DNA of 64,000 nucleotides from Pecten maximus (Eukaryota), in contig NC_047017.1 in the NCBI RefSeq assembly GCF_902652985.1, positions 41,478,001-41,542,000 of the forward strand. Direction: 5' to 3'. A model generated the notes under the pieces. That model had not been told where the DNA came from. It worked only from the letters and a program-made list of their open reading frames with translations, and did not search any database. This document shows positions 1 to 64,000 of this stretch, piece by piece. Position numbers and translations under genes: made by a program. The stretch's first letter is position 1. Each line of letters starts with the position of its first letter.

Positions 1-415
1 TGTCGTTCTCCATGAAATCTTACCGATCTGCCGTGTGTGATGGTCCTTCTCCATGAAATCTTACCGACTTGCCGTGTGTATTGTCCTTCTACATGAAATC
101 TTACCGACTTGCCGTGTGTGGTTGTCCTTCTACATGAAATCTTACCGACTTGCCGTGTGTGGTTGTCCTTCTACATGATACCTTACCGATTTACCGTTCG
201 TAGTTGTCCTTCTTCATAAGATTTTACCGATCCGTGTGTGGTTGCCCTTCTCCGTGAGATTTTACCTATCTGCGTCTGCCGTGTATGATTGGCAGTTGCC
301 CTTCTCCACGATACATTACTGATCTACCGTGTGTGGCTGCCCTTCTCCACGATACATTACTGATCTGTCGTGTGTGGTTGTCCTTCTCCATGGAACTTTA
401 CCGATCTGCCGTTCG
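1..415. repeat. Degenerate ~41-bp tandem array, truncated by the window start
   Basis: Unit ccgtgtgtggttgtccttctacatgaaatcttaccgacttg, about 10 copies. Confidence 0.9.
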
Positions 416-704
416 TGGCTCCTTAATCAGCCTATCCAGGACCTAATGAGAACTAAAGACACGTTTTCGCTGCTAGCAGAAGATACGTCAACAGGCATAC
501 AATTATCCTGTCCATTCAACCAAAAATAATTTTCGAGAGAAGGACGTAAGTTCGATCTTGACGTACTGTTAATGATTCACTTCAAATATCGATCTGTGAG
601 TGTAACGTCAAGATGCAAGACCATTCTATCTGTCACAAAGAGAAAATCGCTGTCACCGCTCAGTTGTTACCAATGCCGGAACTCACTGATGGTCAGCAAA
701 GCTG

Positions 705-3287
705 ATACCTTACTGGTGGTTACCAGTGTCTATACCTTATTGGTGGTTACCAGTGTCTATACCTTACTGGTGGTTACCAGTGTCTATACCTTACTGGTGG
801 TTACCAGTGTCTATACCTTACTGGTGGTTACCAGTGTCTATACCTTACCGGTGGTTACTAGTGTCTATACCTTACTGGTGGTTACCAGTGTCTATACCTT
901 ACTGGTGGTTACCAGTGTCAATACCTTACTGGTGGTTACCAGTGTCTATACCTTATTGGTGGTTACCAGTGTCTATACCTTACTGGTGGTTACTAGTGTC
1001 TATACCTTACTGGTGGTTACTAGTGTCTATACCTTACTGGTGGTTACCAGTGTCTATACCTTACTGGTGGTTACCAGTGTCTATACCTTACTGGTGGTTA
1101 CCAGTGTCTATACCTTACTGGTGGTTACTAGTGTCTATACCTTACTGGTGGTTACCAGTGTCTATACCTTACTGGTGGTTACCAGTGTCTATACCTTACT
1201 GGTGGTTACCAGTGTCTATACCTTACTGGTGGTTACCAGTGTCTATACCTTACTGGTGGTTACCAGTGTCTATACCTTACTGGTGGTTACCAGTGTCTAT
1301 ACCTTACTGGTGGTTACCAGTATCTATACCTTACTGGTGGTTACCAGTGTCTATACCTTACTGGTGGTTACCAGTGTCTATACCTTACTGGTGGTTACCA
1401 GTGTCTATACCTTACTGGTGGTTACCAGTGTCTATACCTTACTGGTGGTTACCAGTGTCTATACCTTACTGGTGGTTACCAGTGTCTATACCTTACTGGT
1501 GGTTACCAGTGTCTATACCTTACTGGTGGTTACCAGTGTCTATACCTTACTGGTGGTTACCAGTGTCTATACCTTACTGGTGGTTACCAGTGTCTATACC
1601 TTACTGGTGGTTACCAGTGTCTATACCTTACTGGTGGTTACTAGTGTCTATACCTTACTGGTGGTTACCAGTGTCTATACCTTACAGGTGGTTACCAGTG
1701 TCTATACCTTACTGGTGGTTACTGGTGTCTATACCTTACTGGTGGTTACCAGTGTCTATACCTTACTGTTGGTTACCAGTGTCTATACCTTACAGGTGGT
1801 TACCAGTGTCTATACCTTACTGGTGGTTACTGGTGTCTATACCTTACTGGTGGTTACCAGTGTCTATACCTTACTGTTGGTTACCAGTGTCTATACCTTA
1901 CAGGTGGTTACCAGTGTCTATACCTTACTGGTGGTTACTATTGTCAATACCTTACTAGTGGTTACCAGTGTCTATACCTTATTGGTGGTTACCAGTGTCT
2001 ATACCTTACTGGTGGTTACCAGTGTCAATATCTTACTGGTGGTTACCAGTGTCTATACCTTACTGGTGGTTACTAGTGTCTATACCTTACTGGTGGTTAC
2101 CAGTATCTATACCTTACTGGTGGTTACCAGTGTCTATACCTTACTGGTGGTTACTAGTGTCTATACCTTACTGGTGGTTACTAGTGTCTATACCTTACTT
2201 GTGGTTACTAGTGTCTATACCTTACTGGTGGTTACCAGTGTCTATACCTTACTGGTGGTTACTAGTGTCTATACCTTACTGGTGGTTACCAGTATCGATA
2301 TCTTACTGGTGGTTACCAGTGTCTATACCTTACTGGTGGTTACCAGTGTCAATACCTTACTGGTGGTTACCAGTGTCTATACCTTACAGGTGGTTACCAG
2401 TGTCTATACCTTACTGGTGGTTACCAGTGTCTATACCTTACTGGTGGTTACCAGTGTCTATACCTTACTGGTGGTTACTAGTGTCTACCTTACTGGTGGT
2501 TACCAGTGTCTATACCTTACTGGTGGTTACCAGTGTCTATACCTTACTGGTGGTTACTAGTGTATATACCTTACTGGTGGTTACTAGTGTCTATACCTTA
2601 CTGGTGGTTACTAGTGTCTATACCTTACTGGTGGTTACCAGTGTCAATACCTTACTGGTGGTTACCAGTGTCTATACCTAACTGGTGGTTACTAGTGTCT
2701 ATACCTTACTGGTGGTTACCAGTGTCTATACCTTACTGGTGGTTACTAGTGTCTATACCTTACTGGTGGTAACCAGTGTCTATACCATACTGGTGGTTAC
2801 CAGTGTCTATACCTTACTGGTGGTTACTAGTGTCTATACCTTACTGGTGGTTACTTGTGTCTATACCTTACTGGTGGTTACCAGTATCGATATCTTACTG
2901 GTGGTTACCAGTGTCTATACCTTACTGGTGGTTACCAGTGTCAATACCTTACTGGTGGTTACCAGTGTCTATACCTTACAGGTGGTTACCAGTGTCTATA
3001 CCTTACTGGTGGTTACCAGTGTCTATACCTTACTGGTGGTTACCAGTGTCTATACCTTACTGGTGGTTACTAGTGTCTATACCTTACTTGTGGTTACCAG
3101 TGTCTATACCTTACTGGTGGTTACTAGTGTCTATACCTTACTGGTGGTTACCAGTGTCTATACCTTACTGGTGGTTACTAGTGTCTATACCTTACTGGAG
3201 GTTACCAGTGTCTATACCTTACTGGTGGTTACTAGTGTCAATACCTTACTGGTGGTTACCAGTATCGATATCTTACTGGTGGTTACC
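705..3287. repeat. 27-bp minisatellite, ~95 copies
   Basis: Unit ataccttactggtggttaccagtgtct. Source of the spurious TLLVVTSVY and IPYWWLPVS ORFs. Confidence 0.98.
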
Positions 3288-4891
3288 TATGTCGATGTAA
3301 AAATTTAAAATGTAAATGAGGTTTTGCGAGTACTGATACTCGATTTGTGGTTGCCAAAGGTGATTCATTATTGGTCAAATTGGGTCAGTGCTGCTATCTG
3401 ATTGGTTGTTGCGGGTGCTGATATTGCCCGGTCCTGGCCAGTGACGATATCCCATTAGCCTGTGCTGCTACCTAATAAGTCGTTGTCAATGTCGTCATAT
3501 CATATTATTTGTTGTCAACACTGACACTTCATTAGTTGTTGCCAAAGCAATGCTTTTTTCAATTGCTGTTGTTATGGTCGTAGATTTATTTTTCCCCAAT
3601 TCTGATTTAACCGTATGTATACATGTATATTTAACCAATGTCGGGGTAGACTGGTGCTAAATTGTGACCAATATCAGTGTTTAAAATATGAACTTTGTAT
3701 GTTTGACAATGTTAGTGTTGTTTGTATGTTAATATGCCTATCAGCAATATAAACTCAAACATCTTATTGGAAAATCATTCAATGCATACGTTTGTTAGGA
3801 AATAATTAAGTAAAATTGGTATTGTAACAAATGACATAAATATTTATCAATGGTTGGTGCTCGAGTAGTTATTTAAGAGATACCTCACTGTGATAAGTTC
3901 TAAATTATACATGATAGCAAGACAAACATTATTATTACTCCAATAAAACAATGGGTCCTGATAGACTTCGGATAGTTCGCTGTCAGTAGGGACAGTCGGC
4001 TATGTTTAATTACAACGTGTTTACGGCTACTTCGCCTGGGGTCGCTGAGTGTTAGATTTACCGTGGTTTTATTGTACAGCACTTTGGACACACTGATCAG
4101 TATGTACAAGAGCTGTTTAAGAGAATATCACGGACCTTAACAAGCCTTTTATCACGCCCTTCGTTTACACCCTTGTATGCTAGTTACTTCTGTAAATATT
4201 CATCATTGAAGGTACACCTTAACACAGAAGTCCTGTGTCGTTGACAACTCAGTTTGAAATTGACACCGGGTGCTGACAGAGTGTCGATCGATAGACCTGC
4301 CGTGAGGAACTCCCGGGGTGGAGGGCTGCAGAGGCTGGCTTCTCGGACAATTGGCGCGGAAACCAGCGACCTCATTATACCACACTTCGGCTCTTGTCAC
4401 CAGTTGTGTTGCTAAGCACTTTGTTCACAGCAGCTCAATAGAAGGACATTACAAAACGGACGAGGTGTTCAGATCACCGACTGTTTTATCGAAAACCGAT
4501 TATCGGTTATGTCCTAACATGTAGGACGGCTTTTGTGGAGAGTCGAAGCATTATCAGGTGTAGAGCCACTGAAACCTCAGCATCCACTGCTGGGATGATA
4601 CAATAGTTTCATAATATCCTCGGGTATAGAATGTCACAGTCGATAATTACATCGGTGAATAATTGACAAAATATGAGAATAGCCTGGACGATATAAATAT
4701 ATTGGTAGGTTTACCCCTAGTTGCACAGTACAGGCGATACGTATGCGACCAGTACTTCTATCTATTATTCATTGAATCAGCCATCTACGAAAACATGATG
4801 GCTGACAGCTAACAATCATGTACAATCATATCTCACAAAACATACCGGAACAAAGCCCTTCATATCAATTATGTAACGGATCCGTCCATTC

Positions 4892-6885
4892 GTATTACAC
4901 CACGGGTAACGAATCCTTACTGTCGGTATTACACCACAGGTAACGAATCCTTACTGTCGGTATTACACCACAGGTAACGAATCCTTACTGTCGGTATCAC
5001 ACCACAGGTAACGAATCCTTACTGTCGGTATTACACCACAGGTAACGAATCCTTACTGTCGGTATCACACCACAGGTAACGAATCCTTACTGTCGGTATC
5101 ACACCACAGGTAACGAATCCTTACTGTCGGTATTACACCACAGGTAACGAATCCTTACTGTCGGTATCACACCACAGGTAACGAATCCTTACTATCGGTA
5201 TTACACCACGGGTAACGAATCCTTACTGTCGGTATTACACCACAGGTAACGAATCCTTACTGTCGGTATCACACCACAGGTAACGAATCCTTACTGTCGG
5301 TATCACACCACAGGTAACGAATCCTTACTGTCGGTATTACACCACAGGTAACGAATCCTTACTATCGGTATCACACCACAGGTAACGAATCCTTACTATC
5401 AGTATCACACCACAGGTAACGAATCCTTACTGTCGGTATTACACCACGAGTAACGAATCCTTACTGTCGGTATTACACCACGGGTAACGAATCCTTACTG
5501 TCGGTATCACACTACAGGTAACGAATCCTTACTGTCGGTATCACACCACAGGTAACGAATCCTTACTGTCGGTATTACACCACAGGTAACGAATCCTAAA
5601 CTATCGGTATCACACCACAGGTAACGAATCCTTACTGTCGGTATCACACCACAGGTAACGAATCCTTACTGTCGATATCACACCACAGGTAACGAATCCT
5701 TACTGTCGGTATCACACCACAGGTAACGAATCCTTACTGTCGGTATTACACCACGAGTAACGAATCATTACTGCCGGTATCACACCACAGGTAACGAATC
5801 CTAAACTATCGGTATCACACCACAGGTAACGAATCCTTACTATCGGTATCACACCACAGGTAACGAATCCTTACTGTCGGTATCACACCACAGGTAACGA
5901 ATCCTTACTGTCGGTATCACACCACAGGTAACGAATCCTTACTGTCGGTATCACACCACAGGTAACGAATCCTTACTATCGGTATCACACCACAGGTAAC
6001 GAATCCTTACTGTCGGTATTACACCACAGGTAACGAATCCTTACTGTCGGTATTACACCACAGGTAACGAATCCTTACTATCGGTATCACACCACAGGTA
6101 ACGAATCCTTACTGTCGGTATTATACCACAAGTAACGAATCCTTACTGTCGGTATTACACCACAGGTAGCGAATCCTTACTATCGGTATCACACCACAGG
6201 TAACGAATCCTTACTGTTGGTATCACACCACAGGTAACGAATCCTTACTGTCGGTATCACACCACAGGTAACGAATCCTTACTGTCGGTATCACACCACA
6301 GGTAACGAATCCTTACTGTCGGTATCACACCACAGGTAACGAATCCTTACTGTCGGTATCACACCACAGGTAACGAATCCTTACTGTCGGTATCACACCA
6401 CAGGTAACGAATCCTTACTGTCGGTATCACACCACAGGTAACGAATCCTTACTGTCGGTATCACACCACAGGTAACGAATCCTTACTGTCGGTATCACAC
6501 CACAGGTAACGAATCCTTACTGTCGGTATTACACCACAGGTAACGAATCCTTACTATCGGTATCACACCACAGGTAACGAATCCTTACTGTCGGTATTAT
6601 ACCACAAGTAACGAATCCTTACTGTCGGTATTACACCACAGGTAGCGAATCCTTACTATCGGTATCACACCACAGGTAACGAATCCTTACTGTTGGTATC
6701 ACACCACAGGTAACGAATCCTTACTGTCGGTATCACACCACAGGTAACGAATCCTTACTGTCGGTATCACACCACAGGTAACGAATCCTTACTGTCGGTA
6801 TCACACCACAGGTAACGAATCCTTACTGTCGGTATTACACCACAGGTAACGAATCATTAATGTCGGTATTCTACCACAGGTAACG
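4892..6885. repeat. 34-bp minisatellite, ~58 copies
   Basis: Unit acaccacaggtaacgaatccttactgtcggtat(c/t). Confidence 0.98.
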
Positions 6886-7350
6886 CCTAAGCACGTCACA
6901 TTCCACGAACATCCACACTTTAATATCAGTATTTCACGTTACCCGAGATACGTTGTACTGTAGTGTTATTCTGGTAATACTATAAAACACATGTGTTTTT
7001 TTACGTACAAACGTATAAAGCGTCTGTTTTTTGTACTAATATTTGTAGGAAGCTTCTTTTGGCACCTGCAACTGTACAAAGCACCTTTTACTAGCACCAC
7101 ATTTGTTTAAAGCACCTGCTGTTGGTATTTATATTTCTTTAAAGCCCCTATTGTTGATAACTGCAATCCTACCCAAGTGGCTGGTGTTGGCACCTACAAG
7201 CATACTACGATTCTATAAAACCTTTGCAGGTGGCATGTTGATCGTAGAAGGCCAAAAGAGAGAAAGTTCATCCCTATCGCAACACATACGATCTTTTATC
7301 ATCTTTTTCCTTGCTTGCTTTCTTTCTTTCTTCCTTTGTTTTCCTGTATA

Positions 7351-7588
7351 GGTGTCTGCTGGTCACCCGTGTTTATTTGACACTGGCTGTTGGTGTCTGC
7401 TGGACACCCGTGTTTATTTGATACTGACTGTTGGTGTCTGCTGGACACCCGTGTTTATTTGACACTGGCTGTTGGTGTCTGCTGGACACCCGTGTTTATT
7501 TGACACTGGCTGTTGGTGTCTGCTGGACACCCGTGTTTATTTGACACTGACTGTTGGTGTCTGCTGGACACCCGTGTTTATTTGACAC
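7351..7588. repeat. 41-bp tandem array, ~6 copies
   Basis: Unit ggtgtctgctggacacccgtgtttatttgacactggctgtt. Confidence 0.95.
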
Positions 7589-7861
7589 AAATATAGCCTT
7601 GAACGCAAACGGGTTCCCATGCCATTTGCCCACCATACATCTTGCTGCCATATCGACTATAACAACATTAAAACCACTGCTGATTGCTTAATTGAAGTCA
7701 ATATTGTTGGTATCTTCAGTTTTATAAAGCGCCTGTTGTCGGCGCCTACATTTTAAAAACGACTTTAAAAGTTCCCTTTGTTGGTATCTTCTTGAAAGCG
7801 TCTGTTGTTGGTACCTCGGGTTTTATCAGAGCGCCTGTTGTCGGGCGCCTACAATTTGTTT

Positions 7862-9190
7862 GGGCCTGCTGTTGATACTTTCAGTTCTATAAAGGGCCTG
7901 TTGTTGGTACCTTCAGTTCTATAAAGGACCCGTTGTTGATACTTTCAGTTCTATAAAGGGCCTGTTGTTGATACTTTCAGTTCTATAAAGGGCCTGTTGT
8001 TGGTACCTTCAGTTCTATAAAGGGCCCGTTGTTGATACTTTCAGTTCTATAAAGGGCCTATTGTTGGTACTTTCAGTTCTATAAAGGGCCTGTTGTACAT
8101 ACTTTCAGTTCTATAAAGGGCCTGCTGTTGATACTTTCAGTTCTATAAAGGGCCTGTTGTTGATACTTTCAGTTCTATAAAGGGCCCGTTGTTGATACTT
8201 TCAGTTCTATAAAGGGCCTGTTGTTGATACCTTCAGTTCTATAAAGGGCCTGCTGTTGATACCTTCAGTTCTATAAAGGGCCTGTTGTTGGTACCTTCAG
8301 TTCTATAAAGGGCTTGTTGTTGATACTTTCAGTTCTATAAAGGGCCTGTTGTTGGCACCTTCAGTTCTATAAAGGGCCTGTTGTTGATACTTTCAGTTCT
8401 ATAAAGGGCCTGTTGTTGATACTTTCATTTCTATAAAGGGCCTGTTGTTGGTACCTTCAGTTCTATAAAGGGCCTGTTGTTGATACTTTCAGTTCTATAA
8501 AGGGCCTGTTATTGATACTTTCAGTTAGTTCTATAAAGGGCCTGTTGTTGGTACCTTCACTTCTATAAAGGGCCTGTTGTACATACTTTCAGTTCTATAA
8601 AGGGCCAGCTGTTGATACTTTCAGTTCTATAAAGGGCCTGTTGTTGATACTTTCAGTTCTATTAAGGGCCCGTTGTTGGTACCTTCAGTTCTATAAAGGG
8701 CCTGTTGTTGATACCTTCAGTTCTATAAAGGGCCTGTTGTTGGTACCTTCAGTTCTATGAAGGGCCTGTTGTTGATACTTTCAGTTCTATAAAGGGCCTG
8801 TTGTTGATACTTTCAGTTCTATAAAGGGCCTGTTGTTGGTACCTTCAGTTCTATAAAGGGCCTGTTGTTGATACCTTCAGTTCTATAAAGGGCTTGTTGT
8901 TGATACTTTCAGTTCTATAAAGGGCCTGTTGTTGGCACCTTCAGTTCTATAAAGGGCCTGTTGTTGGCACCTTCAGTTCTATAAAGGGCTTGTTGTTGGT
9001 ACCTTCAGTTCTATAAAGGGCCTGTTGTTGGCACCTTCAGTTCTATAAAGGGCCTGTTGTTGGTACCTTCAGTTCTATAAAGGGCCTGTTGTTGGTACCT
9101 TCAGTTCTATAAAGGGCCTGTTGTTGATACTTTCATTTCTATAAAGGGTCTATTGTTGGTACCTTCAGTTCTATGAAGGGCCTGTTGGTG
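7862..9190. repeat. 32-bp minisatellite, ~41 copies
   Basis: Unit aaagggcctgttgttgatactttcagttctat. Degenerate relatives extend back to about 7015. Confidence 0.97.
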
Positions 9191-9306
9191 GTGTCTATAT
9201 TTTAATAAATTATCTGTAGTCCTACATGTAGTTCGGTTATATTGGCGACATGTGACAGACAAGATGATACTAGATATATCCCATCAACGTTTACAGTAAA
9301 CAAGCT

Positions 9307-10602
9307 CTGTCTGTTACTGTACTGCCTGTTACTGTACTGCCTGTTACTGTACTGTCTGTTACTGTACTGCCTGTTACTGTACTGCCTGTTACTGTACTGC
9401 CTGTTACTTTACTGGCTGTTACTGTACTGCCTGTTACTGTACTGCCTGTTACTGTACTGGCTGTTACTGTACTGGCTGTTACTGTACTGCCTGTTACTGT
9501 ACTGCCTGTTACTGTACTGGCTGTTACTGTACTGCCTGTTACTGTACTGCCTGTTACTGTACTGGCTGTTACTGTACTGCCTGTTACTGTACTGCCTGTT
9601 ACTGTACTGGCTGTTACTGTACTGCCTGTTACTGTACTGCCTGTTACTGTACTGCCTGTTACTGTACTGGCTGTTACTGTACTGCCTGTTACTTTACTGG
9701 CTGTTACTGTACTGCCTGTCACTGTACTGCCTGTTACTGTACTGGCTGTTACTGTACTGCCTGTTACTGTACTGGCTGTTACTGTACTGGCTGTTACTGT
9801 ACTGCCTGTTACTGTACTGCCTGTTACTGTACTGGCTGTTACTGTACTGCCTGTTACTGTACTGGCTGTTACTGTACTGCCTGTTACTGTACTGCCTGTT
9901 ACTGTACTGGCTGTAACTGTACTGCCTGTTACTGAACTGCCTGTTACTGTACTGCCTGTTACTGAACTGTCTGTTACTGTACTGCCTGTTACTGTACTGC
10001 CTGTTACTTTACTGGCTGTTACTGTACTGCCTGTTACTGTACTGGCTGTAACTGTACTGCCTGTTACTGTACTGGCTGTAACTGTACTGCCTGTTACTTT
10101 ACTGGCTGTTACTGTACTGCCTGTTACTGTACTGCCTGTTACTTTACTGGCTGTTACTGTACTGGCTGTAACTGTACTGCCTGTTACTGTACTGCCTGTT
10201 ACTGTACTGCCTGTTACTGTACTGCCTGTTACTTTACTGGCTGTTACTGTACTGCCTGTTACTGTACTGCCTGTTACTGTACTGCCTGTTACTTTACTGG
10301 CTGTTACTGTACTGCCTGTTACTGTACTGTCTGTTACTGTACTGCCTGTTACTGTACTGGCTGTAACTGTACTGCCTGTTACTGTACTGGCTGTAACTGT
10401 ACTGCCTGTTACTGTACTGCCTGTTACTGTACTGGCTGTAACTGTACTGCCTGTTACTGTACTGCCTGTTACTGTACTGCCTGTTACTTTACTGGCTGTT
10501 ACTGTACTGCCTGTTACTGTACTGGCTGTAACTGTACTGCCTGTTACTGTACTGGCTGTAACTGTACTGCCTGTTACTGTACTGCCTGTTACTGTACTGC
10601 CT
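9307..10602. repeat. 15-bp minisatellite, ~86 copies
   Basis: Unit ctgttactgtactg(c/g). Confidence 0.98.
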
Positions 10603-11910
10603 GGTCATTTGTGTCCGTTTATTACTTCGCTGCTGCAAGAATCTGATTACTGGGTAGCGTCCGTCTGGAAATCTAGTCTACAATATAAATATGGAAACAT
10701 CACGTCATATTCGATTAGGGTTATATTAGCACGTGTTTTGTAAAGCCACGTTGCTATGGTACTGGGTAAGTAACGGCGAAGGTATCACACCTCTATCAAC
10801 GTCAATGGACGACTGTTTACCGCTGTAAACACGGGTGTTTGGTTCTGGCCGAAGTAACGCGAGCTTTCACCAATAATTGATAGAAATCTATTTTAGGATC
10901 AGCAACGTGATTGAGTCGAAAATGATTGTTTTGTCATTCATCTCTTAGAGTGTAGTACCTAATGCTTATTACGAAAGTAGTAGTATTTAGTTTTAAATCC
11001 AATCTTTGTTAAAACAGCTTCGTTAACGCCGCTTTGTTTTCCTTCCCTATTGTAATTCGAGTTTTCTTTTCCAGAGATGAAAAAAAAACTTTGTCAGTTA
11101 TACTTGTGCTTGACGCAACGCTCTTTAAATGTGTTAATTTGATGTTTAAAATATTGACGTGAAAAGTACAAAGTAGCGTTCAATTACCTAGAGAGAAATG
11201 TTCTGATATTGAAAATGAGGAATGGGTGATAGCAGAAAGAAATTATATGCACTAACTCTTCAATGAAGAAATTAGGCAGGTAGATAAGGTAAAATAAGCC
11301 TGGGATTACTTGTGGCGCACAGTTTAAACGCTTCCTCTCCAGGTAAACATAATGTACCCACTGGCCCTACCCTTTATATACTGTCGCTTACTACAGAACG
11401 CATCACCACACCTCTCTTCAACATTCTATAAATAGTTATATGTTATGGCAATAAGTTGTCGTATCTATATATGGATTCATGTTTGTAGTTTGTAGTTACC
11501 AGTATTGAACCGAAGACGTTCCCAGTTTTTTCAGCAAAGCCATTATCAATGTCAACTGTGTCATGCAGGAACAAAATGAAATGTAATGTCTTGATATATA
11601 TATCTATATATAGGTATCGAAATCTAGCTCTAATTCTTAGCTAACCATCAACAGATTCCATTTAGGGTGGTGACGAATTTATGTTATGAACGCAAAGGAA
11701 CATTTCTACGCTCATCATGTGGAATGTCAACTTCCGGTTTTGCAAATTGAAAATAATCAATAAAAAGAGGAGAATAATGAGCAAATGTGATAAAAAGATA
11801 GAAACAGAATATGAAATTTAGGATAAAATAGAATACCGAATATGAAATTAACGACATTTTTGAACTGATTTGAACTCCTAACTGATTAACACTCACTTAG
11901 TAACGACAGT

Positions 11911-12625
11911 ACCTGTTATATGTTATATACATGTTATATGTACACCTGTTATATGTACACCTGTCATATGTACACCTGTCATATGTACACCTGTTATATG
12001 TACACCTGTCATATGTACACTTGTCATATGTACACCTGTTATATGTACACCTGTCATATGTACACCTGTCATATGTACACCTGTTATATGTACACCTGTC
12101 ATATGAACACCTGTCATATGTACACCTGTCATATGTACACCTGTCACATGTACACCTGTCATTTGTACACCTGTCATATGTACACATGTTATATGTACAC
12201 CTGTCATATGTACACCTGTCACATGTACACCTGTCATTTGTACACCTGTCATATGTACACATGTTATATGTACACATGCTATATGTACACCTGTTATATG
12301 TACACCTGTCATATGTACACCTGTCATATGTACACCTGTTATATGTACACCTGCCATATGTACACCTGTCATATGTACACCTGTTATATGTACACATGTT
12401 ATATGTACAACTGTCATATGTACACCTGTCATATGTACACCTGTCATATGTACACCTGGTATATACACACCTGTCACATGTACACCTGTCATATGTACAC
12501 CTATCATATGTACACATGTTATATGTACACCTGTCATATGTACACCTGTTATATGTACACATGTCATATGTACACCTGTCACATGTACACCTGTTATATG
12601 TACACATGTCATATGTACACCTGTT
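11911..12625. repeat. 15-bp minisatellite, ~47 copies
   Basis: Unit tacacctgt(c/t)atatg. Confidence 0.98.
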
Positions 12626-12699
12626 CTCGAGGCTATCCTATCCTTAAGTCTCGTTAGACAACAAATTATCATATGAGGAAAAAAGGTTCTCAATAATGA

Positions 12700-13995
12700 A
12701 TCTCGTAACATAGATGTCTGTCTCAATGATCAATCTTGGTACATAGATGTCGCTGTCTCAATGATTAATATTGGTACATAGATGTCGCTGTCTCAATGAC
12801 CAATCTTAATACATAGATGTCTGTCTCAATGACCAATCTTGGTACATAGTTGTCTGTCTCAATGACCAATCTTGGTACATAGATGTCTGTCTCAATGACC
12901 AATCTTGGTACATAGATGTCGCTGTCTCAATGACCAATCTTGGTACATAGATGTCGCTGTCTCAATGACCAATCTTGGTACATAGGTGTCTGTCTCAATG
13001 ATCAATCTTGGTACATAGTTGTCTGTCTCAATGACCAATCTTGGTACATAGATGTCTGTCTCAATGACCAATCTTGGTACATAGATGTCGCTGTCTCAAT
13101 GACCAATCTCGTAACATAGATGTCGCTGTCTCAATGACCAATCTTGGTGCATAGATGTCTGTCTCAATGACCAATCTTGGTACATAGATGTCTGTCTCAA
13201 TGACCAATCTTGGTACATAGATGTCACTGTCTCAATGGTCAATCTTGGTACATAGATGTCTGTCTCAATGACCAATCTTGGTACATAGATGTCACTGTCT
13301 CAATGACCAATCTTGGTACATAGATGTCTGTCTCAATGACCAATCTTGGTACATAGATGTCACTGTCTCAATAATCAATCTTGGTACATAGATGTCTGTC
13401 TCAATGACCAATCTTGGTACATAGATGTCACTGTCTCAATGACCAATCTTGGTACATAGATGTCTGTCTCAATGACCAATCTTGGTACATAGATGTCTGT
13501 CTCAATGACCAATCTTGGTACATAGATGTCGCTGTCTCAATGACCAATCTTGGTACACAGATGTCTGTCTCAATGACCAATCTTGTTACATAGATGTCGC
13601 TGTCTCAATGACCAATCTTGGTACATAGATGTCTGTCTCAATGACCAATCTTGGTACATAGATGTCACTGTCTCAATGACCAATCTTGGTACATAGATGT
13701 CGCTGTCTCAATGACCAATCTTGGTACATAGATGTCTGTCTCAATGACCAATCTTGGTACATAGATGTCGCTGTCTCAATGACCAATCTTGGTACACAGA
13801 TGTCTGTCTCAATGACCAATCTTGTTACATAGATGTCGCTGTCTCAATGACCAATCTTGGTACATAGATGTCTGTCTCAATGATCAATCTTGGTACATAG
13901 ATGTCTGTCTCAATGACCAATCTTGTTACATAGATGTCGCTGTCTCAATGATCAATCTTGGTACATAGATGTCGCTGTCTCAATTATTAACCATG
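12700..13995. repeat. 33/35-bp minisatellite, ~38 copies
   Basis: Unit ctcaatgaccaatcttggtacatagatgtc[gc/ac]tgt. Confidence 0.97.
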
Positions 13996-14239
13996 GTAAG
14001 TACATGTCCCCGTTGTGTGATTGGTGTCAGTAGAAATACATTGTATTAGCAATGATTAATAATTCAAATATATAGCTTTATTTACACATTGTACTTCCTG
14101 ATTTAAACTGTAATGATATATGATCCTCTTATGTAAAGTTGGAAACCGGATGTTACCGGTCAGGATCAGGTCTGGGTTGGTGTGCAGTTACCTAGCTACC
14201 ATGGTTGGAAAACAACTTAGGGGCAACACATAGGTTACA

Positions 14240-14605
14240 ATCAGTCACGTTTTATAAGGATACACAAATAGTATTTGTGTTTTAAAGGGGCAAACAAATA
14301 GTATTGACGTTTGATAGGAACACATAGAATTCACGTTTCATAGAACGCACAGTATTAATGTATTTTTAATGACGCAAACAAGTCACATGTTATTGGAACT
14401 CACGGAATTCATGTTTTATATTGACACACAGTATTCACGTTTGATAGGGACACACAGTATCCTTGTTTTATAATGACACAGTATTCACGTTTTAAAGGGA
14501 CGCAGTATCCTCGTTTTATAATGACACACAGTATTCGCGTTTTATAGAACCCACAGTATTCACGTTATATAGAACACCCAGAATCCATGTTTTACAGGGA
14601 CACGT
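14240..14605. repeat. Old degenerate ~25-28-bp tandem array
   Basis: Recurring cacagtattcacgttttatagg-like units. Confidence 0.75.
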
Positions 14606-15139
14606 AGCTTATGTAGACTATAATATATTACCATTATTGCCGAAACCCATCGTTTTCATATTCCTCGTTGTTTCAATAAAGTTCAGTATAAGAACCACGA
14701 AATCAGCCTGTTAATAGCGATATGTTTATGGATTCGCCATAAACTATACAGCTAAGAACAATAGCGTCATGTTCTGAAAATAAAAATTATAAACTATTCA
14801 TGAGTAAAACGAAACTAAAATAGACAATGCAGCTGGCAGTTTTACACAGAAATATTGATTAGAGTGGTGTCTATGTCGTTCACCCAGATAGGTGCATCTC
14901 GTCACCACCCGTCCAGTCAGGCGGCACGCGCAAAGTCTATACAAAAAAATCATGTTATCGCGAAATGCCAACCCGTCTATCAATAACATATTGGTAACTT
15001 ACATGATAAGTATTACATTTGCTACTCTAATCGATTTCAGTGGTATTTCATCTAACTATAATTGGGAACATATGTTTAAACTGCCTTGATATGATTAACT
15101 CGTTGATGTTATAAAACATTAACCTGATGCCATATATTT

Positions 15140-15329
15140 TGTAAATCAAGTTCACACACTATGTCAGACTTTGAGCAAGGACGGAAGATCAAAATATGAG
15201 ATGAGGACATCTGGACAGGGCAGACTGTCATTGTCAGACAGGTGACTCCAGTCTTTAAACGTCTGATAGGAGAATCGAACCCCAGCCGCCTTGGTGAAAG
15301 GCAGCTGTGTTCCACCACCAAACCATCCA
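15140..15329 (-). mobile_element. tRNA-derived SINE remnant (head and part of body)
   Basis: Minus strand reads TGGTTTGGTGG (A-box-like, 15315-15325), then gcctttcaccaaggcggc, then GGTTCGATTCT (B-box-like, 15271-15281). No good cloverleaf. 3' boundary approximate. Confidence 0.6.
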
Positions 15330-15442
15330 TTGCATTTCATGTAATAGTATAGGATTTAATATCATGACACTGTTATTGATAAAAAGTTGTCCATTACATA
15401 GTATGCTAGATACACAGAGAACGTGGTCATCGTCTTCATGTA

Positions 15443-15776
15443 AGATCTGGTATGGACAGATTCAGGAAACCTATATCAGGTTCGGACAGATTCAGGAAAA
15501 CCTAGATCAGGTTCGGACAGATTCAGGAAAAACCTAGATCAGGTTCGGACAGATTCCGGAAAACCTAGATCTGATACGGACAGATTCCGGAAAACCTTGA
15601 TCTGGTATGGACAGATTCAGGAAAACCTAGATCAGTTCGGACAGATTTCGGAAAACCTAGATCAGGTTCGGACTGATTCCGGAAATCCTAGATATGGTAC
15701 GGACAGATTCCGGAAAACCTAGATCCTGTACGGACAGATTCCGGTAAACCTTGAACTGGTATGGACAGATTCCGGT
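15443..15776. repeat. 31-bp tandem array, ~11 copies
   Basis: Unit cggacagattc(a/c)ggaaaacctagatcaggtt. Confidence 0.93.
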
Positions 15777-16882
15777 TTCCATGGTACGAACAGGTACTTA
15801 TTTATCTACTCACTTGTAGTTGTGACGACAATGGCGTACATTGCAAACATTTTTTTAAGCAACAAAACGCTACCCGTAACGCCTCGTCAATATCTGCCGC
15901 TAGGCAAATGATACAAATAAACCAGAGAGCAATCGAAATATTCACTACAAATTAGTGTTGATAGGTCAATCAACCAACGAACAATGCGATTTTCATTTTA
16001 TGGAAAGTACGCACGTACCATGTGCGTCACGTGATCGCCTGACATGCTCAGGCAGGTGCTTTTATTAATTCAGAAGCAATGAGTACCCCTCTTTAGTGTG
16101 ATGATTATACTTTGTACTTACCGGGACACATGCAACATTATGTCGACTAGTCCAAGGTCTGATTTGTTATTTATATCGGGTCATAAATACATGTACAGCC
16201 TTCGGCATGTGTTTTTTGTGGATCTTAGTTTACTCGGGGTGGACGTACTCTTAATTGATATCACTTTATTATCAGGACATTAAGTTGACCTTTAACGATT
16301 TCTGAAGTCAGATCACCATTTCTCAGTAACCTGAAGGGTCAAAACATATGTTAAATAAATAAATGTTCCTTCGATCCAATCTCATTTTGATTAGTCAAAA
16401 ACATACTCTGAAAGGGTCTACCGTAAGCCCTGATAATGTGTTATGAAAAATGGAATGGATGAAACTTTTCCGTCAAAAGTGGACATACAAATGGTATATT
16501 TTTATCGTGAATATCGGAGATAATATGACGTTATAAAGACATTATAGTGGTATTTATGTAAAGTTTAGCTGCATATCGCATCCTTTTAGCAGGTACAGTG
16601 TTTGGCTGGAATGTCTTGAACGCCGTAGCTATTACAAATGGTATATACATTGTAGCTGTTACATATGGTATATAACTGTTACATATGGTATATAGCTGTT
16701 ACATATGGTATATAGCTGTTACATATGGTATATCATATAAACATAATGCGTTTGGTTTTCCTTAACTATACGCATAAGGTATATCTTGAGTTGTTACCCG
16801 ACTCTCTATAAAAATGTAAATGAAGTTATGCAATAATATAATGAAGTTATACATTATATCATTTTTTTATAATGAAGTTATA

Positions 16883-17718
16883 GATCATCTTTCTTACCGT
16901 CAGCTGTAGAATTATGGATCTCCGTACCTCCAGAAATCAGAAATAACCCTTCAATGACAATCTTCAAAAAATTCCTTAATAGAAATCTTACACGTCCTCC
17001 TTCACACAGAAACTATGGAAAACGTAAATTGCAAATTTTACACACCAGACTTCGCTTACATTGCAGTACATTAAAAGAACATTTGTCCAATAGAAACTTA
17101 TTTGACAGCCCGTTTTGTACGTGTGGATATATTGAATACAACTTTCATTTCCTCTTCATGTGTGAAAAATATCAAAATCAAAGAAAACAGTTCATTTTTA
17201 CCCTAGATATGGACTTAAACACCGATATACTGTTATGAGGACACCAAAACTTATCTGATGAAGTAAAATGAAACAATTGTTGCTGCGGTGCAGACTTTTA
17301 TTCTTTATTCTAAAAGGTTTGACTAAAAGGAATCAGAATATATATCATAGTTAACCCCCAGTAAAAAACCAAATTGAAGCTATGAATGTGATAGTTATGT
17401 ATCAATGTAAAATATTCAAACAACTCTCAACAAATTTTAGTTATATATGTTCCACCAATGTTCTTTAACTGACATTTCATTCCTTGAATGTACATATTAT
17501 GTTTTAATACATTTTCATTTATAGAACTACATATATAAATTGTAAAATGATTAAGTAGTGTTGTGAATCGACCACTATGCTACATAAAATTATGCTGACC
17601 TTTTAAGGGAGATCTAAGCTTTAAGCTTGTTTCCAGATCCTTTTGCAAATTATGAACTGATATTTGGTATTTTTGTATGCAATGTCTATGAATTAAATGA
17701 AATACGGTTTAAACTAAA
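16883..17718 (+). mobile_element. 5'-truncated LINE (CR1/L2-group-like) ORF2 C-terminus and 3' UTR
   Basis: SSFLPSAVELW...ILHTRLRLHCSTLKEHL...SPFCTCGYIEYNFHFLFMCEKY: post-RT region with CCHC-type motif, in-frame stops downstream. Ends in a ...gtttaaactaaa tail. Confidence 0.8.
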
Positions 17719-17719
17719 T

Positions 17720-18702
17720 AGGTAGATATTCATTGTATGTGCAACGTTAAACAGCAGAAATGAACTATTGGCTGAACATTTTAAAAACTAATAATTGTGT
17801 TTTAAAATCATCTTATACGCACAACAATAACAAATTGTAAAAGTAATTGGGTATATCACATTAAAATGAGCTTTGTAGTTTGGATTGTGGTTATATTTGG
17901 AATAGCCAATACGTTTTAAATGAAAATCATTTTATGCAAATGTCCAACGTGTTTATTATGTTTTTATTCAAAAAATACGCAGTACGTTTTAAACATCTTC
18001 GAAATTTTATTTATACAAACATATTGTGGATACCTTCAATACTGAATTTGATCTTATTAAACCAATTGTTTATAGATTAAAAAAAAGTTATTGAGTCAAT
18101 TCCATATGCAAGGACACAGTCTTAATATTGAATTTGGGCGCTACAATAAAATACCTAGAAGTCAACGAATTTGCACAGTTTGTGACAAAAATGACGTCGA
18201 GGACGAATTACATTTTGTGCTTCTTTGTCCTGCATATTCAGAATTAAGTAAAAACATACATCGAAGAGTATCATTATTGCCGTCCAAGTGTATATAAATT
18301 AATTGAATGTTCCAGTGAAAGTGTTAAAACTTTGAATAGATTGGGTAAATTTTTGTTACATGCCACGGCAGAAAGAAAAACTCTCTTCGTAAGTAATTAA
18401 ATTAAATATGTCTTAGAAAATAAGTTCCAGTTTTCATGTTTATTGTTTTAGTTTAGAAATAAGTTACTTATACTGAATTGTATACATTGACATGCCAATC
18501 TTACGTAAATGCTGAGTTGATATGCATCAGTTACAAGTTCTCAGAATTAATATGTAATTCATTTTCGATTATGTGTCGTAATTACATTGCTGGTGTTATG
18601 TCCTCCACTATCTTGTCGTTCAATTTGCAGTATGTATACAAACATATGAATATTTTGTTATCATATATGCTGTGTTGCATTTGGAAATAAATTGAATTGA
18701 AT
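17720..18702 (+). mobile_element. Decayed 5'-truncated LINE (RTE-X-like) ORF2 C-terminus and 3' UTR
   Basis: GYIWNSQ...HSLNIEFGRYNKIPRSQRICTVCDKNDVEDELHFVLLCPAYSEL (C-x2-C..ED..H...C motif), frameshifted. Ends aaataaattgaattgaat. Clade assignment from memory of the motif. Confidence 0.8.
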
Positions 18703-21351
18703 ACAATGACGTAATGAAGTTATAACAATAATATAATGAAGTTATTACAATGGTATAATGAAGTTATTACAATGGTATCATGAAGTTATTACAAATGGTA
18801 TAATGAAGTTAATACAATGGTATAATGAAGTTATTATAATAATATAACGAAGTTTTTACAATAATATAATAAACTTGTACAATTATATCATGGTATTTGT
18901 ATATAATAAAATGACGGAATGGTTTAACGATAAAATGTCGATTACACTAAATCATACAGTGACGAAAGCATATACTAATATAATGTTGAAACTAAATAAT
19001 ATAACGAAACATCAAATCATTTATTGATGATATCGAATGATATAACTACAAAACCAAATCATATAACGACAACAACGTACTAATATAGTATAGTGGAGTA
19101 ACCGAATCAAAACACAACAGTATTTAATCACATTATGACGAAAGTATATAACGGTAAAGTCAAAATATATACTGGTGAAAGTATTCAATCCAGTTTCAGA
19201 ACCATATAAAATTGAAACCAAATCATTGCTGATATCGAATAATACATTGATAAAATCAAATAATAGAATATGACATTATATATTATAACGATGAAATCAT
19301 ACAATATCATGGTATTAAATCATACATTACTGATATCAAATAATATGTTGATTGAATCAAATAATATGTTGATGGAATCAAATTATATATATCGATGGAA
19401 TCAAATAATATATTGATGAAATCATATAATATAAAGATGATTTCTATCCCTCACAGTATTTTCATGTTAAAGGTGACAGATATGGCGTTTCATATATGTC
19501 CGTCACGCCGTCTTGTTGCTCGTTACAGCGGTGGTACGTAATTTGTCCATTGCATTGACTTTGGTCTGTTTTATGACACATCCTTGGGCACGCATGCGTA
19601 TTGCGGAGCCTCCTTTTCAGATATCGTGGAACAGACGTTCTGAGGGCTCGTTTTATTACGGCGTGTAAAGCTCTTTAAAACGTGGTTTATATTTGAACTC
19701 TACAGAGCTATATATAACTCAATTGGAACTGTTATGTTGCCGATAAAATATCTGCTAGCGAATAGCTTATACTAAAACTTCTGTCTCTGAAATACGATAT
19801 ATTTGAAAATACGACATAAAAATCTCTGGAGAACCTCGGAGATAAGAATTAGAGAATTCTCCTGTCTGTAGACCGATTTAGGAGCATTGTCAGAACAGTT
19901 TTATTATTTGTTTAGAAATTCATCATACTCAACGGTTACCACTGATTGTTTTCCGATGCATCCACCTACTTATTGGTATTGTCTGAGCCAAGGGAATAAC
20001 GGTTTCTTGTTGGAAGAAACTTACCTAGAATGTATTTGAGCAAACTTCTTTGGCTTATTTTTTCGGCAAATTTATTTTTTAACAAAGTTGAATTTATAAA
20101 TTGATCTTTTAAACATATATTCGGCTTTGTACCCTATTTCTATCAAACAGTAAGTTTCAGAAGGAAGGTTCGTCTGCTGCGTCGTTCCCTGTTCGATCAG
20201 CTTTCGTTATTGATACAAACACAGTGTTATGTTAAGGGATAATAGACAATGGCTTAGCCAACATTCTTCTACAAAATAAGATTCCACAATCCCACAAGAT
20301 CTATTTCAGAGGTCAAGAGACCTTGCTGTTTAGTCATTGGCATGCTAGCATTAGTGCATAGTGGTGAATGACTTCTAGTATTTTTTAGTGAATTAACATT
20401 AGACAGACTTTTTACTCTCCATATTGCCTCAATTCATACTCACAATTAAAACCATTCACTAGCTCTCAATAAGCCCCGATGATTAAATACAGGTACTTTT
20501 TTGGATCTCACATTCAATTTATTTTCTTGCCTCTTTGAGCAAAGTATGAACCCCTTTCCGCTGAAATCTATTGACTAAGTGTAGTGTTATCTACCTCCCC
20601 AATGACATGTATCAAGTTTATGCTATACTATACACACCGTCTCCATTCACAGTTTGAATTGAACCTAAGTCCAACACAAATATGGTGCTGTAGTAAATCA
20701 ATGATGAAAGAGTGTGACAGGTATTGTCTTAGTAGAGCGACTTAGTACACTTGGTTAACCGGCTACCATCAATGGCTCGATTATATCAGTCGCAGATTCT
20801 TAGTCGGTGCATGGTATGGTATGTGGACACATCATCCAAGTCGTTATGGGGTGAGAATTATGAGGCAATATCGATGGACAGATTGCCAGACAGCCTACTC
20901 TTGGCACTTAGCAATTTCAAAAATGAAATATTTTCTCCCAAATCCGAAAATTCAAAACATATGTCATGTCTCTCCTAACCAAGTAGAAACAACAGAGAAT
21001 TCGAGTTCAAAATTGATAAAACGAGGAGAAAATAACAATAAATAAATTTTGATCGAGGAGACCCTTGAAAGAGTGTAAGGAGAACAAAACCGCCAGAAGC
21101 GTCTTCGGCTTACACGACGAAACCAGCCATACAAATCTAGGTCAAATTAATCCAGGTAAAGTCACATGCTCAAAATGAAATGATAATTAAGGTGATGACA
21201 ATTGAATCACTAGGCATATCAAAAAGTATTGAACACGTCCGAATTCATACAAAAATTAGAAAATTTCCTCCAGATAAGATCATGACGTCATGGTCTTCAT
21301 CAACCCGTATCTCTCGGAACCCCGTGTTGTTCATTGTCTCTTCAGTAGTCA

Positions 21352-21506
21352 ATATCTGTCATGTAAGGCGTGATAATGGTAACATTGGATATCTGTCACG
21401 TAAGTCGTGATAATGGTAACATTGGATATCTGTCACGTAAGTCGTGATAATGGTCACATTGGATATCTGTCACGTAAGTCGTGATAATGGTAACATTGGA
21501 TATCTG
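21352..21506. repeat. 37-bp tandem array, ~4 copies
   Basis: Unit atatctgtcacgtaagtcgtgataatggtaacattgg. Confidence 0.92.
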
Positions 21507-22287
21507 GGACATGTAAACACCGTAGGTAGGAGATGCAGGCGTTTTGCTACATCTGCCCAGAAATAATTAACCATAGAGAAATTGAAATCATCATGCTTAT
21601 AATACAGATTAGTTGAAAGCTGTCCCTATTGGTTACGCTGTAAGTAAAGATCGAGGTAAGCGCCTGATGTTGAAGAGTCTGAATAATAAAATGACAAAGA
21701 AAAATGGAAGAGTTTCCATGGACAAAAACTGCGAACATACTGTTTCCATAACATCCTGTTCCGGATGGTTTTTACAACTTGACGTAGTACTTAGTTACCA
21801 AGTCGTACCCTTTCCCTCACACAACACGGTAAACAGCGATAATCTAGTTCTTCACTCTTCTGTGTCCCTATGTTGTTTCCACATCGATCCCGTCGCTTTG
21901 TTTTGTTTATCTCCAGTTGAAAGACATACCTAGTCTGAACTTTCCGATAATTGATATAGGCATGCCAGGAACCGCTCCATATAAAAGAAGTGTGGTTCTC
22001 CTTTCATCTGTTTTATCCCACTTGACATTTCGTAATATCGATTTACCCATCCGTGTTTGTCCGCCGCCATGACACCCCCGGCCAGGCGGATCTATCGGGT
22101 TGATTTAGTCGTTTAACGGTTATCGCATATCGATCCAATGCTGCTATGATCTATATATTCATTGATCATAATGTCTATCTCATGTACACACTATATCTAG
22201 TGTACTACAGTGGTGTGCTGGGTGAATGCCACCTCTAAAGGAATATGGCGAAGTAAGTTTACAGATCAGCATATACTCGTAAGCTCT

Positions 22288-23011
22288 AAACAAAAAGGGT
22301 AAACAAAAGCGGTAAAGAATTGTCGTGCGAGAGACATAAACAAAGAGGATAGAGAGAAATGGCGTGCGAGAGACATTAACAATTTAAGGGGGTAGAGAAT
22401 AGGTGTGCGAAAGACAAAAAAATGGGCAAAGTAAAGGCGTGCAAAGACATTATCAAAAGGGGTAGAGAAATGGCGTGCGAGAGACATAAACAAAAGGGTA
22501 GAGAAATGGCGTGCGAGAGACATAAACAAAAGAAGGAAAAAGAATAGGTGTGCGAGAGACAAAAACAAAAGAGGGAAAAGAATAGGCGACCCAGAGACAT
22601 AAACAAAGGGTAAAGAATAGGCGACCCAGAGACATAAACAAAAGAGGGAAAAGAATAGGCGACCCAGAGACATAAACAAAAGAAGGAAAAGAATAGGCGA
22701 CCCAGAGACATAAACAAAAGAGGGAAAAGAATAGGCGACCCAGAGACATAAACAAAAGGGTAAAGAATAGGCGACCCAGAGACATAAACAAAAGAGGGAA
22801 AAGAATAGGCGACCCAGAGACATAAACAAAAGAGGGAAAAGAATAGGCGACCCAGAGACATAAACAAAAGAAGGAAAAGAATAGGCGACCCAGAGACATA
22901 AACAAAAGAAGGAAAAGAATAGGCAACCCAGAGACATAAACAAAAGAGGTAAAGAATAGGCGTGCGAGAGACAAAAACAAAAGAGGGAAAATAATAGGCG
23001 ACCTAGAGACA
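22288..23011. repeat. 35-38-bp purine-rich minisatellite, ~19 copies
   Basis: Unit gagacataaacaaaagagggaaaagaataggcgaccca. Confidence 0.95.
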
Positions 23012-24934
23012 TTGGGCATAAATAAGGGAGGAAAAGGAAGTATGAGGAGAAAACCGTATAGACTGTATAATTACACTTCTATTAGTAAATCTGGGCCCAT
23101 ATTGATCCATAGCTAAATGATTTTTACCGCAAACATTCCAAAGTAAGCGTAATTCCCACAGTTGACCTTAACAGCGGAGTATTGACGGTTTTGTTTTGAC
23201 ATTGGTTTGTTAGAATGGTAGCCCTGTTCCTTTGGTTAGTCATGTGATTCACGTGTTTACACACAGCGGTACCATTGCTTAAAGTCTATGTGTTCAATAG
23301 AAAGTGATAGGAGCATCATTAGAGTCCATTGTCCAGTTGAATACTTGCTCTAACAGTGTGATAATTATGAATTATGGAGTCGAGTCCATCTAACGTTAAT
23401 GGTCCATCTAAGTCATCAGCGTGGTAACCATGGTTTGTTTACACGCGATGCCGTGATATAACATCCGATATGAAAATGGCACGCGGAATGTTTATATCAG
23501 TTATTTGTAGATCGATATGAACAACAATGCCATTATTTTTACTGTATTTCTTGTATACAAAGTTATGTAATATACCGATCGTCTCAACATCCACACCGAA
23601 TGTGTTTAAATTAAAATTTAACACACCATAGTATGAAAGACAATTTGTATTCAATTTATTTTCAAAATAATGACATAATCTGTATCAGTGAAACGCTTTG
23701 TACGTGACTGTATCCCTTTAGAGTTGTTCGCGACCCTGTAACTGACCCCGAGATTGACGCTTTTGCCTGTGATACCGACATAAACGAACACACTCTAGTA
23801 TTTCCTTTGTACCCCCTGGGTTAACCAAAATGTTCTTATATGGACTACGAGAACGCTCATATCTTGTCATCAAAGTCAATTATAGGTGAACACGGAGTGG
23901 GTCGACGTGCCATGTTGGAAATCAAGACAAAGAACGACAAAGATTTGCAGTAAACCGTCAGTGTGGTATTTTAGATTACTTTTCAAGGTTGATTAAATAA
24001 TCCTTTCTGGTTAAAGCAGTCATTACAAAGGTCAACTGACACGAGAATGTCACTTCTGTACTAATGAAAGGTGGTCGTCATTAATAATTCCGACTTGTTT
24101 ACTATTTCGGTTAAAACAGATCTCAGGTGGCCTTTGTTGTATAACACCGGGTTCATTATGTGATTACAGTGGTGGACTTTAGAGCGGATACCAGCGGGGA
24201 CACGACCGCCCGCATGCTAACAGAACGCGAAGAACCTGAGAAGAACTTTTACTGCAGAATAATGTGTTAAGGCGTTTCACCAATCTTCGTTTAAATAAGG
24301 CCGCGTCTTAAGAGTCACGCTCTGCCATTAAAACGACCTAACTGATTGTCATGGTTAAATAAATCACCAGTTGTTCATATTTGTCACATGCATATGCTTT
24401 TATTTATTAAATTGTGTGTGTATTCAAATGGTATTGAGTTCTAGTACTTTTAGAAATGATCTGAACTGTTTATCAGTAGTTACATACCTATATGTGTCAA
24501 TTAAAAGGATAACACATACAGCTTTTAATATGATTGATTGGGTATAAATATAGGAGAAAAAACTCACGGACCGACATACTAGCGGCTTTCAAAAAGAAAA
24601 AAAAAACCTGATTGTAACTAAAGTAATTTTGGTATATCTTTTATTTGCATTCAATTAATAATTATAAAATAATTCTAATACATTAGACTTACATGTATTA
24701 TCAATACACAGTAATTCATTTTCGCTTCAATCACAGAAAGGTTTTATCCTTGTTAACAATTACGGTGTTGAGTATTACATTGGTGTGAGTTAAGTCTGTC
24801 ACTTATGATACTGACAAGCGAGATTTGTTCGTCACTCACTAAAACATTAAACAGAGTTTGTAAATTATATTTCACCTCAAGAAATGTTCCATCTGCAATA
24901 CCAAAGGGTAGTTTTCAGTAAACAATAACTAGTC

Positions 24935-25275
24935 TTAAAGGCAGACCTATCAAATCTTGTTCATAAACTTTTGTAGTTGGTCCCTGACTTAGGTTAACTA
25001 AAAACATCGTTTTTTTTATATTTAGTATTTACGTACAAAATGTATATGGAAAACAATGCTTTTTAACCATCGTGTACTGGTTGACTTTCAAAACCTTGTG
25101 ATAAAGTTCACCGAAAAATTGAGCAAAAGAACAAAATATTTTAGACTCAAGTACCTTTCAAAGCCAATTGAGAGTAAGATACAACAGAGCCAAATGAACT
25201 GTGTCGTACAGCTGTTCCTCCATCTAGACTCGCCAGGGAGGCGACCAAAAACTCGATAAAGGTCGACATCTTTAA
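24935..25275. mobile_element. Possible TTAA-flanked (Kolobok-like) non-autonomous DNA element
   Basis: ttaa|aggcagacctatc ... gataaaggtcgacatct|ttaa: degenerate inverted ends with TTAA on both sides. Confidence 0.35.
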
Positions 25276-27165
25276 CACAGCTTAACCATTGTCCTTCTAT
25301 ATTGTTTAGATACATATTTATACATAAGGTTGTTACTTAACTTGTTATATGTTTTTATAAATTTTAGACATATACATTTGGTTACTTAACTTGTTATGTG
25401 GTTCTATAATATTAAGATAAATATCAAGTTTGTTATCTTGCTGGTAATGTGTTTTTATAATGTTCAGATAATTTTGACCCAAAATCCAATCATGGTATTA
25501 AGACCGTTATAATGTTGTTTGATACTTTATGTAGACCCATGTTAAGTCGGTGTTATAAATAGACAGTATAATATGTTATGTTCATGGATTTAGACATTTA
25601 CCTGGCCACCTCAAACTATCTGCTGAATCATTCTGTATTGTGGGTGAACTTACACTGACAAGGAATGTGTGAAGAGAAACCTAAATGACACTGATAATGT
25701 AATGTAGACACTTGTGGAGTACAAACATATGTGTATATATTAGAAGAAAATTAGCAGAGAACTGTATTATGAAGTTGTATTTTCTCGAATCATTTACCAT
25801 ACAATATATATATAGCTTCCATTATTGATTTGTGTTGGGTATCATTGCTGTAGAACAGCTGGCATACAGCTATCATTATATGGCAGAGTAGAAGGTCATT
25901 AAAATCAAATGAAATTCATCGTCTCATTCATATAACATAACATAATAAGTATCCTATCTATAAACTCCCACATATAATCTTTCTTTTGTGTTGACATATT
26001 TATCTTACAAACATGATTTATATAATTGGTATAGATATGTTCTGACATCAAATGTCGATGTCTAAGAACAGCAGGGAATATCAAAATTTAACAACATTGT
26101 AATTCTAACTCAGATTCAACAAAACGAGGATAAACACGAAAAAAATATAGACTTACAGGGATACCGTTGACAAAGGACCAGGATGATACGATCATGAGGT
26201 CCGAGAGAGTTACCGTCTTCTGCGTCTTTTGAGAAACTGTAGACATATTTTATTGCCATAATTAATTTTAACAAAGAGTTAGGCATAAGTTATTACAACT
26301 TATTGGATCCTTGTCTAATTATACATTTACAATTACACTATTACAATGGAATATGTATAAACACGGAGAAGATTTATATATAATACCAGGTACAAGTATA
26401 CAACATAAAAACACTATCAAGATATATTGATAAATTTGATAAAACTGCACACATCTAAACACTATGGAGTTTAATTCCTATACTCAATGCAGGACAAGAA
26501 ACAGATATAAGGCTCCATAATTTGTAAAATAAAAGATGTTTTCTCTTGATGAAAGGATGAAAACAATCCCTTAGGGTTATAGAAAACATGTTTGTATATT
26601 ATTTGCTGTTATAATACAGGTTTAAACCATTTAAGAAGATTCTATAATTGATTAATCTGCACATTTGAAATAAGGGAAAAAACAACAGCAGTGTATTACC
26701 TAAATAGTTACTTATCTTAGTTCTGGATGGTTCACTTATATGTTAATGAATGTGGTAACGATCATGGATATGTATTTTTCAAAACTGATGTCTGATACTG
26801 ATATGATATCGATATTATACAACGTATGTATTTACTTTGTATTTAGGTTTACATTGAGATATACACTAGTATGTGTTTGATATACAACAACCTACACCAT
26901 TGTTATATATTATATATCTATGTAATAGTCTATTAAGGTATACTAGAGAACGTGTATGTCCAACATTTTAATATTGTAGTTTGTCTGTTATGTCATTGTA
27001 ATATAAGATTTTATACAGTACAGGTATATTCAAAAGGTAAATGTATAGATCATTTTACCTGTAGTGTTATATGTTTGCTAATATTGATTACCGCGTAATG
27101 AATAGTCATCTGGTTAACCATAGTGTATGAAGCTCTATTTACGCCAACGTATAACGTCTAGTCTG

Positions 27166-27800
27166 AAGTCTGTAGAGGATATAGTCCAGTGTCATTGTGT
27201 CTATGTCAAAGTCTGTAGAGGATAGAGTCCAGTGTCATTGAGTCTATGTCTGTAGAGGATATAGTCCAGTGTCATTGTGTCTATGTCTGTAGAGGATATA
27301 GTCCAGTGTCATTGTGTCTATGTCTGTAGAGGATATAGTCCAGTGTCATTGTGTCTATGTCAAAGTCTGTAGAGGATATAGTCCAGAGTCATTGTGTCTA
27401 TGTCTGTAGAGGATATAGTCCAGTGTCATTGTGTCTATGTCAAAGTCTGTAGAGGATATAGTCCAGTGTCATTGTGTCTATGTCTGTAGAGGATATAGTC
27501 CAGTGTCATTGTGTCTATGTCTGTAGAGGATATAGTCCAGTGTCATTGTGTCTATGTCTGTAGAGTATATAGTCCAGTGTCATTGTGTCGATGTCTGTAG
27601 AGGATATAGTCCAGTGTCATTGTGTCTATGACTGTAGAGGATATAGTCCAGTGTCATTGTGTCTATGTCAAAGTCTGTAGAGGATATAGTCCAGTGTCAT
27701 TGTGTCTATGTCTGTAGAGGATATAGTCCAGTGTCATTGTGTCTATGTCTGTAGAGGATATAGTCCAGTGTCATTGTGTCTATGTCAAAGTCTGTAGAGG
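27166..27800. repeat. 37/43-bp minisatellite, ~16 copies
   Basis: Unit gtctgtagaggatatagtccagtgtcattgtgtctat, with or without gtcaaa. Confidence 0.96.
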
Positions 27801-30346
27801 TGTTTAATTTCTCTGTCATGATGTCAAAGTCGACAGTGTGTATTGTGCCATTTGTGGTGGATCAATAGCAGATGGCTACAAGGTAGTCATTGATACTATC
27901 GATATTGTCAAATAAAATAATCCGATGAATACGTCGGTATGTGACAAACTATAAAATGAGAATTTAATGGTTCTATGAAGGCCTTGTGACCCAGTTTAAT
28001 CTTAAAGCACCGTATTACATTACGACTAGCCGAGTACATCAATATAACAAACGACATCGTATTGTCTTGATGACTTTGTAAGATTTTACTCTTCATTATG
28101 TTATGAAAACATTATTTCATGAAACCGAGGACATAATAACTGTTCTGGTTACGGTTACGGTTCTTGCAAATGATTTCCCTACTCTACGCTCGTCCACTCA
28201 CTTGGGACAGCGGCAGGTAGAGGCGATTCATATTACGGTAGCAACGTTAACGCCATGCGATAAAAGCACGCCAAGATTAGCACGACACGGCCGTTGTCCC
28301 CGTAACTATATCCGCCTTAGTTCCAGGACACACGTCCAGACTTATGCTATGTAATTGACGTGCCAAGATTGTATAAACGGCCGGTGTTTTTACCACACAC
28401 TGCGCGTTTGCTACTGATGCACATTACAATGTACATATGATCTTTTACGTTAATATCAAAAGCCATTACTTTGCCGCTATCGCTGGCGTTGTAGATTATA
28501 GAAGCACAATGGCCTGAGGTAGACGTCGTGGACGAGAATAATAGATTAAGAAAAAACATAATCAGCTTCACATTACATATTTTAGTTACCTAGCAACACT
28601 TGATGAATTAAGGGCGAAATCATATGAGTGGGAATGAAAAGCAAACATTTCATGCATTAATCGCGCGTTAATATAAAACAGGAGAGCCGTTTTGATACTA
28701 GCCTACGTTCATAAATACGATGACATACACGTCACTATTACCTATCCACAAGGTGTTATAAAACAGTATTAATCTAGGTCGTTACAGTATTAATGTAAAT
28801 AAACATCCAATTGGTTGTACCTTCACCAATCAATAGGTGCAAATTAATCAACGTTAATAGGGTCTACCAACCTTGTGAACCATATCAATTTAATTAAGAA
28901 ATCTTTGTTTTCAATATTAAATGGTGTTGGTTTTTTTTTATCCAAGAGTTAAACACGTAAAGTTTCTTTTGTTGTCTTGTGATCACAAAGTTATGACAAA
29001 GGATAGTAAAATTAACAAGAACGAGAAACGATTTGTTTGGTCGCAAACATCGTGCGGGAGAAGCATTCATTGGTCTCGTAAAGTTCCCCAAACAGAAAAA
29101 ATAACAAAATACTTGGTTTCTTTTGCTATGTAGGTTGTTAAAAGTTTAACTGTATATGTTGATTAACTTTTTTATTGTTTGTGAGTAAAAGAAACACTTT
29201 TTGCAGCGTAAAAATAATTGCATGTTTCAGTTGATAGACTATTTTCAGCTGATTTGATTAACATTTTTATTAGAATACTTTGATAATATACTGACAAAAA
29301 TGGTTGTTTGAAAATGTAAAAACGGCTTGGTTGTCGAGTTCTTTAAATCATTGTTCCTTGTGACATGGTAACATGTGTTATTATGAATTCATTACAGCAA
29401 TTGTTGGTATTAGTTGTTACAGCAATTTTTGGTATTAGTTGTTACAGCAATTGTTGGTACAGGAATTCCGACCAGATGCCTGTGCGTACATGCTTCAGTC
29501 TTTTTTTGCGATGAAATAAGTCTTCCTTATGCTGTACCTGTAAATGTGTATTTTTATGATTATGATTTTTGTGATTCACGAAATGTATTGTTTTGCAATG
29601 AGGTGTTGTCTTTAAATTCGAATTGTACGGTTTATTTGACAAATAAGTCTTTCGAAATTTAATTTTAATTCTTTGTAAAAAAATAAGTTTTAATAATGTA
29701 TTGTATGTGACCACAGACATACTGAATATAAAATGGTAAAATTAAAAAAATAACTTGTGAAATAGATGTTTTAGTTTTGTTAATTCTAGGAATGTGAGTG
29801 ACATTGCCAATTGCCATTTTCTTAACATACAGAAAAGTGTCATTTTGTTCCTAGTTTCATAATCAGTAACGAAGTCCTGACCCAGTTATACATTTATCTG
29901 TAATTGGCAATTTGCAATTACCAGGAATATAGTTTGGCACGATGTAACTGTCATTGACAATAATATTGACGTGTGTTACTGTGTTATTGACTTTTATTTG
30001 CAAGTTATCAGGGATATTAGTTTGAACTGCAACTTCCAATGACAATTTATCAAATGTAGACTCGGATGGTATACAATGTCAAATCTTACGCAAAAAAAAG
30101 ACAACAAAACCTTTACCACTTCAGAACATCTAGGCAACCCCCAACAGCATTATAAAACACCAATTGTGCAGTTTATCAGGTATTTTGCAACAATATGCTT
30201 CCTATAATGATCCCTGTTTATGGCATGTGTTTATTATTACGTGTATGCCATAAGTAAGTATTTTATAAAATTTATAGTGTACAATAATATAAAATTTCAT
30301 TCTTGACTGATTTCTTTCAAATTTTATTTTTATTATTTAATTACAG

Positions 30347-30577
30347 ATAGCAGCTTCCTGCTGGCCAACGCACGGATCGTGGAGTACCCTATAGTATATT
30401 GTAACGACGGGTTCTGTAAACTCTCCGGATATAACCGAGCGGAAGTGATGCAAAAAAGTTGCACGTGTAGTTTTATGTACGGTGATCTAACGGACCAGGA
30501 CACTGTTCTAAAAATAGAACAATCTTTTGAGGGTGTGGAACAAGAACAAGTGGAAATTCTATTATACAAGAAAAATA
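30347..30577 (+). CDS. eag: eag K+ channel, first coding exon visible in window (PAS domain, N-terminal half)
   Basis: Acceptor ttacag|AT, donor AAT A|gtaagt. Translates (D)[45 protein letters not shown]...EILLYKKN, the canonical EAG PAS sequence. Phase 1/1. Confidence 0.96.
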
Positions 30578-33500
30578 GTAAGTTTTCTTATAACATCTTT
30601 TGTTTACAGGCCATTTTAATAACGACACTCGTGTTTCAACGATGTGTGACTTGAATTATTATTGACTATTCATACATACTCTTGTATGTTTTGCCTCATA
30701 CACTTGAATATCATATCATTTTTCACGAATGAAAGTATCAACAATTTTCTCAAGAGTGCCAAATATCGACAAAACACTATCTATATATAGGGTATACACT
30801 TATCTACTTATTGGTCAACAAAGTTCAAAATTTTAAAACAAGTTCCTATAAAGAGCAGTACTGATTAAATCGTTCTTTTGGTTTGGCATGCATAACGTAA
30901 ACTGTCGAAGACATTTCGAGGTAAAGTGATTTGTATATATTGCTATCTATCAATCAATCAGTTATTGCATTTTTTCAGTGATATATTCAGAAATTTGATT
31001 TGAATTTACTATCAAAACAAATTATGGAAAGACGCATGATATCTGGTTCTAGTGAGCAAAACATATTATATCTCCTGTCTTTTTACTAATTCTCTCTGTA
31101 TCAGAATGATCTATATCATTATACAAATCGGTTTCATCTATGCGAATCTCCGCATTTCTTTGACCATTAAAGCCATTTAAAGTAGTGCTTGTCATGCCCT
31201 CTCGTTTTCAACCTTCCACATGTTACACACGTCAATATTGTGCACGACAGATATATCGTTCCATCCATCACAACCATTGTATTAAGAAAACTCCCGCGTA
31301 CTATCTTTTGAGCGTTGATAAATGTCACCTTTGTTTTAAGAAAGACCAGCTCTTCTTCGGCTTCGTACATCTGCCATCAGAGATTTACCTCGTTAGCATA
31401 ACTGACCTTTGATTGAAACGGCCTAAATGATAGGTCTAAATGTAGCGCTGGCGGCAAACGTCCATTTCACACCATCATATTGTAACATAATTTATCTATA
31501 CATTCTTGACTTACCCGAAAAGGTCATTTGCGATTGCCTCCTACGAGAATGTCAGAGAAAGTTTTAGCGACGAACCTTCATACTTGCATTTTAGTGGCTT
31601 CAACAACAGAAAACATGATAAACACCTATGAGTATAGGTAGACATCTTGTCTGGTTTTGTTCTATGTGACCCCTGAAACACACACTGTTGTAACCCACAC
31701 GCTGATGTAACGTAGTTACACTGGCCGTCAATCTGTCACCAAGATTTGCTTGGAAAGTCGAAGGAGGGGGATTTCTAAAGGCTCAGGACATGTCTTTGTC
31801 AATTATTGTTTTTCTTATCCGATGACCTATCCCATCCTTCCCTCCGCGTTTATACGTTTGGGCGATCCTGACAAACTCCTCTATTTCGACGGGTCGGATT
31901 ATACAATTTTTAAGTTATATCTTTGCAAGGCAGGCGCAAAGTATGCTGCTCAAAATTATCTGCCCTTAGAGTGAAATGTGAATTTATTTCATTATTTTTT
32001 CGCCTTCGTTTCCCTGACTATCTTCTGTATTTTAGCTTTCGGAGGTTGATGTATATATTATTAAAAACAAGGGAAGGGTTTCGCTACTGTTTTGTGTTTT
32101 CCTACAGACACCCTTACTTTCGCGTGGTTTTCCCCACCTTTCAGTTGTAGGATATTGATGAGTGTCTCCTCGTATTGATTGAGAAATTCCATTATATATG
32201 GCTCTTTCATCTTTTCATCGGATTAACTCTTAGCCTCGTTGTTTCGAAGTCCATTCACCTCGATTATGTTAAAGATTTTCCACCCTGATTCTTCGCCCTC
32301 CATTCAGAAATCAAATAGTCCAGACATCGAAAAGATTCAAGCTAGATCTATTAACCGTATAGATCATTTATGTTTCAGAACACAACCATCACTTGCAAGC
32401 ATCTTGCATGCAATATTTTTGTTATGTATTATGATACTATGACTTTAAAGGCACCTGTAGATTTCGGATTTATTGCCATCACATCTGCTAGTTTGCAGCC
32501 ATAGGGTTTTGTAGTAGCTCAAAAAAGTACTGAATCATGTATCTTGCCACAATTACTGGGGATCGCATCCTGCCATTTGTTAATTCCCTGGGGAAAAGTT
32601 ACCCATTTAGACATTTCTAAAGCTACTTTTGTAATTGGAGTCTGGTTTGGTATGTTTTAAAATATATAAGTAGTTGTAGAGCCACCAAAAACTTCCGACG
32701 TAGTACTAGAGGGTCAGATGGATAAAATGCTGATTTCATTGTACAGGGTAGAGCGCAAAATGGTTATATTGCTGTAGTTTATGCATCAACTTACTATGTT
32801 TTGTTTTAAATTATCACTTGTTTACCTAAGAACATACCATTCTAAATTTTTTCAGATGTTAACTTGTGTTTGTGCTACCAGGATAGCGGTTCTGGTTATA
32901 CTTTAGTAAAATTTGAATAATATAATCACCTAAGAAATGAAGTACTATTACTATGCTTTTTAAATATGATTATAGCTTAGAATGTATATTATTTCATTTA
33001 TTTTTCCAACCAAAACAATGGAAATTTTGAAATAACTAGCCAACTATGATTGTTCCCTTATGGTATACTTTTATTAATTAAATTCATAAACACTCTAAAC
33101 ATGTGTTTTATAAGGAAAAACCTGTTATGTTTATGACACCAATATTAAAGTAGGTCACATATAGGTTTACATTTACCTACTGGCAAAATGTCAGTGGGTT
33201 AGTGGAACAATTCACTATGACTGGGAAATATTTTATAGTCAATTCCGTGTAATGATGATAGACTGGCAAACTTACGTTTTTAGTGTGTACAAACGGTTCA
33301 ATTGAAATACAAGGGCAAAACTATTGCTTTACTCGATCACCTTGGGTGATGAACTTCGCTTTTTTTTTTTAGACAATTTCAACATGAGCTGCTTCGTTAT
33401 TCATTTGGTTTGTCTCAAGGCCAACTATATTCATTTCACCATTAAATCGACAGAAGGAACAGTTAGTTCACTAATTTCAATTTATGTTTCAAGCTTTCCA

Positions 33501-34619
33501 GTTGTGTATATTTCACTTGCCCTGATGTGTACCAGTTAAATGTAAATGTTATCTATTCGATGGCTGAATTTCGACCACAATTTGTTTTCTATTTATTTTA
33601 TTTTCATAAAGGATATTTTTGACGATTATATTGTATCTTGGAAAATACATGTATCTTACACAAGGAAATACAATCCCTCTAAAATTATAATGAAAATAAG
33701 AACATGCCTGTGTATAGGACAGGTTCCAGTATTAAGTGTGCGTAGACTGGTTCACACATGTTCAAGGTATTGACAAATAGGTTTACTTGAAACAAAAATA
33801 GAACGATGCTTCAGTTGATCCCATTTGGTGAGGAACTGAGTTTGTCTTGAACTTCACAGTTTATAAAATTTGTCTTTAACCCTACCCAACTGATCCCACA
33901 GGAAATCCAAAAAACCAAGATTAATTCCTTAAATAAAGGAGTTGGATAATCTTTCTTTAGTCCAATGCATTGTGGAGATCCATTGCTCTAACCTCTGCAT
34001 TAACTCGTCCATTAACTCAAGAATAACATTTTTGTGTATCTTAATTGGTGTCGACTTAGTTTTCAGCTCTTTCCAATATCCAGATAGATAATTTCAGATG
34101 TTACGTAACAACAAACCAACTGTCGTAATAAGGTTCCTTATTCTCTTGATAAGATTTAAAACGCTTTAAGATGCGACATCGTCGACAAAAGAGTAATTAT
34201 GATCGATTGAAAACAATAATAGTCTGTTGATATTATTACACAATATAAAAAATTGTATACTTTACGTAATTTATAACCATCATAAGGTTACGCTACTTTT
34301 TCCCTTTTAAATTCCATGTGAATACTTTATTAAATCTCGACGAAATTCTATCTTACTCGACCTCTAAATTTGGTATGCAACTTTAGGCTAATAAGCAAAC
34401 TATTTTAGGCTGCTGTTATTATTTTATTTATTTATTTTTAATGGGTTTTTTTTGTGTTAATTAGATATTTTTAAACCTTAAATGATGCATTTTGGTGACA
34501 GGCAGTGTATACTGTCGGTGCTGTAGCATCATTAACAATAACATAATTCAATGTTTAATTCAGCTGACCATTAATCTGTTATATATATAACATTATATCT
34601 TTATATACCCCCTCCACAG

Positions 34620-34748
34620 GAACACCGCTATGGCTGCTGCTGCACGTTGCGCCAATCAAAAACGAGAAGGACCAGGTCGTACTCTTCTTGTGCACATTCA
34701 AAGACATAACTGCTTTAAAACAACCAATCGACGAGGAAGGTGGCAAAG
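34620..34748 (+). CDS. eag: eag exon (PAS/PAC C-terminal half)
   Basis: ccacag|GA...AAA G|gtaagc. Translates (R)[42 protein letters not shown]. 129 nt, phase 1/1. Not in the ORF track in this frame. Confidence 0.96.
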
Positions 34749-37129
34749 GTAAGCTATACAAGATGAATTAACAAAGATGAACGTACATTTTAAAACATAA
34801 CCAAACATACAGTTTGTATTTACCATGAAGATGAGAAAATATCGATTCTTAAAAAAATGACTTCTTACAGAACAAAATCGCCTCGAAACAATTTGTTATG
34901 TTAGGATGTGACAGTTGATATGTGAAGTCTTTAAGTAACACAATTGTACTGAGAACTACCATCTTGTATTTGCTGGCATTGTGCCGTCTGTTATCTAGCT
35001 AGACGTAAGCATTACTCTATGTCCCTGCGTCCCCTGTACATCCAACGGTACCGCGATTAGCCAGCAAGTTCCTGTCGAGTTTATCGTGATAAATGAACCA
35101 CCATCGTTCCCCATCTCTCTTGTCAGGAGTATGGATTCGGCTTTTAATTGCATTTTGGAAACAAAGTTTACATATAGTGTGCATGTTTGAACGATGTTAT
35201 ACCAGTCAAATATGCTTTCCTGCTACATAAAACGCTGACAGAGGCACAATTACAACATAGTAACACACTACGGCCCAACAACGGAGCGATAAGGGATATC
35301 TTGCAGTTGATTAGCGTAGCAAAAGTCTACCACGGAAGGAATCCTGTTAGACCTTTACTGGTGTGTCGAGTCCTGGCAAACACTAAAATTACACGGCGAT
35401 TATAGACCTGCGGGGTCCTACCCTCCAATATGCTACGTGTGACCACGGGCGATTGACGCCTTATCGATTGGCCACCTCCGCTTGGTGCCAAATTGCGATA
35501 GTTGGGAACGGGATTCTTCTGCAGGTCGCGGGGTACTCAGTGGGTACATTACAGCTTATTGTGAACGCTAGACAAATAAATATTAAGCCATCAATCTCTA
35601 AAGTACAGGTCTGAAAAGGCTAGCGCAACAGTGAAACACAGTCTGAGTTATGGTCAACGTATGACGACTCCATTTGTACCTTCTCGCGTTGGTATGTCAG
35701 ACACAGACCCGCCTATTCATTGATTTCAAGGGATACTCGGAAGTCATATAAAAATCCACTAATTGTTAAAATAAAGAGTTATTAAAACATAACCGACACA
35801 TTTAGCAAATGCAAACATTATCGTTAGAATTAATGTTAAAAGTCATCAAACAAAGCATTATATTGTGTAAGGAAGGAGACATTTTTTTCAACATTTGGAC
35901 AGACATAAACATTAGCTTTTGGTTTGTTTACGGTAATAAATAAGTCCTTTCTCTGAGTACCCTGTACTGCTGCTTGAAGAGTTGCACATTGAACACTTAA
36001 ACAATTCATTATACTATAACCAATGAAGAAGACAACGCCACAGACCTCATATGAGACAACCAGAGATTATTTCAAACTCGACCAGCCCCCGTGGTTGCTT
36101 GTCGGACAGTACTAAGCGACACTGCCACTGCTGGGCGAGTATTAGTGGGCGACACCGCCACTGCGAAGCTGGTTAAGCCATTCAGTATTGTAGCATGTAT
36201 ACATCACCACCAATGATCGAGCACTCCATGTATGGCGCTCAGCCATACCATTAATTCATGCGATTGAAAATAACACCTTATCCTGAATCCATGTCATTCT
36301 GATTGAAGTCTTTGGAAATCTCAGGAAATAGTCGGACAGAATATTTTCAATCCAAAACCGTTTACGCTAGGTCTGCGATTCAATGATCATCCCTCTACGG
36401 ATAATGGATTAGGATTTCTATCGAGGAATTAAAGGACGTTTATGAATTATTGTAGAGGAAAACGAGACGATTATAGCCGTATTCCTATATAACGATACCC
36501 CGAACTGATTAATCACCTAGGGCAGACATGCATATAACCGATCCATTCCGTACGGAACGATTTACCACCGGAACTGAAATCTAGGCATTTCTTACACAAT
36601 TAATTTCTATGGGGGAAAGTGCGCCGAGCAAACATTTCAAAATAAAGCAAAACGGTATAATCGAGGTAACATATATGTATTTTACCACTGGGAGGGGCGG
36701 TGTAAAGCTTCATAAATACAGGTCTTATGTAAGCGGGACATTCCCCTATGAATCAATTCAATTTATTGGCAATAATTGTGGTGGGACTCCTGGTTTGTTG
36801 TGGCATACTGGTACAAGGAAATTGACTGGCTTCGTGTAAATCATCCAACCATTTTGGAACTCTTCATTATTGTCATATGTATAGGAGCTAAATGTTGTTG
36901 AACTCTCTAGATTTATCATAGGAACAGAAACATCCATAGAGTTACATTCATTATAAAATACTCTATATTTACCATAGTCATATACGATACGCTAGCCATT
37001 ACATACCTCTCTCGATTGATCATAGAAATATTAATTAATATTAATCGGCCTTTATAAAGCTCTCTAGAATTATCATACGATAAAGAATAGATGCCAACTA
37101 GTATACAACCTTCTTATTGTGTACTAAAC

Positions 37130-37482
37130 TTTCTAGATGTTACACTACAATAGAAAAGTCAGCATGAGTTCTCCAAATGTTATACTAAAAGAAAAAGCCA
37201 GCTGGTACAATAGAAAAGTCAGCTTGTATGAAGTTCTCTACATTAACATGACAATACAAAAAATCAGCTGGTATGAAGTTCACTAGATGTAACACTACAG
37301 TAGAAAAGTCAGCTGGTATGGAGTTCACTAGATGTAACGCTTGAATAGAAAATGCAGCTGGTATGGAGTTCTCTATATGTACCACGTAAATAGAAAACGT
37401 CAGCTGGTATGGAGTTCCATAGATGTTACACTACAATAGAAAATTCAGCTGGTTCTCTAAATGTCATACTACAATAGAAATA
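37130..37482. repeat. Degenerate ~44-bp tandem array abutting an eag acceptor
   Basis: Recurring agatgttacactacaatagaaaagtcagctggtatggagttc-like units. Confidence 0.8.
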
Positions 37483-37513
37483 TAGAAATATTCTCTGTGT
37501 TTTTTTTATACAG

Positions 37514-37638
37514 CGGGTATGAGCAAATTCGCGCGCCTCGCTCGATCTGTGACGCGGAACAAGTCTACACTCCTCCAGTTCTCATCACACATACCCAACA
37601 CAAAGTTCGACAACTCAAAACCATCACAACTCGCAAAT
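37514..37638 (+). CDS. eag: eag exon (post-PAS linker, N-terminal CaM-binding region)
   Basis: atacag|CG...AAT|gtaagt. Translates (A)GMSKFARLARSVTRNKSTLLQFSSHIPNTKFDNSKPSQLAN, matching the EAG GLSKFARLARSVTR motif. 125 nt, phase 1/0. Confidence 0.94.
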
Positions 37639-37831
37639 GTAAGTACTGTGATGTCTTTCTTTTAACATCGTTAACAAGAGGTAACAAAGGCCTGTTCAGA
37701 TTAATGCAATCCCGTGACAAATGTCAGTGATTTACTATTAGAAATGATATGATAACGATGTGCAAATACAATTTTATAATGTAAAATCTGTTTCATGGAA
37801 TAAATAAAACATAAAGCATATCTACTTTCAG

Positions 37832-38227
37832 ATGATGAACCTAAACGCGGATGTTCTGCCCCAGTATCGTCTTGAGGCACCTAAGACTCCGCCTCATATC
37901 ATTCTGCATTACTGCTTGTTCAAAACCATATGGGACTGGATGATATTGACCTTGACATTTTATACAGCGGTCACGGTACCGTATAACACTGCCTTCAGAA
38001 ACAAGACAATGGACCAGGTGCCACTGCTCGTCCTGGACAGTATCGTCGATGTTGTGTTTTTCGTTGATATCATTCTTAATTTTCATACGACATTTGTGGG
38101 TCCTAGTGGTGAAATCATCTCCGACCATAAAATTATTCGTATGAACTATTTAAAGAGCTGGTTTGTTATTGATCTGCTGTCGTGTCTCCCGTATGACGTC
38201 TTCAATGCCTTCCAATATGTAGATGAC
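37832..38227 (+). CDS. eag: eag exon (S1-S3)
   Basis: tttcag|ATG...GAC|gtaagt. Contains [19 protein letters not shown]...WDWMIL...NFHTTFVG...[13 protein letters not shown]. Phase 0/0. Confidence 0.97.
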
Positions 38228-39105
38228 GTAAGTATGATAGGGATATGATCTACAGTCTAGCTATTCAAAAAATAGACAAGTGATTATTTCCTCTTTTTAA
38301 TATATGATTAATATTTACCAAAGTATCATTCTGCAAAGGAAGGATCAACTCAGGCAAATGAGGAATGGATCAAATTGATTTTTTGTTAAATTCATCAAGG
38401 AAACATCCCGACAATGTTTCTAAAAATTGATAAAATGATGACACAATAAATAAACAAATTTAGAGTAATAACGATACAAGACCAGGTGTTCCAGAATAGT
38501 ACGCGTATTCTGCTTCAAAGACAACATATAAATCAATCTCAAATCAATGGAAATGATAGCCGTTTAACGGGCAGCAAACACGTCACAATTCATACCTTTA
38601 CACGGAAATAGATAATTTCCAAATCAGACCCTGGTACTGACCATAAAATGTTCGGATATTGTTCATAACCTCGCATACTTGTTTTTGAAACCATGATATC
38701 TGTATAAGCCCCTCATACGGGACCCTTGGCGTGTTGATATACCTGATGGTTCCGTTGTCACCATCCTTCATGTATATCTCATTTTGAGGGTGTGACTTGG
38801 CTGATGGCATGTTATGACAGGTGCTGAAGTTGAATCAGAACACATTTACCATTCCGGAACACCTGATTTCATTCTCTTTGAACTTTTACACCGGTTTTGA
38901 TGGAGATCTATATTATCGAATTATTTCATCGCTTTAGTTTGTTTGCATATCGATATTCTCTGCTATTTTTTAAAACGAAATTCCCGTAAAGAAACGTTCA
39001 TAAAAAGGGAATGTAAATTTTCTTATCGATGAATTTGTCGTCATAAAAAAGTTGTGACCTTTTTGTCGTAATTGTTTTTACATGTTGCCTTTTCCTTCTT
39101 TTCAG

Positions 39106-39523
39106 GGGATAAGCACACTGTTCAGCGCGTTAAAGGTCGTTCGTCTCTTAAGGCTCGGGAGAGTAGTCCGAAAGTTGGATCATTATTTAGAATACGGAGC
39201 CGCCATGCTGGTTTTGCTCATTCTTGTTTTCATACTGTTTGCTCATTGGTTTGCTTGTATATGGTATTCTATCGGCCTAACAGAACTTCAAAGTGGTTTG
39301 GAATATGGCTGGCTTTCTACACTAGCCAATACCACATTTGAACCTTTTATATGGACTAACACCACTACAAGAACTATGCTCACCGGGGGCCCAGGCAAGG
39401 GCATGCGCTATCTCACCTCGCTCTATTTCACGTTGTCATGCATGACTGGTGTCGGCTTTGGCAACGTGGCAGCCGCAACTGAACACGAGAAACTGTTTTC
39501 TATATTCATGATGATCATTGGAG
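39106..39523 (+). CDS. eag: eag exon (S4, S5, turret, pore helix/filter, start of S6)
   Basis: tttcag|GGG...GGA G|gtaaga. S4 LKVVRLLRLGRVVRKLDHY, S5 AHWFACIWY, two NTT sequons in the turret, pore SLYFTLSCMTGVGFGNVA. Phase 0/1. Confidence 0.97.
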
Positions 39524-40327
39524 GTAAGAACTGAGTGATATGTCAGTAGGCTTTCATGCTATAAGATGATGTCAATGATAGACTGTAAGGAAATTGATAG
39601 GGACGTGTAATATTAGGATACAAAAGAGCCACCCTATGTTAATGATCCCACAAAGTACGATATAGTGAAAAATAGAGTAAATTATAAATGCAATAAACTA
39701 AAGTCATATAAGATTAACTCTAATTCCTCCCTACAAGGCACCATCTCACTCATCCACACTGGGTATCCTCTTTCCTCCTTACATTATATCATTCCATTTT
39801 AAGGCATTATGTTTACCACATAATGTATCATTTAACTTCTTCTTGCTGTGTGTTCTTCTATTTTTCACTATAAATAACCTAATCACTCAACATCCACCAG
39901 GAGCCCACACCAGGAAGAGGAGGTCACATTAATTCAATAACATACCTTTATTTTCAATGATTACATTTTCGCCGCGTGACACAGTTTACTGCTGTTGTCC
40001 GTTTGATCCATGTCGTGATTTAGTTGGCAATGATGTATATATCAGTGGGTATTGCTGTGATTTCATAAATTGAATCAATGTTATATAGTGATCCGGCCAA
40101 TGGTTGACCTTTGTCAGCGACATCATTCCCCCAGTACCTCAGCGGTAAAACATTGGTTAATTAGAACGAACGAAGTAACGTGATTTGATGCCATTAATTA
40201 GACCGCAAATTTGATTTTGGTGTATGAAGCCAACATTCATTACTGTACTCACCTGCGATATTCGATGTACGAATTAACAATTCGAAAAACTATAACAAAT
40301 TTTGCTCCGATATAAGTAGTTTTACCT

Positions 40328-40786
40328 TAGGGACCCCCAGGAGGGACCTTTTTACTTAGGACGTATTTGTTACTATTTTTTTCATATTTGTTATTATTTA
40401 TTTGTTATAAATTTTGATATTTTACTGAACAGATGTTGCCTGCTTCATTACCAATTACAAACAAGTAATAACAAATCAGTATTTACAAGTAAGTAATAAC
40501 TGTAAAGCAAAATAGCAAATATCGTCAATAGAATTTAAATAGCGTCCAGACAATTTGAATACCCGGAAGTACTTAACAACGGAACATAAACACAAAAGGA
40601 TTAATATAAATAGATATATATATTATAATATAATTAAGTAACATAATGAATAATTATTACAATAAAATACGTCAGTATTAGTAATTATTAATAACAAATA
40701 CGTAATACAATATCAGGAATATGTAAGTGACTAATACATACTAAGATTAAAATGGTAACTTAAGATGTCCGATCAGGGCTTCCATA
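40328..40786. mobile_element. Foldback/MITE-like element
   Basis: Right end taagatgtccgatcagggcttccata is a degenerate inverted copy of left end tagggacccccaggagggacc. tatttgtta motifs in the left arm and taacaaata motifs in the right arm. Confidence 0.5.
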
Positions 40787-40897
40787 TTAGCTTGTCTCCA
40801 TTGGACTGACCTCATTCTTGTCTAGGTTTTATATGGTTATATGAGAGAATTCTATTTTAGCAACATATTCCGTCTAAGTAATTAATTAGCTGAACCA

Positions 40898-41073
40898 GGC
40901 TCCAGTTTCATCAATATTCCTTAGCGTTATGAAATTGTCCAAGACGAACGGCGTAACAGAATTAAAAGAACAGATCATAACTAAGATTTATTCCCTATTT
41001 AAAGCAAAAATAACTTCCGATTGATAATTTTACTGAATTCCGTATGTTAAGGAATATTGATAAAACAGCATCA
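40898..41073. mobile_element. Short MITE (PIF/Harbinger-like ends)
   Basis: cagtttcatcaatattcctta (from 40903) and taaggaatattgataaaacag (41048-41068) are 19/21 inverted repeats. Confidence 0.7.
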
Positions 41074-41595
41074 AGTAAAATATGATATTAACATTCAGGG
41101 AATGATTTGTTATGAACTTAACAAAGATATAACTTTGTAGGAATCCACTCAGATCACATATAAACTTTATTATAAACCTATTGCCGCAAAGAGATTACGT
41201 TCAACCTAGGTGACGGACCAAGTCCGGACAATAATCAAATGAATGCTATTAATATTGAGGTGAATTATTTATAAACCAATCATTGGTGAATATACCAAAT
41301 CCATCTTGACAATATATCTAGGCCATAAACCTTCCGAGCACTTTATAGTGCATAAAGAGCAGGAGATAGCGATCGCAGATCAGGTAGCTTTATTCGCAAA
41401 TTTAAACAAAATCAATACCCGTATTCTTTGTTAATGAACCCTCTATGATTTAGTAAACAATGTAAACATATTTGTATAGGAAATCTAATTAATGTAAGAA
41501 AATGCAGAACTTTACGATTAACAATTGCATGGTTTCTCATGCAAATTATTTTATTATATATTTTATGACAATTACGAGTGTTCTTGAACGTTTCC

Positions 41596-41830
41596 AAAGG
41601 TACAAACGCATGGATTCAAAATCTTAATTACGCCCAAAGGTACAAACATGTGGAGTCAAAATATTGATTACGTCTAAAGGTAAAAACGCGTTGAGTCAAA
41701 ATCTTAATTACGTCGAAAGGTAAAAATGCGTTGAGTCAAAATCTTAATTACGTCGAAAGGTAAAAATGCGTTGAGTCAAAATCTTAATTACGTCCAAACG
41801 TAAAAAACGCGTAAAAAGTAAAAATTTTAA
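41596..41830. repeat. 40-bp tandem array, ~6 copies, probably inside a foldback element (~41434-41862)
   Basis: Unit aaaggtaaaaatgcgttgagtcaaaatcttaattacgtcg. Flanks atgaaccctctatgattt and aatttcttagagctttccat are weakly inverted. Confidence 0.85.
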
Positions 41831-44333
41831 CTTAGAAAACAGAATTTCTTAGAGCTTTCCATGATTTATGAAGTACTGTTTTGCCTTGATGAAAAACATA
41901 ACGGCAGAATATGTCTTGTTAAAATCTATATTATTGTAATATCAAATCCTCTTCTTAATAGGCAAATACCGATACCGGTTAATTCGTCCAAACAACAATC
42001 CCTTTTTTTAAAACTCGTATAAATATCACGATAACGAAAGGTATATATGCTTGTATGCATCAATATCTGTATCAGTGCACTAACTCTATCTAATAGTAAC
42101 GCCAATTTTCATTAGCTCACTGTGATATTATCAACTTTGATTTTTCTATGACGTATGATTTTAATGATACATGCTGTAAGTGTTGTACAGTTTACTGTCA
42201 AACACTTGTTAGCAGAGCTTTTGGCTCAAAGTGATATCGATCAGAAATAAAGTCTCGGAACTTTATTGCCAATAATCCTCTTTAATGTTCATGTAAGAAG
42301 TAGACAATAGATAATACTTTTGTCCATTGATTTTAAATTTTATGCTATAACCATATTTTTTATGTATTCCACAAGATTAAAATTCAGAATTAATATGTTT
42401 ACCACTACAATACCCAATAGTATTATCCTTGGTAATATATTGCAGTATTATACATGTAGGTAATTTTATATGTTATAACACAAGTATTTTTGACATTCCA
42501 CGTGTACACGAAACACTTGTTGGACTTCATGCACAATACCATTCGCGTACATATGCCATTAACTACAATATTCTTAGATCGACATAGCAATATTTAAAAA
42601 GCAAATAATGAGGGCACGAACATTTCATTTCAGAACATTAACCTTAATCTACAAAATGATGATACCATCTAATCCTACCTTACGTTTATATTGATTTATT
42701 TGACCGTGTCCACCTGTAGTTCCGTCGATTATCATATTAAATTTAATGCTGTCCTCATTTGGTCACATTTTTACTATCCAAAAGGCCAACATGTATTGTT
42801 TTACTTTCAACACCGGAAAAAAATGTTTGTATAACATTTACCGAAAGATGACTGGCTAATAGTTAGAAGCTTCTGAGAAACTCTTCTAGCATATACGAAA
42901 TCCGCCAACTAAAAAAATAAGGATACTAGTTAGAACTTGTTTATTTAATGTAAATATTAATTCTGTGATATGTACACTCTGGGAAACCATTCCGTTACAC
43001 TTATTACACTGTTGTGTCTGCCAGATCTACGCCATGATATAGTAGGTGTCTTCCATAACGCTGTCTAAAGCTATCATTTTCGTGTTGTCGTATTGCATTA
43101 CATTGTATTTGAAGTGTGTCTAGCAAATCGTTGTGGACAGTCGTAACTCATATTACCGGTTCATTAGCACAATTGGATTTTGAAAGTTTTGACACTCTTC
43201 CTCTGGGAGGTGCCGTTCTGTATTGATCGTAGTTCCAGTTCGCATCTGGGAACGAGGCATACGTTTTGTGTTTCCGTTCAGGGTGGCAGACAGGTGTTAA
43301 TTGCCGTTGATCATCACCACATTGACCGGTATTGACTAAGCGTCATCATTAATAACAAGCACAAAACTCCTCGTGCATTTGATACAATTATATCACAATT
43401 TAGGCAGCAATAGAACTATCCTTGAAAAACACCATAAAACTATCGTTAATAAGGTAAAAGTGGGTCATAAGAGCTATAAACTGAAATGTCCGCGAGAAGA
43501 CGACACGGGAAGGGTTGGTTTGATATCTTCCTGGAAAAACGATATGTTTCTTGAATGGTCAAATGAAATGAATAATTAAGGGACATCCTTTGCACAGTGT
43601 AGCTCTTTAATGTTACTTAATGTGTGAATGCTTCTATTAGTTAATGAGAGACGTTAATATTTTGAATAATTAATTATGAACTTGTGAGCGCCGCGTGTTG
43701 CCTGTCTGTGTCAATCAGGCACGTGCATTGTGATGGATGTGACGCTCGCGCCACTCTTCGACATGTTTGATGTTATTACTTGAGTCGTTAAGGTTTTTGG
43801 AGTTAATGGTGTAAATTTCTTCTCCATAAAACTCCGTTACATTTAGATTCCACTTGACCGTTCGAATTTAAATTGTGTTTCATTCTGAACTTGTCAGCTT
43901 ACACTGCATCCATTGTCAGCCTGATAGTTTGACTATTTTAGTAATCCAGAGCTATAGTGTAAGTGCACATAAAATTATCATTCTAGAGTTATACATAATT
44001 AATATACACGTCTCTGTTCTCGGAATATTTAGCGACATAAAACATAACATTTAGTGAGTTTTATTGTTCGATTTCCTGTTAACAGAAGTAAAGTGGTGGT
44101 GCAACAATTATATAACATCATTCTCATCTCTGTAAAAGTACAAATTTCGGTAATTTAGGTCACATGGGATTTGGTAGTATTTCCTGCTTCTGATCGCAGT
44201 AGTCATCAGGGCGGCTAATAAATGCTCACAATGTCATGTTCCATACTGATATTAAAACGTAATGTCCTATGCATGAATAAACTCTCCGCTGTGGCATATT
44301 GGCTAAAGATAACCTTTATTTTTTTGTTTTCAG

Positions 44334-44533
44334 CACTGCTCTATGCAACAATATTTTCCAATGTGACAACCATATTTCAACAGTTCTACGCCAATTTCGC
44401 ACGCTACCATGATATGTTGAACAGTGTCCGCGACTTCATGAAATTGCATGATGTCCCCAAGATCCTTGGAGAGCGCGTGATGGACTACATTGTGTCCACG
44501 TGGGCCATCACTAAGGGTATTGATGCCACTAAG
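44334..44533 (+). CDS. eag: eag exon (S6 and C-linker)
   Basis: tttcag|CA...AAG|gtaata. Translates (A)[66 protein letters not shown]. Phase 1/0. Confidence 0.97.
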
Positions 44534-44877
44534 GTAATATTTTAGCTCATACTCACTCCAATTATTGGGTATTCAATATGATTAAAATCATTAGTTCACC
44601 TTAACAAATAGTGTTTGAGATAAAGATTTCAATGGCTCTGTGTTTTGGTATCTCCACTCATGAACTCTCAAACGCTGCCATATCATCTGATCAATGGATC
44701 ACTTCTACATTATCCATTAATCAAAACATCCTTGAAACATTGCTTTTTGTAATGAATTATTGCTATAATAAGAATACGTTGTCAGTGTTGTTTTTCTTGG
44801 ACAATCCTAGTAATCAATTACAACCAAGATTGAAAATTGCAAACATTAAGGAGTAAATAGATTCTGTTTGATTCCAG

Positions 44878-45130
44878 GTTTTGAATTATTGTCCTAAAGA
44901 CATGAAGGCCGACTTGTGTGTTCATCTCAACCGAAAAGTCTTCATGGAGCACCCGGCCTTCCGGTTGGCCAGCGATGGTTGTTTGAGAGCGCTCGCCATG
45001 CATTTCAACATGACGCACAGTGCACCCGGTGACCTGATATTTCACCAAGGCGAAAGCCTTGATGCCTTATGCTTTGTTGTGTCAGGGTCACTAGAGGTCA
45101 TTCAGGACGATGAGGTGGTCGCCATACTGA
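44878..45130 (+). CDS. eag: eag exon (C-linker and CNBHD, first part)
   Basis: ttccag|GTT...CTG A|gtacgt. Translates [40 protein letters not shown]...[19 protein letters not shown]. Phase 0/1. Confidence 0.96.
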
Positions 45131-45734
45131 GTACGTAATGCTAGATTAGTGAATGTTTTATAAAGTTGAACCATGTGTCAAAGACATATTTCACGATATC
45201 AATGTGTTGTTTAGAATAGTGTTGCCATTCTTCTGATGTATTTCATATAACTGGCTTGTTATGCCTACATAAGGATACAATCGTGTCAGCTACCAGGCTT
45301 TGTCCTATAAATAGGCTTATACATCTGCATGTTCCACATGGAACCACACGTTGGTGTGTGACCTCTTCCATAATATCGTAAACCATTTGAATAAGGTAAA
45401 GTATCACAATAACATGTTTGCTTATTCATAGTAATACCAGCAGCTCAACAAACACAGAGTGTTCGAAAAATTGTTTCAAAAACCTTGGTATAAATTGCAT
45501 TAGTACAGAACTGTCTGATAAAAACTTATCATTCTCATTAAGCTTATTTGATGGATCCGCGGAAAATAAACAATTAAATATTTATATATTTCATTAACTC
45601 TTCCTCAATATCCCATCCAAAAGAGCAATTAAATATGCTCACACTGAACATGAGACATACTAATGTCCTCATTTATGGCAGTACCTCGACAGCGGAATGT
45701 TAGATAGTCATAGTACGCTGCTTGCCATCCCAAT

Positions 45735-45965
45735 GGACTGTCAGTCACATTACTGTTTGTAGGCCCTGTGGAATATTAGTCACATGACTGTTTGTAAGCC
45801 TAATGGAATATTAGTTTCATTATGTTGGCAGTGTGACATATCAGCCACATTTACATGTGTACTGTTTGTACGCTTAGTGGAATGTTGGTTACATTACTGT
45901 TTGTAAGCTTAGTGAGATGTTGATTACATTACTGCTTGTAAACCTGGTAATATTTTAGTCACAAT
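45735..45965. repeat. Degenerate ~35-bp tandem array
   Basis: Recurring gaatattagtcacattactgtttgtaagc-like units. Confidence 0.65.
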
Positions 45966-46450
45966 TTTTCTTGGAAGCTGGAATGGCATAGTTTGTACTT
46001 GGGCAGATCCCACGCGTTACCGATAACAAACATGCTACATTGCAAAACAAGTATTCTAAAGTACCATTCCACGAGGACAGTAAGGACACCCATCCACTTT
46101 TTCCTTTGCCAAGTTCCTAGTATGACGTCACTCATTATCTATTGTCTTTCGGAATATAATTGTTCTATATCTTTTGAAACTTCCCAAGTTTGCTGCTGTG
46201 ACTTATGAGGAATAATTATGATAAATTTATATCTTACCCAGTCTGTTTCCTTAGACAGCCTTTTTGGGATTAGGTAATATAAGATGTTCCTTATTTTCAC
46301 AATATGATATCTATATGATGTATTGCCAAAATGTCTTCTGTCACTAAGTTCGAGTACGCTTCCTTCATCATAATCCTATTTTTATATTACCCACTGACAC
46401 TTTAAATGTATGTTATATCTTAAACATATGCTGTTATGACTGCGTTACGT

Positions 46451-46668
46451 TTATTGTACTCCCAAACCTGCAGCAGAAGTTAGGGGGTATATCGGAATCA
46501 TCTTGTCTCTCTGTCTGAAACTACACAGGAATATTATGGACCATATGGTCTGCACTCTCAATTACTACTATAATATATTGTAATAGGTATATTGACTATA
46601 CACGTTACAAGTGTATGCAAATGAAGCGGCCAGGGGCGGGGTATTAATCACACGCTTACAGTTCTTTT
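46451..46668 (+). mobile_element. Helentron-associated (HINE/DINE-like) non-autonomous remnant
   Basis: ttattgtactccc...gggggtatatcggaatcatcttgtctctctgtctg (subterminal inverted repeat plus GTCY-like microsatellite start) and 3' ggcggggtattaatcac...agttctttt inserted in a T-run. Confidence 0.5.
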
Positions 46669-46926
46669 TATCGGTTAGCGTTCCCTTGGACATCTCTTTG
46701 GTTGTGAATGTCTCCCAAGACATTCATTCTCTATGTGCCTACCTGTTGGTGTCTCCCTAGACTGTCGTTGCAAGGGAAAAAACTAGATAAATAAAATAAA
46801 CGTGTGGTAATACTTCAGAATTTTAAAGCATTTAAGTTTGAAATCTGTGAGAAACATGAAGAAAAACAATGGCAATGGTGTTAGCGAATTGGATTAAAAT
46901 AGAGCTGAATTCCCTTGTTTCCGCAG

Positions 46927-47123
46927 GTAAAGGTGACGTATTTGGCGACAACTTTTGGAAAGAACAGTCGATCGGCCAATCCACAGCCAATGTTCGAGCT
47001 CTAACCTACTGTGATCTCCACACCATCAAAAGGGTTCGGATATTAGAAGTTCTAGAATTCTACCACGCCTTCGCCAACTCATTCGCCAGGAATCTCACAC
47101 TAACGTACAACCTCCGTCACAGA
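46927..47123 (+). CDS. eag: eag exon (CNBHD, second part, with intrinsic ligand YNL)
   Basis: ccgcag|GT...AGA|gttagt. Translates [12 protein letters not shown]...[12 protein letters not shown]...[14 protein letters not shown]. Phase 1/0. Confidence 0.96.
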
Positions 47124-47602
47124 GTTAGTATATATGGTGTGACTGTTTGTCTCGAGGGACATGGTTATTCCCGTGTAATCGCATAAGTGTTTCTACACAT
47201 ATTTATACTTAGTGTTCAGGAGTGAAAATGATGAAATATAAATGAGCCTGTATTGAAGATCTGGAAACGAGCATTGTTATCTCCATCACAAATAAAATAT
47301 GTAGACTATAGATAATTATGTATGACTTTACTGCCAATTGGTTTTCGGTAGAACTAACGCCATGGAATATATCATAATAAAGACAAATCTCAAGAATTAT
47401 TTGCTTCTTACTTGCAATAATAACGGTTAAATTAAAAGTGCATGCAATTGTGTTGCACACTGTATACAGAGTAGCATTAATACACGTTATGGGTTTGAGT
47501 TTATGATATACATTTACTTCAATGCAGATAGTGGGTATCATTATAATGCCAAACACCTTACAGTGTATAAGTATAAAATAAAGAGCTTTGTTTGTGTTTC
47601 AG

Positions 47603-49057
47603 TTGATTTTCCGGAAAGTTGCCGATGTCAAAAAAGAGAAAGAACTGGCAGAAAAGAGGAAAAATGACCCACCATTGGAGTTGTCGAGTGATCATCCAGT
47701 TCGTAAGCTTATTTCACGATTTCGAAAAATAAGCGATGCGAAGGCCATGCAACCAAATAATGATCCCGAGCGCGGACGTATGTCTGCCATGGATATGGCC
47801 GAACGACCGCGGAGTTTTACGAGGCTTATCAATGTCTCCGAGGGCTCTCAAGGCGGCTCACCTGTCCCAAAAATAGGAGGTGGAGCTTCGAAATGGGGGA
47901 AAATAATGAACGGGAGTGTGCCGTCGGAAGGGACATCGGATAACAACCAAAATAAATTAAATGTTGAAAAGGAGAAGGATGATTTACAGACAAAGATAAA
48001 TGAGGCACCAAAAGCGACAGTAAAACCCTTATCTAAATGGGGCAAAATGATGGCAAAACCTCCGGAACCGATAAATGAAGCTCCGGAGGACGATCAGAAA
48101 TCTAATCTGAAAAAGACAGATTCAACCGACAGTGGAATTCTCCGTAGTAATGTGAAATTAGACCAATTAGCGGAAGACACTGTGAGCGAGGGCCCCCAGA
48201 CATTGAGGGAGTCGACATCCGGGGCACTCTCAGTAGCCGAACGTCAAATGCTGACGTCTCTCTATGATATAAGGTTAGAAATCAAGGAGGAAATAGACGT
48301 GTTACACCAAAAAATGACAAGAATAGATGAACAAATGTCGGAAATGCTCCGGATGTTTTCTCCTAGCACCACTCCGTGTTCGTCACAAGAGTCGACATAT
48401 CCAGTGTCGAAAATTACTTCACCACGTAATACTACTACCAACACCACGGCAAGTATCGATAACACTCCAAAATCGTCAGTAGAATCCTCGCCCAAAAGGC
48501 GAGTGGCTGACGTGAACTTTATCGCAAAATCGTCGACGACGTCAGCACCACGACCAAACTCGCCGGCTAGTGTTAAGTCACGTGATTCGCAATCAAAGAC
48601 GTCTCAGGGCTCTTCCGTAGATATATCTAGAGGGTCTCAGAATGACTCTCGTTCTTCCTCGCCAGCTGGCCGAAGTTCGACACCTGTAAAGACTTCAAAC
48701 ATCTCGTCGATGTGTGATGATGTTCTTAAAATGGATGTGAAAACTAAGTTGATTAAAGCTCACCCAAAAGGCCTGCAAAACAAATCACCCAGTGCTCGAT
48801 ACAGTGCACACGTAAGCAACCAGCAAAGACAACAACATTCCCCACCGAAACATGTTCAACTTAGCAGCTCATCGGAGCCCTCGGGATCTGTAAGTGATTC
48901 GGGGTCCCAACAGTCCCAACCGTCCCACGGGGCTCATTCGTCTCCCGGAGACGGAAAGTCAGGGTCAGATCGAGGTCAACAGGTGTTGGCTGGACTTCGG
49001 ATTCCCTCGGACGATAACGACGCACACATTAAAGACAGAGACTTAGATATCTTATGA
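47603..49057 (+). CDS. eag: eag last coding exon (CaM-binding segment, tetramerising coiled coil, long S/P-rich tail)
   Basis: tttcag|TTG. LIFRKVADVKKEKE...HPVRKLISRFRK as in EAG; coiled coil LYDIRLEIKEEIDVLHQKMTRIDEQMSEML; TGA at 49055-49057. Confidence 0.95.
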   Translation: MIFRKVADVKKEKELAEKRKNDPPLELSSDHPVRKLISRFRKISDAKAMQPNNDPERGRMSAMDMAERPRSFTRLINVSEGSQGGSPVPKIGGGASKWGKIMNGSVPSEGTSDNNQNKLNVEKEKDDLQTKINEAPKATVKPLSKWGKMMAKPPEPINEAPEDDQKSNLKKTDSTDSGILRSNVKLDQLAEDTVSEGPQTLRESTSGALSVAERQMLTSLYDIRLEIKEEIDVLHQKMTRIDEQMSEMLRMFSPSTTPCSSQESTYPVSKITSPRNTTTNTTASIDNTPKSSVESSPKRRVADVNFIAKSSTTSAPRPNSPASVKSRDSQSKTSQGSSVDISRGSQNDSRSSSPAGRSSTPVKTSNISSMCDDVLKMDVKTKLIKAHPKGLQNKSPSARYSAHVSNQQRQQHSPPKHVQLSSSSEPSGSVSDSGSQQSQPSHGAHSSPGDGKSGSDRGQQVLAGLRIPSDDNDAHIKDRDLDIL

Positions 49058-49760
49058 GGAATATGTGGTCTACGGTTGTGAGGTTATCTGTGATTATCCT
49101 AGGCAACCTTACTATTGTTACAAATAATTAAGTGATATCTCGCCCGCATTAATATCAAGGTGATACAAATGAAATTGGAGTTATTGTTACTGTCGGTGAG
49201 ATTGTTCATAAGGTTCCGGATCGTTCAACTAACTGTGGAATCATTGAGATACATGGTCACCAGTTTCAAATTATTCTGGGCACCTCAGAAGAGAATCTTC
49301 TCTTCCGATTAATTCGAATATACTTCCGTTTTTGTGAATGTGTCGCTTCATGGGTCTATGTCGCACAACAAGGAGAGAATAGAGCGGATCTCCACGCAAC
49401 TGTCTGACCGTACCATATGTGTATACATATAGGCGATCTGACAGAGAAGCAAAACAGAAAAAGAACTTGAACCAGCATGGATTCTAGTTAGGCAACATGG
49501 CTATTCTAATTAGCCATCAGGGCGTCTAATCAGGCGGTTGTATTTTTCAGGGATTGTTATTCTCTATGTGAGCGTGGAATTGAAAGCAAAGTGTTGTTAG
49601 TTTTCAATATATACTGAATAATGCAAAACCAAAGATACAGAGATATGTTGGAATGTTTTCACTGTATATGACGATAGTTAAACTCATTTTCTTAGGAACA
49701 ATTAATGGCAGTTTGTTTTCCACTGCTCATTGTTGAACAGAATGACTAAAAACCTTTCCA

Positions 49761-49780
49761 GTGACGCCACCTGGTGGTAG
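49761..49780 (-). promoter_or_regulatory. Candidate CTCF site
   Basis: Minus strand CTACCACCAGGTGGCGTCAC matches the CTCF core CCACCAGRKGGCG. Motif match only. Confidence 0.55.
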
Positions 49781-49979
49781 TGTCTACACTATGTGATATC
49801 TATTCTGCATTTGCTCACTGTCCAATAGTGAAAGATTAGCTCTGTATTTCCCCGTCAATATCATTCTTCAAGACTATGAACGTGGAACCATGCTTAAGCG
49901 ATGAAAGTCAACAGCCTGTATATGAACCAATATCTAGCCAGTTTTGTTTTAGGAATTAATGTTGCTTAAGTTGTCGTCC

Positions 49980-51050
49980 AGGTATGTCTGACTTACTGTC
50001 GCTAACGTGTGTGTTTGGTACAGGGATGGTCGACTAGCTATCTCAAATTACTTGTGTATCGGTACAGGGATGGCCGAATCATTGTTGTTAATCTGTGTAT
50101 CAGTACAGGGACCGTTACCTAACCGTCGATAACCTATGTACCGGTACAAGGACCGTCGACTCACTGTCACTAATCTGTGTACCAGTACAGGGACGGCCGA
50201 CTCACCGACGCTAACTTGTGTACCGGTACAACGACCGTCGACTCACTGTCGGTAATCTGTGTACCAGTACAGGGACGACCGACTCACCGACGCTAACTTG
50301 TGTACCGGTACAAGGACGTCGACTCACTGTCGGTAATCTGTGTACCAGTACATGGACGGCCGACTCACCGACGCTAACTTGTGTACCGGTACAAGGACGT
50401 CGACTCACTGTCACTAATCTGTGTATCAGTACATGGACGGCCGACTCACCGACGCTAACTTGTGTACCGGTACAAGGACGTCGACTCACTGTCACTAATC
50501 TGTGTATCAGTACATGGACGGCCGACTCACCGACGCTAACTTGTGTACCGGTACAAGGACGTCGACTCACTGTCGGTAATCTGTGTACCAGTACATGGAC
50601 GGCCGACTCACCGACGCTAACTTGTGTACCGGTACAAGGACGTCGACTCACTGTCGGTAATCTGTGTACCAGTACAGGGATTGTGGACTAACAATCGCTA
50701 ACCTGTGTATCGGTACTGGAATGGCTGACTAAATGTCACTGACCTGTGCATAGATGCAGGGGTGGTCAACTCACATTCGCAAACCTATTAGTCGGTACAG
50801 GGACGGCCGACTCGCCATCGCTAACCTGTTTATCGGCACAGGGACGGCCGTCTCACTGTCGCTAACCTGTTTATCGGCAAATGGACGGCTTTACTAACTG
50901 TCGATAACCTGTTGATTGGTACAGGGTCGGCCGACTCATTGTCGCTAACCTGTCTAACGGCACAGGGACGGCCGACTCATTTTCGCTAACCTGTTGATCG
51001 GTACAGGGACGGCCGTTTCACGTGACGGCCGAATCGCTGTCGCTAACTTC
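49980..51050. repeat. ~41-bp monomer array with an 81-bp dimeric homogeneous core (~50150-50680)
   Basis: 81-bp period (e.g. 50341 vs 50422). Flanks are divergent ggtacagggacggccgactcactgtcgctaacctgt monomers. Confidence 0.93.
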
Positions 51051-53126
51051 TAACTCAACCAATTGTATAGCTTCGTTATCCTAATGGAATCCACAAAATT
51101 TCATGGGGAATTTGAATTTTAATCTTGATACGTGTTATCTTTATGGTTATTTTTTTTTTATTGCTGTTTAATTATGAAGATGATATTATTGCCACCCGTT
51201 TAAGAAATGTTTCCTTTTTTTCTTCCACTCGGAGGATCCAAAACATTCCACTGCCTTCCAATCATAGCACCCGGAACACATTCACGCATTCTTAACATGG
51301 TCGTCTTATCTAGATAGTCAAGTAAATCATCATACTGCATTGTTCATTTTAATTGCATGTTTTCCGTACCATCAATGCAATGTGTATGACTCATTGTATT
51401 GTGATATTTAAAACTGATCTTTGAAATTAAATGCACGTAAACAAAATTTTGAGGACAAAAGCCAAACGATGGATTGATCCATTTTTGCTCATGAAAGTGA
51501 AAAACGTTCATGAAACAAAAAGTTTGTCGTCACATGCACTTAGGTCTGAGCTAACCACTTTATTCCCGATATAAATAGTGACGCTATTTTTCAGGTGTAA
51601 GGACTAAGCTTTTTTTTAATGTCTTTTGATTATCTTTTAGCCATACGTACACCAGTCATTGTGTTGTCCTGTTTAATTCACAGTTTGCTCCGATGCCCAC
51701 CTAGTAGAGGAATGACTTGGACAAAATAATCACAAGTTAGATGACCAAGTAATTAGCTTACCGTTCGAGACGAAGAGCCATATCTTAACATTTTTGACGG
51801 TAAATGTTACTTGTAGAGTCGCTAGGCTATACACTATGTGACGTTACAACACCTCCATGGAACTCACAATGTTAAAATGTCAATTGGTTACACAAACGTA
51901 TTGGTAAACACCATTTGCTAATGTAGATTACAGCACTGGTAGTTTCAAATTGAAAATGTTTTCTTTTTATTGAAAATATCCCTCGGCTTATACAGTGCTC
52001 AAAACGATGCAAAACCTACAAGGCATTAGATGAACAAAAACGTCATTTTACGCAACCTATGTATAATATATTGGGTTATTTGTGACTTTTATGGGAACAC
52101 CGAACATGAACAAAGTACGAAAAAACAAACTTATAAATGTTGTATCCGTATTGGTCATACACTATGTATACTACATTTCCTAAAAGGTCAAATTTGTTTA
52201 TTTCTAGACACAGATAATATTGTAAGAGATATATATTTATAACAGACAACTTTAAATTTATTATGTAATTGTAAAGTTATATTTTGATACAGAGTTACTT
52301 TGAATTCACTTGTTGAAATTCAATTGGCTTCCAGGTGCTTCTGTCACATAAAACATTTGTATCAATATGATACTACACTCGGGATTCCTTGTTTTGGTAT
52401 TTGGCGTTTCAAGTGGTAAAATCTGCATATACTAAAAGATTTAGATTATTCATGAATTTTGGACAGGATTTTTCAGGTCTTCAACAAAACATTTATAAAG
52501 AAAGAAATGTTTCTAGGCGTTGATTGTTTTACCACATCACGATGTTGTTAATGTTCCACTGTACTTTCCTCAATTCTTGTTATTTGAGCTAAGGTTAGTG
52601 TAAGCAATTATTACGTACGCCAACCAATCCCTACCCATGATAATAACGTTGCCCAGAGCGCCTTTATAGAATTTAAAAACCTTTAAGCGATACACAGTCG
52701 CCTAATTGTACAATATACTTCCTTATTGCTCCGTTGTAATGTTGAGTTAATAGGTTTTGAGAAGTAAACCAGCCACGGCTCTCTGTCCTATTTATGGTAT
52801 GAAAACAGAGAATTCTAAACGAGTTACGCTTGAGAGGAAGTACCTATAAGTTAGTTTGCAATCAAAAGCATTTAGACACATAAAAAGCCCTTTGAATGAT
52901 AAGTTGTTTTTGCATTTATAAATGAGCCTGATTGTTTTGTGTGATAAATGTTGATACAGTTTTATCGAAGTTAATCTATTAAAATAATGAAGTACTTTGT
53001 TTTACTTCATTTAGTTAAGTCTTGTTTAATTTATTTCCACTTTGCATAATCTAGAAACTGTTGTTTTAAAGTTGGGCTTTGTATACTTAGGTAGGTTTTA
53101 TAAGGCATTTTGCTATAATGTGATGT

Positions 53127-53225
53127 CTGCGCACGCGTAACGTCTGTATTGGCACCGCCCCTCACGCCTCGTAACCACGCCCACGCCTGGGGGACGGCGC
53201 TGACAATGTAAGGAACCACGGCTCA
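53127..53225. promoter_or_regulatory. Promoter-like GC-rich motif cluster
   Basis: gcgcacgcg (NRF1-like), attgg (CCAAT reverse), ccgcccc and ccacgccc (Sp/KLF) within about 60 bp of an otherwise AT-rich region. Confidence 0.4.
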
Positions 53226-53563
53226 CTCTGGACACAGTTCCATGTGATATTTTCATCATTTTAATGGTATAATAATACATTTCACATAGAGTCTTTCACT
53301 CCGGTATTCCATCCAACGTTTTGTTGATTTTTTATCTTGTTTCCCCTCACATGTAATATATTACCTGTTTACAACATTGTTAATAAACCACCCACCTTTA
53401 TCATTCATTTTCGATTAATAAAAATAAATTACTTTTTAATCGAGTTATTTTTTCTATTATCTATTTCAGGTGTTCAGTACAGTTCTATTTCCTGGCATGA
53501 TTTATTTGTACAATAACACTGATTTCTATTGTTCTCTCACGACATCAGGTACAAATGTTTTCA

Positions 53564-54829
53564 TATGGAACGCCATATCCGTCATATATCGTATAGAAAA
53601 TATTAAATGCATTGATATTTTATTATTTTATAGGTTTTCTTCTTTATATGATTTGATTCTGTCATATTGTATGATGTCATTATTATATGATTTGATTTTG
53701 TCATTATATTGTATAATGTCATAATTATATTATTTGATTTTGTCATTATATTGTATGACGTCATTATTATATTATTTGATTTTGTCATTATATTGTATAA
53801 TGTCATAATTATATTATTTGATTTTGTCATTATATTGTATGACGTTATGATTATATTATTTGATTTTGTCATTATATGATATAATGTCATGATTATATTA
53901 TTTGATTTGTCATTATATTGTATGATGTCATGATTATATTATTTGATTTTGTCATTATATTGTATAATGTCATAATTATATTATTTGATTTTGTCATTAT
54001 ATTGTATGACGTCATGATTATATTATTTGATTTTGTCATTATATGGTATAATGTCATAATTATATTATTTGATTTTGTCATTATATTGTATAATGTCATA
54101 ATTATATTATTTGATTTTGTCATTATATTGTATGATGTCAGGATTATATTATTTGATTTTGTCATTATATTGTATGACGTCATGATTATATTATTTGATT
54201 TTGTCATTATATGGTATGATGTCATAATTATATTATTTGATTTTGTCGCTATATTGTATGATGTCATGATTATATTATTTGATTTTGTCATTATATTGTA
54301 TGATGTCATCACATTATTTGAATCTATCATTATATCATATGGTGTCATTATTATACTCTTTAGATTTACCAATATTTGCTTGGATTTTAACGTTATATTA
54401 CTTAGTTTCAACATTATGTTATATGCATTCGTTATGATATGATTCAGTACATATACTATATAATGATATATAATAATCGATATTTTATTGCTATATCGTT
54501 TCATCATCATACAGTGTCTTATTCTTTGACATCATGATATGATTTCACAACTTCATTGTAATGGAAGAACCATATACAACGGACTCCGAATTTTATAAAT
54601 TAAAATATATTATTGATATAGAATCATATATTGATGATATCAAATAATGTAATGTTGACATCATATAATATAATGGTAAAATCATGTCATAAAATTAATT
54701 CTTATGTTACTGATATCAAACCATGTATTGGTGAAATCAAATTATATAATGATAACACCATATGATATAATGAAAATAGCAATCCCCGTAGTAGTTTTAT
54801 GAAATATGTGACAGCTATGGCGATCCATA
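53564..54829. mobile_element. Foldback/MITE element with internal 42-bp array
   Basis: TIRs tatggaacgccatatccgtcatat / atatgtgacagctatggcgatccata, CA on both outer sides (possible 2-bp TSD). Left arm carries tatttgattt motifs, right arm the inverse atcaaat. Confidence 0.75.
53645..54350. repeat. 42-bp AT-rich tandem array, ~17 copies
   Basis: Unit attatattatttgattttgtcattatattgtatgatgtcatg. Confidence 0.95.
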
Positions 54830-54908
54830 CATGTGCACTTATTAAGTGCTTTCCACCAATCACTGAGCACTAGTAGAATCCATCAATGTACGAAATACAG
54901 AAGACTCC

Positions 54909-55118
54909 AATAATAATAATAATAATTTGGATTTATATGTACCGCTATATCACAGCATCAGGGTCCACAAATTATTACCCGTGGTCATGGGCCTTTAGCA
55001 ACCAGCCAATGTCTTTCTTAACTCCCCGGGGAGCATGCCGCCGGAGCTGCCATTTCGGCGCTAACGACTTACACACAACATTTCTTTCGCTACATTACCA
55101 CGTACTCATTTACACCCT
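54909..55118 (-). mobile_element. 5'-truncated Deu/Nin-core SINE (Meta+Deu-like)
   Basis: Minus strand gtgtaaatgagtac...gcgccgaaatggcagc...atgctccccggggagtt...(att)n tail, resembling the conserved Deu/Nin SINE core. tRNA head not seen. Confidence 0.6.
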
Positions 55119-55986
55119 TCAGTCACGTAGCTCTGCGTCTTACCACTAGTCCACCGGCCCACTAACCCTAGGTATAATTCATTTAATGAAACGTTTCCGT
55201 TTGGTTCAGATTTACTCATCTCATCATCAATGGGTGAACTATTCCACATCAGTATTTCACATTGAACACGGGCCTCTAAGGGGAGAAACCTATACAATTT
55301 GGGTAGTAACCAATGTAATATGAATTTTTGGATTACGCCGTGTGTTTTGTAATTATATTACATGTGTACATTGTGACGTCATAATCAAGGCAATAGATAT
55401 AGGTTGAAAAAAGGAATGTGAGTTTTCAATAATGGCCGGAAAAACCGTTTTTTTCTTTGCTGGACTGATTGAAAAATCCTGCACCATACCTTTAAAAAAG
55501 GTGTCCATTTCATAAATAATTTTGTCACAAAATGTGAGGATATGCTCAAACCAATCAAAGCAATCTCCTATAAAGCGGAAACCCATTCTATATACATGGT
55601 CTGTGTATTGTAGTTGGACGTGTAGTTATTGGACTAATAACGTAACGACCGCCTACATAGTACAGTGTAATCAGTGGATACAGCCTTGGTCGTCGTTATC
55701 GGGAGTCAAACACTACACAACAAAGCCATCACACAGGTACAAGCGTGATAGAATGTTTAATGACGAAAAAGAACAACAATGTATATGTAGAGTTACTTGA
55801 AGATAATACATTATCCGCGGATATCTTGATTTTTGTTAATGATGTGATACACAAAACCAACTTTATCAACGTTAAGCAAGAAAAAGTTTATCAGTGACGT
55901 CCCCGGGTAACCGGAAGTTCGGACATTAGACTTACCGTCAATACAAAGGTACCCGATTTACCGTACGACAAGGATATTAAACCTCA

Positions 55987-56236
55987 CGACTCCCAGGGAC
56001 ACACATGTATGTACGACTACCAGGGACACACATGTATGTACGACTACCAGGGACACACGTGTATGTACGACTACCAGGGACACACATGTATGTACGACTA
56101 CCAGGGACACACATGTATGTACGACTACCAGGGACACACATGGATGTACGACTACCAGGGACACACATGGATGTACGACTACCAGGGACACACATGTATG
56201 TACGACTACCAGGGACACACATGGATGTACGACTAC
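55987..56236. repeat. 27-bp tandem array, ~9 copies
   Basis: Unit acgactaccagggacacacatgtatgt. Confidence 0.95.
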
Positions 56237-56514
56237 TTACCGACTCGCATGTTGTCCAGATAACCATTACTGTTACAGTAATTCGATCGTATGTTTTATT
56301 GAATGAGGACATTCTAATGGTACATATGAAAATAGGGTTTTCCAAGATATATATATATATATTATACGTACCTGTGACATGTAGGGGAGTTTGAAGTGTG
56401 TTCTATCGGGTTTCAAAAGCCGACATCAAAGGACGGCCTGATTGGAGTGAATAATTAGAATCGATTATTTCTAAACAAAACGTCGATTAATACCCGAATC
56501 AAACAAAACGTCGA

Positions 56515-57245
56515 GTCACGATAATAGGCGGAACCACTGAGCACAAAGTCTGCATTAAACAATTCTAGGCCAAATATCCAGTCACAATAATAGGCGGAAC
56601 CACTGAGCACAAAGTCTGCATTAAACAATTCTAGGCCAAATATCCAGTCACAATAATAGGCGGAACCACTGAGCACAAAGTCTGCATTAAACAATTCTAG
56701 GCCAAATATCCAGTCACAATAATAGGCGGAACCACTGAGCACAAAGTCTGTATTAAACAATTCTAGGCCAAATATCCAGTCACGATAATAGGCGGAACCA
56801 CTGAGCACAAAGTCTGCATTAAACATTCTAGGCCAAATATCCAGTCACAATAATAGGCGGAACCACTGAGCACAAAGTCTGCATTAAACAATTCTAGGCC
56901 AAATATCCAGTCACGATAATAGGCAGAACCACTGAGCACAAAGTCTGCATTAAACAATTCTAGGCCAAATATCCAGTCACAATAATAGGCGGAACCACTG
57001 AGCACAAAGTCTGCATTAAACCATTCTAGGCCAAATATCCAGTCACAATAATAGGCGGAACCACTGAGCACAAAGTCTGCATTAAACAATTCTAGGCCAA
57101 ATATCCAGTCACGATAATAGGCAGAACCACTGAGCACAAAGCCTGCATTAAACAATTCTAGGCCAAATATCCAGTCACAATAATAGGCAGAACCACTGAG
57201 CACAAAGTCTGCATTAAACATTCTAGGCCAAATATCCAGTCACGA
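56515..57245. repeat. 66-bp tandem array, ~11 copies
   Basis: Unit agtcacaataataggcggaaccactgagcacaaagtctgcattaaacaattctaggccaaatatcc. Confidence 0.97.
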
Positions 57246-57264
57246 AGAATCGGTGGCACTCCTG

Positions 57265-57750
57265 AACAACAAAACAGACTATTTCAAAACATACACTTAC
57301 AATGATGGACAGAACAATAGAAAACACGCTTACTCAACATACACTCACAATGGCGGACGGAACAACGGAAATGACGCCTACAAAACCTTCACTTACAATG
57401 GCAGACTGAAAAACAGACAGGACGCTAACAAAACCTTCACTTACAATGGCAGACTGAAAAACAGACAGGACGCTAACAAAACATACACTTACAATGGCAG
57501 ACTGAAAAACAGACAGGACGCTAACAAAACATACACTTACAATGGCGGATGGAACAACAGAAAAGACGCTCGCAAAACATAGATTCACAATGGCAGATGG
57601 AACAACAGAAAAAAGCTTTAAAACATAGATTCACATTTGCGGACTGAATAGCACAAAAGACACTTACAAAACCTTCACTTACAATTGCGGACGGAACAAC
57701 AGAAATGACACTTACAAAACCTTTACTTATAATGGCGGACGGAACAAGAA
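57265..57750. repeat. 48-bp tandem array, ~10 copies, divergent
   Basis: Unit caaaaccttcacttacaatggcagactgaaaaacagacaggacgctaa. Confidence 0.92.
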
Positions 57751-57887
57751 ACTGGCTATCACAGAATGCACTCTCACACACACTTTCACAACATTAGACA
57801 TTAAACATTAGATAATAATGAATGTTTCGCTGTTTGTTATTGTCATGAGCAAAGATGTAAACAAAAGACCTGTCACGTTAGATTGAT

Positions 57888-58308
57888 ATAATCTAACATG
57901 GGTCTGTTCCATAGATAGGGATATCTCAACCCGAGTGTAAGAGTGTGACCAGCTAAGCTCATACACGAGGGTTGAAATATCTTTGTTCGTGGAACAGACC
58001 CATGCTTGATTATTTTCTCACACAAGTGCAAGCAAATGTAAGTTTTTATGAAAATTTTTCATCGCGCAATCTACAATGTTCCTGGGCATGCGCGGCAAAA
58101 ATGATGACGTGGTTACTCAACGTAAAATGATGGCGTTACCTAATTATGAGCAGTGTCATATAGCGCGTGCTTTAATATTTTAGTTTCATACTGGTTTGAA
58201 AGAAAAGCCGAATTTCAAACTTATCCGCACATTCATTCAGTGTGCAAATCGATTTTTTTTTTCAAACCAGCGTGACACTAAAAATAAATAATCCTATTAA
58301 TTCCTTAA
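57888..58308. mobile_element. Double-hairpin DNA-transposon remnant (Crypton-like)
   Basis: Two long imperfect inverted repeats (57888-58013 and 58176-58286), ending attaattccttaa. Family assignment tentative. Confidence 0.5.
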
Positions 58309-61300
58309 TAATGGTGTTCTCTTTCAGATGTACATCGTCGATGAGTGACCTTTGAAGTTACAAATCTACGCAGTATAGTACATGCTTAAAGGGTTTGCCC
58401 ACGATGGTTTCATGTTCATTTGTTAGAGAAATATTCGAGCATTTTGTCTGTTTTTATATAGTGGTGAACACAGAACCGTAGTTTCTAAACAGAGATCGCA
58501 TCGTCAAATCCGTGTTAAAATTCCACACACTGACCGAAGCTGAGTAATCCGATCATCGTCATCATAGCCGATCTTTCGGATTTTCAAAATTATTTAGTTT
58601 TAGTTTTAGATCTGATATATCTACAACAGCTATTCCTATATTTATCCGAGCCAAAGTGATTGTTCAAAGTGTAAAACAATGTTAACTTTGCCGCGTGTAT
58701 TCGTTGAAGATATTTCTTGGTTCTATTAAGCAGCTAGATAAAATTCCCTTCATAGATTAAGTGATCACTCTTCCATATTTCTATATACAAAATGTGATTG
58801 AAATGCGTCTGGTATGATGCTAATTGGTATCTTTACCTTTCAAATTGTAATTACCAATTTAGCCCTTCGTCAGTCTCAGCTGTATTACACTTGAGTATCG
58901 CGACATCCTGATCTATATTTAGCACCATGTTGACCTACGTTACGTCTACCCTTTGTCCACATATACTTAGATAGCTCGCATTATACATGCGACCTCAGAC
59001 AACAGCTTCGTCGTCATGGAACGGCTGTTTCATTAATTGATTAAAAACTGCTGAAAATGACAACGACACCATACAAGATGATGATAACAAGAAATTCAGT
59101 TAATTGACAGACTTTCAATAATCCACAGATGACGGCAGCTCATTCCTTTCGAGGAACATTCATAAAAACAAGAAACTCATTAATTTGATCGTTATTTATT
59201 CATCTGAACAACGAACACAATTAACAAAAAGAGGAAGTATCACAGGAAATATCTGTTCTACACTTTCTTAATGTCTACTTAATGATGACAATACATACAA
59301 CAGAATTAATTGTTAAAATCGTACAGGTGACACAAGTTAGTGCTCTGAATATAACCAGTGTGTCCCTTTCTAAATGTAGCAATACTATTGTTTAATTGGT
59401 TAACATGTTTCGGATCTCTATCAATAAACAATTCTCCTGTATTACCGTGAGATCTAAAATCCACATATGACAAATCAATGTCTGTGTCACCATTCGTCCT
59501 ACATTGTCAAGGTGCCCCTTCTGAATTGTCGGCCATACTTTGGTGATTAGTTGTAGCAATAGAATATTTGGTGGATATTTTTTAACAGGTAATCCTGGTG
59601 AAATTAATGAAATAATAATATTGTAAGTTGTGTTGTTATGTGATTTATAATAATGAATACAATGTAATTATGTTATAATGAAATATATATACATGTATAT
59701 ATATTAAATTCCTGAAATGTTTAGTAGACTTTAGGGAGATAAAAGTTAACTTTTTTTTTCATATTCACGTCTGTTTAGTTATGTCCCTTTGGTACCTTTT
59801 GTAGGTTGCAAGCAATTTTGTTACATTTGAGGTTCTGTATACTTCAACTTTTTATAACTAAAACATTGTTCCTGTTAACGCTGCTGCAATAGTTAAGCCA
59901 TCTTTTCTCATTCAGTTTCACTGGTTCATTCGAAATGAATTAAACTGCTCTCAGATTTGTGACACTGTCATCACATGTCTTAACTTTATTCAAAAATGCT
60001 ATAGAAGTTGTACATAAAAATGATTTGTATAAGCTCGTGATAATTTACCCTCAACTGTAGGTTGTCCCTAGCGTATTGCGCCCTTAATGTGAATGGTCAT
60101 ACCCAACATTCTGAGTTGATACGCGTTTTATGCGTCTGAAAGAAGACATCCGAATCCGGATGTAATACAGACAAGTTTTTCAGTAATAATGAAAATGGAG
60201 TTAAATCTTTCTGGTATTGTAAATTCACCCGACCAGTGTCTTCTCATCAGGCATATTTCATCGCTGTTTCTTGTCATATCTCTCATAGAAATACGATGTT
60301 AATTTTCATCATAAATAAAGTCGTTTTTTTCTAATGTGTTCCGGCCACGGTTGCAAAAAGTAAATAAAGAAATCGACGAAAATTTTGCTTTGCAGATCAT
60401 ACGGAGTATTCACATCAAAATGTTCATACAGTTTTTTTTCAAGTCCTCTGTTGAAACGGATTCATTTGGTTAACAACAGCGTTCCCTTTGTGTAACAACT
60501 TGACAATATTGTAAGAACCATTAAACATTGGTGAATTTATAATGCTCAATATTATCAAAATGTTGTTTTTGTAATATATACCTAATGGACAACTTAGATC
60601 TAGATTTATTTGAGCACAACTGTCCTTTGGAGTGAATGGCGGTCCCATCATACGGATAATTGAAATTCGTCTCCAAGAACTACGTTTGTTGAATCCTTAA
60701 TCTTCAAAAGTAGCTCGATGTCGTCATTGGAATCATCCCTGAACCTATCTGTGTTTTAGTCAGTCCGAAGACATTAAACATGCAAGAAATGATAAAAAAA
60801 ATCCTAATTTATCGAATGTCAATTGACGAATATATATAATTGATAAAACTGGTACGCTTATGTTTTCTTAAATCTCTGAAATATAAACATATTCAATTTA
60901 ACTTTAATTAGCACATTTATAATTACATTAGTAAGTTGATGTCTATATATAAACTCTCAACAGACAGATATAAGTAAACCACTAAAGACATATTATGGAA
61001 TATACATGTATATAGCTGTTCCACGTTTGGCAGATTGCATTCATTATCGATATAAATGCAGTCTGACTGAGTGATAAATGTGATAACGAGTCAATAGTTA
61101 AACATATGTAAGACGAAATTTTACGACGAACACAGGAACGACAACCCATCATGTTACGATAATATACGATAATGGAGTATACAAATAGCCATGTATGTCT
61201 CACAGTGTTAACACTCAATTAGAGAAAGCTTGCTTAACGAGGTAGGACAAGGGGTTAACAAGTACAGCAACATACCTCGGACCATGCCCTCTACTTACTT

Positions 61301-61475
61301 CAAACAACCGCTGACATGCCATCTATAATGAAGAGGATATTTGTAGCCAGTACTAATGTCAATGAGTCCGTTCTCATAACGGGTAGGGCAACACCGATTG
61401 CCCGACACGCAGTGACTTATACATGGTTGTCACGTAATGGACGGGTATTGTTAACGAATATGGCATTATAGATAC

Positions 61476-62070
61476 AATCTGGGCCGGACAGGTACTGATC
61501 GTGAGTCTAGGAGCACAGATTATAAATAAAATCTGGCCCGAACATGTACGTATTGTGAGTCTAGAAACACAGATTATAAATAAAATCTGGGCCGGACAGG
61601 ACTGTTTGTGAGTCTAGTAACACAGATTATAAATAAAATCTGGGCCGGACAGGTACGAATTGTGAGTCTAGTAACACATGCAGATTATCAATAAAATCTG
61701 GGCCGGATAGATACGGATTGTGAGTCTATATGAACACAGATTATCAATAAAATCTGAGCCGGACAGGACTGTTTGTGAGTCTAGGAACACAGATTACAAA
61801 TAAAATCTGGGCCGGACAGGTACAGATTGTGAGTCTAGGAACACAGATTACCAATAAAATCTGAGCCGGACAGGACTGTTTGTGAGTCTAGTAACACAGA
61901 TTATAAATAAAATCTGGGCCGGACAGGACTGTTTGTGAGTCTAGGAACACAGATTATAGATAAAATCTGGGCCGGACAGGTACAGATTGTGAGTCTAGGA
62001 ACACAGATTATCAATAAAATCTGGGCCGGAAAGGTAATGACAACACAATCTGGGCCAGACAGGTACTGAC
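61476..62070. repeat. 52-56-bp tandem array, ~11 copies
   Basis: Unit aataaaatctgggccggacaggtacagattgtgagtctaggaacacagattata. Confidence 0.94.
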
Positions 62071-62784
62071 AGAGAGTCCTATAGGATCATGAATAAAATG
62101 TGGGTAATTGGTGACTAACGTTCTGGGCTTTCTTTTGTGTCTAGATGATCGAAGTTTAATCTTAAATATATGTTAATATGAAATAAAAATAACACTGAAT
62201 ATGCATTCAATAACAACAAGAGTAATATTGATTAAAGGATACTATCAATGGATGGATAATATATAATCAATGGGAATAAAGATAGCATGTTTAAAGAGCA
62301 ATAAAAAATCAAGAAGAACATTGATTTGCAAAGGGGAATCACAGCAGTGTTCTATAAAGGGAGATTGTTGTATATATTTAATAACTGTGAATATTGTGTC
62401 TGTGTAGGATGAATTAAAACGATCGTGTAACCTCACTTCACTGCTTTCTAATACGAAAATCGTCATTGGTGTCACAATTACTGTATTCTATGTACCGTGC
62501 TAACGGTCAATATTAAATGTTATATTTTGTTTGTTTATATATGACGACTGTTGTAGCAGTAATTAGTACACGAGAATGTGATGATATTTTACACGTATAA
62601 TACAGTAATTAGCAAAGCTTTCATCTCTTTACTGACAAGGAATGACTGTTACATCAACACTACAATGTTATATATATTTTGTATAAGTCATCTTAAGGCA
62701 CATATTTTACATACATTACCCGGTTTATTGCCCGAAATGCAGTATACTTATCAACTGTTTACTGGGTCACATATCGGGAACATC

Positions 62785-64000
62785 GTATTGACTACATATC
62801 AACTTTAGAGGATGTGGATTCAGACCAGCCATTGTATTTACTAACATCAATTTTAGAGGATGTGGTTTCAGATCAGCCTATTGTATTGACTACAGATCAA
62901 CTTTAGTGGATGTGGTTTCAGACCAGCCATTGTATTGACTACAGATCAACTTTAGAGGATGTGAATTCAGACCAGCCATTGTATTGACTACAGATCAACT
63001 TTAGTGGATGTGGTTTCAGACCAGCCATTGTATTGACTACATATCAACTTTAGAGGAAGTGGTTTCAGACCAGCCATTGTATTGACTACAGATCAACTCT
63101 AGAGGAAGTGGTTTCAGACCAGCCATTGTATTGACTACAGACCAACTTTAGAGGATGTGGATTAAGACCAGCCATTGTATTGACTACAGATCAACTTTAG
63201 AGGATGTGGTTTCAGACCAGCCATTGTATTGACTACAGATCAACTTTAGAGGAAGTGGATTCAGACCAGACATTGTATTAACTACAGATCAACTTTAGAG
63301 GAAGTGGATTCAGACCAGACATTGTATTAACTACAGATCAACTTTAGAGGATGTGGTTTCAGACCAGCCATTGTATTGACTACAGATCAACTTTAGATGA
63401 TGTGAATTCAGACCAGCCATTGTATTGACTACAGATCAACTTTAGAGGATGTGGTTTCAGACCAGCCATTGTATTGTCTACAGATCAACTTTAGAGGATG
63501 TGAATTCAGACCAGCCATTGTATTGACTACATATCAACTTTAGAGGATGTGGTTTCAGACCAGCCATTGTATTGACTACGGATCAACTTTAGAGGATGTA
63601 GATTCAGACCAGCCATTGTATTGACTACAGATCAACTTTAGAGGATGCGGATTCAGACCAGCCATTGTATTGACTACAGATCAACTTAGTGGATGTGGTT
63701 TCAGACCAGCCATTGTATTGTCTACAGATCAACTTTAGAGGATGTGGTTTCAGACCAGCCATTGTATGTACTACAGATCAACTTTAGAGGATGTGGTTGC
63801 AGACCAGCCATTGTATTGACTACAGATCAACTTTAGAGGATGCGGATTCAGACCAGCTATTGTATTGACTACAGATCAACTTTAGAGGATGTGGTTGCAG
63901 ACCAGCCATTGTATTGACTACAGATCAACTTCAGAGGATGCGGATTCAGACCAGCTATTGTATTAACTACAGATCAACTTTAGTGGATGTGAATTCAGAC
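62785..64000. repeat. 49-bp minisatellite, ~25 copies, runs off the window end
   Basis: Unit gactacagatcaactttagaggatgtggtttcagaccagccattgtatt. Confidence 0.97.

Follow-up and report, generated by a model that had tools for sequence, protein, structure and literature searches.

A glycine in place of the filter hydroxyl residue in the eag potassium channels of bivalves and gastropods

The eag (Kv10) gene of the scallop Pecten maximus encodes a selectivity filter in which the residue expected to supply a hydroxyl to the innermost ion site, S4, is a glycine. The codons at positions 39445–39462 of the window, by which we mean the whole 64,000-nucleotide stretch of DNA that was analysed, read T434–G435–V436–G437–F438–G439 (TGVGFG) on the forward strand by translation and phmmer alignment, with the Gly codon at 39448–39450. 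They lie in an intact eag pore exon, and reading them confirms the motif proposed in the initial annotation. On the sequences compared, the glycine appears to be a fixed trait of bivalves and gastropods, wider than one genome.

Structure and identity of the scallop eag gene

The gene was delimited by exact matches to the KCNH1-like protein held by NCBI for Pecten maximus (XP_033735836.1; P0131), with codons split by junctions skipped. Residues 28–1160 fall in order on nine exons of the window, all on the forward strand, with GT/AG ends and a final TGA, and the match for residues 1–26 lies outside the window, some 25 kb upstream of it. The PAS/eag domain occupies exon 2 (30347–30577; exact protein mapping and Pfam) and ends in exon 3 (34620–34748; exact protein mapping), and is followed by a linker in exon 4 (37514–37638; mapping and spliced contigs), which is joined to 37832 in contigs of runs X6 and X14, and by segments S1–S3 in exon 5 (37832–38227; mapping and contigs). 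Exon 6 (39106–39523), supported by mapping, contigs and alignment, is bounded by AG and GT, is identical to the matching part of the protein and encodes residues 321–459, which comprise segments S4 and S5, the turret, the pore helix, the filter and the start of S6 and include L423 and L450. S6 and the start of the C-linker, with S468, F477 and F481, are found in exon 7 (44334–44533; alignment), the C-linker and the start of the cyclic-nucleotide-homology domain (CNBHD) in exon 8 (44878–45130; mapping and Pfam), the CNBHD with a YNL motif, which we take to be the intrinsic ligand, in exon 9 (46927–47123; mapping), and the C-terminal tail up to the TGA stop in exon 10 (47603–49057; mapping). Pfam recognises the N-terminal PAS/eag domain as PAS_9 at residues 39–135 (E 1.3e-22), then Ion_trans at 220–479 and cNMP_binding at 575–654 (six-helix core, C-linker and cyclic-nucleotide-homology domain). 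The gene is an intact scallop eag and no pseudogene, and the mapping of nine exons in order to the TGA bears out the earlier view that the reading frame is otherwise whole.

The non-coding sequence around these exons is rich in repeats. Long simple tandem repeats with spurious open frames occur at window positions 530–3308, 9209–10743, 11890–12729, 50211–50691, 53893–54531 and 55898–57582, and several of them fall inside the first intron of eag, which spans roughly 55 kb. A 120-residue open frame at 16876–17238 resembles the tail of a LINE-type retroelement. Short high-copy repeat pieces are present in intron 5 (38478–38526 and 38732–38767); contigs of run X2 join these pieces on opposite strands, and they are possibly the ends of an inverted-repeat element.

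In the phmmer alignment Gly435 stands opposite the Ser of the rat Eag1 filter TSVGFG (S436, a number counted from that alignment) and the second Thr of the KCNH5 filter TTIGFG. Since hERG S624 is described as the equivalent of KcsA T75, a residue that builds site 4 from its carbonyl and its hydroxyl (PMC2229534), this register upholds the initial placing of the glycine at the hERG S624/KcsA T75 position. Judged from sequence only, the carbonyl cage for ion sites S1–S3 (V/I-G-Y/F-G) is present as VGFG; the Ser/Thr hydroxyl that forms the S4 floor of the canonical four-site filter (T/S-x-G-Y/F-G) is absent, and Gly435 takes its place. An AlphaFold prediction of the full protein from a 37-row alignment has a mean pLDDT of 48, with filter residues 437–441 below 50.

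The best PDB profile matches, at 1558 and 1496 bits, belong to the Eag subfamily, against 750 bits for hERG. KCNH5 and KCNH1 entries score 1450–1558 bits and KCNH2 741–750, and HCN (at most 162 bits) and CNG (at most 129 bits) are not the closest; in this table, which holds no full-length Elk row, the protein appears to stand nearer to Eag than to either Erg or Elk. The nearest homologues, among the best 120 listed per search, carry the names eag, KCNH1 and KCNH5. The scallop gene has PAS, six-helix Ion_trans and cNMP-homology domains in common with the known members of the subfamily (Drosophila eag; rat and human Kv10.1, or KCNH1, PDB 5K7L and 8EOW; Kv10.2, or KCNH5, PDB 7YID), together with the register of the pore exon and an xVGFG/xIGFG filter ending in the GFG triplet typical of Eag. 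It differs from them in the Gly that replaces Ser/Thr at the S4 position, in an S6 IFG motif changed to IFS (a feature of all molluscs) and in F477 and F481 at the junction of S6 and the C-linker. By orthology we place it in the Eag subfamily, with a filter that reads as non-canonical for four sites.

The GGT codon is one base away from a Ser codon, and the initial annotation had warned of a consensus error or polymorphism at 39448. Contigs from all four runs compared, out of 24 listed, carry no alternative letter at that site: X2 is a DNA-run contig that may derive from the assembly's own source DNA and hence is not independent, X6 and X8 are presumed RNA from two other studies, and X14 comes from a second organism (organism B). 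The agreement is one of contigs and not of raw reads, and rare alleles are invisible at this level because contigs drop rare variants. Beyond 39523, contigs of X6 and X14 continue into what looks like the next exon, and the X14 contig splices 38227 to 39106; of the ten listed differences between organism B and the exon (12 in the piece), nine leave the protein unchanged, including one in the adjacent filter codon, G437. Contigs, orthologues and the intact exon mapping together rule out assembly error, private polymorphism or pseudogene, whose probability we put at practically nil, and the orthologues that share the Gly already refute such an artefact by themselves.

A divergent extra paralogue beside an ordinary eag is likewise unsupported: the genome search, in which six candidates were scored, found at least one eag-type locus and at least three other KCNH loci, and the filters of those three are TSVGFG or TSIGFG, all canonical. 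Among 30 distinct scallop K+ filter loops, taken from the best 30 of 86 PF07885 matches and the first five loci after six out-of-frame chance matches had been removed by eye, 25 have Thr, four have Ser and one, this eag only, has Gly. Of the 86 Ion_trans_2 matches, many stand in tandem clusters of Kv-like exons (G000:C8, C4, C5, C2, C17 and C18), for example four within 27 kb on C5.

Distribution, origin and companion changes

The alignment of eag orthologues and paralogues across molluscs and annelids that had been suggested at the outset gives Gly in all 37 named species of bivalves (19/19) and gastropods (18/18) in which the filter is covered, and Ser in annelids. The Gly-type species are both marine and freshwater and extend to early-branching forms, namely the protobranch Solemya and the limpets Patella and Lottia. 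Ser is present in both Octopus species with the filter covered (O. bimaculoides and O. sinensis) and in a fragment 87% like octopus, as well as in Lingula, the nemerteans Tubulanus and Lineus, the annelids Owenia, Capitella and Helobdella, and arthropods; all 94 further proteins added from one homologue search read TSVGFG. A redundant set of 549 fetched proteins, isoforms included, contained 510 with the filter motif, of which 83 have Gly, 423 Ser or Thr and four Gln, and the VGFG remainder of the filter is unaltered in all 83 Gly sequences; those inspected among the other 39 are fragments of other regions. After clustering at 50%, 144 of 150 representatives retain the motif and three have Gly, all with mollusc-like flanks. 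The S4 position varies among these KCNH representatives between S, T and, in 2 of 150, Q. The Erg-like KCNH proteins P0372, P0374, P0526 and P0527 (ENA/Logan) carry Gln at this position, within TQVGFG or AQVGFG.

When the trait columns and one long fish row are dropped, a 35-row tree of eag sequences separates the 23 Gly rows from all others by a branch with an SH-aLRT of 87, with Octopus next, and one change suffices for the Ser/Gly distribution. A quick tree of 36 eag rows on all columns gives the same branch a support of 98. The simplest reading of these trees, for a sample without chitons and scaphopods, would be a single gain before bivalves and gastropods split in the Cambrian; an earlier gain followed by reversion in cephalopods would be a less simple account of the same sample. 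No eag of a chiton, scaphopod, aplacophoran, nautilus, squid or Aplysia was named among the best 120 listed of 2590, 458 and 5301 matches or in three cluster look-ups, which is not evidence of absence. For a possible Ser-to-Gly change in coleoids through A-to-I editing, there was no KCNH/eag match in a supplementary file from each of PMC4384741, PMC8382921 and PMC9068888, the editing-site tables probably being elsewhere. Block by seawater Na+, which hERG S624A loses, is a weak candidate for the driver of the change, since Ser persists in marine animals (octopus, Lingula, annelids) and Gly in freshwater snails.

Other residues were fixed along with the glycine. S280, L423, L450, F481 and L539 hardly vary among the 23 Gly rows, whereas Octopus lacks them, as do nearly all of the 12 remaining Ser rows, and F481 divides the types exactly (23/23 Gly-type rows against 0/13 Ser-type rows). 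Two S6 residues, S468 (codon at window 44357–44359) and F477 (with F481 within 44384–44398), are present in all 24 mollusc rows, Octopus included. Compensation of the Gly by the co-fixed sites is a hypothesis only, since these sites share a single branch with the Gly and their covariation is no demonstration of it. Counted from the alignment, S468 corresponds to human KCNH1 G496 and KCNH5 G465, so that molluscs carry Ser at a KCNH1 disease site. In the available parts of two reports, Glu or Arg at these glycines gives no homomeric current together with dominant gain of function (PMC12931077; bioRxiv 10.64898/2026.02.09.704863).

Mutants at the S4 position and the probable behaviour of the channel

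A series of engineered mutants (KcsA T75G, T75A and T75C, Shaker T442A, Kv1.5 T480A, Kv2.1 T377A, Kv3.1 T400A, hERG S624A, MthK T59A and NaK2K T63A) have lost the hydroxyl at the position affected in scallop eag. They are, however, laboratory changes on an unadapted background, whereas the Gly of scallop eag arose in nature, is a fixed trait of two classes and was joined by other changes that are also fixed. The literature search found, among the matches listed, no engineered Gly in a KCNH channel (S624G). The results that follow are given as the papers cited report them, those on KcsA T75G, Kv1.5 T480A and Shaker T442A at second hand. In KcsA, T75G and T75C remove S4 and lower occupancy of S2 (bioRxiv 10.1101/2023.04.17.537168), and T75G recovers more slowly from inactivation (review PMC7337057). 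Kv1.5 T480A and Shaker T442A keep their selectivity (bioRxiv 10.1101/2023.04.17.537168), and so, by an unchanged Na/K ratio, do Kv2.1 T377A and Kv3.1 T400A, which are reported to have no inactivation; their conductances fall from 10.3 to 4.9 pS and from 24.1 to 5.6 pS, and activation shifts by about -60 and -80 mV, respectively (PMC7231921). The nearest case, hERG S624A, stays K+-selective and activates like the wild type, but its inactivation is impaired and external Na+ blocks it less (PMC2229534, PMC2151557); S624 is also involved in membrane stability and in the binding of blockers (PMC11325228). In simulations the Thr side chain at S4 touches a residue of the inner helix through which the gates are coupled (PMC13578941).

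On this basis we lean towards the view that the Gly-type eag of bivalves and gastropods forms a voltage-gated channel that remains selective for K+ but has a weakened innermost site, lower conductance and altered gating, because every voltage-gated case in these papers, including one from KCNH, is selective. With only a carbonyl ring left at S4, K+ occupancy there and at S2 would fall as in KcsA T75G, and unitary conductance would drop some 2–4 fold with selectivity kept, as in the voltage-gated channels tested. Loss of the contact between the side chain and S6 that couples gate and filter could shift activation or closing and remove filter inactivation, and pore blockers that use the S4 site would probably act more weakly; a matching adjustment of the gate may come from F481, L450 and L423, which were fixed together with the glycine in a mollusc lineage that already had S468 and F477. 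These analogies seem to favour lower conductance, shifted gating and a different response to blockers over altered selectivity, which would be the less likely outcome because K+ selectivity survives in hERG S624A, Kv2.1 T377A and Kv3.1 T400A. In KCNH channels a shift of gating is uncertain, because hERG S624A activates as wild type. The analogies come mostly from Ala, not Gly, mutants, and Gly gives backbone freedom that Ala does not.

HCN channels, which belong to the same CNBD-channel superfamily and are weakly selective, also naturally lack a hydroxyl at the innermost position, where they have the Cys of CIGYG; they combine this Cys with GYG and hyperpolarisation gating, whereas the scallop gene is an Eag orthologue with GFG. 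In HCN2, according to the available part of the source, replacing this Cys with Ser or Ala leaves the reversal potential unaltered (PMC3506978), which, with the selectivity and wild-type activation of hERG S624A (PMC2229534), fits a nearly neutral change: the S4 hydroxyl would matter little in Eag, and Gly, fixed once and locked in by later changes, would leave a channel that behaves like the Ser type. That a single origin suffices on the tree and that the position is somewhat variable elsewhere in KCNH agree with this, but we consider it rather unlikely, given that none of the 37 named species has returned to Ser, that 29 of 30 scallop filter loops keep Ser/Thr, and that the Kv2.1, Kv3.1 and KcsA T75 mutants changed conductance (PMC7231921, PMC12658365).

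A greater departure, in which evolution would have turned the filter of the only eag into a three-site one permeable to Na+, giving a weakly selective, depolarising cation channel activated by depolarisation in bivalve and gastropod neurons, strikes us as distinctly unlikely. It draws on the loss of selectivity in MthK T59A and NaK2K T63A and on the argument that four sites are necessary for K+ selectivity (bioRxiv 10.1101/2023.04.17.537168; PMC12658365), on simulated KcsA T75A, which is poorly selective and lets Na+ pass (same sources), on simulated T75A/E71A, equally permeable to K+ and Na+ (bioRxiv 10.1101/2023.04.17.537168), and on the Cys of HCN (PMC3506978). Against it, the Shaker T442A, Kv1.5 T480A, Kv2.1, Kv3.1 and hERG mutants all stay selective in the reports available, and with only one eag-type locus found, a count that is a lower bound, the ordinary eag K+ current would be lost. 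It is very improbable that the protein conducts poorly or not at all and has been retained as a subunit that signals through its PAS domain, CNBHD and tail or modifies partners, although fly eag does have conductance-independent roles. The pore helix, filter and S6 are almost invariant over the 23 full-length Gly-type rows, which speaks against such a subunit; the conductance of about 0.4–0.5 pS of simulated KcsA T75A speaks for it (bioRxiv 10.1101/2023.04.17.537168). So does the Ser that molluscs have in S6 in place of the Gly whose changes G496E/R leave human KCNH1 with no homomeric current (PMC12931077; bioRxiv 10.64898/2026.02.09.704863), but Ser is far smaller than Glu or Arg.

Novelty and meaning for mollusc eag

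No paper containing TGVGFG was returned by a full-text search that leaves most subscription papers, figures and alignments outside its reach, and among the matches listed none was found, by title or start of abstract, on mollusc eag or on a natural Gly at the S4 position. The Gly-type eag filter of the two mollusc classes is apparently undescribed, and may have been seen before because it is visible in public annotations. The initial annotation had reasoned that a motif shared with related species would be real but not novel; it is real and stands in the sequences of relatives, but the reasoning on novelty has no force as yet, the motif being in no paper searched. A natural non-hydroxyl residue at the S4 position is itself already known from the Cys of HCN (PMC3506978).

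Conflicting laboratory mutants keep two questions in debate: whether K+ selectivity needs four ion sites, and by what means the S4 residue links the filter to the gate. Here evolution has run the Gly version and kept it in two animal classes, with octopus eag as a near Ser-type control. If a channel without S4 proves selective and working, it would show how to compensate for the loss; if it leaks Na+, the role of eag in snail and clam neurons changes. With chitons, scaphopods and nautilus added, the glycine may also serve as a rare marker, at a single site, of the branching order in dispute among mollusc classes.
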